The position numbers and the translations under genes are program-made. The notes under the pieces were generated by a model that was given only the letters and a program-made list of their open reading frames with translations, ran no database searches and was not told the DNA's origin. A DNA stretch of 54,975 bases from Alphaproteobacteria bacterium (GTDB lineage Bacteria; Pseudomonadota; Alphaproteobacteria; Rs-D84), in contig JAWPOG010000023.1 of the NCBI GenBank assembly GCA_033345155.1, forward strand, positions 1 through 54,975, given 5' to 3'. This document shows positions 1 through 54,975 of this stretch, piece after piece (the stretch's first letter is position 1; each line of letters starts with the position of its first letter).

Positions 1-666
1 TATGGTCATTTTTTCAATTTTTTGTCCATCAAATTTATTCAAGTTTGCTTTGAATTCGGCGTTTGCTGCATGACAAACAGATTCCAAAGACCAGTATTCA
101 ACAGGCTTAAAACCTTCAATTTCTTTTTCGCGATCTACAACCAGTTTTACAGCCACGGATTGTACGCGCCCTGCAGACTTGCCTAAATTTCTGCGCCACA
201 ACAGTGGGGAAATGCCAAAGCCAATCAGGTAATCTAATGCGCGACGCACCAAATATGCATCTACTAAATTCTTATCAATTTCGCGCGGGTTTTGAATTGC
301 TTCACCGACGGCTTTTTTTGTGATTTCATGGAATGCAACACGATAAACTTGCTTGTCTTTTAATAATTTTTTTGCTTTTAAAATATCCAGCAAATGCCAT
401 GCAATAGCTTCCCCTTCGCGGTCAGGGTCGCTTGCCAGATAAACTGCATCTGCTTTTTTTAATTCATCAGTTATCAGTTTTATTTGTTTTTCTTTACCTG
501 GCATAATTTGCCATTTCATTTTGAAATTATTTTCTGTATCTACACTGCCATTTTCGGGCACCAAATCGCGCACATGTCCAACAGATGCGATAACGCGCCA
601 ACCTGCCCCCAGATATTTTTCAATTGTTTTTGCCTTGGACGGTGATTCGACAATTAATAAATTCAT
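1..666 (-). CDS. topA: DNA topoisomerase I, N-terminal part (runs off window start)
   Basis: Manual translation from ATG at 666 gives MNLLIVESPSKAKTIEKYLG (Toprim start), later ASDPDREGEAIAWH and SAGRVQS; not in ORF track because the stop is outside the window. Confidence 0.97.
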   Translation of the reverse strand, partial: MNLLIVESPSKAKTIEKYLGAGWRVIASVGHVRDLVPENGSVDTENNFKMKWQIMPGKEKQIKLITDELKKADAVYLASDPDREGEAIAWHLLDILKAKKLLKDKQVYRVAFHEITKKAVGEAIQNPREIDKNLVDAYLVRRALDYLIGFGISPLLWRRNLGKSAGRVQSVAVKLVVDREKEIEGFKPVEYWSLESVCHAANAEFKANLNKFDGQKIEKMTI

Positions 667-670
667 ACCT

Positions 671-1816
671 TTAACTCCCCTTTGCAGATAATTGTTGGTC
701 TTTGTGAATATGTGCATTTTGGCACAGCCCAAACCCGAACATCAGTGATAACAGACTGCTGCCGCCAAAAGACATCAATGGCAACGGTACGCCGACGGTT
801 GGTAATAATCCCAAAACCATAGAAATATTTATAAAATAATAAACAAAAAAGTTCAACATAAATCCAAAACAGATTAATTGTCCAAATCTGTTTCTGCACA
901 TTTTTGCTGTCCAGAACAGCACTGCTACAATCCATGTATATATAGCTAATAAACTGAATGCACCAATAAAACCGAACTCTTCGCCCAGCATTGTAAAAAT
1001 AAAATCTGTCTGTTTTTCGGGCAAGAAAGATTGTTGAGATTGCGAACCTTTTATATACCCTTTACCAGTCATGCCCCCGCTGCCGAAAGCTATTTTTGCC
1101 TGATTGATTTGATATCCCGCCCCCTGCAAGTCGCTGGTCGGGTTAAACAGGGTAATAATTCGTCCGCGTTGATAGTCATGTAATCCCCCATACCAAATTG
1201 CAGGTGCTGCCATACACCCCAGAACAGCCGCAATAATAAACCATTTTTTATTTGCACCCACAATATAGAACACACCAATGGTAATCATACCCAGCGACAA
1301 AGCCGTACCCAAATCCGGTTGTGCCACAATCAAACCAAACGGCACCAGCAACATCAATATCGGCGCAATATAGTTCTTGAATTGTCCCAGTTCCACTGAA
1401 TTAAACCAAGCAAAATATCGTGCCAACGCCAACACCAATGCAATCTTAATTAATTCCGATGGTTGTACATGAATAAATCCCAGGTTCAGCCATCTTTGTG
1501 CCCCCATACCTGTATGCCCAACAAAGGTCACTAACACAATCATAATCAATGCTACTGCATAAATCAGATAAGCTGATTTAACCCATGTCTTGATATTGGT
1601 AAAAGCAGCAAAGAAAAACACCCCAAAACCCAGCAAAATCTTGAATAATTGAGACAGTGCAAACGGTTTCCAATGTCCACCACCCGCAGAAAACAACACA
1701 ACAATAGAAATCGTAAGCACCATACACATCGGCACAAACAACCCCCAAGAAAAACGCCCCAGTTTTTCACCAAAATTCATCATATTCGCGTTTGAAATGC
1801 GTGTTTTTAATGCCAT
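671..1816 (-). CDS. rodA: Rod shape-determining SEDS glycosyltransferase RodA
   Basis: Multi-TM; GAQRW, QPSE, QPDLGTA, GYQINQ, LPEKQTDFIF, GVPLPLMSFGGSS; directly downstream of PBP2. Confidence 0.96.
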   Translation of the reverse strand: MALKTRISNANMMNFGEKLGRFSWGLFVPMCMVLTISIVVLFSAGGGHWKPFALSQLFKILLGFGVFFFAAFTNIKTWVKSAYLIYAVALIMIVLVTFVGHTGMGAQRWLNLGFIHVQPSELIKIALVLALARYFAWFNSVELGQFKNYIAPILMLLVPFGLIVAQPDLGTALSLGMITIGVFYIVGANKKWFIIAAVLGCMAAPAIWYGGLHDYQRGRIITLFNPTSDLQGAGYQINQAKIAFGSGGMTGKGYIKGSQSQQSFLPEKQTDFIFTMLGEEFGFIGAFSLLAIYTWIVAVLFWTAKMCRNRFGQLICFGFMLNFFVYYFINISMVLGLLPTVGVPLPLMSFGGSSLLSLMFGFGLCQNAHIHKDQQLSAKGS

Positions 1817-1817
1817 T

Positions 1818-3596
1818 TTAATTTTTTATCCCCTTTAACAATTCCCGCATAACCGCAGAAACAGTGCGTGCAGCGGGTCCACTGCCCCCAGAATGTTCTG
1901 TTATTGCACATACGGCATATTTTGGATTATCTGTCGGCGCATATCCGACAAACAACCCATGATTTCGCATGCGCCATTGTAATTGTTCATTGGTCAAAAC
2001 ACCACTCAGACGCTCTTTTTTTGAAATGCTGCGCACCTGAGAGGTTCCAGTTTTTCCACCCATACGCATACCTTTTACATTAATTGCGCTGCCGACTGCG
2101 GTACCACCCTTTTTCAGTACCATTTCCAAGCCCTTTAACACATGTTGGACATTTTTTTGTTGCAATTTCAAATTATCAAACACAGGTTTTTCATTATCGT
2201 AAATCAATCGTGGTACCACGCGCCTGTTCGAAGCCGCTCGTGCCATCATCACCGCCAATTGCAAACAGTTTGTCAATATAAATCCCTGGCCGATACCGGA
2301 AATAACGGTATCACCATGAACCCATCTGTATCCGATATTTTTTTCTTTCCAGTATCTGTCGGGCATAACACCGGGCATTTCTCGTGACAAAATATCGTCC
2401 ATAAATGTTTCTGTAAATCCCAGACGAATCGCCATATCTTTGATTGCATCAATCCCGATACGCAAAGCCACCTGATAAAAATAAATATCGCAAGAATGTT
2501 GTAAAGCCCCCGCCAGGTCCACATACCCATGTCCCTTGTCTTCCCAACAGTGATAGCGTCTGTCACCATAGTCCCAATAACCCGGGCAAAATATTTTTTC
2601 CTGGGGGGTAATTGCACCAGATTCCAAAGCCGCCAGTGCAACAACAATCTTAAAAGTAGAACCGGGCGGATACAACCCTTCGATTGCTTTGTTCATAAAA
2701 GGTTTGGCTTCGTCTTCACGCAGGTTTTGAATATATTCATCCCCGTCATCTTCGCGAAACATATTCGGGTCAAAACTGGGGACGGACACCATTGCCAAAA
2801 TATCACCTGTTTCTATATCCAATGCCACGCCACATCCCGACCTGTGTTGTGTCAGCGCATCATACATTACGCGTTGCGCATTTTCATTAATAGTTGTTTT
2901 GACATTTTGTCCAACGATTGGTGCGACATATTGCGATTTATCTTCGCCTGTAATTCGTCCAACAGCATTTGAAATTAAAACAGTTTGGCCTGCTTCCCCT
3001 TTTATATCATCATCAAATCGTTTTTCCAGACCTGTAATCCCGGTTGTTAAAAACGGTGCATTTGGAACTGGTGTTTTTGGTTCACCCACATAACCGAAAA
3101 TCTGTGCACCAGCAGGCCCCATTTCATAAATACGGGCATAACCGCTTTCCACATGCAATCCTGGCAGATTTTTTGCCTGCAAACGCGCCAACATATCCCA
3201 GTCTGTATTTTCGCTGACCAGTACAGGCTGAAATTTTAACTGTTTTTTTATTTTTGCCCGAATTTTTTCGACGCGTTTTGGTTTTAAATTCAAATCAGTT
3301 GCCACTGTATCAACCAAAGCATCTATGTCATACGCTTCTTCTGGTACTATATAGATACGATAAATCGGTGCATCGCGAGACATTGAGGTGCCATTTCTGG
3401 ATAAAATTTTGCCACGTTCAGGCATATCAATTTGAATGCGATAAGAATTGCTTTCGCTTTTTTCTTTATAGCTCTTATAACTAAACAACTGCATTTGCAA
3501 CATTCGCAATACCAAAGCAGATGTCATTACCACACCAGCGGTTAAAAACAGCGCGCTTCGTCTGTCAAAGGTTCTTGCCACTTCTTTATCTATCAT
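1818..3596 (-). CDS. mrdA: Penicillin-binding protein 2
   Basis: N-terminal TM anchor; SxxK (PGSTFK), SxD (SCD), KTGT motifs; mreC-mreD-mrdA-rodA order. Start taken at ATG of MIDKE. Confidence 0.95.
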   Translation of the reverse strand: MIDKEVARTFDRRSALFLTAGVVMTSALVLRMLQMQLFSYKSYKEKSESNSYRIQIDMPERGKILSRNGTSMSRDAPIYRIYIVPEEAYDIDALVDTVATDLNLKPKRVEKIRAKIKKQLKFQPVLVSENTDWDMLARLQAKNLPGLHVESGYARIYEMGPAGAQIFGYVGEPKTPVPNAPFLTTGITGLEKRFDDDIKGEAGQTVLISNAVGRITGEDKSQYVAPIVGQNVKTTINENAQRVMYDALTQHRSGCGVALDIETGDILAMVSVPSFDPNMFREDDGDEYIQNLREDEAKPFMNKAIEGLYPPGSTFKIVVALAALESGAITPQEKIFCPGYWDYGDRRYHCWEDKGHGYVDLAGALQHSCDIYFYQVALRIGIDAIKDMAIRLGFTETFMDDILSREMPGVMPDRYWKEKNIGYRWVHGDTVISGIGQGFILTNCLQLAVMMARAASNRRVVPRLIYDNEKPVFDNLKLQQKNVQHVLKGLEMVLKKGGTAVGSAINVKGMRMGGKTGTSQVRSISKKERLSGVLTNEQLQWRMRNHGLFVGYAPTDNPKYAVCAITEHSGGSGPAARTVSAVMRELLKGIKN

Positions 3597-4044
3597 AGCC
3601 AACCCTTTGAATTATTTTTGCAATCGGGACATAAACTGCGCACCCCAATGCAAACATCCACAGCCCACGCAATGCGTTCATAAATGTAAAGCCCATAATG
3701 ACCTGAATAAATACAGCCAGTCCAAAAAACACCATAAACACAAGCAGTCCATATTTATCCATCCTTGTAATATCGATATAGGTCTGAAAACCGTTGATTG
3801 AATAAAACAGACAATAGATTGCCAGCCAAAAACAAACCGTTTCAAAATTGTAATCCAGGCATACACACATCAAAATTGAAAATAAAACAAACCAATCTGT
3901 CGGTCGTACAAAAGAACAAATAAAAATCGGCACAATCGCCAAGACCCCCGCCGGATTCCAAAACGGGTCAGCCAATCGCCACAATCCGATTGTTAATAAA
4001 AACGGAAAGGCGACGCGTAAAAAATAAACCAGTTTTTCTTTCAT
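3586..4044 (-). CDS. mreD: MreD-like membrane protein
   Basis: 152 aa, very hydrophobic, between mreC and mrdA with overlapping stop/start; call mainly positional. Confidence 0.65.
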   Translation of the reverse strand: MKEKLVYFLRVAFPFLLTIGLWRLADPFWNPAGVLAIVPIFICSFVRPTDWFVLFSILMCVCLDYNFETVCFWLAIYCLFYSINGFQTYIDITRMDKYGLLVFMVFFGLAVFIQVIMGFTFMNALRGLWMFALGCAVYVPIAKIIQRVGYDR

Positions 4045-4865
4045 TTGTATTCGTTATCCGGGGTGTCAAATTTCAGCACCATCACGCGTGATATTTCAGC
4101 TGGGTTTGCGACATCGACATATGTTTCATCAACCATCTCACCAACAATCAGTCCCGCAGGCAACACACCCGAAATATTACTGGACACCAGTTTTATTCCC
4201 TGGCTGGGTTTGAATTCAGGGTTACTAAAAAATCCCATAGTTGGATATTTCGAACCATTACCTGTCATAAAACCATAGACATCTGTTCCGACGACCCGTA
4301 CGGCCAAATTTGTATCTATGTCTGTCAAAGCCCGTACCCTTGAAAAATTGTTTGCGCTGTCAATTATAACCCCTGCCAATCGCATATCGGTTGTTGCGAC
4401 CACCATACCTGTTTCGACCCCATCGCGTGCGCCACGATTGACAATATATGTACTGTGTCCAATTGCACGATTATCATGAATAACATCTGCTATAACGGCC
4501 TGCCTTGGTTGTGCAGAAATCAGCCCCAGTTCATTATATAACTTTTGATTTTCTTTGATTGCGATTGCGCACATATCTTTATCTATCAAAGCAGCATCCA
4601 ACCTTGCCCGCAATTCCGCATTTTCTTCACGCAAAGAAGAAACTTCGGCGATGCCGCTGATTGTGCTGCCAACAATACGAAAAGGCCAAGTAACAACATC
4701 CCCAACAACCTGCGCAACAGGCACCACCACATGTCCCAACGCATTCATTATTGCGTAATCAGGCTTTGCAATCATTATATATATAAACAGCACCGGCAAT
4801 ACCGCCGCCGTAGAGACCGCCCGAATAATCGGATATATTTTGGAAGATATCTTATTTTGTTTCAT
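4041..4865 (-). CDS. mreC: Rod shape-determining protein MreC
   Basis: TM anchor, coiled coil (LREENAELRARL), GARDGV and SGVLPAGLIVG beta domains; start at ATG 4865 chosen from promoter geometry. Confidence 0.93.
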   Translation of the reverse strand: MKQNKISSKIYPIIRAVSTAAVLPVLFIYIMIAKPDYAIMNALGHVVVPVAQVVGDVVTWPFRIVGSTISGIAEVSSLREENAELRARLDAALIDKDMCAIAIKENQKLYNELGLISAQPRQAVIADVIHDNRAIGHSTYIVNRGARDGVETGMVVATTDMRLAGVIIDSANNFSRVRALTDIDTNLAVRVVGTDVYGFMTGNGSKYPTMGFFSNPEFKPSQGIKLVSSNISGVLPAGLIVGEMVDETYVDVANPAEISRVMVLKFDTPDNEYK

Positions 4866-4872
4866 CGCGCCT

Positions 4873-4901
4873 ACTTTAACCACAAAAGTTCAGATATTCA
4901 A
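4873..4901 (-). promoter_or_regulatory. sigma70-type promoter of mreC operon, probably leaderless
   Basis: TTGAAT-17 nt-TAAAGT, then 7 nt to ATG. Confidence 0.6.
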
Positions 4902-4941
4902 TAAAAACTTGATTTTTGAAATAAATCTGGCATAATACGGT

Positions 4942-4973
4942 CAGTCAAAGTGGCAGGCATTGCCACCAGACTG
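4942..4973 (+). promoter_or_regulatory. Stem-loop in 5' leader of rpmI-rplT (candidate L20 autoregulatory site)
   Basis: CAGTC/GACTG and GTGGCA/TGCCAC stems just after TTGATT...CATAAT promoter (4909-4936). Confidence 0.45.
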
Positions 4974-5003
4974 TAAAACTATCTATAAATAAAAGGATAT
5001 AAA

Positions 5004-5207
5004 ATGCCAAAATTAAAGACCAAGTCGTACTTGAAAAAACGTGCGTCTATGACTGCAACCGGAAAAATACGTGTTGCTCGCAACTCTCATAAAAAACTGT
5101 TGCGTAAAAAATCAGCTCGCGCTAACAAGGCGGGTGCAAAACCACAGTATTTGAACGAAAACATGGTGGGTCAGGCAAAAATCCTGGCGCCATACGGTTT
5201 GAAATAA
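5004..5207 (+). CDS. rpmI: 50S ribosomal protein L35
   Basis: MPKLKTKS..KKR..TATGK, basic 67 aa, upstream of rplT. Confidence 0.95.
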   Translation: MPKLKTKSYLKKRASMTATGKIRVARNSHKKLLRKKSARANKAGAKPQYLNENMVGQAKILAPYGLK

Positions 5208-5219
5208 GGGGGTACAGTC

Positions 5220-5588
5220 ATGGCAAGAGTAAAACGCGGTACAACCGTTAAACAAAAGCACAATAAAATCTTAGCACGTGCCAAGGGTTACCTGGGCCGT
5301 CATCATTCAACATATCGCGCAGCACGCGAAAAAACAGAAAAAGCGGGTCAGTATGCATATCGCGATCGTCGCGTTAAAAAACGTGAATTTCGTGGTTTGT
5401 GGATTGTTCGTATCAATGCTGCAGTGCGCGCAAATGGTATGACTTACAGCCAGTTTATGAATGGCTTGAAAAAGGCTGGCGTTGCCCTGGACCGCAAGGT
5501 TTTGGCCGAAATGGCATACGCGGGCGATGCAAACTTCGTCAAATTGGTTGACACAGCGAAACGATTTATCAGCGCCGAAAGTAAATAA
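5220..5588 (+). CDS. rplT: 50S ribosomal protein L20
   Basis: [39 protein letters not shown]. Confidence 0.98.
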
Positions 5589-5668
5589 TACCTTGTCGGC
5601 GGGGTATCTGTTTTGTCATAATAAAAGCCGTCAAACGACGGCTTTTTAATTTAAAATTTTTTGGGGTA

Positions 5669-6628
5669 ATGGTCATGCAAGAACAAATTAAAAACATAAA
5701 AACACTTGAAGAACTGCAAGTCTTGTACACAGCCACATTCGGTAAAAATGGCACAATGACGGCACGTCTGAAACAGATGAAAGATTTAGATAACGATGCG
5801 CGCGCCGCATTGAATATGGAAAACCAAACACTGCGTGAATTGTTTAAAACACGCCAGACTGAAATTGAAAATGCAGTCTTGATGGCATCTTTGCAGAAAC
5901 AAAAGTTGGATGTTTCATTAAATCCATTGCCTGAAAATCGTGGCACATTACATCCATTGACACAAAGTTTCAAAGAAGTTGTAAATATTTTTGAATCTTT
6001 GGGTTATACATATATGACGGGTCCAGAAATAGAAGATGATTGGCATAACTTTACCGCATTAAATACACCGGCCTATCACCCTGCCCGTGATATGCAGGAT
6101 ACTTTCTTTTTACCAAACGGCAATGTAATGCGTACACAAACGTCTGCGGTACAAATTCGTGCGATGAAAAAAAATGGTGTACCAATTAAAATGTTTACTG
6201 TTGGTCAATGTTATCGCAAAGAATTAGATGCAACACATTCTGCAATGTTTGGTCAAATAGAAGGTTTGTATATTGATACAATTGAAAAAGGTGTAAATTT
6301 GTCTGATATGTTGGCAACAATGCGAACATTTGCATCTAAATATTTTGAAAAGGATGACCTGGAACTAAGAATTCGTCCATCGTACTTTCCATTTACGGAC
6401 CCATCAATTGAAATAGATATGAAATTTGGTGACAAATGGATGGAATTATTGTGCGGTGGTATGGTTCATCCAAATGTATTAAAAAATTGTAATATTAATC
6501 CAGATAAATATCAGGGTTTTGCATTTGGATTCGGTTGGGCACGTCTGGTAATGATTAAATATGGTTTGAACGATATACGTGCGTTTACAGATTCTGATGT
6601 TCGCTGGTTGAAATCGGCTGGTTTCTAA
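5669..6628 (+). CDS. pheS: Phenylalanine-tRNA ligase alpha subunit
   Basis: HPARDMQDTFF, RTQTSAVQIR, RPSYFPFTDPS, GFAFGFG. Confidence 0.97.
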   Translation: MVMQEQIKNIKTLEELQVLYTATFGKNGTMTARLKQMKDLDNDARAALNMENQTLRELFKTRQTEIENAVLMASLQKQKLDVSLNPLPENRGTLHPLTQSFKEVVNIFESLGYTYMTGPEIEDDWHNFTALNTPAYHPARDMQDTFFLPNGNVMRTQTSAVQIRAMKKNGVPIKMFTVGQCYRKELDATHSAMFGQIEGLYIDTIEKGVNLSDMLATMRTFASKYFEKDDLELRIRPSYFPFTDPSIEIDMKFGDKWMELLCGGMVHPNVLKNCNINPDKYQGFAFGFGWARLVMIKYGLNDIRAFTDSDVRWLKSAGF

Positions 6629-6644
6629 AACGGGGGAATAAAAA

Positions 6645-8948
6645 ATGAAATGGACATATGATTGGTTAAAAGAATATTTAAAAACAGATGCAACTGCATC
6701 CGAAATCGCCGATACACTGACCCAAATCGGACTAGAGGTTGATGACGTTATCACCCCAAAATCGCCAATTGTGGCGCGTATTGTTGAATGCAAGCCACAT
6801 GAAAACAGCGACCATTTGCATGTATTAATGGTTGACGACGGGTCTGGCACATTGCGTCAGGTTGTATGTGGTGCACCAAATGCACGTGTGGGTTTAATAT
6901 CTGCGCTGGCAATACCGGGGTGTGTAATTGATGGACATGAAATTCAATCTGGTAAATTACGTGGTGTTTTATCAAACGGCATGATGTGTTCTGGCAAAGA
7001 ACTGGGCATAAATGATGACCACAGTGGTATTATCGAATTGCCAGATGATTCTGTGATTGGTTCAGATGTTTTGGAAACAAAAACTGTATTTGATGCAGGT
7101 ATAACACCAAACAGACCTGATTATTTATCTGTACGTGGAATTGCGCGCGACCTGTCTGCGGCGGGTATTGGTGAATATATTGAACCAAACGACCCAGCGT
7201 TCAAAAATATTTCTGGAAATCGTCAGGTTGTATTAAAAACAGATAAATGCCGTGCGTATAAAATGATTGAAATACATGGCATAACAGTTAACCCCAGTGA
7301 TAAAAAAATTGCATCAAGACTTGCTGCAATTGGTATTAATCCAAAGAATGCCCCGGTTGATGCGACAAACTATATCTGTTATGATATGGCGCAACCCATG
7401 CATTGTTTTGATGCAGACGAAATTGATGGCGATATTATCGTACGCATGGCAAACAATGGTGAAAAATTCACAGACTTGTTTGGCAATGAACATGAATTAG
7501 TTGGCACAGATATGGTTATCACAGACGCGTCTGGTATTTTGGCGCTGGCGGGTGTGATTGGTGGTGCACGCGGTGCAACCACGGAAAACACCAAGAATAT
7601 TATCTTGGAATCTGCGTATTTTGATCAGGTATCTGTTCGTAAATCTGCAAAAAGATTGGGTATATCAACCGATGCATCATATCGATATGAACGTGGTATT
7701 GACCCAACGATAACTGGTGTGGCTGCAATGCATGCGGCACAGATTATAATGGACGCATGTGGTGGTGAAATTGTTTCTACGTTTGCCGCCGGTACAGATG
7801 CCGCCCCAGATGTTAAAATTAAATATACGCCAAAATATTTTGCACAAAAAATTGGTTTTGATATGGATCCAGAAACCCAAAAATCTATATTAGAACGTTT
7901 GGGGTATACAATAAAAATCAGTGGTGATACATGGACTGTTACACCATGTCCTGCACGTGTTGATGTTGAAATTCCAGAAACAATTGTTGCTGATTTGGTT
8001 CGTATATATGGTTATGAAAAAGTTGGTCTTAAAAAAATGTCAGACACCGTAACAAACACTTTTCATAAAGACATAGATTTAGAATTAAAACAAAAATTGG
8101 CAAATCGTGGATTAAACGAAACGGTAACATTTGGTTTTGGTAATTCTGTTGTTGAAGAATTGTTGACTGATAAACCAATAATTCCTGTTGCAAATCCTAT
8201 AATTGTAGATTTGAATACCGCACGAAATAATTTATTGGGAAATCTGTTGATTGCTGTATCAAATAATGAAAAACGTGGTTATCCAGATTTAAATTTGTTT
8301 GAATTGGGCACTGTATTTGATGGGGACGCGCCGGGGCAACAACACACATCTGTTTGCATTGTTCGCACTGGCAGCAATTCGCCAAAACATTGGACCGGCC
8401 GCAATCGTGAAGTTGATATATATGATGTTAAGGCTGATTTAATTGCACTGATGGCGGGTGGGCGCTTTACAGTATCAACAGAAAACACACCACGTTGGGC
8501 GCATCCGTATCGTTATGGTGCATTAATGCAAGGCAAAAAGAAAATTGCAGAATTTGGTGAGCTTCATCCATCTGTTGCGAAAAAATTGCGCATAAAGACA
8601 AATGTTGTTGTCGCGATAGTTGATGATATCGAAAATCTGCCAGAAAAACGTGGCGGAAAACAACCTGTATTATCAGAATTTCAGCCGATAACACGTGACT
8701 TTGCGTTTATCGTAGATTTTGATACACCGGCTGAAAAATTGACATCTGTTGCGTGTTCGGCAGACGCACGTATAACAAATGCGGTTGTATTTGACGCGTT
8801 TGATATGAATGACGGCACAAAGTCGATTGCATTTACAATAACAATTCAGCCAAACGACAATATGTCCGATACCGATTTGCAAGAATTGCAAAACAAGGTT
8901 ATCAATTCGGTTGAAAAAAAATGCGATGCAAAAATACGTGATAAATAA
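6645..8948 (+). CDS. pheT: Phenylalanine-tRNA ligase beta subunit
   Basis: VVCGAPN, SNGMMCS, ITPNRPD, DASYRYERGID, RDFAF; follows pheS. Confidence 0.97.
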   Translation: MKWTYDWLKEYLKTDATASEIADTLTQIGLEVDDVITPKSPIVARIVECKPHENSDHLHVLMVDDGSGTLRQVVCGAPNARVGLISALAIPGCVIDGHEIQSGKLRGVLSNGMMCSGKELGINDDHSGIIELPDDSVIGSDVLETKTVFDAGITPNRPDYLSVRGIARDLSAAGIGEYIEPNDPAFKNISGNRQVVLKTDKCRAYKMIEIHGITVNPSDKKIASRLAAIGINPKNAPVDATNYICYDMAQPMHCFDADEIDGDIIVRMANNGEKFTDLFGNEHELVGTDMVITDASGILALAGVIGGARGATTENTKNIILESAYFDQVSVRKSAKRLGISTDASYRYERGIDPTITGVAAMHAAQIIMDACGGEIVSTFAAGTDAAPDVKIKYTPKYFAQKIGFDMDPETQKSILERLGYTIKISGDTWTVTPCPARVDVEIPETIVADLVRIYGYEKVGLKKMSDTVTNTFHKDIDLELKQKLANRGLNETVTFGFGNSVVEELLTDKPIIPVANPIIVDLNTARNNLLGNLLIAVSNNEKRGYPDLNLFELGTVFDGDAPGQQHTSVCIVRTGSNSPKHWTGRNREVDIYDVKADLIALMAGGRFTVSTENTPRWAHPYRYGALMQGKKKIAEFGELHPSVAKKLRIKTNVVVAIVDDIENLPEKRGGKQPVLSEFQPITRDFAFIVDFDTPAEKLTSVACSADARITNAVVFDAFDMNDGTKSIAFTITIQPNDNMSDTDLQELQNKVINSVEKKCDAKIRDK

Positions 8949-8952
8949 AACC

Positions 8953-8980
8953 AAAAAAACCGGCGATTGCCGGTTTTTTT
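8953..8980. terminator. Bidirectional intrinsic terminator
   Basis: A7-CCGGC-GATT-GCCGG-T7 between convergent genes. Confidence 0.9.
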
Positions 8981-8984
8981 GTTA

Positions 8985-9623
8985 TCATTTATTCGGGATA
9001 ATTTTAATTTCAACACGACGATTTTGCGCGCGTCCTTCGGCGGTTGCATTTGATGCAATTGGGTTCGAGAATCCCATCCCCAAAACCTCGAATCTGGATT
9101 CTTTGACACCTTGGCCTTGCAAATAAGCCGCAACTGACCCCGCGCGTTGACGCGACAAGTTCAAATTATAATCAGCGCTGCCCGTATTATCGGTATGACC
9201 AGACACCATCACAGTTGAGTCAGAATATTTATTCAAAACCTTGGCAACCGAATTCAAAACAGGATAAAAGGACGAATTAATATCAGCAGAATCTGTCTTA
9301 AATGTGATATTCCCTGGCATAATCAGACGAATGCTGTCCTGTTCTTCGATAACCTGAACACCGGTTGACACCAGTTCTGCGCGCAGTTCTGCCGCCTGTG
9401 CATCCAGATAATACCCAACACCGCCACCAACGGCCGCCCCAGCCAAGCCACCAACCAACGCGGCTTCGCTGCTTTGTGTGCTGCCAATCAGTGCGCCTGT
9501 TGCTGCGCCGATTGCGGTTCCCCATGTTGCTTTGGCGGTCTGGGTTTGTCCTGTGTATGGGTTCATAGTTGTGCATCCCGTCACCAAGGTCAAGAGTGCC
9601 AAAACACAAACAGTTTTTTTCAT
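8985..9623 (-). CDS. OmpA-family lipoprotein with glycine zipper (YiaD-like)
   Basis: Lipobox VTGC, Gly-zipper, GHTDNTG..YN..LS..RA and NRRVEI OmpA-C motifs. Confidence 0.92.
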   Translation of the reverse strand: MKKTVCVLALLTLVTGCTTMNPYTGQTQTAKATWGTAIGAATGALIGSTQSSEAALVGGLAGAAVGGGVGYYLDAQAAELRAELVSTGVQVIEEQDSIRLIMPGNITFKTDSADINSSFYPVLNSVAKVLNKYSDSTVMVSGHTDNTGSADYNLNLSRQRAGSVAAYLQGQGVKESRFEVLGMGFSNPIASNATAEGRAQNRRVEIKIIPNK

Positions 9624-9706
9624 GTTTTTCTCCTTTGTTATTAAATTCGCACGAGTATTTTATACCATATTATTTACAAACACAAAAACAAAAAACATTC
9701 TACTTC

Positions 9707-9931
9707 AAAATAAAAACCGATATAAAATCGGTTTTAATTTCTGGTGGGTGTTGAGGGATTCCCTCGGCACAAAGGTGCCTGTGGGGCATTCGTACCCGCA
9801 CACGATGTGTGCTGCGCACGCAAAATCGCGTGCTGACTCATTGTCAAACCTCGGGGTTTTCGTCCGCAAACCCATTCCAAAAATAAAAACCGATATAAAA
9901 TCGGTTTTAATTTCTGGTGGGTGTTGAGGGA
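9707..9931. repeat. 52-bp perfect direct repeat (9707-9758 and 9880-9931; period 173 bp) comprising the tRNA-Val 3' end plus terminator
   Basis: AAAATAAAAACCGATATAAAATCGGTTTTAATTTCTGGTGGGTGTTGAGGGA occurs twice. Confidence 0.95.
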
Positions 9932-9991
9932 CTCAAACCCCCGACCCTCTCGGTGTAAACGAGATGCTCTAATCAACTGAGCTAAACACCC
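9915..9991 (-). tRNA. tRNA-Val (anticodon TAC), CCA encoded
   Basis: Cloverleaf GGGTGTT/AACACCC, D stem GCTC/GAGC, anticodon arm TCTCG-TTTACAC-CGAGA, T arm GGGGG/CCCTC, 77 nt. Confidence 0.97.
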
Positions 9992-10029
9992 AAAGCCTCA
10001 ATAGCGGACGAATAATATAATATATTTTT

Positions 10030-10764
10030 TTATTTGTCCAGTATTTTTTTGCCGTCTGACGCATCGAACACTTCGTCATCAACTGTTATGCGTCCGTTTT
10101 CATATTTTGGCCCCGCCTGAGATTCTATACCGCTGCGCCACATCACCGCCCCATCGGACAAGGAAACCGCATACAAATTGTCATCTGTCCCAACAACAAA
10201 GGCAAAATCACCAGCCAAGACAAAAGGCACCGCCACCCCGATATTCACGCACCATTTTTTTGTCCCAGATGTTGCGTTTACACGACAAAACTCATCACCC
10301 AGCCCCCCAACATACACAGATTGTTTATAAGGCACAATTGGCGCAATAATATCAACCATTGGCGCACCGCCGGTCATATTGCTGGCACGATAAATATCTG
10401 CTATCCATGCAATTGCACGCGTTTTTGGGTTAACTTTTACTAATTCACCTGTGGACAGTCCCGCATAAATATATTTCCCACTGCACACAGGCTGAACCGA
10501 TGCTGAAACGGTATTGCTGGTTGGGAAACCGCTGAAAATCTTGCGCTCTCCGTCCCAAACAGTATTATTTGAATCTTGGGTATAATCACAATTCAAGTTA
10601 TCAAACACAAATGCTGTATCGGGCAGATTTTCAATGGTTTTATTTTGCACCTGAACGACATCTGTATCAAATATAGGTGTGCGATTTCCCGGCAAAATCG
10701 GGTCGTGTTTATCACACGCACACACCGCAAACAAACAACACAAAGTGATTGAAATTTTACGCAT
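10030..10764 (-). CDS. PQQ-like beta-propeller lipoprotein (short BamB-like)
   Basis: Lipobox VCAC, ILPGNR motif, propeller repeats (LYAVSLSDGAVMW); follows a YfgM-like gene as bamB usually does. Confidence 0.75.
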   Translation of the reverse strand: MRKISITLCCLFAVCACDKHDPILPGNRTPIFDTDVVQVQNKTIENLPDTAFVFDNLNCDYTQDSNNTVWDGERKIFSGFPTSNTVSASVQPVCSGKYIYAGLSTGELVKVNPKTRAIAWIADIYRASNMTGGAPMVDIIAPIVPYKQSVYVGGLGDEFCRVNATSGTKKWCVNIGVAVPFVLAGDFAFVVGTDDNLYAVSLSDGAVMWRSGIESQAGPKYENGRITVDDEVFDASDGKKILDK

Positions 10765-10775
10765 TTTAATCCCCG

Positions 10776-11426
10776 TTAACGCAGTGTTACCGCAGTTGCT
10801 GCAATAGCAGACGGTGTATTTTTATCTGCAATCAACTCGTCCAGAATTTTATCTGCCGCGGCCTTATCGCCTGATGCCAAATACTTTTGAGCCAAAGTTA
10901 TACGCGCTGTATAATAAAAAGGCGAAGATTTGTCATCCATCTGTCCCAGGAATTTTTTCATTTCATCAGCACTCATATCATCACCACGAATTCCCACGAT
11001 ATGCAGACGCGCTAAATCACGAAAATCGCGAGTATTGCCGTCCAAAGCCAGTTTTTCCAATTTTGCAACATCTTTGTCCAACAAATAAGACTGGAACAAC
11101 GCTAAATCGGCAGTTGCCCCTGATGTATTATCCGCCAGTGCCGCCAGCGCATTTGCGTCCATATCTTCGATTGCTATTTCGTATGCAGTTGCGGTTGCGA
11201 TTTTGTTTGCACGATATGTACGCAATCCGATTTGCACAGCCGTTGCCACAATCATAATCAACAAAACCCCAACCATCATGTGTTTCGAGTATTTTTTGAT
11301 AAATTGCAAAGTTTTTTCGTTGTTCACATCTTCCCAAACCTCACGATACAAAGCATCTTCCATATGTTCGGCACGGGTTTTCTTTGGTGTTTTGATTTGT
11401 TTATTTCTTTCCAGCATGGTTGCCAT
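10776..11426 (-). CDS. YfgM-like TPR membrane protein
   Basis: REVWEDV N-terminus, single TM, helical periplasmic domain; upstream of BamB-like gene. Confidence 0.7.
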   Translation of the reverse strand: MATMLERNKQIKTPKKTRAEHMEDALYREVWEDVNNEKTLQFIKKYSKHMMVGVLLIMIVATAVQIGLRTYRANKIATATAYEIAIEDMDANALAALADNTSGATADLALFQSYLLDKDVAKLEKLALDGNTRDFRDLARLHIVGIRGDDMSADEMKKFLGQMDDKSSPFYYTARITLAQKYLASGDKAAADKILDELIADKNTPSAIAATAVTLR

Positions 11427-11480
11427 GATACTATTCTCCTGTACTTGATAATTATTTATTTTTGTTATACTATAAAAGTT

Positions 11481-12395
11481 ATGAGCAAGGAAATCAAGAC
11501 CACATTACCAGCAAAAAACAATACCAGCATAGTTGCCGCACGCGGGGTCAGCGATGACTCATCTTTGGCCCAGTATATCCAAAATGTGCAAAAGATACCG
11601 GTTTTGACGGCGGAACAGGAATACGAGTATGCAACAAAATGGGTGCAAGACCGGGATAAATATGCCGCTGAAAAACTGGTAGCCAGCCATTTGCGCATGG
11701 TTGTATCGGTCGCATACGATTATAAAAACTATGGCATACCTGTCGGAGAATTGATTGCCAGCGGCAATATGGGATTGATGCAGGCGTTGCAAAAATTCGA
11801 CCCGGACAAGGGCTTTCGTTTTTCCACCTATGCCATGTTCTGGGTTAAGGCTGAAATTTACGAAACTATTTTGAACAATTGGTCGATTGTACGAATTGGC
11901 ACATCTGCGAATCAAAAACGTGTGTTTTTCAATTTGGCGCGGGCGAAACGCGCTTTGGGGATTATGGACAACAATCTGACTGCGGACCAGACCAAGCAGA
12001 TTGCAAACTATCTGGACGTGCCCGAGCGCGATGTCGAGCGAATGGCCACTCGTGTTGGTGCGCGCGATTTGTCTTTGAATGCACCATTAAACTCGGACGA
12101 AGGCGCAACTGATATTTTATCAAACATGACCGATGGTCGTGAAACAATCGAAGAAACATTGGAACAGGTTGAATTTCGTCGTCGTGGCTATGATTTGTTG
12201 AAAAAACACCTGGCCAAGATGTCTGAACGTGACCGTGCGATTTTGACGGCCCGTAAACTAAGCCAACCTGCCACAACATTGGAATCTTTGTCGCAAAAAT
12301 ATGGAATTTCCCGCGAACGCGTACGACAAATCGAGGAACGCGCATACAACAAACTGCGTGATGCTATTTTGAAAGAAACGGGGGAACAAAACTAA
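11481..12395 (+). CDS. rpoH: RNA polymerase sigma-32 factor
   Basis: GNMGLMQALQKFDPDKGFRFSTYAMFW, RpoH box QKRVFFNLAR, SRERVRQIE; start at ATG 11481. Confidence 0.93.
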   Translation: MSKEIKTTLPAKNNTSIVAARGVSDDSSLAQYIQNVQKIPVLTAEQEYEYATKWVQDRDKYAAEKLVASHLRMVVSVAYDYKNYGIPVGELIASGNMGLMQALQKFDPDKGFRFSTYAMFWVKAEIYETILNNWSIVRIGTSANQKRVFFNLARAKRALGIMDNNLTADQTKQIANYLDVPERDVERMATRVGARDLSLNAPLNSDEGATDILSNMTDGRETIEETLEQVEFRRRGYDLLKKHLAKMSERDRAILTARKLSQPATTLESLSQKYGISRERVRQIEERAYNKLRDAILKETGEQN

Positions 12396-13421
12396 ATGTT
12401 TGGGTTAAAGAAAATATATACCGCATTGGCTATATTAATAATTGTGCCAAATGTGGCGCACGCATTGCAATATGATATGGGAAAATTTTCCGCTCGTTTG
12501 AATGGGTATTTGACTGGCGGTATAATAAATCCAGAATTTGAAACGCCGCTGTTTATTGGCGATTGGCGTGGTCGTGCGCAAATGACCTATGCTTTTAATG
12601 AAAATTATAAAATTGGCGCTGTTTATGCTATGGATCAGTCGGCCATAGATGCGGGAAACTTTTCTCGTGAAATATTTGGGTATTTAGAAACACGCAAATT
12701 TGGCCGTATAGAGTTTGGTTGGACGGATTCAGTCGCACGAAAGCTGGGGGTTGGGCTGCCTGATGTTGGTGGGTTGCGCATAAATGACCGTCCGCTGTAC
12801 AATGAAAAGATTGTTCCAGATGGCGCTGTTATTGCGGATACGACCCTGACATCTGGACGCAGCGACCCACGCATCAACATCGTCACCGCCCCGATAAATG
12901 GTGTTCAGTATGGTGTGTCGGCATCTGGTTTTGCCAGCAATTATGATTATGCTGTGGACGCTGGCATAAAAATTCGTCGCCCATCAGGCAAGGTCAAGAC
13001 AGCATACGCATTGGGGGTGTCTTTTATGGATGCGCCGCGTGATTTTGACAACGAAGTTTATAGCCATGGTGTCACCGCCGATTGGCGTGCCCAGATGTCA
13101 TTGGGTATGAATCTGCAGTATAACAGTTGGGTTTGGGGCACAACCGCCCGTGTGATTTATGACCAAGACCCAATTGGTCAGGCGTCTGACGGTTTTGTTA
13201 TCGGCACCGGGGTCAGTTACGATTTTTTGCGTTACAGTGTGTCTTTGACATACATGTTATCGGACACAGGCGTCTGGCAATCATACGCAGACGACTTTAT
13301 CGACCACATGGGCATTGCTTCATTCAGGTATAAATACAGTGAAAATGTTGACGGTTGGATATCTGGTGGGATAACCTCGGAAACACCGTTTATTTCTGCT
13401 GGGCTTCGATTGACTTTTTAA
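12396..13421 (+). CDS. Outer-membrane porin
   Basis: Signal peptide, FGRIEFG motif, amphipathic beta strands, C-terminal Phe (AGLRLTF). Confidence 0.8.
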   Translation: MFGLKKIYTALAILIIVPNVAHALQYDMGKFSARLNGYLTGGIINPEFETPLFIGDWRGRAQMTYAFNENYKIGAVYAMDQSAIDAGNFSREIFGYLETRKFGRIEFGWTDSVARKLGVGLPDVGGLRINDRPLYNEKIVPDGAVIADTTLTSGRSDPRINIVTAPINGVQYGVSASGFASNYDYAVDAGIKIRRPSGKVKTAYALGVSFMDAPRDFDNEVYSHGVTADWRAQMSLGMNLQYNSWVWGTTARVIYDQDPIGQASDGFVIGTGVSYDFLRYSVSLTYMLSDTGVWQSYADDFIDHMGIASFRYKYSENVDGWISGGITSETPFISAGLRLTF

Positions 13422-13461
13422 TGACTTGATGTTTTTTTTATGATATAATTCGCGCAAGAGA

Positions 13462-15723
13462 ATGAAAAAACAGCTGACATGCTTTTTTGCGTTAATGCTT
13501 GTTGTGCCTGGTGTGTTCGCCACCGATGGCACTATTTCGCGTGCGATTCCTACAACAGGCGAAGCGCCTGCTACGAATAATACGACACGTACAGTGACGA
13601 CTGGCAATATGCCTGCGCGCACGGCCGTATCGCGTGTTTTTTCTGGTGGTGGTGCAGATGGTTTGGCTCAATCTCGCACAGGCGGTGTTGTGTCACGTTC
13701 TGTTGTTGCCAGCAAATCTGACAAGGGTTCCGCCCATTCTACTTTGGAAAATACTGTAAATACGGTTGGTCGTAACGAGCGTGTATCCAAGGCCAGCATA
13801 AACAACAATCCCATCGTTCGTCGTGCGGGTTTGACGCTGCGCCCCAGCACGGCCGAGGTTGGGGGTCGTGCCACTATTGGTGACACGGGTATCCAAACGG
13901 GTTCTAATCTGGACGATGTTGTACGCGGTGTAAAATCACGTGCGGCATCAAACATGACTGCCGAAGATATTACCCAGGCCACGACGCGATTGGAACAGAC
14001 GGCCACGCTGAACAAATCTTGCCAGGCGCAATATAACGAATGTATGGATCAATTTTGTGCGGTTATTGACGCGAATCAGGGGCGTTGTTCGTGTTCATCA
14101 AATCTGGCCCAATACACCAAAGTGGAAGAGGCTGTCAAAGAAGCAAACACCCAATTGAACGAGGTTGCGCAACTTATCCGCTATGTTGGTCTGTCTGCGG
14201 ACGAAATCCGCGCCATTATGACTGAAACCGAAGCGGAAGAGGCACTAAGCAGCGCCACGGACACATCTGAAACACGCAATATGCTGGAAGAAATAGAAGA
14301 TTTAATACGTGACCCATCATCAGGTTCGGCCTATTATTCAGATACATCGATTAATTTGGATATGGACTTAGATTTTTCTTCTGAAGCAGACGATATATTC
14401 AGTCTGGACTTTTTGGATACGGGCGGCAATACCAGTTTTTCTAATTTACGTGGTCGTGATTTATATAATGCGGCAAAAAAACGTTGCAACACAGTTTTGA
14501 ATCAGTGCAAGGGAGCCGGCGCTACTATCGCCCAGGTAACGGGAAATTATGATTTGGCCATTGACAAAGATTGTATCGCCTATGAACAGGGGTTAAAAAA
14601 AATGAATGAAACCCTGGTGTCCAATGTGCGCAGCGCGAATCGTATGTTACAAAAGGCACGATTGGCCGTTCTGCAAAACAAAAACCAATATGATGCCAAG
14701 GGGTGTATCGGCGCATTGGAAACTTGTATGAAGGACGACATGGTCTGTGGCGATGATTATTTCAAATGCGTTGACCCGACCAAGGTATATATTGATGAAA
14801 ATGGTGATGTAGTTCTGGGACAAAAAATTTCAAATATCACCGCATTTATGACGGGTTACAACAACGCAAAAATAGACAAGGATTTTTTAAGCAATGCATA
14901 CTCGTCACAAAATGTGGATGCCGCCAGTTGCAGTGCCGATCCAACCGGTTCGCCTGCCATCGGTGGTAATGACGGATCTTGTGTTGCGAAATATTTATTG
15001 CAGAAAATCGGCACCAAGCAAAATGTTACGGACGAAGGTTTATGTCGTGCCGTTCTGGACAAGTGTCAGCGATATACATACAATTCATCGGGCGAGTATA
15101 ATCCATACAATGACATAGTTGTAAACTATGTTCAGCGTGCGCTGGTAAATATCCGTGCGGCACAACATCGTGTTATTGCGGATTATGCATCCAACTGTAT
15201 GGTCGATATTGCCCAGTGTTATAATCAACAGGTAAGTCAGGTTAATTCTTGGTCGTCTAATGCCAGTGTCAACAGCATATATAACATAATGCGTGGCGCA
15301 TGCCGTAATGTTGCATTAACATGCGCATACGCAGTATTTGATGGCGAAGCCATTTGCACCAACAGTCAGGGACAAATTGTATTTGGCGAAAACAACTGTC
15401 AGGGCATACCAACATATAATCAGCCAGATGAATATATCAATGCAATATCTGAAATGTTCTATCAGTCATTGTTATGTCCAGATAATTCCATGTATCAACA
15501 AACAGAATACACAGGTCAATTTGGCAATGGGACAAGATATATTAACAGTCGTTGCATGTGTAATCAGGGATATGAAGCCTGGGGCGAACTTTGCGTTGTT
15601 GTATGCCCAGATAACAGCACACGCAATACATACGGCAGCTGTGTGTGTGATGCAGGTTATACCATGGTAAACAATGTATGTCAGTCCTCGTCGGATAATT
15701 CGGATTCAAATCAAACCCCCTAG
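13462..15723 (+). CDS. Large secreted cysteine-rich protein of unknown function
   Basis: Signal peptide, T/R/S/A-rich linker, repeated CxxxYxxCMDxFC-type modules, C-terminal CxCxxGY EGF-like repeats. Confidence 0.85.
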   Translation: MKKQLTCFFALMLVVPGVFATDGTISRAIPTTGEAPATNNTTRTVTTGNMPARTAVSRVFSGGGADGLAQSRTGGVVSRSVVASKSDKGSAHSTLENTVNTVGRNERVSKASINNNPIVRRAGLTLRPSTAEVGGRATIGDTGIQTGSNLDDVVRGVKSRAASNMTAEDITQATTRLEQTATLNKSCQAQYNECMDQFCAVIDANQGRCSCSSNLAQYTKVEEAVKEANTQLNEVAQLIRYVGLSADEIRAIMTETEAEEALSSATDTSETRNMLEEIEDLIRDPSSGSAYYSDTSINLDMDLDFSSEADDIFSLDFLDTGGNTSFSNLRGRDLYNAAKKRCNTVLNQCKGAGATIAQVTGNYDLAIDKDCIAYEQGLKKMNETLVSNVRSANRMLQKARLAVLQNKNQYDAKGCIGALETCMKDDMVCGDDYFKCVDPTKVYIDENGDVVLGQKISNITAFMTGYNNAKIDKDFLSNAYSSQNVDAASCSADPTGSPAIGGNDGSCVAKYLLQKIGTKQNVTDEGLCRAVLDKCQRYTYNSSGEYNPYNDIVVNYVQRALVNIRAAQHRVIADYASNCMVDIAQCYNQQVSQVNSWSSNASVNSIYNIMRGACRNVALTCAYAVFDGEAICTNSQGQIVFGENNCQGIPTYNQPDEYINAISEMFYQSLLCPDNSMYQQTEYTGQFGNGTRYINSRCMCNQGYEAWGELCVVVCPDNSTRNTYGSCVCDAGYTMVNNVCQSSSDNSDSNQTP

Positions 15724-15764
15724 GGTCACCCTTGGACAAAAATATACCGCCATCGGCGGTTTTT

Positions 15765-16229
15765 TTATTTTTTATTTTTTCTAAATTCGTCCAAAGACAC
15801 AACGCGTCCCGGGTCTGGAATGGTTCCAGGTTTTTCATCCAATGGTAATTCCATATTGTTGTCTGTTGCGGCAGGTTGCATTTTTGTCTGAAAAGACAGC
15901 ATAAAATCAACCGATGGGTCTTTGAACTCCACCAGCGCAGAAAATGGCACACGAATAAAGAACGGCCGTCCATCAAATGTTAATTGCACACCAAATTCTT
16001 TGTCTGACACATGCAGGTTATTATACGAATATTGCAACACAATCGTCATAATATCTGGATAGCGTATACGCAGAAAATCGGGCAATACAACACCGCTGTC
16101 ACGTGTACGAAAAGTGATAAAGAAATGTGTCCCATCACCTAATCCGTTAAACTGAGCATGAATCAGCGCATCTTTGACAACCGATTTCAATGCGTTATCT
16201 AATAAAGTCTGATAATCAATACGTGCCAT
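15765..16229 (-). CDS. sspB: ClpXP adaptor SspB (alphaproteobacterial type)
   Basis: HFFITFRT..GVVLP..L...YPD.MTIVLQ, F.DPSVDF, C-terminal VVSLDEFRK. Confidence 0.92.
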   Translation of the reverse strand: MARIDYQTLLDNALKSVVKDALIHAQFNGLGDGTHFFITFRTRDSGVVLPDFLRIRYPDIMTIVLQYSYNNLHVSDKEFGVQLTFDGRPFFIRVPFSALVEFKDPSVDFMLSFQTKMQPAATDNNMELPLDEKPGTIPDPGRVVSLDEFRKNKK

Positions 16230-16234
16230 ATTTT

Positions 16235-17314
16235 TCACTCCGCGCATACTATATTACTTATTTCCCCATTTTCGCAAGCAACAAATACAGCATTTTCTAT
16301 ATTACAGAAAATTTCTGCATCTAATCCCGTTGCCCACACCTGCGCATTTGACTTTCCCAGTTCTGCGAACAGATTTTCACGCGCATTTTTATCCAAATGT
16401 GCCGCCGCTTCGTCCAGTAAAATAATCGGCCCTCCCCCTGTTTTTACATGAACCAGTTTTGCATGTGCCAAAATCAAATCAATTATGGTCATTTTTTGCT
16501 GCCCCGTACTGGTCAAATAAGCCGGCAGTTTTAATTCATTGTTGAATACCCCAAAATCAGATTTGTGTGGTCCGTCCAGCACCATTTTATCGCCCACCAG
16601 CGTACGATTTTTTTTCAGGTATTCCAGGTATGCTCGTTCTGTATTTCCTGCCGACATTCCATCAATAAGCATTTTTTCGACCATCCCCGACACAGATATA
16701 GCGCACCGTGTTAAAAAATAATTTATTTCACCTGCATATTGAATGCGCGCCACAGCAATTGCCACCGCCACCCCTGCTATTTGCACATCCAGCGCATCCA
16801 CCCACCGAGAATCGGCCCCGGTCTTTAATGCAAATGCCCGTTCACTAAGTAATTTTGCCAGACGTGCTGTTCGCCCTGGATGGGTTGTATCGAAACTGGC
16901 GCACAGCCGGTCAAAAAACGTGCGTCTTTCCCCTGCCCCATCTACAAACAGTCTGTCTTCGCGCGGGGTAATCCAAACAATTCGTAAATGTCGCGCTAAA
17001 TCAGCCAAAGGCGCATTATCGCCGTCTATTTTTGCGCGTCTGTTTGATTCCCCGCCTGTATATTGAATTGAAATTTCTGTGTCGTTATTCAGCGCAGCAA
17101 AGACACCAAAACCACCTCCGCCATCAAATCGTGCCATATCCCCCATGTTTGCACCCCGCATACCACGATCGCCCCCCAGCATGGACACAGCCTCTAATAT
17201 TGCTGTTTTGCCTGCTCCGTTTGGGCCAGTTATGATAATATTGTGTCGTCCGTGCGTTTCAATTCTGCACATGGTGTGGTTGCGAAAATCGGTTAAACTG
17301 ATACTGTTAATCAT
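16235..17314 (-). CDS. recF: DNA replication/repair protein RecF
   Basis: DFRN, Walker A GPNGAGKT, GPHKSD, STGQQK, LLDEAAAHLD. Confidence 0.95.
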   Translation of the reverse strand: MINSISLTDFRNHTMCRIETHGRHNIIITGPNGAGKTAILEAVSMLGGDRGMRGANMGDMARFDGGGGFGVFAALNNDTEISIQYTGGESNRRAKIDGDNAPLADLARHLRIVWITPREDRLFVDGAGERRTFFDRLCASFDTTHPGRTARLAKLLSERAFALKTGADSRWVDALDVQIAGVAVAIAVARIQYAGEINYFLTRCAISVSGMVEKMLIDGMSAGNTERAYLEYLKKNRTLVGDKMVLDGPHKSDFGVFNNELKLPAYLTSTGQQKMTIIDLILAHAKLVHVKTGGGPIILLDEAAAHLDKNARENLFAELGKSNAQVWATGLDAEIFCNIENAVFVACENGEISNIVCAE

Positions 17315-17397
17315 GCACCAATACTACACCAAAACACCTTAAAAAAACAATAAAATATATTTGCTCTTTGTTTGCCTAACAAGCAAATGCAAAATGT

Positions 17398-17434
17398 ATT
17401 CCAACACTAACCACCTACACTAACCACTAAAAAA
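17398..17434. repeat. Heptamer (CCACTAA-type) cassette, copy A
   Basis: ATTCCAACACTAACCACCTACACTAACCACTAAAAAA; 36/37 identical to reverse complement of 54451-54487. Confidence 0.9.
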
Positions 17435-17452
17435 TGCCCCGTCGGGGCATTT

Positions 17453-17454
<2 letters not shown>
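17429..17454 (-). terminator. Intrinsic terminator of mreB
   Basis: AAAAATGCCCC-GTC-GGGGCATTTTT palindrome at the mreB stop. Confidence 0.85.
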
Positions 17455-18517
<1,063 letters not shown>

Positions 18518-18616
18518 TTATGATTTTTTTGCACTATAAATCACGATGTTCAAAAAATCAAGACACCCCAACAAATTTATTTGATTTCTTGGATATTGTG
18601 ATATTATATCCACATT

Positions 18617-18964
18617 ATGAAACGCAACACGATAAAAAATCATGCAGACTTTGCGATGGGCGAAAACGACCCGGTTGCAAAAAGCGCCTGTTTTCTGGTG
18701 CGGGTCAAACCTGCAAAATTTCCAGATGATGCGCGTTATGGTATGATTGTGACTAAAAAGACATTCAAGCATGCGGTTGAACGCAATCGTGCCAAGCGTG
18801 TATTGCGTGATTGGATTGCGTCCAATGAACATCTTATGCGCTCCGAATGGGATTATGTATTTATAATTCGTCGTGCGATACTGGAAACCGACCGAACATC
18901 GGGTCGCGTCGCGATGAAAAAGGCATTAAATTACCTGTCTAAACATGAAGTTGTCGCCAAATAA
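18617..18964 (+). CDS. rnpA: RNase P protein component
   Basis: RYGMIVTKK and AVERNRAKR (RNR motif); followed by yidD. Confidence 0.93.
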   Translation: MKRNTIKNHADFAMGENDPVAKSACFLVRVKPAKFPDDARYGMIVTKKTFKHAVERNRAKRVLRDWIASNEHLMRSEWDYVFIIRRAILETDRTSGRVAMKKALNYLSKHEVVAK

Positions 18965-19190
18965 ATTATCTCCGCTTCAACACCTGGCGATTGCCATGGT
19001 GCGTGTGTACCAGTATGCTCTGTCACCTGTGTTTGGTGGTCGTGCAGCGTGCCGTTTTACCCCCAGTTGCAGCGAATATGCCCGAATTGCGATTGAAAAG
19101 TATGGTGCAATTCGCGGCTCTTGGATGGGGCTAAGGCGCATTTGTCGTTGTCGGCCTGGGGGTGGGTATGGCTACGACCCTGTTCCTTGA
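18945..19190 (+). CDS. yidD: Membrane protein insertion efficiency factor YidD
   Basis: YQ..LSP, CRFTPSCSEY, RICRCRP..GYDPVP. Confidence 0.95.
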   Translation: MKLSPNKLSPLQHLAIAMVRVYQYALSPVFGGRAACRFTPSCSEYARIAIEKYGAIRGSWMGLRRICRCRPGGGYGYDPVP

Positions 19191-19257
19191 CAATGGGTTC
19201 ATATGTGGTACAATCAGAACCAATACACGGCAGTAAAATATATACAAAGGATTAAAT

Positions 19258-19698
19258 ATGTCATTTCGTGCAACTGTTGAATCCATGTCCAAGATTATGG
19301 ATGATATGGGTATAACAGAATTGGATTTAGAACGTCAGTTTTTATTTGGTGTATATCGCAAACATATTCATTTATCAAAACAACAGTCCATTACCGTTGC
19401 GCCCACGGTCGCATCTGGTGAAGAGAAACCGGCCAAACACGAATCTGCAAAGACATCTTCGAATGGCTATGCCTTGAAATCACCAATGGTCGGGGTTGTA
19501 TATTTGGCACCAGAACCCGGCGCAGACACATTTGTATCCGTCGGCAAATCGGTCAAGGTTGGCGATACAGTCGCCCTGGTCGAGGCTATGAAAACATTTA
19601 ACCCAATCAAATCCGACAAAGACGGCATAGTTTCTGAAATCTTGGTTTCTGATGGTGCGGCTGTTGAATTTGATCAGCCATTGGTTATAATTGAATAA
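19258..19698 (+). CDS. accB: Acetyl-CoA carboxylase biotin carboxyl carrier protein
   Basis: SPMVG, biotinylation motif EAMK, VEFDQPL. Confidence 0.95.
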   Translation: MSFRATVESMSKIMDDMGITELDLERQFLFGVYRKHIHLSKQQSITVAPTVASGEEKPAKHESAKTSSNGYALKSPMVGVVYLAPEPGADTFVSVGKSVKVGDTVALVEAMKTFNPIKSDKDGIVSEILVSDGAAVEFDQPLVIIE

Positions 19699-19709
19699 AA
19701 GCATACAAA

Positions 19710-21059
19710 ATGCCACAAATAAAAAAAGTATTGATTGCAAATCGTGGGGAAATCGCCCTGCGCATTATTCGTGCATGTCGCGACATGGGAATCCGTACAG
19801 TTGCGGTTTATTCGACTGTTGATCGTTCTGCGATGCATGTACAACTTGCGGACGAGTCGGTGTGTATCGGCCCCGGCCCTGCGCGCGACTCTTATTTGAA
19901 CGAGTCTGCGATATTAACAGCGGCTTTATTAACAAATTCGGATGCGATTCATCCAGGATACGGATTTTTATCAGAACGTGCGGACTTTGCGCACAAGGTT
20001 GAACGGCATGGCATGATTTGGATTGGTCCATCCCCAGAAATGATTACCAAAATGGGGGACAAGGTTAATGCTAAACGCACAGCGATTGAGTGTGGGCTGC
20101 CGGTTGTGCCTGGTTCTGATGGTGCGGTTGAATCATTAGAGCATGCGATTACATGCGCTGAAAAAATCGGTTATCCCGTCATGCTAAAAGCATCAGCTGG
20201 TGGTGGTGGTCGTGGCATGCGCCCCGTTATGACGGCAGACGAAATGGCGGACGCATATCAGTTAACCAAGAACGAGGCTAAATCCGCGTTTGGTGATGAT
20301 ACATTGTACATGGAAAAACTGCTGACTCATCCGCGTCATATTGAATTTCAGGTTTTGGGTGACAAACACGGTAATGTTGTAATTTTTGGTGAACGCGACT
20401 GTTCTTTGCAACGCAGAAATCAAAAAGTTATGGAAGAATGTCCCGCAGCCGCATTGTCGCAAAAGCAACGTGATGATATGATAGAGGTTTGTAAGTCCGC
20501 CGCCAAGAAAATGGGCTATACAAATGCTGGCACATTTGAATTTATGTTCCAAGACGGCAAATTCTATTTCTTGGAAATGAATACCAGATTACAGGTCGAA
20601 CATCCTGTGACCGAGATGGTGTATGGGGTTGATTTAGTGCGTGAACAAATTCGAATTGCGGCCGGTGAAAAATTGGGATACACGCAATCTAATGTTATTC
20701 CAAATGGTCACGCAATTGAATTTCGCATCAATGCCGAAGACGCCGAAACATTTATTCCCAACCCCGGGCAAATAACAATGTATGCACCATCGGGCGGTTT
20801 GGGCGTTCGCGTGGACAGCGCAGTTTACACAGGATATACAATTCCACCGACCTATGATTCTATGATAGCTAAATTGATTGTCCATGCCCAGAATCGTTCT
20901 GCCTGCATCTTGCGTGCGGCGCGCGCATTGGATGAATTTGTCATCGAGGGTGTAAAAACAACCATCCCATTACAGCAAAAACTGTTAAAAAATAAAGATG
21001 TGAAACATTTGAACTTTGATAACAAATGGCTGGAAACTTTTTTAAAGTCTGACAAATAA
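19710..21059 (+). CDS. accC: Biotin carboxylase
   Basis: ANRGEIA, HPGYGFLSE, GGGGRGM, ERDCSLQRR, EMNTRLQVEH. Confidence 0.97.
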   Translation: MPQIKKVLIANRGEIALRIIRACRDMGIRTVAVYSTVDRSAMHVQLADESVCIGPGPARDSYLNESAILTAALLTNSDAIHPGYGFLSERADFAHKVERHGMIWIGPSPEMITKMGDKVNAKRTAIECGLPVVPGSDGAVESLEHAITCAEKIGYPVMLKASAGGGGRGMRPVMTADEMADAYQLTKNEAKSAFGDDTLYMEKLLTHPRHIEFQVLGDKHGNVVIFGERDCSLQRRNQKVMEECPAAALSQKQRDDMIEVCKSAAKKMGYTNAGTFEFMFQDGKFYFLEMNTRLQVEHPVTEMVYGVDLVREQIRIAAGEKLGYTQSNVIPNGHAIEFRINAEDAETFIPNPGQITMYAPSGGLGVRVDSAVYTGYTIPPTYDSMIAKLIVHAQNRSACILRAARALDEFVIEGVKTTIPLQQKLLKNKDVKHLNFDNKWLETFLKSDK

Positions 21060-21172
21060 TCAAAGCCCATAAAAATTTTTCAACACGAATAACAGCGGAA
21101 ATTATTCCTTGCAATACCGAATTGTCTGTTATACGGTAAACGCCGTACAATATTTGATTACGGGGGAATTTC

Positions 21173-21961
21173 ATGGTTTGTTTTTCGATAATTATGCCGA
21201 CATATAATCGCGCTTATTGCATAGAAAACGCAATCAAGCACATATTCAGTCAAACCTACACAGATTTCGAGTTGTTGATTATTGACGATGGATCGACGGA
21301 TAACACAGAACAATTAATCCAGAAAAAATATGCCAAGGAAATAAAAAGTGGAAAAATAGTTTATTACAAGATAATAAACAACGCTGGTGTTTGTGCCGCC
21401 AGAAATCTGGGGCTGCGATTGGCAAAAAACGAATGGATTGTCTATTGCGATACCGACAACACAATTCGCCCTCATTTTCTGGCCAGTTTTGCCACCGCAA
21501 TCCAGGAAAATCCGACTGTAAAAACCTTTTATGCAAAACACAGACGTGTGGCTCGTGAACGTGTTTTGGGTCGTCCATTTGACTTTCAGCGTCTGTGTCG
21601 TGGCAACTTTATTGATATGGGGGTATTTTGCCACCACAGGTCTTTGGTTGATGAATTAGGCGGTTTTGATATGAATATCAGACGTTTGGTTGACTATGAT
21701 TTGGTTTTGACATACACCAAACATTATCCCCCTGTTTTTATTGATTCTATTTTGATGGATTATAACGACAAAAACGACCACAAAAGAATCACAAATTACG
21801 AAGATGGTAATATGCAGTATATATACCAAAAACATAATATAAACATCAAGAAAACGGTATTCCCAAAATGGGTTGCACGAATAATATGTTGCTTTATTCC
21901 CAAACGCAGCAAAAGAAACAGTTTCATGGTCAACCATGTAAGATACAAAAAAAAGAAATAA
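21173..21961 (+). CDS. Family 2 glycosyltransferase
   Basis: SIIMPTYNR, IIDDGSTD, AARNLGL, DxD (CDTDN), GGFD. Confidence 0.92.
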   Translation: MVCFSIIMPTYNRAYCIENAIKHIFSQTYTDFELLIIDDGSTDNTEQLIQKKYAKEIKSGKIVYYKIINNAGVCAARNLGLRLAKNEWIVYCDTDNTIRPHFLASFATAIQENPTVKTFYAKHRRVARERVLGRPFDFQRLCRGNFIDMGVFCHHRSLVDELGGFDMNIRRLVDYDLVLTYTKHYPPVFIDSILMDYNDKNDHKRITNYEDGNMQYIYQKHNINIKKTVFPKWVARIICCFIPKRSKRNSFMVNHVRYKKKK

Positions 21962-21984
21962 AAACACCGGCAAAAGCCGGATTT

Positions 21985-22845
21985 TTATACGAGTAATTTT
22001 TTTTGCATTTCAATCAAAACGGGTGTCTCGATTTTCAAATCCCTGGCGCGTGAAATCAGTCCTTCTAATGCGTAAATACCCTCGACTGTGCCTTGTGGTG
22101 CGTTTCCTTGTGCGATTGCCACACCACCTGCGAAATTGCGGCTGGTTGGGCTGGTTGCACTCAGGAACAAGTCCCCCATTCCGCACAGTCCCAGAAACGA
22201 ACGCATTTGACCACCCATGGCAATACCGATTGTCATAACCTCGTTCCAGGCGCGTGTAAATATCAGCGCGCGTTCATTTTCGCCGCATTTAACACTGTTG
22301 TATCCGCATATCAACGCCACCGCATTTTTTCCAATACCGCAAATTTGTGCGCCAACAATATCAGAACTGGTTTCCAGGAACAGTTTATTCAAAGCCCCCT
22401 GCCCTGCGACAATCGCGCCATCTGTCCCCGCCAAGGTCGAACCTGTTGGCAGCCCTTGTGCCACCTCGGCTGCGAATTGCGGGCCAGACAACACACCGTA
22501 TTCGACACACTCGGGAATCTCTGTCTGTAAAATTTCAATCATAAATTGCCCTGTGTTAATTTCAGCGCCTTTGGTACAGACTATAATAGGCTGTCCATTA
22601 TAGGCATCGCGCGCTTTGCGAATTGTTTCCCGAAAAAAAGCCCCCGGTGTCACCATCAGCCATGTATCCACATCATGCATATCGGCCAAATTTGATGTTA
22701 TTCTAATATCATGCGGAAAATCAACGCCATCAAAATTCTTGTACGTTCCATCATAAGACCATAAAACCACATTGGCCCCACCGCGCACCGCAGTTATCGC
22801 CAGCGCAGTACCCCACGCCCCTGCGCCAATTACACCAACCTTCAT
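21985..22845 (-). CDS. gpsA: NAD(P)H-dependent glycerol-3-phosphate dehydrogenase
   Basis: GAGAWGTALA, CTKG, SGPQFAAEVA, KN, GDLFLS..S.TSRN, VEG. Confidence 0.93.
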   Translation of the reverse strand: MKVGVIGAGAWGTALAITAVRGGANVVLWSYDGTYKNFDGVDFPHDIRITSNLADMHDVDTWLMVTPGAFFRETIRKARDAYNGQPIIVCTKGAEINTGQFMIEILQTEIPECVEYGVLSGPQFAAEVAQGLPTGSTLAGTDGAIVAGQGALNKLFLETSSDIVGAQICGIGKNAVALICGYNSVKCGENERALIFTRAWNEVMTIGIAMGGQMRSFLGLCGMGDLFLSATSPTSRNFAGGVAIAQGNAPQGTVEGIYALEGLISRARDLKIETPVLIEMQKKLLV

Positions 22846-24458
22846 TTTAATTTCCTTATTTTTTTCTTGATTATTGGCACAACAGTTAACCCATCATCGG
22901 ACAAATCAATTGCCTGCATATATGCTTGCAGTGCCTTTTCTTGATTGCCTGTATCCGCATACATATCCCCCAGGTGTTCAAACAAAGCCGAGCAAGTCTC
23001 GGATATCTCGCCCACGCGCTCTAACACGTCCAGCGCGGCAAATACCCCCTCGCGCTTTGCGATTACCGTCCCCAGTGTGTCCCATGCCGCAACATCAGTT
23101 GGATTCTGTTGTATCAACGCCATCGCATAGTCATATGCATTATCCAGTTCACGGTTCTGTGCCGCCCAAATTTTTGCCTGCAAAGACAAAATGTCCACAT
23201 CTGCCGCCAATGCCTTGGACACATCGTGTAAATCTTGTTGGGCATTATCCAAATCGCCAAAAATAAAATATATATATGCGCGCCTTTTCATAAAGAACGC
23301 CCTGCCCGTCTGGTCCAGGTTTTCATTATTTATTGCACGATTTATCACACGCAACGCATTGCGTTTGTTTCCATGTTTGGTATGGTATCCCACCAATTTA
23401 TCCACCGCCGGCACAAACAGCGGATGTTCGCGTAAAGCATCTTGCAAATCATCAATTTTGCCAGACTTTTCTGCGCTGCGCAAAACGCTGAACAGATAAA
23501 AAGGGCTGTCAGGCTTGATTTTATTGAAATGCGCCTGATAGTCCCCCTGGTTATTCCAGAAAAAATTCCCCAGATAATAATCCACCACATTGTTATTTTC
23601 AGAAAATTCCGGCGCAGTAATTTGTGCAAATCGTAGCAATAACATTGATAAATCAGAATACATCATAATATGAGTATGTGAAACATTTTGCACCAAACTG
23701 AATGCCAATTGGTTTTTATATCCGCTGTAGATGGACCAATCAGGAATCTTATCGTACCCCATCATAAACATTCCACCTGGCCGAGATGTAAATTCAGCAC
23801 GTAATTGCGCCGCCATATCCGCCATATCATGATGTGTATAGAACGACATCAAATACAAATAATCGTTTATATTCATAAATTCTGGGGTAACTGCGGCAAA
23901 GTTTTTTGTCGCCTGTGATATATCGCCCAATTCTGCATAAATTTGCCCACGCACAAATGATTTCCATGACTCATTAGTCGGCAGTTTATCAATAAACTTG
24001 AATGTATTTGTGCGCCAATCGTTTGCGATTGCAGACCAAATACGCAACGGTGCCGACAGTGCAAAGTCATCTGTTTTGTGTCGGTTGTGCAGTTCTTGCC
24101 ATTTATCGTTTTGGATTAAATACGCATCATAAATCAGTCGTGCTGACATGCTTTTTTCATTTTTAAGCAAATGCGCATCAGATGGCATACGACCACTTAA
24201 AAAATCAGATATATAAATTGCATTTTGAACAATTGGATATTGTACATCGTGCAGATTTGCGGTCAAGTCAGCCGCCGTTTCAAAATCATTTACATATATT
24301 GCATGCTGAGCCGCCAAAAACGAGCCATATTTTGTAGCAGGAAATTCATAGGATGTGCCCTGCTCGGCCGGCTTCAAAGAATTCCAAATTGCCCCACCGG
24401 TGATTGTGATAATGGCAAATAAACTGATTGTGATAAATAAACTTTCTATTTTCTTCAT
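22842..24458 (-). CDS. TPR-repeat periplasmic/membrane-anchored protein
   Basis: N-terminal TM, YGSFLAA motif, C-terminal TPRs (WDTLG, EHLGDMY); true start at MKKIES, the ORF-track extension overlaps rsmG. Confidence 0.8.
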   Translation of the reverse strand: MKKIESLFITISLFAIITITGGAIWNSLKPAEQGTSYEFPATKYGSFLAAQHAIYVNDFETAADLTANLHDVQYPIVQNAIYISDFLSGRMPSDAHLLKNEKSMSARLIYDAYLIQNDKWQELHNRHKTDDFALSAPLRIWSAIANDWRTNTFKFIDKLPTNESWKSFVRGQIYAELGDISQATKNFAAVTPEFMNINDYLYLMSFYTHHDMADMAAQLRAEFTSRPGGMFMMGYDKIPDWSIYSGYKNQLAFSLVQNVSHTHIMMYSDLSMLLLRFAQITAPEFSENNNVVDYYLGNFFWNNQGDYQAHFNKIKPDSPFYLFSVLRSAEKSGKIDDLQDALREHPLFVPAVDKLVGYHTKHGNKRNALRVINRAINNENLDQTGRAFFMKRRAYIYFIFGDLDNAQQDLHDVSKALAADVDILSLQAKIWAAQNRELDNAYDYAMALIQQNPTDVAAWDTLGTVIAKREGVFAALDVLERVGEISETCSALFEHLGDMYADTGNQEKALQAYMQAIDLSDDGLTVVPIIKKKIRKLK

Positions 24459-24479
24459 TGTTATGCTAGAATAATACTT

Positions 24480-25040
24480 ATGAGCAATAAAGTCAAATTT
24501 AAACAATATGCGCAACTGTTGCGCGAATGGTCTGGACGCATGAATTTGGTTGCGCCCAGCACCCTGGATGATATTGAAACGCGTCATATTGCAGATTCTG
24601 CGCAATTGGCGGATGTTTTGCCAACCGATGTCGGGGTCATTGACTTGGGCAGTGGTGCAGGATTTCCTGGTGTTGTTTTGGCGATTTTGGGATGGCGTGT
24701 GACATGTATTGAATCGATTGGGAAAAAAGTTTCTTTTTTGAATGCGGTAAAGTCCGAGTTGGGGCTGGAAAATCTGACGATATATCATGGTCGGGTTGAA
24801 GAATTCGTCCGGCATTTACCGGCAAATTCAAGAGATTTTGTGTTCACAGCACGTGCATTCGCATCCTTGACCAAAATTATGGATTATGTCGCACATACAA
24901 AATACCGGCTTTTTTTGTTAAAAGGTCGTGAAATAGCCGGGGAAATTGACGCGGCAAAAACCAAGTATCAGTTTGAATATGATCTAATTCCATCTAAAAC
25001 TGGTGACGGCTTTATAATTTCTGTGCGTTTTTGCCGGTAA
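24480..25040 (+). CDS. rsmG: 16S rRNA m7G527 methyltransferase RsmG/GidB
   Basis: NLV, RHIADS, DLGSGAGFPG, ARAFA, LKG; upstream of parA. Confidence 0.95.
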   Translation: MSNKVKFKQYAQLLREWSGRMNLVAPSTLDDIETRHIADSAQLADVLPTDVGVIDLGSGAGFPGVVLAILGWRVTCIESIGKKVSFLNAVKSELGLENLTIYHGRVEEFVRHLPANSRDFVFTARAFASLTKIMDYVAHTKYRLFLLKGREIAGEIDAAKTKYQFEYDLIPSKTGDGFIISVRFCR

Positions 25041-25054
25041 TTTCATGTGAAACA
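25039..25054. promoter_or_regulatory. parS site 1
   Basis: AATTTCATGTGAAACA versus consensus TGTTTCACGTGAAACA; upstream of parA. Confidence 0.8.
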
Positions 25055-25146
25055 AGTGTTAAATTGTTGAAAAAACTAGATAAATAAAAAAACAAAGAAA
25101 AAGCCGGCGACGCCGGTATTTTTTTGCTTTTTTTTGTGGGCGGGTT

Positions 25147-25162
25147 TGTTTCATGTGAAATT
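25147..25162. promoter_or_regulatory. parS site 2
   Basis: TGTTTCATGTGAAATT versus consensus TGTTTCACGTGAAACA. Confidence 0.8.
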
Positions 25163-25265
25163 GTTAATAATTGTTTGTATTTATTGTGTTTTTATCAAGA
25201 AAAATATAATTGCTTGACCGAATCGTATGGTTTTTATAACCTGTGATTGAAAAATGGAAGGGGTT

Positions 25266-26048
25266 ATGACACAGATTATTGCGTTTGCGAATCAAAAGGG
25301 AGGCGTGGGTAAAACCACGACCGCTATAAACATAGGGGCGTCTTTGGCGGCGATTAAGAAACGTGTTTTGTTGGTTGATTTAGACCAGCAGGGTAACGCA
25401 GGTACGGGGTTGGGGTTTGAACGTGCGTCTCACAGTCAAAGTGTTTATGGGGTGATTATGGGGACTGCAAATGTTGCGGATAATATTTTATCGACTGCGG
25501 TGCCGAACTTGCATTTGTTGCCTTCGTCTCAGGCGTTGTCGGGTGCAGATATTGACTTGTTGGACATGGAAAATCGCGAGTTTAGACTGCGTGATGCCTT
25601 GCGGCCAATAATGGATTATTATGATTATATATTGTTGGATTGTCCACCAGCATTGGGTTATTTGACCATCAATGCGTTAACCACAGCAGATTCGATTATA
25701 ATTCCGTTGCAGTGCGAATTTTTTGCCCTGGAGGGCGTTCAGCAATTGACGGATACGATTGATATCGTACAGAAAAAATGGAACCCGGATTTAAAGATTT
25801 TGGGTGTATTATTGACTATGTATGATCGTCGTTATGGTTTGACGCGGGCGGTGGACGATGATGTTCGCAAAACATTTGGTGACATTGTTTTTCAGACGGT
25901 TGTACCACGCAATGTTCGCGTGTCCGAGGCGCCCAGCCACGGCAAGCCGGCATTGTTTTATGATTTTAATTCTACGGGCGCCCAGGCATATTTGCGTGTT
26001 GCGACCGAGGTTATAGAACGAACCACAGGGGGGGCAGATGGCAAATAA
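25266..26048 (+). CDS. parA: Chromosome partitioning ATPase ParA/Soj
   Basis: NQKGGVGKTTT, DCPPALG, PLQCEFFALEG, PRNVRVSEAPSHG. Confidence 0.97.
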   Translation: MTQIIAFANQKGGVGKTTTAINIGASLAAIKKRVLLVDLDQQGNAGTGLGFERASHSQSVYGVIMGTANVADNILSTAVPNLHLLPSSQALSGADIDLLDMENREFRLRDALRPIMDYYDYILLDCPPALGYLTINALTTADSIIIPLQCEFFALEGVQQLTDTIDIVQKKWNPDLKILGVLLTMYDRRYGLTRAVDDDVRKTFGDIVFQTVVPRNVRVSEAPSHGKPALFYDFNSTGAQAYLRVATEVIERTTGGADGK

Positions 26049-26916
26049 ATTTGGATTGGGACGCGGATTGGCGGATATTGGTGCATCTCGTGGCAAGATA
26101 CCTGATATTTCATTGTTGACCCAAAATGAACGGGTTGTTGTCAAACAGGTGCCTTTGGCGCAGATTGGTGCAAATCCAGACCAGCCACGCAAAACATTTT
26201 CTGAACCAGAATTAGCAGAGTTGGCGGCGTCTATTCGTGAAAAGGGTGTTTTACAGCCTGTGTTGTTGCGTTCGGTGTCCGGCCGTTCGCATTTGTATGA
26301 AATTGTTGCGGGCGAGCGTCGATTTCGTGCGGCGAAAATGGCGGGGTTGACCGATATTCCTGCGTTGGTAAAAACTATGGATGATAACAATGCGCGTGAA
26401 ATTGCGTTGATTGAAAATGTGCAACGTGAAAATCTGAACCCGATTGAAGAGGCTAATGCATATAAAAACCTGATGGAATGTTGCGATTATGAATTGGACG
26501 ATGTTGCGCGTTTGATTGGTAAATCGGCCAGTTATATTCGCAATATGTTGCGTTTAACATCTTTGCCGGAATCGGTCCAAGGATTAGTAGAGCAGGGCGA
26601 TTTAACCGCATCCCATGCGCGTACGATTGTGACCGCCGAAAATCCAGAATCTTTGGCGCATAAAATTATTGCGGAAAAGTTATCGGTTGCCGACACCGGC
26701 AAATTGGTAAAGTCTGCGCCACGCGCTAAAACCGTTCGTGCGCACACCAAAAAGACGATAGATGCAGCGTCGGTTCGTGAAATAGAATCGCGCGTTCGTG
26801 CATCCCTGGGGGTGCCGATCAAATTGGTTGAACGGCGCGGCGGGGCGGGTCAAATAGTATTGTCATTCGCCACCCGCACCCAATTGTATGAATTGGTCAA
26901 AAATCTGACGAAATAA
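26038..26916 (+). CDS. parB: Chromosome partitioning protein ParB
   Basis: GLGRGL, NPDQPRK, AGERRFRAA, IENVQRENLNPIEEA, HTH. Confidence 0.97.
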   Translation: MANKFGLGRGLADIGASRGKIPDISLLTQNERVVVKQVPLAQIGANPDQPRKTFSEPELAELAASIREKGVLQPVLLRSVSGRSHLYEIVAGERRFRAAKMAGLTDIPALVKTMDDNNAREIALIENVQRENLNPIEEANAYKNLMECCDYELDDVARLIGKSASYIRNMLRLTSLPESVQGLVEQGDLTASHARTIVTAENPESLAHKIIAEKLSVADTGKLVKSAPRAKTVRAHTKKTIDAASVREIESRVRASLGVPIKLVERRGGAGQIVLSFATRTQLYELVKNLTK

Positions 26917-26923
26917 AATCATT

Positions 26924-26953
26924 AAAAAAAGCCGGTAAAAGCCGGCTTTTTTT
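26924..26953 (+). terminator. Intrinsic terminator after parB
   Basis: A-tract GCCGG-TAAAAG-CCGGC T-tract. Confidence 0.85.
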
Positions 26954-27057
26954 GATGTTTTTTTACTGTTGTGCTTTTTTTGGGATTTTGATTGAAAGTC
27001 GATGTTTTTTTTTGTAGTCTGTACATATGATAAAAAAAATACCCAAGGAATAATATC

Positions 27058-27252
27058 ATGGACGAAAAAAAACTATCTTTCGAAGAGGCTTACAAGCAAT
27101 TGATGGATTTGGTAAAAAAGATGGAATCTGGCGAACTGCCGTTGGCAGATTCTGTTGCAGCGTACGAACAGGGAATCAAATTAAAGGCATACTGCGAACA
27201 ATTGTTAAAAGAAGCTGAATTGAAAATCGAAACCCTGAAAGTGGGTGCATAG
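27058..27252 (+). CDS. xseB: Exodeoxyribonuclease VII small subunit
   Basis: LSFEEA..L..V..MESGELPL.DS..YEQG..L...C...L..AE.KI. Confidence 0.93.
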   Translation: MDEKKLSFEEAYKQLMDLVKKMESGELPLADSVAAYEQGIKLKAYCEQLLKEAELKIETLKVGA

Positions 27253-27276
27253 TTCAATCAACAAACGGATGTTATC

Positions 27277-29805
27277 GTGGCAGACAAAGGCAAATTAACC
27301 CCGGTTATGCAACAATATGTTGACATGAAGTCTGAAAATCCAGACGCATTGTTGATGTTTCGGCTGGGGGATTTTTATGAATCTTTTTTTGAAGATGCAC
27401 ATATAATCAGTGCGGCCCTGGGACTGGTATTGACTGCACGTGGCACCGACGGCAATGGCAACGAAATCCCAATGTGTGGTATTCCATGGCATGCGGCAGA
27501 CAACTATTTTGGTCGTTTGGTTCGTGCCGGCCACAAGGTTGCATTGGTCGAGCAAATGGAAACCCCCGCCCAGGCCAAGGCCCGTGGGCATAAATTTATA
27601 GAGCGTCGGGTTGTTCGTGTTTTAACGCCGGGTACATTAACCGATGAAAATTTATTGACGCCAAAAAATTCAAATTTCTTGGTTTCGGTTGTACCGATTG
27701 GTGGGGGCAAATATGATATTGCCGGCTGTGACATTTCAACCGGTGAATTTTTTATTGGCCAAACGGGCGAGCCAATTGATGACCTGGTGCGTATCAATCC
27801 GGCCGAAGTTATTTTTCCTTTTCACACAGCCGAAGAAAAAACGATTTCTAAATTGCGGGAAATGTTCAAATCTGCGCCTGTATATGAAAAATTATATCAT
27901 CGTGCGGACATAGATATGGTTGTTTCGCGCGTTTTTGGTGGGGCGATTGATGCGGGTGCGGCAACAAAAAATACAGACGGCGCGATATGTTTATTGGCGG
28001 GCTATTTATTCAACACTCAACGCGATGCCACGATAACATTTCGTGCGCCATACACATTCAAGTCTGGCCGGCAATTATTGATTGATTCTGCTACCTGGCG
28101 CAGTCTTGAAATTGATGCCCCGATAAACGATGGTGGTGCATGTTTGATTGATGTGTTGGACGAAACTCGTACGGCGGCGGGTGCTCGTAAATTGCGTTCG
28201 TATTTGCGGAATTTGTCAGCGGATGTTGACCAGATAAATATGCGCCAATCGCACATTTCACATTTTATATTAAACCCTGACATTTGTGCATTGGTTGAAA
28301 ATATTTTGGCGTCTGTGCCCGATGTGGGGCGCAGTTTATCGCGTTTATTGTCTGGTCGTGGCACACCGCGTGACATGCGCAATATATCTGATTTTATGGT
28401 TATTTTACCACGCGCCCAGTTATTGTCGTGTCGTCTAGATTCTGGTTTTGCGTCGCGTTTTGAACAGATTAAGACTCATGGTGAATTGTGTGCGAAATTG
28501 GTTCGTGCACTGTCGGATGAATTGCCGACATTCTTTCGTGATGGTGGCGTGATACGCACCGGGTTTGACATTTCTTTGGACAACATGCGCGAGCTGTCTA
28601 ACGGAGCGCGCGAAACGATTGCGGGGCTGCAGAATCAATATATATCCCAGACGGGGATAAATAACTTGAAAATCAAGTACAACAATATTCTGGGCTATTT
28701 TATCGAGGTTCCGTCCACCCGTGCGGATGTTCTGATGGCGCCACAATCAGGATTTATACATCGTCAAACAATGTCTGGCAACATGCGATTTACTACATCT
28801 CGCCTGATAGATCTGGACAATGAGGTTCGCAGCGCTGCGGAAAAGGCTGCCGCAATCGAAGATGAAATAGTACGGCAATTGACGGAACATATTCGTGAAA
28901 TATCCGATGATTTATTGTGTGCAGCGGATTTATTGGCGGACGTGGATGTATGGGTTTCGTTGACGCGTGTGGCGGACAAATATGCCTGGGTACGACCGGT
29001 TATAACGGATGATTGTGCGTTTGATATATCTGGCGGTCGTCACCCAGTGATTGAATCTGTATTGCGCACGCGTGGTGATAATTTTGTTAAAAACGATTGT
29101 AATCTGAACGTGCATGCAATTGCATTATTGACGGGGCCAAATATGGCGGGCAAATCGACATATCTGCGTCAAAATGCATTGATTGTTGTTTTGGCGCACC
29201 TGGGGTCATATGTTCCTGCTGTATCTGCGACAATTGGTATTTGCGACCAGTTATTCAGTCGTGTTGGCGCATCTGACAATTTGGCGGCAGGTCAGTCAAC
29301 ATTCATGGTAGAAATGAGTGAAACCGCCAACATTTTGAACCGCGCGACAAACCGTTCATTTATAATCTTTGACGAAATAGGGCGGGGCACTGCGACCTAT
29401 GACGGTATGGCGATTGCTCAGGCGGTATTAGAATACCTGGACAAAATGAGTCCACGCACATTGTTTGCTACGCACTATCATGAATTAACGGCATTGATAT
29501 TGAATGGTTATCTGAAACATGCGTCATGTTTAACAATAGAGGTTCGTGAACATAACAACGAGATAATCTTTATGCACAAAATTGCGCCTGGGGTTGCAAA
29601 TCGTTCGTACGGTATCCATGTTGCGCGCATGGCGGGCATGCCAAAATCGGTGGTTGCACGGGCCGAGTGTGTGTTAAATTCGCTGGAATCACATTCGGTT
29701 CAGGTTGTGCCCACCCAAACTGCACCCGTATCGCATTCTGCACAAAAAAAACCAAGTGTTTCAGACGATTTGTTGGGGCAGTTAAATTTATTTGGTTCGC
29801 TGTAA
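27277..29805 (+). CDS. mutS: DNA mismatch repair protein MutS
   Basis: TPVMQQY, GDFYE, TGPNMAGKST, STFMVEM, DEIGRGT, FATHYHEL. Confidence 0.97.
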   Translation: MADKGKLTPVMQQYVDMKSENPDALLMFRLGDFYESFFEDAHIISAALGLVLTARGTDGNGNEIPMCGIPWHAADNYFGRLVRAGHKVALVEQMETPAQAKARGHKFIERRVVRVLTPGTLTDENLLTPKNSNFLVSVVPIGGGKYDIAGCDISTGEFFIGQTGEPIDDLVRINPAEVIFPFHTAEEKTISKLREMFKSAPVYEKLYHRADIDMVVSRVFGGAIDAGAATKNTDGAICLLAGYLFNTQRDATITFRAPYTFKSGRQLLIDSATWRSLEIDAPINDGGACLIDVLDETRTAAGARKLRSYLRNLSADVDQINMRQSHISHFILNPDICALVENILASVPDVGRSLSRLLSGRGTPRDMRNISDFMVILPRAQLLSCRLDSGFASRFEQIKTHGELCAKLVRALSDELPTFFRDGGVIRTGFDISLDNMRELSNGARETIAGLQNQYISQTGINNLKIKYNNILGYFIEVPSTRADVLMAPQSGFIHRQTMSGNMRFTTSRLIDLDNEVRSAAEKAAAIEDEIVRQLTEHIREISDDLLCAADLLADVDVWVSLTRVADKYAWVRPVITDDCAFDISGGRHPVIESVLRTRGDNFVKNDCNLNVHAIALLTGPNMAGKSTYLRQNALIVVLAHLGSYVPAVSATIGICDQLFSRVGASDNLAAGQSTFMVEMSETANILNRATNRSFIIFDEIGRGTATYDGMAIAQAVLEYLDKMSPRTLFATHYHELTALILNGYLKHASCLTIEVREHNNEIIFMHKIAPGVANRSYGIHVARMAGMPKSVVARAECVLNSLESHSVQVVPTQTAPVSHSAQKKPSVSDDLLGQLNLFGSL

Positions 29806-29806
29806 A

Positions 29807-30682
29807 ATGACAAAATCAGGTTGGGTTATTTTGGACAAAGATTCGGGGCTGTTTTCACGAACGGCTGGCGGTCGCATTGCTCGTATGCTGGGGACTAAAA
29901 AGTTTGGTCACATTGGTACACTTGATCCCATGGCAACGGGGGTCCTGCCAATTGCTATTGGCGATGCGACCAAGATGATACCCTTTGTCGAAGACGCATC
30001 CAATCACATCAAAGAATACTTGTTTTCGTGTATTTTTGGGTTTGAAACAGATACTTTGGATATAACAGGCGTTGAAACGGCGCGCACAGATATCGTGCCA
30101 ACCCAATCCGATGTCCAAGCGGTATTGCCAAAATTTATCGGCAAAATTCAGCAAATCCCTCCAATTTACTCGGCTGTGCATGTGGATGGTATTCGCGCTT
30201 ATGATTTGGCGCGCCGGGGCAGGGCGGTTGATGTTCCTGCGCGCAATGTTGAAATATTTGCGCTGGAATTGATGGAAGTCCGTGGCAATTCGTGGCAATT
30301 TCGCATGCGATGCAGTCCTGGCACCTATGTGCGCAGTATTGCGCGAGATATTGCCAAATCATGTGGCACAGTTGCGACTGTTGATATGATAAGGCGCACC
30401 CAGACTAACGGTTTTGACATAAAAGATGCCGTAAAACTTGATTTTTTGGAAAAAGTGTTTAATAATACTGGCGATTTGGGTAAAAACCTAAAACCGGTGG
30501 ATTTTGGACTGGGGGACATTCCGGTTCTGAATCTGGACGATGAAGCCACTGAATTTTATAAAAACGGCGGCTTTATCGAAACGATTGCGACAAATGGTCT
30601 GCGTCGTGTTTATGCGGGTGATGTGTTCATTGGCATAGGCATGGTTGCGGATAATGTGTTGCGACCAAAACGAACAATATAA
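29807..30682 (+). CDS. truB: tRNA pseudouridine(55) synthase
   Basis: GHIGTLDPMATGVL, PPIYSA, GTYVRSIARD; upstream of rpsO. Confidence 0.96.
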   Translation: MTKSGWVILDKDSGLFSRTAGGRIARMLGTKKFGHIGTLDPMATGVLPIAIGDATKMIPFVEDASNHIKEYLFSCIFGFETDTLDITGVETARTDIVPTQSDVQAVLPKFIGKIQQIPPIYSAVHVDGIRAYDLARRGRAVDVPARNVEIFALELMEVRGNSWQFRMRCSPGTYVRSIARDIAKSCGTVATVDMIRRTQTNGFDIKDAVKLDFLEKVFNNTGDLGKNLKPVDFGLGDIPVLNLDDEATEFYKNGGFIETIATNGLRRVYAGDVFIGIGMVADNVLRPKRTI

Positions 30683-30700
30683 AAAATAAAAGGAAAAATA

Positions 30701-30973
30701 ATGTCCGTTACAAAGGCTAAAAAATCTGAATTGATTCAGGAATACAAGGTGTCTGATGTTGACAACGGTGGTTCCGTAGAATCCCAGGTTGCAGTTTTGA
30801 CAGAACGCATTCGCAACTTGACCGAACATATGAAGGCTAATCACAAAGATAATCACTCGAAACGTGGATTGTTGTTGATGGTTAACCGCCGCAAGAAATT
30901 GTTGGCATACATCAAAAAACGCAATGCGTCTGACTACGAAGCCCTGATTAAGAAATTGGGTCTGCGTAAATAA
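30701..30973 (+). CDS. rpsO: 30S ribosomal protein S15
   Basis: GSVESQVAVLTERI, KDNHSKRGLL, LIKKLGLRK. Confidence 0.98.
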   Translation: MSVTKAKKSELIQEYKVSDVDNGGSVESQVAVLTERIRNLTEHMKANHKDNHSKRGLLLMVNRRKKLLAYIKKRNASDYEALIKKLGLRK

Positions 30974-30974
30974 T

Positions 30975-30999
30975 AAAATCCCCCGATTGGGGGATTTTT
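30975..30999 (+). terminator. Intrinsic terminator after rpsO
   Basis: AAAATCCCCC-GATT-GGGGGATTTTT. Confidence 0.88.
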
Positions 31000-31085
31000 A
31001 ATTCCCCTCCTGTGGAGGGGGCGGACCGGCGCATGCCGGTGGGGAGGGTTGCTTATATAAAAAAAGTTTATCTAAGTAATCATGG

Positions 31086-31129
31086 ATTCCACCACTAACC
31101 ACTTACACTAACCACTAACCACTAAAAAA
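31086..31129. repeat. Heptamer (CCACTAA-type) cassette, copy B
   Basis: ATTCCACCACTAACCACTTACACTAACCACTAACCACTAAAAAA, abutting the HTH gene terminator. Confidence 0.9.
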
Positions 31130-31148
31130 TCCCCCAACCGGGGGATTT

Positions 31149-31367
31149 TTATTTACGTCGTTTGCATAAAATCATCGCCATACCATTCGTCATAACTTTT
31201 TGAATTATTTTGTCGGGCATTAAAACCTTGCCATTTTCTATTTTTATCAATTCAGAATGTGATACACCCAACAATTTTGCACATTCAAAGCGCGTGATAT
31301 GCATTGAATTTCGCGCCAGGCGCAAATAATTACCAAAATATTTTGCATCAACCAATACAACTGCCAT
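31149..31367 (-). CDS. Small XRE/Cro-like helix-turn-helix protein (72 aa)
   Basis: FGNYLRLAR..ITRFECAKLLGVS.SELIKIENGK; AGGAGG SD before ATG 31367; own terminator at 31124-31149. Confidence 0.85.
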   Translation of the reverse strand: MAVVLVDAKYFGNYLRLARNSMHITRFECAKLLGVSHSELIKIENGKVLMPDKIIQKVMTNGMAMILCKRRK

Positions 31368-31395
31368 TTGATTCCTCCTTTTTATTTTATCAAAT

Positions 31396-31557
31396 AAAAA
31401 ACCGCACATTAAAGGGCGGTTGGAGGTTAAGAACTATACAGATATAGTGCTGTTTATTTATATATATCACAGCCCCCCAACCAATTGTTGGAGAAAATTT
31501 AAAGTCTTCCGACTATCTGTAACGGGTTCTTACACCCCACACCGGTTTCCCAATGCC
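31396..31557 (-). ncRNA. Structured leader RNA with terminator/attenuator upstream of the HTH gene
   Basis: Long stem 31422-31448 pairing 31512-31538 enclosing three hairpins; then AACCGC/GCGGTT-U-tract before the SD. Confidence 0.6.
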
Positions 31558-31562
31558 CCCAT

Positions 31563-31591
31563 ATTATAATTGATATTTTTGATATATTCAA
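31563..31591 (-). promoter_or_regulatory. sigma70 promoter for the HTH leader
   Basis: TTGAAT-17 nt-TATAAT. Confidence 0.8.
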
Positions 31592-31651
31592 TCGATTAGA
31601 TAAATAAAAGTTTAGTTCAGCAAATAAAAACAGAATTTTTGAAAAAAATTC

Positions 31652-31684
31652 TGTCATCCCGTGGCTTGACCACGGGACCCAGGT
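31652..31684. repeat. Left palindromic inverted repeat of the GIY-YIG gene
   Basis: TGTCATCCCGTGGCTTGACCACGGGACCCAGGT, exact reverse complement of 32017-32049. Confidence 0.97.
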
Positions 31685-31691
31685 GGATTCC

Positions 31692-32000
31692 TTATAACAA
31701 ATTGTTCAAGTCATCATATAAATCGCGCCAAGTGGGATTATACTTTTCAATCAAATCTTTTTTCCAATTTCGTTTCCATTCTTTCAGTCGTTTTTCATGC
31801 CGTATTGCCTGGTTCACATCTTCAAAGCGTTCAAAATAAACCAACTTGTCCACATTGTATTTATTAGTAAAACCAGGCAACAAATGATTTTTGTGTTCAA
31901 AAATACGTTGTGGCAAATCACTAGTAAAACCAATATACAATGTTCCATTTTTGGCACTTGCCATAATATAAACATAATAATACTTTTGTTCAAAAATCAT
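31692..32000 (-). CDS. Stand-alone GIY-YIG nuclease (YhbQ-like)
   Basis: YYVYIM..TLYIGFTSDL..RIFEHK, FTNKY, LVYFE, AI.HEKRLKEW, NP.W.DL; start 32000 or 32015. Confidence 0.93.
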   Translation of the reverse strand: MIFEQKYYYVYIMASAKNGTLYIGFTSDLPQRIFEHKNHLLPGFTNKYNVDKLVYFERFEDVNQAIRHEKRLKEWKRNWKKDLIEKYNPTWRDLYDDLNNLL

Positions 32001-32016
32001 AACATAAGAATACATG

Positions 32017-32049
32017 ACCTGGGTCCCGTGGTCAAGCCACGGGATGACA
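32017..32049. repeat. Right palindromic inverted repeat of the GIY-YIG gene
   Basis: ACCTGGGTCCCGTGGTCAAGCCACGGGATGACA. Confidence 0.97.
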
Positions 32050-32110
32050 AAGGTTTTTAATCTCTTAACAAAAAATACCCCGCTAAACTTTTATTTAGCG
32101 CAAAAAAAGC

Positions 32111-32196
32111 CGTCACCCCGGCGCAGGCCGGGGTCTATTGTTTCATAGTGCAAATGATAAAGCCCGCAGAACACAATGGATACCGGCCTGCGCCGG
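32111..32196. repeat. Inverted doublet of GTCA-tagged palindromes with no gene inside (REPIN-like)
   Basis: CGTCACCCCGGCGCAGGCCGGGGTCTATTG ... CAATGGATACCGGCCTGCGCCGG. Confidence 0.8.
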
Positions 32197-32222
32197 TCCG
32201 CCCCCTCCAAGGGAGGGGAATT

Positions 32223-32249
32223 AAAAATCCCGCATACGCGGGATTTTTT
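32223..32249 (-). terminator. Intrinsic terminator of the OmpA-like gene
   Basis: AAAAATCCCGC-ATAC-GCGGGATTTTTT. Confidence 0.85.
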
Positions 32250-32266
32250 GTCTTTCCATCATCTGA

Positions 32267-33280
32267 TTATTGGATGCCGACGCGGAATTGGTCGCCCCAT
32301 TGGGCTACATTTTGACCACCAATGGTGCATTTTATGTCTTCAAAGCCATCTTCTACCTGATTCTTTTTTACAACATTACTGGTTATCAATCCGCCAACCG
32401 TCCCCAGTACCACAGCCGCAATACCATCAGATGCCAAACGCGCCGTATTAAAATTACCCTCTGCGTCTTTCCATACACTTCTTTTACCACGGAATTCTTT
32501 GTGGATTGTACTCAGCTTTTTGTAGTTGTCCAGGATGAGTTTATATTCTTTTAACTCTTTGGTTTCGGCTGAGTTGGTTTTGCCGGCATTTAAGCACTTT
32601 TGAAATGTTTCTTCAATATCGGCTTCTTTAAAGTCAGTATCGTTTTGTTTCTCTCGCACATGAGTGATATAGTTCTTGAACAGCGTGTCTGCGGGGCACT
32701 TTGAATCTTCTATTTGGTTGAGCTCCTGCCATTTTTTAAGGAACACTATGGTTCTATACTTATCGGTCTGTTTTGGATAGGAAAATAAAACCTCGACAGA
32801 ACGGAACGATGGAAGGTTGTTAGAGGAAGTCTTCGTCTGTGTGTTATTCTGGGATTCACCAGCGGTTCTTGTTACTTTTGGAATTGGTTCATCAAACTCC
32901 AGAAGACTCTTAATATAGGTGGCACGACTCTGTGCCAGCTGTACATTGGTGGTAGATGAGCCCAGTTCAGATGCGTATCCAATTATCGTAACGCCGATTA
33001 AGTCTTCGGTATTGTATTTGCTCGCAACTTCAGTAAATTTTTTTTTGCAATCCTCCGATAATTGATATTTATTAGTTTCAAAGCCAGTTATGCTGATTAT
33101 ATTTGGTAGGTTTTCGCCAGGTATAGCAACTGTTTCTTTGATGGCGCATGTGTCGCTATCGGCCGAGTTGGCAACCGCAGTCCAGCCCGTCACCGCCACA
33201 AATGACACAAAAAAAACCGTACGCAACAAGCCGTTTAAACTGGATTTTTTTTTCAAATTCATTTTTCCGAAAAAAAACAT
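32267..33280 (-). CDS. Exported protein with OmpA-like peptidoglycan-binding domain and C-terminal Gly-rich hydrophobic segment
   Basis: Signal/TM, FETNKYQL..IIGYAS..G..NVQLAQSRA..RSVEV, C-terminal GIAAVVLGTVGGLITS; GGAGG SD. Confidence 0.75.
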   Translation of the reverse strand: MFFFGKMNLKKKSSLNGLLRTVFFVSFVAVTGWTAVANSADSDTCAIKETVAIPGENLPNIISITGFETNKYQLSEDCKKKFTEVASKYNTEDLIGVTIIGYASELGSSTTNVQLAQSRATYIKSLLEFDEPIPKVTRTAGESQNNTQTKTSSNNLPSFRSVEVLFSYPKQTDKYRTIVFLKKWQELNQIEDSKCPADTLFKNYITHVREKQNDTDFKEADIEETFQKCLNAGKTNSAETKELKEYKLILDNYKKLSTIHKEFRGKRSVWKDAEGNFNTARLASDGIAAVVLGTVGGLITSNVVKKNQVEDGFEDIKCTIGGQNVAQWGDQFRVGIQ

Positions 33281-33580
33281 TTTTTGCCCCTCCCATATTC
33301 TAGCGCCGAATCTAAACGGTGGTTTGGATTCGGCAAACTTTCCTGTCCTGATTATTTGTCATTTTATCATATTTCCCGCGCCGTTCCAAGAATATTTTAA
33401 TCCCTATTTTTTGCTGTGTTGTATTTGTGAAGATGGTCTTTGTGAATATTGTCAAATTGTATATAGCAGATTTTCAAGGTGTATATTTTGTGACCAGAGA
33501 ACAGGATTGTATTGTGATGGGTGGAAATGAGGAATGTTAGTTTGTTGTTTTTATTGGGGGATAAATGTTTTAAGACCCTG

Positions 33581-33623
33581 TTCCCGCCTGTGCGGGAATG
33601 ACACAAAGGGGGCGGGAATGACA
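33581..33623. repeat. GTCA-tagged palindrome (dRS3-like) plus half copy, after dnaQ stop
   Basis: TTCCCGCCTGTGCGGGAATGACA and a second GCGGGAATGACA. Confidence 0.75.
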
Positions 33624-33629
33624 AGGGGG

Positions 33630-34307
33630 TTATTTGTTAATCTTTTCCATAAAGGTGTTATGGTTTTCAAGTTCATTGGGATTTGGGGTGAATTTGCGAT
33701 ATGGAAAATTACCGCCAATCTTGGGATGAGCCAGCATGGCCGCATGCTGTTTGGCAATTATTTCCGATACATTGGGGGCGGGGGCTGTGTTTTCTAATTC
33801 CAGATAAACACGCGCCAATATTTCCGAGTCAATTAATGCGCCATGTGCATCAGCACGCGCTGTTAATGATATGCCATACCATTTTGCCAGTGCGTCTAGG
33901 GTATAACTTTTTGGGCCAAATACACGATTGCGGGCGATGACCAGAGTGTCAATCATTTGTTCGCGGGAAATGGGGCGCAGGCCCAGTTTGCCTAGTTCGT
34001 GGTTTACAAACGGAAAGTCAAAGTCCATTCCGTTGTGGGCAATAATCGGACTGTCTCCAATAAATTCCAGAAATTTGGGTGCAACCGCAGACATTTTGGG
34101 TTTGTCTTCTAGAAAAGCGTTGGATATCTTGTGTACCATGTATGTGTCGGGTGGAATTATTTTTCCATCTGGGTTAATATATTCGTGAAAATTGTTTCCG
34201 GTGATTTTGCCGTCAATAACCTCGACCGCGCCAATTTCAATTATGCGGTCGCCACGCATGTATTCAAATCCAGTGGTTTCAATGTCAAAACAAATAACAC
34301 GTGCCAT
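33630..34307 (-). CDS. dnaQ: DNA polymerase III epsilon subunit
   Basis: DIETTG, AHN..FD, IDTL, TLDAL, HGALIDS (DEDDh exonuclease). Confidence 0.93.
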   Translation of the reverse strand: MARVICFDIETTGFEYMRGDRIIEIGAVEVIDGKITGNNFHEYINPDGKIIPPDTYMVHKISNAFLEDKPKMSAVAPKFLEFIGDSPIIAHNGMDFDFPFVNHELGKLGLRPISREQMIDTLVIARNRVFGPKSYTLDALAKWYGISLTARADAHGALIDSEILARVYLELENTAPAPNVSEIIAKQHAAMLAHPKIGGNFPYRKFTPNPNELENHNTFMEKINK

Positions 34308-34356
34308 AGTAATCCCAGTCCTTGATAATAATAGTTGCGAGTATTATAATAAAGCG

Positions 34357-36417
34357 ATGGATTTAATGCTAGGAAATCTTAATAACGAACAAAGGTTGGC
34401 GGTCGAAACAACACAGGGGCCGTTGTTGGTGCTGTCGGGTGCAGGAACTGGAAAAACACGTGTTTTGACCACCAGGATTGCATATATATTGAACAGTCGT
34501 TTGGCGCAGACATGGCAGGTGTTGGCATTGACTTTTACAAACAAGGCCGCAAATGAAATGAAAAAACGGTTAGAGGCTTGTTCAAATGGAGACTGGTATG
34601 CTGGGGATGTGTGGTGCGGAACATTTCATTCGATTTGCCTGCGGATTTTGCGAAGCAACGCGGAACGTGCAGGGTTAAGACGGGACTTTATTATATATGG
34701 CGAGGACGAGCAAAAGGCAGTTGTGAAATCCTTGATAAGCGAATCGACCAAGACACCAGCTGAATACGTCGAAGAATTTTCCGCAATCAAAGACAAAGGA
34801 TTGGTGGCACTGGAAAATAAAAATAAATTGTTTAATGCGTATAATGCCGAATTGATGCGATTGAACGCAGTTGATTTTGGCGATATTATATTAAAGGTGC
34901 TGGAACTGTTTGATAAAAATCCAGATATATTGGCGCGATATCAAAATCAATTTAAATATATTTTGGTCGATGAATTTCAAGATACTAATAATGCACAGAT
35001 GGAATTTTTGGTGTTGTTGACCCGTGGGGTGGATTGTCCGAATATTTGTTGTGTTGGGGATGATGACCAATCTATTTATTCGTGGCGTGGGGCGGAAATT
35101 AAACATATATTGAATTTTGAAAAAACTTTTCCAGATGCGCAGATAATACGATTGGAAACAAATTATCGCAGTACGGCAAATATTTTGAATGCGGCAAATT
35201 CGTTGATACGGCATAACCAAGGACGATTGGGCAAGGATTTGCGTGCCCAAAATGTGGATGCGGTGGGGGAACCTGTTTATGTGTTGACTTTGCCAACCGA
35301 CAGGGACGAGGCACGGATTATCGCTGATGCCATTGTGCGTGATGGAACAAATGATTTTACAAAATTTGCATTGTTGATCCGGGCAGGCAGTTTGTCACGC
35401 ATATTCGAAGAAGAATTTGCATCAAGGGGGATTCCGTATAGGTTGATTGGTGCTACTAGGTTCTATGACCGGATGGAGGTGCGCGATGTGATCGCTTATT
35501 TGCGATTGCTGGTGTATCCGTTTGATGATATGTCTTTTGTGCGGGTTATTGCAAAGCCTAGACGAGGATTCGGGGATAAAGCAATTGCAAATCTGCGCAC
35601 AAGTGGGGAAAATTTGATGAGTGCGATAAGGTGCGCAAAGCTGTCCTCGAAACAACGCACAGCAGCGGACGAATTTTTGTCGGCCTTTGATTTTGATTGG
35701 GGAAATTTGCCGCCAAAAGATGTGGCGAAAATTTTGCTGGAACGAACCGGGTATATGAAAATGTGGACCGAATCCAAAGATGCAGATGCCGCAGACCGAA
35801 TCGCAAATGTGCGTGAATTGATTAGTTCGGTAATAGCAAAATATGATACTTTGCCCGAGTTCTTGGAGCAGGCGGCGCTGATGATGACAGATGATAATGA
35901 TGCGAACGATGCAGGACAAAATGCAAATTCGGTCAGTATTATGACTGTGCATGCAGCCAAAGGATTAGAGTTTGATACTGTGTTTTTACCGGCCTGGGAA
36001 GATGGAATTTTCCCAAATGATAAAGCTATAAATGAAGGCGCAATCGAAGAAGAAAGGCGGTTGGCTTATGTCGCTATAACCAGAGCAAAAAAACGTTGCG
36101 TGATTTCTAATGCTATGATGCGATTTGTGTTTGGAACACGCACTTATAATTCGCCCAGTCGATTTATCACAGAAATGGATAATAAATATCTGGATTTTCA
36201 AGGTGGTGTGCCGCGGACTTATGCCCCCAGGGTTGAACACAGTTATACCCCAAAACCAAAAATGGGTAAATGTGCTTTGATGCTGGGGAAATTGGTTGTT
36301 CATGACGAGCTGGGGGCAGGGGTCGTGATAGAAGATGGGGGCGCTGTATTGACCGTTGCGTTTAAGTCCAAGGGTATAAAAAAAGTAGCACGCGAGTTTG
36401 TGAAAATATTAAATTAA
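34357..36417 (+). CDS. uvrD: UvrD/PcrA DNA helicase
   Basis: GAGTGKT, TFTNKAA, VDEFQD, GDDDQSIYSWRGA, NYRS, TVHAAKGLEF, EEERRLAYVAITRA; start at ATG 34357. Confidence 0.95.
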   Translation: MDLMLGNLNNEQRLAVETTQGPLLVLSGAGTGKTRVLTTRIAYILNSRLAQTWQVLALTFTNKAANEMKKRLEACSNGDWYAGDVWCGTFHSICLRILRSNAERAGLRRDFIIYGEDEQKAVVKSLISESTKTPAEYVEEFSAIKDKGLVALENKNKLFNAYNAELMRLNAVDFGDIILKVLELFDKNPDILARYQNQFKYILVDEFQDTNNAQMEFLVLLTRGVDCPNICCVGDDDQSIYSWRGAEIKHILNFEKTFPDAQIIRLETNYRSTANILNAANSLIRHNQGRLGKDLRAQNVDAVGEPVYVLTLPTDRDEARIIADAIVRDGTNDFTKFALLIRAGSLSRIFEEEFASRGIPYRLIGATRFYDRMEVRDVIAYLRLLVYPFDDMSFVRVIAKPRRGFGDKAIANLRTSGENLMSAIRCAKLSSKQRTAADEFLSAFDFDWGNLPPKDVAKILLERTGYMKMWTESKDADAADRIANVRELISSVIAKYDTLPEFLEQAALMMTDDNDANDAGQNANSVSIMTVHAAKGLEFDTVFLPAWEDGIFPNDKAINEGAIEEERRLAYVAITRAKKRCVISNAMMRFVFGTRTYNSPSRFITEMDNKYLDFQGGVPRTYAPRVEHSYTPKPKMGKCALMLGKLVVHDELGAGVVIEDGGAVLTVAFKSKGIKKVAREFVKILN

Positions 36418-36441
36418 AAACCGGCAAAAATGCCGGTTTTT
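36416..36441. terminator. Bidirectional terminator uvrD/pgsA
   Basis: AAAAACCGGCA-AAAA-TGCCGGTTTTT. Confidence 0.88.
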
Positions 36442-36459
36442 ATGCGTATAGCGCGTTTT

Positions 36460-37071
36460 TTAGTTCTTTTTTTTGTTTAATGTTTTTAGGTGACTTAAAA
36501 ATGTTTTTGTGTATTGTGTCGCAGACCAGATGGATGCAACCAATGATAACCACAGCCCCCATACACCAATCTGGGGTAAAATGTAAATGGCGTACATTAA
36601 TAAACGACTGGTCAAGTCAGGGGTGATTAACGTGCTAAGTGCAAGGATTAATAAAAATGCCGCAATTGAAATCATTTGCAGGGCTGTCTTAATCTTGCCC
36701 ATGGAAAAGCGTGACTTGGGTACAGGCATTTCAATTTTCTGGGTGCCCAGAAATTCACGCAGGCCAGAAATGTACAGTTCGCGGGAAATCATGATGATAA
36801 CTGGAACAAAAATAAACCATACCGGCATCATGATAGACAGCATAATCAGTGTGTTGACCACCAATAATTTGTCGCCAATGTGATCCATTACACCCCCAAT
36901 CTTTGTGCAAACGTTATATTTGCGCGCCAGATATCCGTCAAACCAATCGGTGATAGCTGCCACTGCGTACAGAATAAATGTCGTCCAATACATTTGAAAC
37001 ATTAGGGCCGGAATTATTGCAAATGCCGCAAGGATGCGGAACGCAGATAAAAAGTTAACAAAGAATTTCAT
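36460..37071 (-). CDS. pgsA: CDP-diacylglycerol--glycerol-3-phosphate phosphatidyltransferase
   Basis: TDWFDGYLARK..GG.MD..GDK CDP-alcohol motif, RE..ISGLRE, GK.KT..QM; uvrC-pgsA order; AGGAG SD. Confidence 0.93.
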   Translation of the reverse strand: MKFFVNFLSAFRILAAFAIIPALMFQMYWTTFILYAVAAITDWFDGYLARKYNVCTKIGGVMDHIGDKLLVVNTLIMLSIMMPVWFIFVPVIIMISRELYISGLREFLGTQKIEMPVPKSRFSMGKIKTALQMISIAAFLLILALSTLITPDLTSRLLMYAIYILPQIGVWGLWLSLVASIWSATQYTKTFLSHLKTLNKKKN

Positions 37072-37120
37072 ATAGTTTCTCCTTTGGTTAATAAGTATAT
37101 TAATGTCTGCATTATAACAC

Positions 37121-38539
37121 TTATTGATGAAAATGCGCATATATTTTTTCAGCGGCATGTTTTCCCAATCCAGGAACGTGTTTCAGTGCGTTTATGTCTG
37201 CGTCTATTATTGCACGGACCGAGCCAAAATGTTGTAACAATGCGCGTTTGCGGGCGGGGCCGATGCCATCAATTTCATCCAGAACAGATGCGGTCATTTG
37301 TTTGGCGCGTATGTTGCGGTGGTATGTGATGACAAAACGGTGTGCTTCGTCACGGACAGCGCGTAACATTAGGAATAGGGGACTGTCCTTGGGCATGTCG
37401 TGGTATTCTGTGCCGTCGGGTAAAATAAAGTGTTCGTCACCATCGCGAACGATGCCCTTGGTGACACCAAATACGGGGATGTCGCCCGCAGCGCGGTGCG
37501 CAATGCGCCACTGTGCCATGCCCCCGTCCACAATTATTAAATCCAGTTTGGGACCACGTTGGACAGCCCGTTGAACGAATTCGGACATCATGGCGATGTC
37601 GTTGCCAGCGCGTGATTTATCCTGTAATTTGAAGTGTTTGTAGCCGGATTTCTCGAATCCATTGTGGCCAAAAGTTATCATTGCGCCAACGGGTTGTTTC
37701 CCGAACAAGTGGGAATTATCAAATACGCCAGCTAATTTAATTTTTAGCCCCAACCATTTTTCCAATTCTGATACATTTTTGTGCCAGTCTGAAATTGCGC
37801 TGTACGCATGTTTTGTGCGTATACCGCGATTTGATGTGTGTGTTAATGCGGCAATTTTGTCGCGTGCAATTGCAGCGGATTCATAGTCCATATTTGCAGA
37901 ATATTTTTTCATTTGTTCTGTCAGGTCGGCAATGATTGGTGCGCTGTCACCAGTCAGGATTTTTCGTGCTGTACGCACTGAATCTGCGTATTTTTGTTTG
38001 TCTGGATAACAACATGGCGCGCAGCATCGCCCAATTTGGTACAACAGGCATGGACGCGAACGGTTGCGCATTTGTGTGTCTGTGCATGTGCGAATTTGGC
38101 ATACACGTTGAATTGTTTTTATTGTCTCGTTCAGTGCTGAAACAGATGGATATGGGCCGTATATGTCGCGACGCTGGGATATGCGACCACGAAATTTTAG
38201 CAGACGCGGAAAGTCACCGGATGTTAATGCCAACATGGGGTACATTTTCCCATCGGTTAACATAATGTTGTATTTTGGTTTTTGGGTTTTGATAAGCTCT
38301 TGTTCACGAAGCAGGGCATCTGATTCGGTTGCGACTGTTTCCCATTCAATGCGTGCGACCAGGGTCCTCATGATTTGTTTGTGTGGTTCCAGTTTCGATA
38401 TGTCAGAATATTGACGCAGGCGGTTTGATATGTCTTTGGACTTGCCTATGTATAGCAGGTTGTTGTCGGTGTCATACATTTTATACACCCCAGGGGCGTG
38501 TGGTGCGTTTTCTATTAAATCTGCAAATTGAATATTCAT
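37121..38539 (-). CDS. uvrC: Excinuclease ABC subunit C (shortened, 472 aa)
   Basis: PGVY..LYIGK GIY-YIG, Cys cluster, UVR domain, FDNSH, VDGG, RDEAHRF, HhH repeats. Confidence 0.93.
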   Translation of the reverse strand: MNIQFADLIENAPHAPGVYKMYDTDNNLLYIGKSKDISNRLRQYSDISKLEPHKQIMRTLVARIEWETVATESDALLREQELIKTQKPKYNIMLTDGKMYPMLALTSGDFPRLLKFRGRISQRRDIYGPYPSVSALNETIKTIQRVCQIRTCTDTQMRNRSRPCLLYQIGRCCAPCCYPDKQKYADSVRTARKILTGDSAPIIADLTEQMKKYSANMDYESAAIARDKIAALTHTSNRGIRTKHAYSAISDWHKNVSELEKWLGLKIKLAGVFDNSHLFGKQPVGAMITFGHNGFEKSGYKHFKLQDKSRAGNDIAMMSEFVQRAVQRGPKLDLIIVDGGMAQWRIAHRAAGDIPVFGVTKGIVRDGDEHFILPDGTEYHDMPKDSPLFLMLRAVRDEAHRFVITYHRNIRAKQMTASVLDEIDGIGPARKRALLQHFGSVRAIIDADINALKHVPGLGKHAAEKIYAHFHQ

Positions 38540-38590
38540 AATATTTATGATAGAATATTAATTGTTAAATAGCAAACAAGAGGTTTTTTA

Positions 38591-39055
38591 ATGAATCAAG
38601 AATCTGGTCGTTCGATGATTGAAATGCTGGGGGTGCTTGCAATTATGGGGGTTATTACTGTTGGGGCAATCGGTATGATTTCAACCGCTATGCGTACGCA
38701 AAAGTTAACCTCGGTTAATGACCAAGTGGTTCAAATGGTGACGATGGTGCGCAATATTCACGGTGAATACGATGATTTTTCAAATATGAACGGTGTGACT
38801 ATTTTCGGTGCAATTGGGATGAGTAATAAAAATCCGTATGGCGGTAATTATACTTTGTCAGTTGACCCGTCTAATCCACGTCAATTTATTGTTGGTATTG
38901 ATGGTTTGGGGCAAAGTGAGTGCGAATCGCTGGTGGCCAAGGCTTGGTCCGATTCGGTTGGGTATCAAATGTCAGGAGGCAAACAGGGGGGGGCGACCGG
39001 TTCTTGTACAGGAAGCGGCGGAACAAATTCTGTACAGATTGTTTTTGGTGAGTAA
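38591..39055 (+). CDS. Type IV pilin-like protein
   Basis: Short leader MNQESG then RSMIEMLGVLAIMGVITVG with Glu at +5; NPYGG; C-terminal Cys pair. Confidence 0.8.
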   Translation: MNQESGRSMIEMLGVLAIMGVITVGAIGMISTAMRTQKLTSVNDQVVQMVTMVRNIHGEYDDFSNMNGVTIFGAIGMSNKNPYGGNYTLSVDPSNPRQFIVGIDGLGQSECESLVAKAWSDSVGYQMSGGKQGGATGSCTGSGGTNSVQIVFGE

Positions 39056-39090
39056 TAGTTGTTCTAAGTAAATGCCAAGTGGGGTGTGTG

Positions 39091-40062
39091 ATGGCTGATT
39101 TTGTAACTGTTTCCAAGGTAGAAGATGGAACGCGATTGTTGCGTTGGTTTTTGCGACATTTTCCAGGTGTTCCCCAGCGTGAGTTTTATAAACTGTGTCG
39201 TGGTGGTCAAATTCGTGTGAATTCAAAACGTGTGCGGGGAACAGAAGTTTTGCGTGATGGGGATGCAGTGCGTGTGCCACCGACGCTGGCAAGCTATATG
39301 GGGACGGTGGTAAAAAAAACAGAAAGTGGTGAAGTTTTTTCTTTGGCAGATTTGGAAATATTACGCAAGTGTATCATTCATAATGACGAAGATATCGTGG
39401 TGTTTAATAAGCCCGCAGGATTGGCGGTACAGGGTGGAACTGGTATCAGAAAATCTGTTGATAAGATGGCAGCAGCATTGTTCCCTTATGATAAAATTGC
39501 ATTGGTGCATCGACTGGATAGGGAGACCAGTGGAATATTAGTTGTTGCAAAAAATCATAGGGCGGCGCAAAACTTGGCGGCCCAGTTTCAGAACAAGATT
39601 GCACGGAAGGAATATTTGGCGCTGTTAAATGGTGATGTAAATCCGCGCAGCGGTGTGATTGATAACTTTGTGTTAAAGGGCCAGGTGTTTGATAGCTCGG
39701 CGCGGTTGAATAATGGAACAGGACCGCGTCCACAACGGGCGATTACTGAATACTCGGTGTTGTCAAATGCAGCAGGGTGTGTATCTTGGGTGCGGTTTTT
39801 GCCGAAAACTGGGCGTACGCATCAATTGCGGTTGCACAGTGCGTTTTCGTTAAATGCGCCAATCGTTGGTGATGGTTTGTATGGCGGAACATTGATGGCA
39901 GATGGACCGCTGGGCAGTGTTTTGAAAACAAACAAATTGTTTTTGTTTGCATATGGGTTAACATTTCAACATCCTGTAACAGGTCGGATGATGAAGTTGC
40001 GGGCGGCGGTGCCTGATTTTATGGTGCCAGTTATGAAGTTTCTGGAATTTAAATTGCCATGA
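39091..40062 (+). CDS. RluA-family pseudouridine synthase with S4 domain (RluC-like)
   Basis: S4 domain, NKPAGLAVQGG, HRLDRETSG, TGRTHQLR, PIVGD. Confidence 0.93.
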   Translation: MADFVTVSKVEDGTRLLRWFLRHFPGVPQREFYKLCRGGQIRVNSKRVRGTEVLRDGDAVRVPPTLASYMGTVVKKTESGEVFSLADLEILRKCIIHNDEDIVVFNKPAGLAVQGGTGIRKSVDKMAAALFPYDKIALVHRLDRETSGILVVAKNHRAAQNLAAQFQNKIARKEYLALLNGDVNPRSGVIDNFVLKGQVFDSSARLNNGTGPRPQRAITEYSVLSNAAGCVSWVRFLPKTGRTHQLRLHSAFSLNAPIVGDGLYGGTLMADGPLGSVLKTNKLFLFAYGLTFQHPVTGRMMKLRAAVPDFMVPVMKFLEFKLP

Positions 40063-42134
40063 AGGTAAGAAGAAGTAAATTTTTTCTGATTGCTAAAATC
40101 CTGGGGTTGTTTGTCCTGGGGTTGATTGTTGCGATTTTTGTGACACTTAGTCATATTAATTTGGAATCGTTGCGTGGGAATTTGTTGACTATTTTGCAGG
40201 ACGCAACAGGGATGCCGGTCGAAATCGATGGGGCTGTGTCGTGGAAGTTTTCTTTGCGTCCGCGGGTTGAATTGAATAAGGTGCGTGTTGCAAATGAAAG
40301 TTGGGCGACAAGTAAGTATGCGTTCAGCGCAGATAAAATAGATGTGCGACTTAATTTAATTTCGTTGTTTCAGGACAAGCCTACGATTCAAAATGTAAGG
40401 GTTTATGACGCAGAAGTTAATATAGAAAAAAATGTCGCAGGACAATATTCAATTCGGTCGTTGCCACAGAAACAAGAAGCAGAAAAAGACGGTTTGACAA
40501 GTGGACCAGAAAAATATCCGTTCAAAGATTTTGGAATGGGTGGGGTCGAGGTCAGAAATCTGAAAGTAAATATATTGGGTGAAAAATATTCTTTGGCGGG
40601 GTTTCATGTGCGACTGATGGAACCAGAAGATGGATTGGAATATTCGGGCTGGATTAAGGCGGATAAAAATGTTTTGCCTTTTATTATAAAGTTTAGTGAA
40701 TATAATCCAGATCGCAGGGTTTATCCTGTTCAGATTGCTTTGTCCACAGGCGGTGATGCGTTGATTGCAAATGTTGCACTGGAAGGTACAAGCAGGGCGC
40801 CAATTGACTTTATTGTCAAGGGGGAAATCCCTTATCCCGAGAGAATGGGGGAATTGTTAGGTTTGAATTTGGATGGTGTGCCAGCGGTTAGGTTGAATGT
40901 GGCTGGTGGATTCGACAGAGAAAAAGTGACATTACGGAAATCTTTGATTGGAATAGATGGGGTGGATTTTACAATTTCTGGGGATTGGGATTGGTCTGAT
41001 GGGACAGGACAGGGGATTAACGCAAGTCTTTATTCACCCGGTGTTGATTTGATGCATTTGTTTCCTGATTGGTATTTCGGAAGTGAAAAGAATCCGAATC
41101 GAAAATTAAATGTGTTCAAGGATATTCCTTTGTTCGGGGAAATGTTTGTGGGGCGGAATTTGAATCTGCAGGTCAGATTGGGAAAGTTGGTTTTGTATCG
41201 TGATTTGGAATTGCAAAATCTTGATGTGCGATTGGATTTGCGGGACAATCGTGCCAGACTGGATGGCAATTTGGATGTGGCACAAGGGAATGTGAATGTT
41301 GGAATTGATGCGAAGTTAGAAGAAGATGGGCATATATGGTTGCAGGCGGCTTCAATCGGGAAAAATGTAACCGTCGGTGATATTTTAAGAAGGGTTCATA
41401 ATACGGAATTTTTATCGGATTTGCCGATGGACTTTGAATTTTATGTACGGGCAAATGGTAAAAACCTGGCCCAGGTTATGAAGACTTTGACGGGGCCTGT
41501 GCGGATTTATTCTGTGGCGCCGGGGTATGCACATTCTGCGCTGGTTTCGTATATATATGGGGCCGATTTTTTAACTTCATTGCGGCATAGTGTTCAAGAT
41601 TTGTTCAATTCCGAGAAAAAATATAATCAGATTGAGGTTTCTTGTGTGGCGGTGAATGCTGTGCTGCGTAATGGACTGATTGAAACGCAAAATGGTGTAG
41701 CGGTCGAGACGAATACAATCAATATGAATTTGGCGGGAACCTTAGATTTGGGTAATGAAGAAATGAAGTTGTCATTGACAACTGTACCTGTTCGTGGTTT
41801 AAAATTGTCGCTGACGGGCAATGTGGTTAATTCGATTGAATTGACAGGCAGTTTGGCAGAGCCAAGTGCGCGTATAAGTGGGGCGGCAGTTGCTGGCAAG
41901 GTTGCGTCTGCAACGGGCTTGGGGATGTTGTTGGCACCGTTTACGGGCGGAATTGGTTTGGTCGCTGGGGCGGGAATTGGATTGGTGGCTGGAGACTTGT
42001 TAGAAAACTGGTTGGCGGACGGCAATCCATGTGAGACGGCTATGGAACGAGGTGCTCCATTATATCGGGATGATCCTGAATGGCTAAAGGCGCCATTGGC
42101 AGGGTTGATAGATTCGGTTTTGAAAACAAATTAA
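40059..42134 (+). CDS. AsmA-family envelope protein
   Basis: N-terminal TM, TG..V.IDG..W....P AsmA start, long beta-rich body, L.G.L..P C-terminal region. Confidence 0.8.
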   Translation: MKVRRSKFFLIAKILGLFVLGLIVAIFVTLSHINLESLRGNLLTILQDATGMPVEIDGAVSWKFSLRPRVELNKVRVANESWATSKYAFSADKIDVRLNLISLFQDKPTIQNVRVYDAEVNIEKNVAGQYSIRSLPQKQEAEKDGLTSGPEKYPFKDFGMGGVEVRNLKVNILGEKYSLAGFHVRLMEPEDGLEYSGWIKADKNVLPFIIKFSEYNPDRRVYPVQIALSTGGDALIANVALEGTSRAPIDFIVKGEIPYPERMGELLGLNLDGVPAVRLNVAGGFDREKVTLRKSLIGIDGVDFTISGDWDWSDGTGQGINASLYSPGVDLMHLFPDWYFGSEKNPNRKLNVFKDIPLFGEMFVGRNLNLQVRLGKLVLYRDLELQNLDVRLDLRDNRARLDGNLDVAQGNVNVGIDAKLEEDGHIWLQAASIGKNVTVGDILRRVHNTEFLSDLPMDFEFYVRANGKNLAQVMKTLTGPVRIYSVAPGYAHSALVSYIYGADFLTSLRHSVQDLFNSEKKYNQIEVSCVAVNAVLRNGLIETQNGVAVETNTINMNLAGTLDLGNEEMKLSLTTVPVRGLKLSLTGNVVNSIELTGSLAEPSARISGAAVAGKVASATGLGMLLAPFTGGIGLVAGAGIGLVAGDLLENWLADGNPCETAMERGAPLYRDDPEWLKAPLAGLIDSVLKTN

Positions 42135-42156
42135 ATTTACAAGGAGTTAGCAAATT

Positions 42157-42915
42157 ATGATTAATTGGATTGGCTTGGTACAGGTAGTGATTATTGGGCT
42201 GTTGATGTATGTGTTTTATCGCAGTTTTATTCAAAATACCCAATCGGAAAAATTGGTGCATGGGCTGTTAGGATTGGCTGGGTTGTGGGTGCTTAGCTTT
42301 GTGTTGCCGTTGGTGCATTTGAATTTGTTGGCTACATTTTTGCATTATACGGCTTTGTTCTTGTCGCTTAGTTTGATTGTTGTGTTCCAGCCAGAATTGC
42401 GCAAGTTTATGGCGCTGATGGGGAATGTGCAGGGGTTGCGGCGTATGCTGAAGGTGGGGGCAGAACGCAAGCAAGATACCAAGGCTTTGGATGCTATTGT
42501 CAGTTCGGTTGAATATATGTCCAGTAAACATACCGGTGCGTTAATCGTGTTTTTAAGTGGCGTGGATGAAAGCGCAATTGATAAAAAGGGTGTGGTGATA
42601 GATGCAAAAATCAGCAGTGAATTATTATTGACTATATTCTTTAATAAAACTCCGTTGCATGATGGGGCTGTGATTATTGAAAATAATCGTATTGCGTATG
42701 CTGGGGGGATTTTACCTTTGTCACAAAATAACTTGAATTGGAAATATGGAACGCGTCATCGTGCTGCGCTGGGACTGAGTGAGGTTTCCCAGGCTGTGGT
42801 GTTGGTGGTGTCCGAAGAAAGTGGTGATATATCGATTGCGGAACGGGGCAAATTTACAAAATATGATGATGTTAAGAAATTACGTTCCAAGTTAGAAAAA
42901 GTTTTATATAAATAA
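42157..42915 (+). CDS. cdaA: Membrane-bound diadenylate cyclase CdaA/DacA
   Basis: Three N-terminal TMs, VVFQPELR, GALIV, TPLHDGAVII, GTRHRAALG, VSEESG. Confidence 0.92.
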   Translation: MINWIGLVQVVIIGLLMYVFYRSFIQNTQSEKLVHGLLGLAGLWVLSFVLPLVHLNLLATFLHYTALFLSLSLIVVFQPELRKFMALMGNVQGLRRMLKVGAERKQDTKALDAIVSSVEYMSSKHTGALIVFLSGVDESAIDKKGVVIDAKISSELLLTIFFNKTPLHDGAVIIENNRIAYAGGILPLSQNNLNWKYGTRHRAALGLSEVSQAVVLVVSEESGDISIAERGKFTKYDDVKKLRSKLEKVLYK

Positions 42916-43006
42916 AAATCCCCCCCCCCCCCCCGTTGGGGGGTGGTCAGATTGAATTTGTGTTTTTTTGTGGTATCATAGGTCAAGAAAACACAAGGGG
43001 TTGTCA

Positions 43007-43546
43007 ATGACACTAGAAAATTTAACGGCAGGTCAAATGCCACCTAAAAAAATGAATGCTATTATTGAAATTCCAGAATCTGGGCATGTAAAGTACGAAA
43101 TCGACAAAGAATCCGGTTTGTTAAAAGTGGATAGAATTTTGCATGCGCCAATGGCGTATCCTGCAAACTATGGTTATTTCCCGGGGACTTTGGGCGATGA
43201 TGGTGATCCGTTGGATTGTGTGGTGGTGTGTAATGCGCCGTTGCGACCAGGGGTGCTGATTGAGGTTCGTCCAATAGGGGCGTTGTTGATGGAAGATCAG
43301 GCCGGGGGCGATGAAAAAATTATCTGTGTGCCACGTGACAAGATTGATCCATACTATGAAAAAATAGAATTTATTGAACAGCTGCCAGAAATTTTGCGTT
43401 CTAAGATTGAATACTTTTTTCAGCATTACAAAGATTTACAACCGGGGTCTTGGTCCAAGATTTTGGGTTGGGCCGATCGTGCGACTGCGGATAAATTAAT
43501 TATGGACAGTGTTGAAAGATATTTGGGACAGAAACGCAAAGTGTAA
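43007..43546 (+). CDS. ppa: Inorganic pyrophosphatase (family I)
   Basis: KYEIDK, YPANYG, DDGDPLD, DEKII, FFQHYKDL. Confidence 0.96.
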   Translation: MTLENLTAGQMPPKKMNAIIEIPESGHVKYEIDKESGLLKVDRILHAPMAYPANYGYFPGTLGDDGDPLDCVVVCNAPLRPGVLIEVRPIGALLMEDQAGGDEKIICVPRDKIDPYYEKIEFIEQLPEILRSKIEYFFQHYKDLQPGSWSKILGWADRATADKLIMDSVERYLGQKRKV

Positions 43547-43612
43547 TAAATTCCTTGCGTTTGGGGTCGTTGGTTTTATAATAAAAAAGTTTTATTAAAA
43601 GAGGTATTGAAA

Positions 43613-44182
43613 ATGGCATCTTATATTGCAAATGATATGCGTGTAGGTTGGGTGATTTCACATAATGGAAAACGGTATTCTGTTACATCAATTACTAAGG
43701 TTAAGCCAGGCAAGGGTGGTGCGTTTGTTCAGGCCGACCTGCGTGATATTGATTCTGGGAACAAAGGTGGTGACCGTTGGCGCGCCGAAGACAAGGTTGA
43801 AAAATTGATGGTCGAAGATTTTGATTGTCAGTATTTGTATGCTGATGGGTCGGATGCGTTCTTTATGAATCTGTCAGATTATGAACAGTTTACAATGCCG
43901 GTTGAAACAATGGGTGATGCTATGAAATTCTTGGCCCCAGAGATGGTCGTCAAGGCGAACTTTGTCGAAGGGCAGCCTGTTTCTATTTCATTACCGAAAA
44001 CTGTTGTCGCAATTGTTGAAGAAACAGAACCGGCATTAAAAGGTCAGACTGTTTCTGGCAGTGGTGGCAAACCGGCAATTTTGGACAATGGTGTTCGTGT
44101 TCAGGTTCCTGTGTTTATTGAACAAGGTGAAAAAATTGTGGTAAATACGGAAACCCTGGAATATGTCGAACGGGCAAAATAA
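43613..44182 (+). CDS. efp: Elongation factor P
   Basis: VKPGKGGAF, QYLY, KPAILDNG..VQVP.FI, EYVERA. Confidence 0.96.
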   Translation: MASYIANDMRVGWVISHNGKRYSVTSITKVKPGKGGAFVQADLRDIDSGNKGGDRWRAEDKVEKLMVEDFDCQYLYADGSDAFFMNLSDYEQFTMPVETMGDAMKFLAPEMVVKANFVEGQPVSISLPKTVVAIVEETEPALKGQTVSGSGGKPAILDNGVRVQVPVFIEQGEKIVVNTETLEYVERAK

Positions 44183-44198
44183 ATTATAATAATTCATC

Positions 44199-44258
44199 TA
44201 AAACCAAATCGGGCATCTCATGTAGCGTTTGTACACTACGATGCCCGATTTGGTTTTA
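44199..44258. terminator. Long hairpin after efp
   Basis: 19-bp perfect stem TAAAACCAAATCGGGCATC/GATGCCCGATTTGGTTTTA with inner GTAG/CTAC. Confidence 0.65.
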
Positions 44259-44380
44259 TCTAAATCATTCTAATTTATTTTCGATAAAATCGGATGGCAT
44301 ATCTGTGGGTGGACAATGTTTTGTGTTTGAAATGTGGTGTTTGTTGTGATATAATCATAAAAAAGTAAAGGGGGTTTTAT

Positions 44381-44740
44381 ATGAAAAAACTGATGAAAAA
44401 ATTGAATTTTGCGATTATTGGTGTGATGGTGTCTGCGCCTGCGATGGCGGTGAGTAGTAACATTACAGATGCTGTCTGCAAATTGTCGGAACAGTTTGGA
44501 GAGATATTTAGCGTTATTCGTTTGTTGGCGTTTGTTGGTGCGGGTGTCACGATTGCTGGATGGGCATGGGGCTATATTTCTGCTGGTAAGATAGAAGTGG
44601 TAAAGGAAGTTAAAGAAAAAGGGATTGCCATGTTGATTGGTTTTATTTTGTTGTTTGGTATCGGAACATTGGTAAGTGTGTTTATGGCTATGACAGGTGA
44701 AGGTGGTTATTTCGAATGTGTTGCAAATTTCTTTGATTAA
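44381..44740 (+). CDS. TrbC/VirB2-like pilin (putative)
   Basis: Signal peptide ending AMA, two hydrophobic helices with a short charged loop, 119 aa, own promoter, SD and terminator. Confidence 0.6.
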   Translation: MKKLMKKLNFAIIGVMVSAPAMAVSSNITDAVCKLSEQFGEIFSVIRLLAFVGAGVTIAGWAWGYISAGKIEVVKEVKEKGIAMLIGFILLFGIGTLVSVFMAMTGEGGYFECVANFFD

Positions 44741-44819
44741 AAAATCCCGCGAAAGCGGGATTTTTTATGATCGCGGGGGTGCTTGGGTAAAAAACTTTAT
44801 ATGAGTAAGTTGCGGACCG

Positions 44820-44843
44820 AATTCCCCTTTGCCCGCGAAGGGG
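44820..44843. repeat. Solo copy of the CCCCTTCG..CAAAGGGG palindrome
   Basis: AATTCCCCTTTGCCCGCGAAGGGG matches reverse complement of 54689-54712. Confidence 0.8.
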
Positions 44844-44869
44844 ATTAAACCCTTGTTTTTCTAAGTTTT

Positions 44870-45817
44870 TTATCTGAGTTTTTCTTTGCTGTATTTTAAG
44901 ATGAAATCGCGTTCGGTGCGGACCAGTTTAGATTGTATCTGGGATATGGGGGTTGGGAATATGTCTTGTTCGGGGCGTATGTTGTGGTTATGTATTTCTT
45001 GAAAGCGGGCGTTGAGCAGTTCGCTATGCGCAATCTGTTCAAGTGTTGCGATGTTTTGTGTTTGTGTGTGTTTGAATTTTTCGATTGTGCGTGCCAGGGC
45101 ATTTGTTCGTGCGTCTAGTGTTGCTGCACCCAGATAGTTTGCCAATGGGTCGTTTGGTTTGATTTGGATACCGTGAATGTCTTTTAAATCGTTTGCGCCA
45201 TAATTGCAAAATAATGTACGTGTCATTGTATGATTAAATTGGCGAAAGTTGACATTGTGTCTCTTTAAGATTCCTGCGATAATTTTTTCGTAATATGTCA
45301 ATTTGTCGCGCAGATATACGCGTGCAAATTGATATGATAATTTTTTTATGTCATCAAATTTTAAGTTTGGACCTATGACTGGCGAAATAAAATAAGTGCG
45401 TGAAAATATCATCGCGGGATTGTTTCGCGACATGCACCAGCATGCATAGCGGGACAGTTGTAAATCCTTGGCGTTTTTATATGTGCTGAAATCCAATGTG
45501 TATTCGTGGCGGTATGTTGCGACATGGTCTTTATAAAATTCCAGGTCGGTGCGTGTTAATTGTGGTGTGCCACGTTGTTGTTTTGTGGTGATTGGCATAA
45601 CCAGATTTTGCCAGGTGTGTGCGTTCATGTTTGGGGCGATTGGAAAATAGGGGTCACCATACAGGTTGTGCAGGTCTGAATAATACCAGTATTCGGAATG
45701 GATTGTGGGGGTGTTGGCGTACATGTCTGGGAACAGGCTGAATTGTGTATCTTCGTCGATGCGGTGGCGTTTGGCGTTCAGGGTATCAAATATAACAGAC
45801 TTTTTTGGTAATGTCAT
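44870..45817 (-). CDS. Divergent DinD-like (DNA damage-inducible protein D) protein
   Basis: LSRYAC, F.RTYF, R..LRDKL...EK, LF, PLANYL recall DinD-family motifs; recognised by eye only. Confidence 0.55.
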   Translation of the reverse strand: MTLPKKSVIFDTLNAKRHRIDEDTQFSLFPDMYANTPTIHSEYWYYSDLHNLYGDPYFPIAPNMNAHTWQNLVMPITTKQQRGTPQLTRTDLEFYKDHVATYRHEYTLDFSTYKNAKDLQLSRYACWCMSRNNPAMIFSRTYFISPVIGPNLKFDDIKKLSYQFARVYLRDKLTYYEKIIAGILKRHNVNFRQFNHTMTRTLFCNYGANDLKDIHGIQIKPNDPLANYLGAATLDARTNALARTIEKFKHTQTQNIATLEQIAHSELLNARFQEIHNHNIRPEQDIFPTPISQIQSKLVRTERDFILKYSKEKLR

Positions 45818-45841
45818 GGTGTTGCCTTTTTTTTATGGGTG

Positions 45842-46066
45842 TTATTTTCCATCTTCGATGTTTGCCAGGGAAAACAGAACCGATGATATCAATGATTGAT
45901 AGGGGACGTGTTGTGCGTCGGCCAGTTCTTTTATCTTGTCCAAAATAGGGCGCGGAATGCGCATATTAATAACGCAGTCTGATTTGTTAAACGCCTTGTA
46001 TGCGGCGTATTCTTTTAACAGTGTTTCAATGTTCATAATGAACAGTTGTTGCATAACGTTTGGCAT
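45842..46066 (-). CDS. CopG/ribbon-helix-helix protein (antitoxin-like)
   Basis: INMRIP..ILDKIKELA....VPYQSLISSVL; AGAGGA SD before ATG 46066. Confidence 0.75.
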   Translation of the reverse strand: MPNVMQQLFIMNIETLLKEYAAYKAFNKSDCVINMRIPRPILDKIKELADAQHVPYQSLISSVLFSLANIEDGK

Positions 46067-46288
46067 GGACAATCCTCTATACAGACCGCAATACCACGGT
46101 CATTACAATGCACTATACCAATGTAAATACAATTGTCAATACAAATATATTTACAGTTGTGATTACTGCTGTGTTGCAGGCTGTGTGGGCGGTTGTAAAT
46201 CGATGCGCAAATCGCAATTAGCAAATATGGTTTGATTTTTGGCTGTTCTGTATATAAAATGGTCTGTGTATTTATAAGGAAGGGTTTT

Positions 46289-47605
46289 ATGCTTAAAAAA
46301 TTATTGTTTGTTGTGCTGGGGGTGTGTTTGTTGGTGCCAGCACATGCCGAGTTGAAGGTGGATATTGTCGCAGGGGGCGTGAATCCAATATCAATCGCAG
46401 TCCAGAAATTCGAGGTCGTGGGTGATGTGCGGTCCAAGGATGCCGCTGCGATACGGCAAGTGGTTGAATCCGATTTGAAGCGGACAGGAATGTTTCGTAT
46501 TGTAAGTCATGATGCGTTGCCTGAATATGTAAAATTGCATGAAATGCCGAACTTTAATTTGTGGGCGGCTATTAAAACGCAGGTGTTGGTTCAGGCCAGA
46601 TTAAGTGCCGAGCCCGATAACAGATATAAACTGGAATTTTTTGTTTGGGATGTTAATGGGCGGGAACAAATCGAGGCGCAATCGCTGGTGGCTTCGCGCA
46701 GGTCAGTGCGAAGATTGGCACATATCATGGCAGATGCGATTTATGAAAGGCTGACTGGGGAAATAGGGTATTTTGATACGCAGATTGTCTTTATCGCAGA
46801 AACAGGGCCAGTGCATGATCGTATAAAACGTATGGCGATTATGGACCAGGACGGTTATGGGTTGCGGTATTTGTCAGACAAGGATTCTTTTGTAATGTCG
46901 CCTCATTTTTCCCCAAATATGCAATCGATTGTGTTCTTGTCTTATTATAATGATGATCCAATGGTGTGGAGTTTGGATCTGGATACGGGCGAGCAACGCA
47001 GGTTGGGACAATTTGGTGGGATGAATTTTTCACCACGGTTTTCGCCGGATGGCACGCGGGTGGCAATTTCGCTGGTTAAAAATGGTATCACTCATATATA
47101 TGAATTTAATATCGAAACCAAAGAATTGCGTCAGTTGACATTTGGTAATTCAATTAACACCAGTCCATCTTATTCACCGGATGGTAAAAAAATGGCGTTT
47201 AATTCAGACAGGACAGGACGGCAGCAGATTCATGTGCTGGATTTAGAAACAGGGGCGGTGGAACGCATTACATATGGGGCAGGGCGGTATGCAACACCGG
47301 CTTGGTCGCCAGATGGGCAGTTCATAGCATTTACAAAAATAGCGGATGATACTTTCTATGTGGGGATTATGGATACGCGTGGAAAAAATGAAAAAATATT
47401 GGCGGGCGGATGGTTTATGGAGGCTCCGTCATGGGCGCCGGGGTCTCGTCGTATCGTGTACTATGAAACAGAACGGCATGTCGATGGTATTGAACGCGTC
47501 AGCCATATTCGCAGTGTAGATATCACAGGGCAGAATCTGTATGATATCGAATTGCCAGATGGGGTTAATGGGCTTGAACCGACTTGGTCGCCAAGATTGC
47601 CGTAA
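46289..47605 (+). CDS. tolB: Tol-Pal beta-propeller protein TolB
   Basis: Signal peptide, AHIMADAIYERLTGEIGYFDTQI, IMDQDG, repeated P.FSPDG, C-terminal PTWSP. Confidence 0.95.
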   Translation: MLKKLLFVVLGVCLLVPAHAELKVDIVAGGVNPISIAVQKFEVVGDVRSKDAAAIRQVVESDLKRTGMFRIVSHDALPEYVKLHEMPNFNLWAAIKTQVLVQARLSAEPDNRYKLEFFVWDVNGREQIEAQSLVASRRSVRRLAHIMADAIYERLTGEIGYFDTQIVFIAETGPVHDRIKRMAIMDQDGYGLRYLSDKDSFVMSPHFSPNMQSIVFLSYYNDDPMVWSLDLDTGEQRRLGQFGGMNFSPRFSPDGTRVAISLVKNGITHIYEFNIETKELRQLTFGNSINTSPSYSPDGKKMAFNSDRTGRQQIHVLDLETGAVERITYGAGRYATPAWSPDGQFIAFTKIADDTFYVGIMDTRGKNEKILAGGWFMEAPSWAPGSRRIVYYETERHVDGIERVSHIRSVDITGQNLYDIELPDGVNGLEPTWSPRLP

Positions 47606-47653
47606 ATAAAATCCCGCTTGGCGGGGTTTTGTTTATAATGGGATGGGGTTAGT

Positions 47654-48064
47654 ATGAGAAAATTGACTTTGTTGTGTTGTGTGTTGTTATGGGGTGTGTC
47701 TGCATATGCGGTGCCTGCGGTTGTGGATTATGTTCTGGATGGCGATACATTTGCCGCAGGTGTAAAAATTGATGACGATATTACAATTACTGTGCGTGTG
47801 CGTTTGATTAATGTAGATACTCCGGAAATGAATGGTATGTGCGAATCGGAAATTGATAAGGCGCATGCCGCCAAAGAATTTGTTTCTGAATTACTGCCCG
47901 TTGGTACGGTTGTTGATTTACAAAATATAAAAGACGATAAATATCTGGGGCGGATTGATGCAAATGTGTTTCTGTCAGATGGACGTGATGTTGGCGATGT
48001 GCTGATAAAAGAAAAACTGGCGCGGCCATACAATGGTGGTAAGCGTCAGTCTTGGTGTAAATAA
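47654..48064 (+). CDS. Secreted thermonuclease (SNase-like)
   Basis: Signal peptide, VLDGDT, VRLINVDTPE, DKYLGR, LARPY.G. Confidence 0.88.
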   Translation: MRKLTLLCCVLLWGVSAYAVPAVVDYVLDGDTFAAGVKIDDDITITVRVRLINVDTPEMNGMCESEIDKAHAAKEFVSELLPVGTVVDLQNIKDDKYLGRIDANVFLSDGRDVGDVLIKEKLARPYNGGKRQSWCK

Positions 48065-48088
48065 AAATCCCCGTTTGGGGATTTTTAT

Positions 48089-48796
48089 TTATGCGCTGTG
48101 GCGGTTGATGGCGTCCGATATTTCGTCCAGGGATGCCTTGCTGGGTAATACTGGTTCGAATGTAACGGTTGCCGTTCCCGGGGTAATGCGACCACGTTTT
48201 GGCCAATATAAGCCTGCGTCAGTGCCAACAGGTAAAATCGGTAATTTCAAGTGACGTGCCAGGAATAATAAACCGCCCTTTAGTGGTATTTTATGGCCAG
48301 GTTTGGCACGGGTGCCTTCGGGGAATATCACCAAAATGCGGCCATTCAAGATTTCTTTTTCAACCCGAGCAGATAGTTTCGATAAATTTGTGCGGCCGGC
48401 GGTACGGTTTACCCCAATCATACCCATGCGCCAAAATGCCCAGCCATAGATTGGTATCCATAGTAATTCGCGCTTCATAATGAAAAATGTGTTGCGTACA
48501 ACCTTGGATATAACGGCGATTTCTAAAATAGACATGTGTTTGGCCGCAATTATAACCTTGCCGTCCAGGCGGTGATTTTCGTTGGGCATCATTGGGATGC
48601 CGTTTTCTTCGGTTTGTGGGTATATGACACGATATTTTATACCACCAAAAATGCGCGCAACAGTCAGTACGCCATATGCACAATGGAATACCAGCCAGCC
48701 ACACAATTTTTTATTAATTAATCCCAATAATAATATGGGCGACCATAAAATGAAATGTGTTGCAAGTGCGATTTTGAATATAATTGTTCTGAACAT
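48089..48796 (-). CDS. plsC: 1-acyl-sn-glycerol-3-phosphate acyltransferase
   Basis: KHMS..E, KRELLWIP, IFPEGTR, PILPV. Confidence 0.88.
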   Translation of the reverse strand: MFRTIIFKIALATHFILWSPILLLGLINKKLCGWLVFHCAYGVLTVARIFGGIKYRVIYPQTEENGIPMMPNENHRLDGKVIIAAKHMSILEIAVISKVVRNTFFIMKRELLWIPIYGWAFWRMGMIGVNRTAGRTNLSKLSARVEKEILNGRILVIFPEGTRAKPGHKIPLKGGLLFLARHLKLPILPVGTDAGLYWPKRGRITPGTATVTFEPVLPSKASLDEISDAINRHSA

Positions 48797-48817
48797 TGTG
48801 GCCCGTTCCTTTGATTT

Positions 48818-49330
48818 TTAGCTTTCTTTGATTCCGAACATAGTTGCGATGTATTTTATATATTCTGTGGTCCATCTTTCAAGTCTTTTTGCAGCAGGCA
48901 TCCCCGCCAGTGTCGCGGGACAGGCTATAACCTGAACCATGGGCAGTTCGTTTTTGATTAAATATGTAGCGCGATTGATGTGGTCTTCGGTTGTGATGAT
49001 GACGATGCGTTTCAGGCCACGCATTGTTGCGATGTTGCGAATGGCCAGTGCGTTTTGATATGTGGATTTTGATGTCGTTTCAATAATAGCAGGACGTGCT
49101 GTGTTAAGTTGTCCCTTGGCGCCGGCCCCAATAATGTACAGGTCAGCGGTGGGAAATTCCTGCATCTTGCGCAGGGCGAATGGGATTCTGCGTTCGTCCC
49201 CGGTCAAGACGAATATGCTGTCGTTTGGTTGTATTTCACCGCATTGAATTGGTGCAATTGACTTGAAAATCACGCCCCCTAAGATGAAACAAGCGAATAT
49301 CACAAAAGATGGTGTCAGTAATTTGCGCAT
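48818..49330 (-). CDS. YdcF/DUF218 family protein
   Basis: VLTG..RI, STYQNA, IITT..H..RA, EYIKY; between ftsX and plsC. Confidence 0.85.
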   Translation of the reverse strand: MRKLLTPSFVIFACFILGGVIFKSIAPIQCGEIQPNDSIFVLTGDERRIPFALRKMQEFPTADLYIIGAGAKGQLNTARPAIIETTSKSTYQNALAIRNIATMRGLKRIVIITTEDHINRATYLIKNELPMVQVIACPATLAGMPAAKRLERWTTEYIKYIATMFGIKES

Positions 49331-49336
49331 TTTATC

Positions 49337-50173
49337 CTAGGATTCTTGGAGGATTTTTATTGTTGTGCGGCGAGTTGTCCAAATTGAAAATAAAATGATG
49401 ACAATTGGTAACAATATCAATATAAACCAACCCGTCCCAGATAACCCTAACATCGCCATCAGACCAACACGGGCACTGCGGGCCGAAGATATGATTAACA
49501 TCAGTACAGGGGTGGCGGCAACAAATCCAATCATGGCGGCAATCGCACTGATTTTCGCAACAATGGTCTGCATTTGATTGGCAATAAAATTATCTGATGC
49601 GCCAATTTGATTCAAGATTTCCAGTTCGCGACGATGCAGCATGGCTGTATTGCGGGCGATGTATGATATGCATATGCCGATTGCCCCCAGTGCCAGCAAT
49701 AATATAAACGATGATAATAAAATCATTCGCCATCCAGCGCCCGTAGATGGCCCCAGTGCTGTTGCATGGGTTAAAAATCGTGCATGCTTGGACAATTGTT
49801 CGCCAACAGATTCCAGGTCACCTGTTGTGTTAAATTCGATTTCCCACATTTTCGGCAGATAGTTTTTCAACACCCCACCGCCCGAAACCCATGGCGACAT
49901 CAAGTCGTTCATCTGTTCGGTGCTGATTTCATTAATAGATTTAATTTTATCGTTGTTGTTGGTAATAATCTGTTGTGTTTTTTTGATGTTGTCGGGATTT
50001 GTGACCTGGACGGTGGCGAAATTTTCCCACTGGGTGTTCCAGCGCATGACACCTGTGCCAATAGACAGTGCAATCCCCAGCGACAGCACAGATAAAAATG
50101 TCAGCAACGACATAATTATTGTCATAAACAGTGACTGTTCGCGTACCAGTGAAAATATAGTTGGCTTTCTCAT
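49337..50173 (-). CDS. ftsX: Cell division permease FtsX
   Basis: 4 TMs, HRRELEILNQIGASDNFIA; follows ftsE. Confidence 0.9.
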   Translation of the reverse strand: MRKPTIFSLVREQSLFMTIIMSLLTFLSVLSLGIALSIGTGVMRWNTQWENFATVQVTNPDNIKKTQQIITNNNDKIKSINEISTEQMNDLMSPWVSGGGVLKNYLPKMWEIEFNTTGDLESVGEQLSKHARFLTHATALGPSTGAGWRMILLSSFILLLALGAIGICISYIARNTAMLHRRELEILNQIGASDNFIANQMQTIVAKISAIAAMIGFVAATPVLMLIISSARSARVGLMAMLGLSGTGWFILILLPIVIILFSIWTTRRTTIKILQES

Positions 50174-50176
50174 ATC

Positions 50177-50971
50177 TTATGCGTTTCCGATATCGTCAAA
50201 CTGTTTAGACAGTTCTGCGAAATAGTTTTGTGGTTTTGGTCCCCGCCATACTCGTTTAGATTCCGAATCGTTTTTTGTTGTTGCGGGTGCAGATTTGCCC
50301 GAAAAACTGACGCGGTGATTTTCTACATGTATTACCGGGAATTTATAAGTTTCCATTAATTTCTTGTTATGGGTTGCCAATATAATCGTCGTGCCGAACA
50401 TCTTGTTCATCTGGATGAACAGTTCCATCAAACGAGATGCGTTTTCATCGTCCAGATTTCCGGTTGGTTCGTCCGCCAGCAATATCGCAGGCTGAATAAT
50501 AATAGCACGTGCGACCGATACGCGTTGCTGTTGTCCGCCCGACAAAGCCAAAGGATTTGCATTCGAGTATTTGCCCAATCCAACCCAGTCTAAAACCTTG
50601 GTCACCAGTTTTTTTATTTTATCTTCGTTCAGATTGCGCACCCGCAGAGGCAAGGCGACATTATCAAACACCGACAGGTGCGACAACAGTGAATAAGACT
50701 GAAATACAATCGCCATTTTTTGACGAACATTCGTGATTTCATCGCGCGTCATATTATTGGTAATATGTCCAAACAACTTAATCTGGCCGCGTGAAGGCTT
50801 GTGCAATTGGTAAATCAGTCGCAACAGAGTGGTTTTGCCCGCCCCAGATGCCCCCGACAGAAAATAAAACCCGCCACCGCTGATGTTAAAAGAAACATCG
50901 GTCAGGATTTCGGGCGTTCCATCATAGCGTGCCGCCACATTTGCGAACGAGATTGCTGTCTTTTCTTCCAT
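50177..50971 (-). CDS. ftsE: Cell division ATP-binding protein FtsE
   Basis: GASGAGKT, NVALPL, LSGGQQQR, LADEPTGNLD, ATH. Confidence 0.93.
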   Translation of the reverse strand: MEEKTAISFANVAARYDGTPEILTDVSFNISGGGFYFLSGASGAGKTTLLRLIYQLHKPSRGQIKLFGHITNNMTRDEITNVRQKMAIVFQSYSLLSHLSVFDNVALPLRVRNLNEDKIKKLVTKVLDWVGLGKYSNANPLALSGGQQQRVSVARAIIIQPAILLADEPTGNLDDENASRLMELFIQMNKMFGTTIILATHNKKLMETYKFPVIHVENHRVSFSGKSAPATTKNDSESKRVWRGPKPQNYFAELSKQFDDIGNA

Positions 50972-51031
50972 ACATTGGAATATAATAGAAAAAAAATACA
51001 TCGTCAAACAAAAATGTTGGCGATCAAGGGT

Positions 51032-51157
51032 CTAGATTATTTTGTTGTCCTGGACCAAAACCTGTTCGCTTGATACAGGCTGGGCCGAATTATCGGACGG
51101 CACATGGGTGCACGAGGTTATAATAGATGCGATAAAAATAAACAAATACTTTGCCAT
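51032..51157 (-). CDS. Small lipoprotein, 41 aa (not in ORF track)
   Basis: MAKYLFIFIASIITSCTHVPSDNSAQPVSSEQVLVQDNKII; lipobox ITSC, AAGGT SD-like, upstream TTGACA-18-TAGATT. Confidence 0.65.
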   Translation of the reverse strand: MAKYLFIFIASIITSCTHVPSDNSAQPVSSEQVLVQDNKII

Positions 51158-51289
51158 TTTTTTTACCTTTTTGCCTGACACTTGATATGAATCTAGCAAA
51201 AATCGAAAAAACTTGTCAACAGATGATTTTTTATGTTTGGCAACGCGTGCATTTTTATGTTACAATATAGGAAAATTCGGAGGATTAAA

Positions 51290-52063
51290 ATGAAAAAGAA
51301 TGCTTTGTTGTTTATGTGTGGCGCATTACTGGTGTCGATGTCTGGTGCGGATGCGGCTTCGTATGTGGTGCGTGACCAAGATGGGAAATATTTGGCGGTG
51401 CGTGCTGTTGCGCCCACCAGTTCTTGTGTCAGAACAACATGTGGGGCGGCTCGGGCTGACAAAGTGTCGTGGTCAGAACGGGATTCTGGTGATGGCAATT
51501 GGTATTTGGGTGGTCGTGTTGATATAAACTTTTTAAGTTGGAAAAATGAATACAGTTCATCTCAGGCTGGGGTAAATGTTTGGTTTGATCACGACGATTA
51601 TTCGTTCGAGCCTGTATTCGGTGGCGACATTTTTATTGGCTATGCGTTTAATGATTTGTGGCGGCTTGATGTCGAGGGTGGCATGATTGGCAGTTTCGAA
51701 GATGCGGACGATAATTTCAGTTTCAAGATGACTGTGCCATATATAACCTTGAACGGTTATCGTGATTTTTCAAACGGTCTGTATGTTGGTCTGGGTGTTG
51801 GTGTTGCTTTGCCCAAGACCGAATTATCGGGGGCGTTTTATTCCGAAAATCGCATCAAACGTGAATCTTCGTTGATGGGTTCTTTGATGCTGGGGTGGTC
51901 CAGTCATCTGAGCGAAGATATGGTGCTGGATTTGCGTTATCGTTTGGCCGTGTTTGACGGTACGACACACAGTCGTGTGCTAAGTGCGGGCGATTTGTTT
52001 AAAAATGAAATAGGTATGGTGTTGGATAATTCCGTATCTGTTGGGTTGCGCTATGAATTTTAG
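51290..52063 (+). CDS. Outer-membrane 8-stranded beta-barrel protein (opacity/OmpA-TM-like)
   Basis: Signal peptide, WYLGG, IGY..WRLDVEG, YVGLGVG, LDLRYR, C-terminal VGLRYEF; GGAGG SD. Confidence 0.85.
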   Translation: MKKNALLFMCGALLVSMSGADAASYVVRDQDGKYLAVRAVAPTSSCVRTTCGAARADKVSWSERDSGDGNWYLGGRVDINFLSWKNEYSSSQAGVNVWFDHDDYSFEPVFGGDIFIGYAFNDLWRLDVEGGMIGSFEDADDNFSFKMTVPYITLNGYRDFSNGLYVGLGVGVALPKTELSGAFYSENRIKRESSLMGSLMLGWSSHLSEDMVLDLRYRLAVFDGTTHSRVLSAGDLFKNEIGMVLDNSVSVGLRYEF

Positions 52064-52137
52064 CAAAGAATTTTACGAATTGGTGTTTGACATCGATTCG
52101 CAAAAATGATAAAATACAAGGGCAGGGAAGAGAGTTT

Positions 52138-53505
52138 ATGAAATACAGTTTTGGAATTTCTACATTGTCGATTGTTTGCGCAATATCTGCGGGTGTTTCG
52201 ATGCCGGTTTTTGCGGCGCCTGCGGTTCGTTCGTTGGGCAGTGCGGGTACATATGCCGGTACGGCTGGTGCGGTCAGTGGGGTTAAATCTGCTGCGCCAT
52301 CTGCGGGTCGTGCGGGGACGATATCGTCCGGTCGTGTTGGTTCGACGACGGCGGCAGATTCGACAACGGCTGGTGTGTCGGGAAATCGTGTTACATCGAC
52401 TCGGGTTGCTGCGACGCCACGTTTATCGATTGGTAAATATTTATCTGGGGCGACCATTGGTGGTGCGACTGGCGGTGCTACGATTAAGCCGGGGCAGTCT
52501 GGTGTTGATACCGAAGAATTGGGTGAACGTATCGATGGGTTAGAGGTCAAGGTAGAAGATCTGGCGAATGATATTGCGGATTTGACTGGGCAGACAACAA
52601 TTGTCGAATATGGCGAAGGTATTTTGACGATTATTCAGGGTGATAAAACGACTGACTATAACCTGGCCGAGTATTTTGCAACCCAGGAAGAATTACAGGC
52701 ATTGGAAGATGCGATTAATGAATTGGTTATTCCGACCAAGGTTTCTGAACTGGAAAATGATGCGGGTTATATTACCCAGGCTGATATCCCAAGTATAGAT
52801 CATCTGGCAACCCAGACAGAATTAGCCAATCGTGTGCAAGAATTGCGGGATTTGATATCGGGGTTAGATTATGTTGAATCAGACGATTTGACGGATCTGA
52901 ACAGTGTTATTATTACATTGCAAAATGGTCAGGTGACGAACGCTCAACAGATTCAAAGTTTGGGGCAAGTGGTGGACAATTTGAACCAAACCTATGCCAC
53001 AGATGAAGAGCTGGCGCAGGCTATTAAAAATGTTCAGGCGGGTTTGGCGGAATTGGAAAATTATTATACCAAGGCAGAATCGGACGCGCGTTTTCAACAG
53101 GTGTTGAACAGTGAACAAAATGAACAGACCGAACCGAATGTTATCCAAACGGGTGCGGGTGTTGTTAAATCGGTGGCCGCCGATGATGGTGTTGTGACGA
53201 TTACGCGTTCACTGATTGAAAATGCCGATATTGCGGATGACGCGGCGATATCTGCGGGCAAGATTGATACTTTGTCTGGGTTTATGGAAACGACCGAACA
53301 GGATATCGAAGATGTGAAATCGGCTTTGGATGACGTTGAACAGAAATTCACAGATTTGCAGTTGGATAATGTTTTGCATGGGATTATGGAAGATGGTACC
53401 TATGTGATTCACTTTTCCAATGGTGCGGTCAGTTATTCGCCCGTGGTATTTATTGGTGAGGGTGGCGAACCGATTGATATGACCGCGGGTTCGATAACCC
53501 CATAA
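52138..53505 (+). CDS. Secreted fibrous/coiled-coil protein with phage tail-fibre-like motifs
   Basis: Signal peptide, G/S/T/A-rich N-terminus, acidic coiled coil, IPTKVSELENDAGYIT, YYTKAESDARF, I.NADIADDAAI. Confidence 0.75.
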   Translation: MKYSFGISTLSIVCAISAGVSMPVFAAPAVRSLGSAGTYAGTAGAVSGVKSAAPSAGRAGTISSGRVGSTTAADSTTAGVSGNRVTSTRVAATPRLSIGKYLSGATIGGATGGATIKPGQSGVDTEELGERIDGLEVKVEDLANDIADLTGQTTIVEYGEGILTIIQGDKTTDYNLAEYFATQEELQALEDAINELVIPTKVSELENDAGYITQADIPSIDHLATQTELANRVQELRDLISGLDYVESDDLTDLNSVIITLQNGQVTNAQQIQSLGQVVDNLNQTYATDEELAQAIKNVQAGLAELENYYTKAESDARFQQVLNSEQNEQTEPNVIQTGAGVVKSVAADDGVVTITRSLIENADIADDAAISAGKIDTLSGFMETTEQDIEDVKSALDDVEQKFTDLQLDNVLHGIMEDGTYVIHFSNGAVSYSPVVFIGEGGEPIDMTAGSITP

Positions 53506-53628
53506 GAATCGGTCCATTAACAAGACGAATAGAGATTTGAACAGAAGAAACCAAGAAAAGAAAGCAGAAAAAACGAAATAATGAAGAAATAAAAAACAAA
53601 AAACAAAAAACAAGAAGGAAGGGAAAAA

Positions 53629-54339
53629 ATGAAAGTAAAAAATATTGTGTTTTCAGGATTTGCTGCGGCAGTCTTGATGGGTGTAGCAGCGGATGCTAAT
53701 GCGGACACGCACGTTGTGACCAAGGGGTATATTGATAGTTTGAACAGTACGGTTTCGGCTAATGCAGGTGAGTATGTTACTGGTGTGACACAGACTGCTG
53801 GTAAGCTTACGGGTGTGGCAAAGACAGGGTTTGAAACAGAGATTACTGCGACGAATCATAGCGAGACAAATGCACCAACAGCTAAGGCGGTTTATGATTA
53901 TGTTGAGGCTAATGACGACAACACAACGTATACAGGCTCAGGTTATGTCTCTATTGATGGGAATAATGACATCACAGTAACCAATGTTACAAATGAGGCT
54001 GCAGGTATTAATGATTCTAGTGAATTATTGACAACAGGTAAGGCGGTTTATGATTATGTTGAGGCTAATGACTCCGACACAACGTATACAGGCTCAGGTT
54101 ATGTCTCTATTGATACGGATAATAACATCACAGTAACCAATGTTACAAATGGTTCTATTACTGATGGTAGTACAGAATTGACGACAGCTAATGCGGTTTA
54201 TGATTATGTAACTCAGTTGACAGGTGGTGTTTTGCCTCAAGGATGCGAGAATGGTGATTGTGCTTTGGTAAAGATTGGTGGTACATTACAGTGGGTTGAA
54301 TTGACGACACCTGTGCTAGACCAAACAACTGGTGGTTAA
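53629..54339 (+). CDS. Secreted repeat protein (AVYDYV repeats)
   Basis: Signal peptide; three KAVYDYV/NAVYDYV units, two near-identical at DNA level (period 156 bp); C-terminal C...DC.LV...LQW. Confidence 0.8.
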   Translation: MKVKNIVFSGFAAAVLMGVAADANADTHVVTKGYIDSLNSTVSANAGEYVTGVTQTAGKLTGVAKTGFETEITATNHSETNAPTAKAVYDYVEANDDNTTYTGSGYVSIDGNNDITVTNVTNEAAGINDSSELLTTGKAVYDYVEANDSDTTYTGSGYVSIDTDNNITVTNVTNGSITDGSTELTTANAVYDYVTQLTGGVLPQGCENGDCALVKIGGTLQWVELTTPVLDQTTGG

Positions 54340-54361
54340 TTTAATTGCATAGGCGATTGAC

Positions 54362-54434
54362 AGAATTTGATTCTTAACAGTTCTTGTTCGGATGCTTTGT
54401 CCACAGGAATTGTTAGAATCAAATTCTTTTTTTT
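54362..54434 (+). terminator. Long hairpin terminator
   Basis: AGAATTTGATTCT-TAACAGTTCTTGT ... ACAGGAATTGTTA-GAATCAAATTCT followed by T8. Confidence 0.8.
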
Positions 54435-54450
54435 GGATTACTTAAACCGA

Positions 54451-54487
54451 TTTTTTAGTGGTTAGTGTAAGTGGTTAGTGTTGGAAT
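54451..54487. repeat. Heptamer (TTAGTGG-type) cassette, copy C
   Basis: TTTTTTAGTGGTTAGTGTAAGTGGTTAGTGTTGGAAT. Confidence 0.9.
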
Positions 54488-54541
54488 CCCACTGCGCCAA
54501 GGCTTCGTGGGACAAGTGCTTTAATTGCTCTTTGCTCTTTG

Positions 54542-54975
54542 CGCGCATTACCTGCCCCCCGTGTGGGGCGGGACAGTTTTACTTGACCCGCCATGCGGGT
54601 CTTTAGTAAAACTTGGGTGGGGGGTGTTTTTAGTGGTTAGTGTTTAGTGTTGGAATATATTACCACTACCCCGTCGGCAAAGCCGACACCCCTTCGCCAG
54701 CAAAGGGGATTTACTTAGATAAATAAAAGTTTAGTTAAGATATTAATTTTTAGAAATTAAGCGCCATTACCTGCCCCCGTGTGTGGGGCGGGCGGAATTC
54801 CCGACAATTTATTGGCGTAGGAATTCCGGGGTGGGGGGTGTTTTTAGTGGTTAGTGTTTAGTGTTGGAATATATTACCACTACCCCGTCGGCAAAGCCGA
54901 CACCCCTTCGCCAGCAAAGGGGATTTACTTAAGATAAATAAAAGTTTAGTTAAGATATTAATTTTTAGAAATTAA
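54542..54975. repeat. Tandem array of ~219-bp composite units with a variable hairpin insert
   Basis: Units 54542-54760 and 54761-54975 are near-identical except unrelated inserts at 54573-54614 and 54793-54828. Confidence 0.95.

Follow-up and report, generated by a model that had tools for sequence, protein, structure and literature searches.

Intrastrand-triplex repeats of the BoxC/PIT type occur in E. coli and in more than 260 other bacterial genomes and are tied to genome rearrangement (PMC4666352). Their E. coli form, TMECO, reads CCCTCNCCC-N3-6-GGGNGAGGG-N3-GGGNGAGGG, and the published finder (ITxF) accepts loops of 1-6 nt; neither a mechanism nor a partner protein is named in the sections of that paper used here (PMC4666352). 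In a second system, the Ssn (GIY-YIG) single-strand nucleases with their SRM/NTS hairpin repeats, the parts of the account used here describe a small nuclease gene flanked by copies of a hairpin repeat that is dispersed over the rest of the genome too, and a co-occurrence of gene and repeat across genomes (Chenal et al., 2025; PMC11893778). Judged by these parts, Ssn with SRM/NTS is the nearest worked-out analogue of the locus described below, which shares both features and differs from it in two respects: the nuclease has a PD-(D/E)XK/Vsr-like rather than a GIY-YIG fold, and in place of a single hairpin the repeat has three G/C strands with hairpins in the loops.

Short palindromes and short motifs also make up variable intergenic mosaics in the REP/BIME-RAYT systems and in the dRS3-bounded NIMEs of the neisseriae. 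The repeats studied here resemble both in this respect and in having a shared inter-module junction motif, ATAAATAAAAGTTTA, of which the genome holds 27 copies with at most one mismatch (0.6 in shuffled sequences) next to many module types. A search for Y1/RAYT transposases (PF01797) gave no match in the genome, which is 82.75% complete (controls responded), and no dRS3 was found in the array region. There is a further likeness to MITEs and their autonomous parents, in that a gene-bearing unit with inverted ends grades into internally deleted forms and gene-less pairs, which are about 170 nt long in one relative (G004). Unlike in MITEs, no transposase family and no recognisable target-site duplication were found, and the orientation of the repeat arms varies between species.

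Anatomy of the array at the contig end

The window, that is, the whole stretch of DNA analysed, comprises 54,975 nt and is the entire contig C30 of a 45-contig assembly of 853,696 bases. A mosaic of repeats forms its final ~520 bases, and two arm units the last 434. The first-pass annotation had the window ending at a unit boundary, with a possible continuation of the array; what ends there is the contig itself, within repeats. The mosaic begins behind a 236-aa ORF (53629-54339) and the hairpin with a T-run that is its likely terminator (54362..54435, plus strand), in which 13-nt arms of perfect complementarity (54362-54374 and 54415-54427) are followed by TTTTTTTT; a consensus terminator scan did not list this hairpin, whose loop is too long. 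A first heptamer array of the AGTGGTT type (54452..54487, plus strand; TRF period 7, repeat families D3/D4) and module Q (GGAATCCCAC...GTGGGACAAGTGC) with a TTTAATTGCTCTTTGC leader (54484..54541, plus strand), which has dispersed copies, lead up to the two units.

In an alignment of unit 1 (54542-54761) with unit 2 (54762-54975) the mean column identity is 92%. From the 3' G-run to the AT tail 146 of 147 positions are equal, with one 1-nt indel, as are 26 of 28 positions in the 5' leader. Between GGGGCGGG and GGGTGGGG, at one and the same site, unit 1 carries a 42-nt insert, I1 (54573-54614), and unit 2 a 36-nt insert, I2 (54793-54828), which cannot be aligned with each other and which both form DNA hairpins (fold z -6.75 and -5.08, no shuffle out of 200 being as good). 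Alignment and folds agree in this with the first-pass annotation, which had described two near-identical scaffold units with unrelated hairpins at one site.

Arm 1 as a whole (54542..54624, plus strand), delimited by a regex census and DNA folding, consists of a leader CGCGCATTA, an A strand CCTGCCCCCC (54551-54560), a loop 1 GTGT (54561-54564), a B strand GGGGCGGG (54565-54572), the loop-2 hairpin I1 and a C strand GGGTGGGGGG (54615-54624). Its DNA fold (-20.4 kcal/mol, z -4.20) has A paired with B, I1 as a hairpin and C free. It is followed by a heptamer array (54627..54656, plus strand; TRF and repeat families), by P1, a 62-nt double hairpin on the minus strand (54655..54716, fold z -4.02), which on that strand is a miniature of the arm layout (C-run, G-run, hairpin, G-run), and by the linker ATAAATAAAAGTTTA with an AT-rich tail (54717..54761, plus strand), recognised by the copies of the linker and the position of the tail before arms, which runs into arm 2 with no gene in between. 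Arm 2 (54762..54838, plus strand), delimited in the same way, has a leader CGCCATTA, an A strand CCTGCCCCC (54770-54778), a loop 1 GTGTGT (54779-54784), a B strand (54785-54792), the loop-2 hairpin I2 and again GGGTGGGGGG as its C strand (54829-54838), with a DNA fold of -19.8 kcal/mol (z -3.67). Behind it lie a heptamer array (54841..54870, plus strand; TRF and repeat families), a second copy of P1 found by blastn against the genome (54869..54930, minus strand), and a linker with an AT tail (54931..54975, plus strand), which the contig end interrupts. The next element should be an arm leader, and in another assembly (run X2) the end of the AT tail continues into CATTACCTG. The opposed palindromes around a heptamer cassette with an AT tail that had been described from the sequence are found here as well, with heptamers at 54629-54651 and 54843-54865 and P1 directly behind each.

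The strands of the arm core stand in a fixed relation to one another. CCTGCCCC pairs with GGGGCGGG over 8 bp in both units, one T.G included, and GGGTGGGG mirrors GGGGCGGG except that a T stands opposite its single C. Folds of arms and hairpins have z-scores from -3.7 to -6.8 with none of 200 shuffles equal, and the A:B stem is 8 bp long; these folds were computed with ViennaRNA, which considers Watson-Crick pairs only and leaves the third strand free. The arm core fits a hairpin-bearing variant of the BoxC/PIT "intrastrand triplex" design, and we infer from this arrangement of strands that the arm would fold as a triplex with a 40-nt loop. As in BoxC/PIT and TMECO, a C-rich strand, its G-rich complement and a second, mirroring G-rich strand follow one another in the same order, and the repeats are multi-copy, intergenic and linked to rearranged regions. 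The arms differ from TMECO in their strands, which are CCTGCCCC/GGGGCGGG/GGGTGGGG instead of CCCTCNCCC/GGGNGAGGG/GGGNGAGGG and do not follow the consensus, and in their loops: where TMECO has a loop 2 of 3 nt, the arms have a hairpin of 36-42 nt, and some arms have a 44-nt hairpin in loop 1. Because the loops hold hairpins, the published finder with its loops of 1-6 nt would miss these arms. A G-quadruplex (GGGG-C-GGG...GGG-T-GGGG) with the hairpin as a long loop could suit the G strands equally well.

Dispersed modules and the DUF559 cassette

Searches of the genome (G000) with blastn-short gave seven copies of I1 with 100% identity throughout, six of them full and one truncated where a contig ends, and nine copies of I2 with 94-100% identity. 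With these 15 full copies and the cut one, two insert alleles account for all inserts in the genome. Each copy is flanked by GGGGCGGG and GGGTGGGG (6 of 6 for I1, 9 of 9 for I2), and neither hairpin occurs outside the scaffold. The inserts are not unique, since each recurs on other contigs at 94-100% identity; they correspond to what the first-pass annotation had named as its counter-case, two common REP subtypes found genome-wide.

The regex census for complete cores, CCTGCCCC(A)-loop 1-GGGGCGGG(B)-loop 2-GGGTGGGG(C), returned 14 cores and one more that the start of a contig truncates. Ten of the 14 have GTGT or GTGTGT as loop 1, and the other 4 have a 44-nt stretch there with a third hairpin, X. 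All four loop combinations are present: a short loop 1 occurs with I1 in 4 cores and with I2 in 6, and X occurs with I1 in 1 and with I2 in 3. On the 5' side the core is preceded by an AT tail (6/14) or a GC-rich leader (8/14), and on the 3' side the C strand is followed by the start of a DUF559 gene (2), by a reversed DUF559 3' end (5) or by a heptamer array (7, the two window units among them). Dispersal extends to the remaining modules. The genome has P1 seven times, in six cases with 100% identity (blastn), there are 10 heptamer arrays against 1.0 in shuffled sequences (strict regex), and module Q recurs at C16:79-146, at C1:18718-18785 (98.5% identity over 68 nt) and on other contigs; as single-stranded DNA the module Q hairpin is not more stable than shuffled sequences (z +0.61).

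Microhomologies were found at other module junctions: GGGGG is shared with terminator stems, GAATCCCA is common to module Q and the DUF559 gene, and TATAT to the end of that gene and the linker. They point to frequent illegitimate recombination among the modules. Such modules are held by 11 of 90 contig ends, compared with 32 of 2000 random windows, which accounts for contig C30 stopping where it does.

The arms are linked to a small gene. The stretch C1:20636-21310 consists, in this order, of a tail, an arm with I1, ATG, 124 codons, a stop, an inverted arm with X and I2, and a tail. The encoded 124-aa protein (C1:20767-21138) matches the Pfam family DUF559 (PF04480, E-value 5e-32), which is Vsr-like, and the structure PDB 3HRL ("endonuclease-like protein", E-value 1.4e-20), with the VDF...ELDG..H motif kept. 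Truncated DUF559 3' ends lie behind four other arms of this genome. A relative (G006) has 10 arm pairs, 9 with I1 on the 5' and I2 on the 3' side of the gene and 1 with I2 on both sides; four of its DUF559 genes are full length and the others internally deleted. I1 and I2 thus mark either end of a small cassette with the order arm(I1)-DUF559 gene-inverted arm(I2), and it is because the cassette has two ends that exactly two inserts recur.

Arms were also found within ~120 nt of a DUF559 gene at seven loci of six further genomes (L035, L036, L114-L118). Inverted arms surround the gene in G000, G006, G040, G005, L035 and L036; the arms are direct in G068, and the gene of G004 and of G127 has a gene-less pair on either side. 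Since arm orientation around the gene varies in this way, the cassette is not a simple terminal-inverted-repeat transposon. We found no clean empty site or target-site duplication: the sequences next to the G006 cassettes fall on different contigs of G000 or at contig ends, and the best candidate for an empty site, L040 compared with C43, is a synteny break. The authors who describe another DUF559 protein, Caulobacter VsrA, interpret it as a mismatch-repair nuclease of the Vsr type, with no link to repeats in the sections of the paper used here (PMC12907096), and titles and abstract openings in the literature gave no link between DUF559 and these repeats.

Distribution in the genus and evolution of the loop hairpins

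We searched 121 genomes sampled from the genus for exact matches to GGGGCGGG-N30-50-GGGTGGGG. The scaffold is present in 12 of them, nine with at least two copies and three with single non-hairpin matches, and the reversed pattern gave 4 matches in total over the 121 genomes. Arms number 15 in G000, 31 in G004, 2 in G005, 23 in G006, 11 in G040, 7 in G061, 7 in G068, 2 in G120 and 17 in G127, which makes 115. In what appears to be the same sample, DUF559 proteins at least 65% identical to the cassette protein occur in exactly the nine genomes with two or more arms, and the remaining 112 have neither two or more arms nor a DUF559 of the cassette subfamily; the nine co-occurring genomes may be one clade and do not count as nine independent events. 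DUF559 homologues of at most 54% identity, many of them in frames of 500-756 aa, are the only ones in 32 other genomes.

The loop-2 hairpins fall into at least four families (I1-like, I2-like, I3 and one specific to G005), and each species has a pair of its own. Their stems carry compensatory changes, from CGG..CCG to CAG..CTG in G004 and from GACCCGC/GCGGGTC to GACCTGA/TCAGGTC in L036/G120, and they diverge gradually together with the DUF559 protein. The A, B and C strands are invariant across arms while the loop hairpins differ between species. From this pattern of conservation the three G/C strands look like the part under constraint, and the loops like spacers that can fold or markers of the ends. 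Since the strands are frozen and the loops are replaced and reshuffled, a probable functional core can be separated from dispensable spacers, with loops that would merely need to fold.

The constant scaffold with differing hairpins at an exact site, as originally proposed, is borne out by the 115 copies in nine genomes and the at least four families; the two explanations that had been attached to it, exchange or acquisition of cassettes and an array of RNAs, did not hold up. Under the first, a recombinase or nuclease would insert hairpins between the G-runs in the manner of an integron or a CRISPR array. The exact borders of the swap, identical in every copy, the number of hairpin families at the site across the genus and the nuclease gene linked to the arms would all suit such a process, but the genome has only two alleles, near-identical in their 6-9 copies and forming a fixed pair of the species' own, and the hairpins are confined to the scaffold. 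A gradual divergence of hairpins alongside the DUF559 protein is moreover what one would expect of descent rather than capture. Blast searches of phages and plasmids with both units gave no match, exact scans of viral contigs with both cores gave 0 matches, and neither the unit-specific junction nor the I1 core was found in JGI metagenome contigs. No integrase or Y1 transposase was found in the assembly, at its stated completeness. We give cassette acquisition very little credence. An integron- or CRISPR-like array in the strict sense was rejected on the two insert alleles, the lack of foreign matches and the lack of an integrase or Cas gene among the upstream ORFs.

The second explanation takes the array for a set of structured non-coding RNAs in which one stem-loop domain is variable, or for 3'-UTR stabilisers or terminators. 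Strong folds with compensatory stem changes are what it would lead one to expect, the array lies directly behind the terminator of a gene, and P1 ends in a weak terminator-like hairpin. We nevertheless consider it improbable, because the arms of a cassette lie on opposite strands, so that a single transcript would present one arm as its G-rich and the other as its C-rich strand, and because the fold leaves the invariant 3' G strand without a partner. Rfam gave no match at the gathering score; over positions 53000-54975 and with E-values up to 1, it returned two chance-level matches (E-values 0.74 and 0.87), neither inside the array. Purine-motif triplexes, in addition, do not form in RNA, as stated in the introduction of Holder et al. 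(PMC4666352).

Origin of the tandem pair and wider occurrence of the motif

We think it likely that the window ends in a mosaic of dispersed repeats whose triplex-type arms are linked to DUF559 and serve as a nuclease substrate, and that its two units arose as sister copies by unequal exchange. The junction between C strand and heptamers, GGGGGGTGTTTTTAGTGG, is found among the 14 cores in the two window units only, and we infer from it, and from the 146 of 147 equal positions between C strand and tail compared with 26 of 28 in the leader, that these are sister copies, most simply by unequal exchange. The exchange would have taken place between the G-runs (C strands) of two neighbouring arms, one with I1 and one with I2, and would have duplicated the stretch J-heptamers-P1-tail-leader-A-B-I2-C, with a result that resembles an insert swap. 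Because every arm has the same scaffold, unequal exchange gives an apparent swap of inserts, and the earlier argument that simple duplication could not give a precise swap no longer applies. The model predicts that the next arm past the contig end would again carry I2, with a AAGCGCCATTA leader. Gene loss by deletion from a full cassette would leave gene-less arm pairs and solo arms, and the window units would be such solo arms. On single-stranded DNA the arms would fold into what may be the cognate substrate of the DUF559 nuclease, which may spread or maintain them via break-induced copying.

The tandem pair might instead be an assembly artefact, in which a chimeric path through the repeat graph joined two non-adjacent dispersed arms, one with I1 and one with I2. 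The array does occupy the very end of the contig, and the excess of modules at contig ends reported above points the same way. Logan unitigs of four other runs, 48-100 nt long, have several alternative continuations and none bridges the array. Matching sequencing runs numbered 20, all as Logan contigs, with a best share of 0.34 and no RNA run among those listed, and no array-spanning contig was present among the Logan unitigs of four gut metagenomes, which branch at module borders, so that this particular tandem join rests on one assembly. The same layout of arm, heptamers, P1, tail and arm is however found in the middle of contigs, at C1:20413-20761 and C12:16606-16954, and tandem arms occur in relatives: G040:C5 has four arms ahead of its DUF559 gene, and G004 has three-arm arrays with periods of 269 and ~195. 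The longest exact repeat between the units appears to be ~102 nt, broken by an indel at 54717, a length that large k-mers may be able to resolve. We consider an artefact unlikely, and even a misjoin would leave the identity of the modules unchanged. In the four gut metagenomes the B-I1-C and B-I2-C unitigs (56-63 nt) have a depth of 120-206 compared with 2-26 over the neighbouring gene, and the core unitigs branch to the DUF559 start, the DUF559 end and hairpin X, the alternatives seen in the genome.

We then examined 65 DUF559 loci with less than 60% identity from Proteobacteria, Planctomycetota, Nitrospirota, Chloroflexota and Actinomycetota, in MAGs as well as isolates. Our own finder looked for an 8-nt G-rich strand with its complement upstream and its mirror downstream, allowing loops of 3-60 nt and at most one mismatch each. 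A motif pointing at the gene was present within 300 nt upstream at 41 of 63 loci and one pointing away from it at 17 of 63; downstream, motifs pointed toward the gene at 12 of 59 loci and away from it at 9 of 59. In control regions 600-900 nt upstream the corresponding counts were 0/60 and 0/60, and 600-900 nt downstream they were 1/56 and 2/56. Many of the motifs near these distant DUF559 genes are classical TMECO-like ones, and several have loop-2 hairpins. At positions opposite an A in the purine strand, the third strand of 47 distinct motif pairs carries A 37 times, T 11 times, G twice and C twice. The triad rules of the purine motif admit A or T opposite a purine-strand A. E. coli K-12 has one DUF559 gene, ycjD, and a textbook motif, CCCCTCGCCCC-TCT-GGGGAGAGGG-TTA-GGGTGAGGGG, lies ~170 nt downstream of it.

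These observations suggest a possible, still tentative generalisation, in which the three-strand motif with its loop hairpins would be the recognition structure of DUF559, gene and arms would make up a new class of nuclease-driven selfish element, and the BoxC/PIT repeats would belong to the same system with YcjD as their enzyme. If so, the class would have an autonomous form, miniature pairs and solo arms, its invariant strands would be the catalytic target, fast-evolving loop hairpins, open to swapping, would tell its left end from its right, and YcjD would be the missing enzyme of the E. coli BoxC/PIT repeats, which have gone unexplained since the 1990s. DUF559 is a very common family of nuclease fold with almost no functional data, and a gut alphaproteobacterium of 0.9 Mb, in whose sampled genus repeat and nuclease subfamily co-occur perfectly, offers a clean case. 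The arms provide defined oligonucleotides for binding and cleavage assays. Mosaics of this sort also matter for annotation, as they break assemblies and mimic "cassette arrays".

Among other hairpins of the genome, the commoner GTCATCCCGYGG...CCRCGGGACCCAGG ones were considered as SRMs and rejected, as the published SRM pattern does not match them. The same pattern has no match in 54340-54975, and its sole match in the window, at 32111, lies near a GIY-YIG gene. The genome also has five small GIY-YIG genes with SRM-like hairpins, one of which is inside the window.

A junction motif beside nuclease cassettes

The window carries a small GIY-YIG nuclease gene on the reverse strand at 31700-32010 (PF01541, 56 bits, 132-aa frame), with GTCATCCCGTGG...CCACGGGACCCAGG hairpins to either side (near 31655-31690 and 32010-32045), and these hairpins were found again inside the repeat mosaics, the intergenic patchworks of short dispersed repeats. 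The genome contains five small GIY-YIG genes of this kind. In having hairpins on both flanks, the window gene resembles Ssn/SRM (PMC11893778), and position 32111 was the sole match of the published SRM pattern in the window.

Comparing window positions 31596-31620 with locus L032 of the genus relative G006, we found an orthologous flank and the linker motif (GATAAATAAAAGTTTAG), a short junction repeat, in both; what follows is the GIY-YIG cassette in the present genome and a DUF559 nuclease cassette in G006. At another G006 locus, L040, 95% homology to contig C43 of the present genome (C43:24448) extends over 1096 nt and ends exactly at the linker motif, the point from which the cassette runs in L040. 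Beyond this point the DNA of the two genomes is unrelated, and the cassette thus lies at a synteny break. From the L032 comparison, the linker motif looks like a docking or junction site common to different nuclease cassettes.

DUF559 domains in longer frames and an E. coli locus

A 379-aa frame of the genome contains a second DUF559 domain (C28:8263-8760), which shows 38% identity. Behind it come inverted C-run/hairpin/G-run palindromes of its own. Across genus genomes, open frames of 500-756 aa contain DUF559 homologues with 40-54% identity, sometimes two per frame (for example in G100:C11:8321-9832, G053:C2 and G086:C7), and these may be in-frame insertions or fusions.

At the E. coli K-12 locus (L110, 4300-4480, reverse strand), about 40 nt of the ycjD 3' end (GAGACGGTGCTGGAGAATATTC...) are repeated beyond the stop codon, at a distance of about 60 nt, with a partial C-run/G-run motif in between, as if an element had been inserted into the end of ycjD.

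Further repeats of the window

A second triplex-type family, located at window 31000-31131 (reverse strand) and also at C37:22480-23150, has the layout CCCCTCC-CTT-GGAGGGGGCGG-hairpin(ACCGGCGCATGCCGGT)-GGGGAGGG and is adjoined by the linker motif and by terminator-plus-heptamer arrays.

Mosaics also adjoin two similar repeat-rich genes, one at C1:18960-20300 and the other at window 53629-54339 (forward strand). The product of the latter is 236 aa long and starts with a signal-peptide-like segment; its gene contains a 156-bp repeat in 2.2 copies, with the motif KAVYDYVEAND..TTYTGSGYVSID. A Pfam search with this protein returned no family at its cut-off.

A 252-aa ORF (42157-42915) is followed by a terminator-like hairpin (AAAAATC15GTTGGGGGGTGG) whose 5' arm is a run of 15 C (42920-42934), which may be length-variable.
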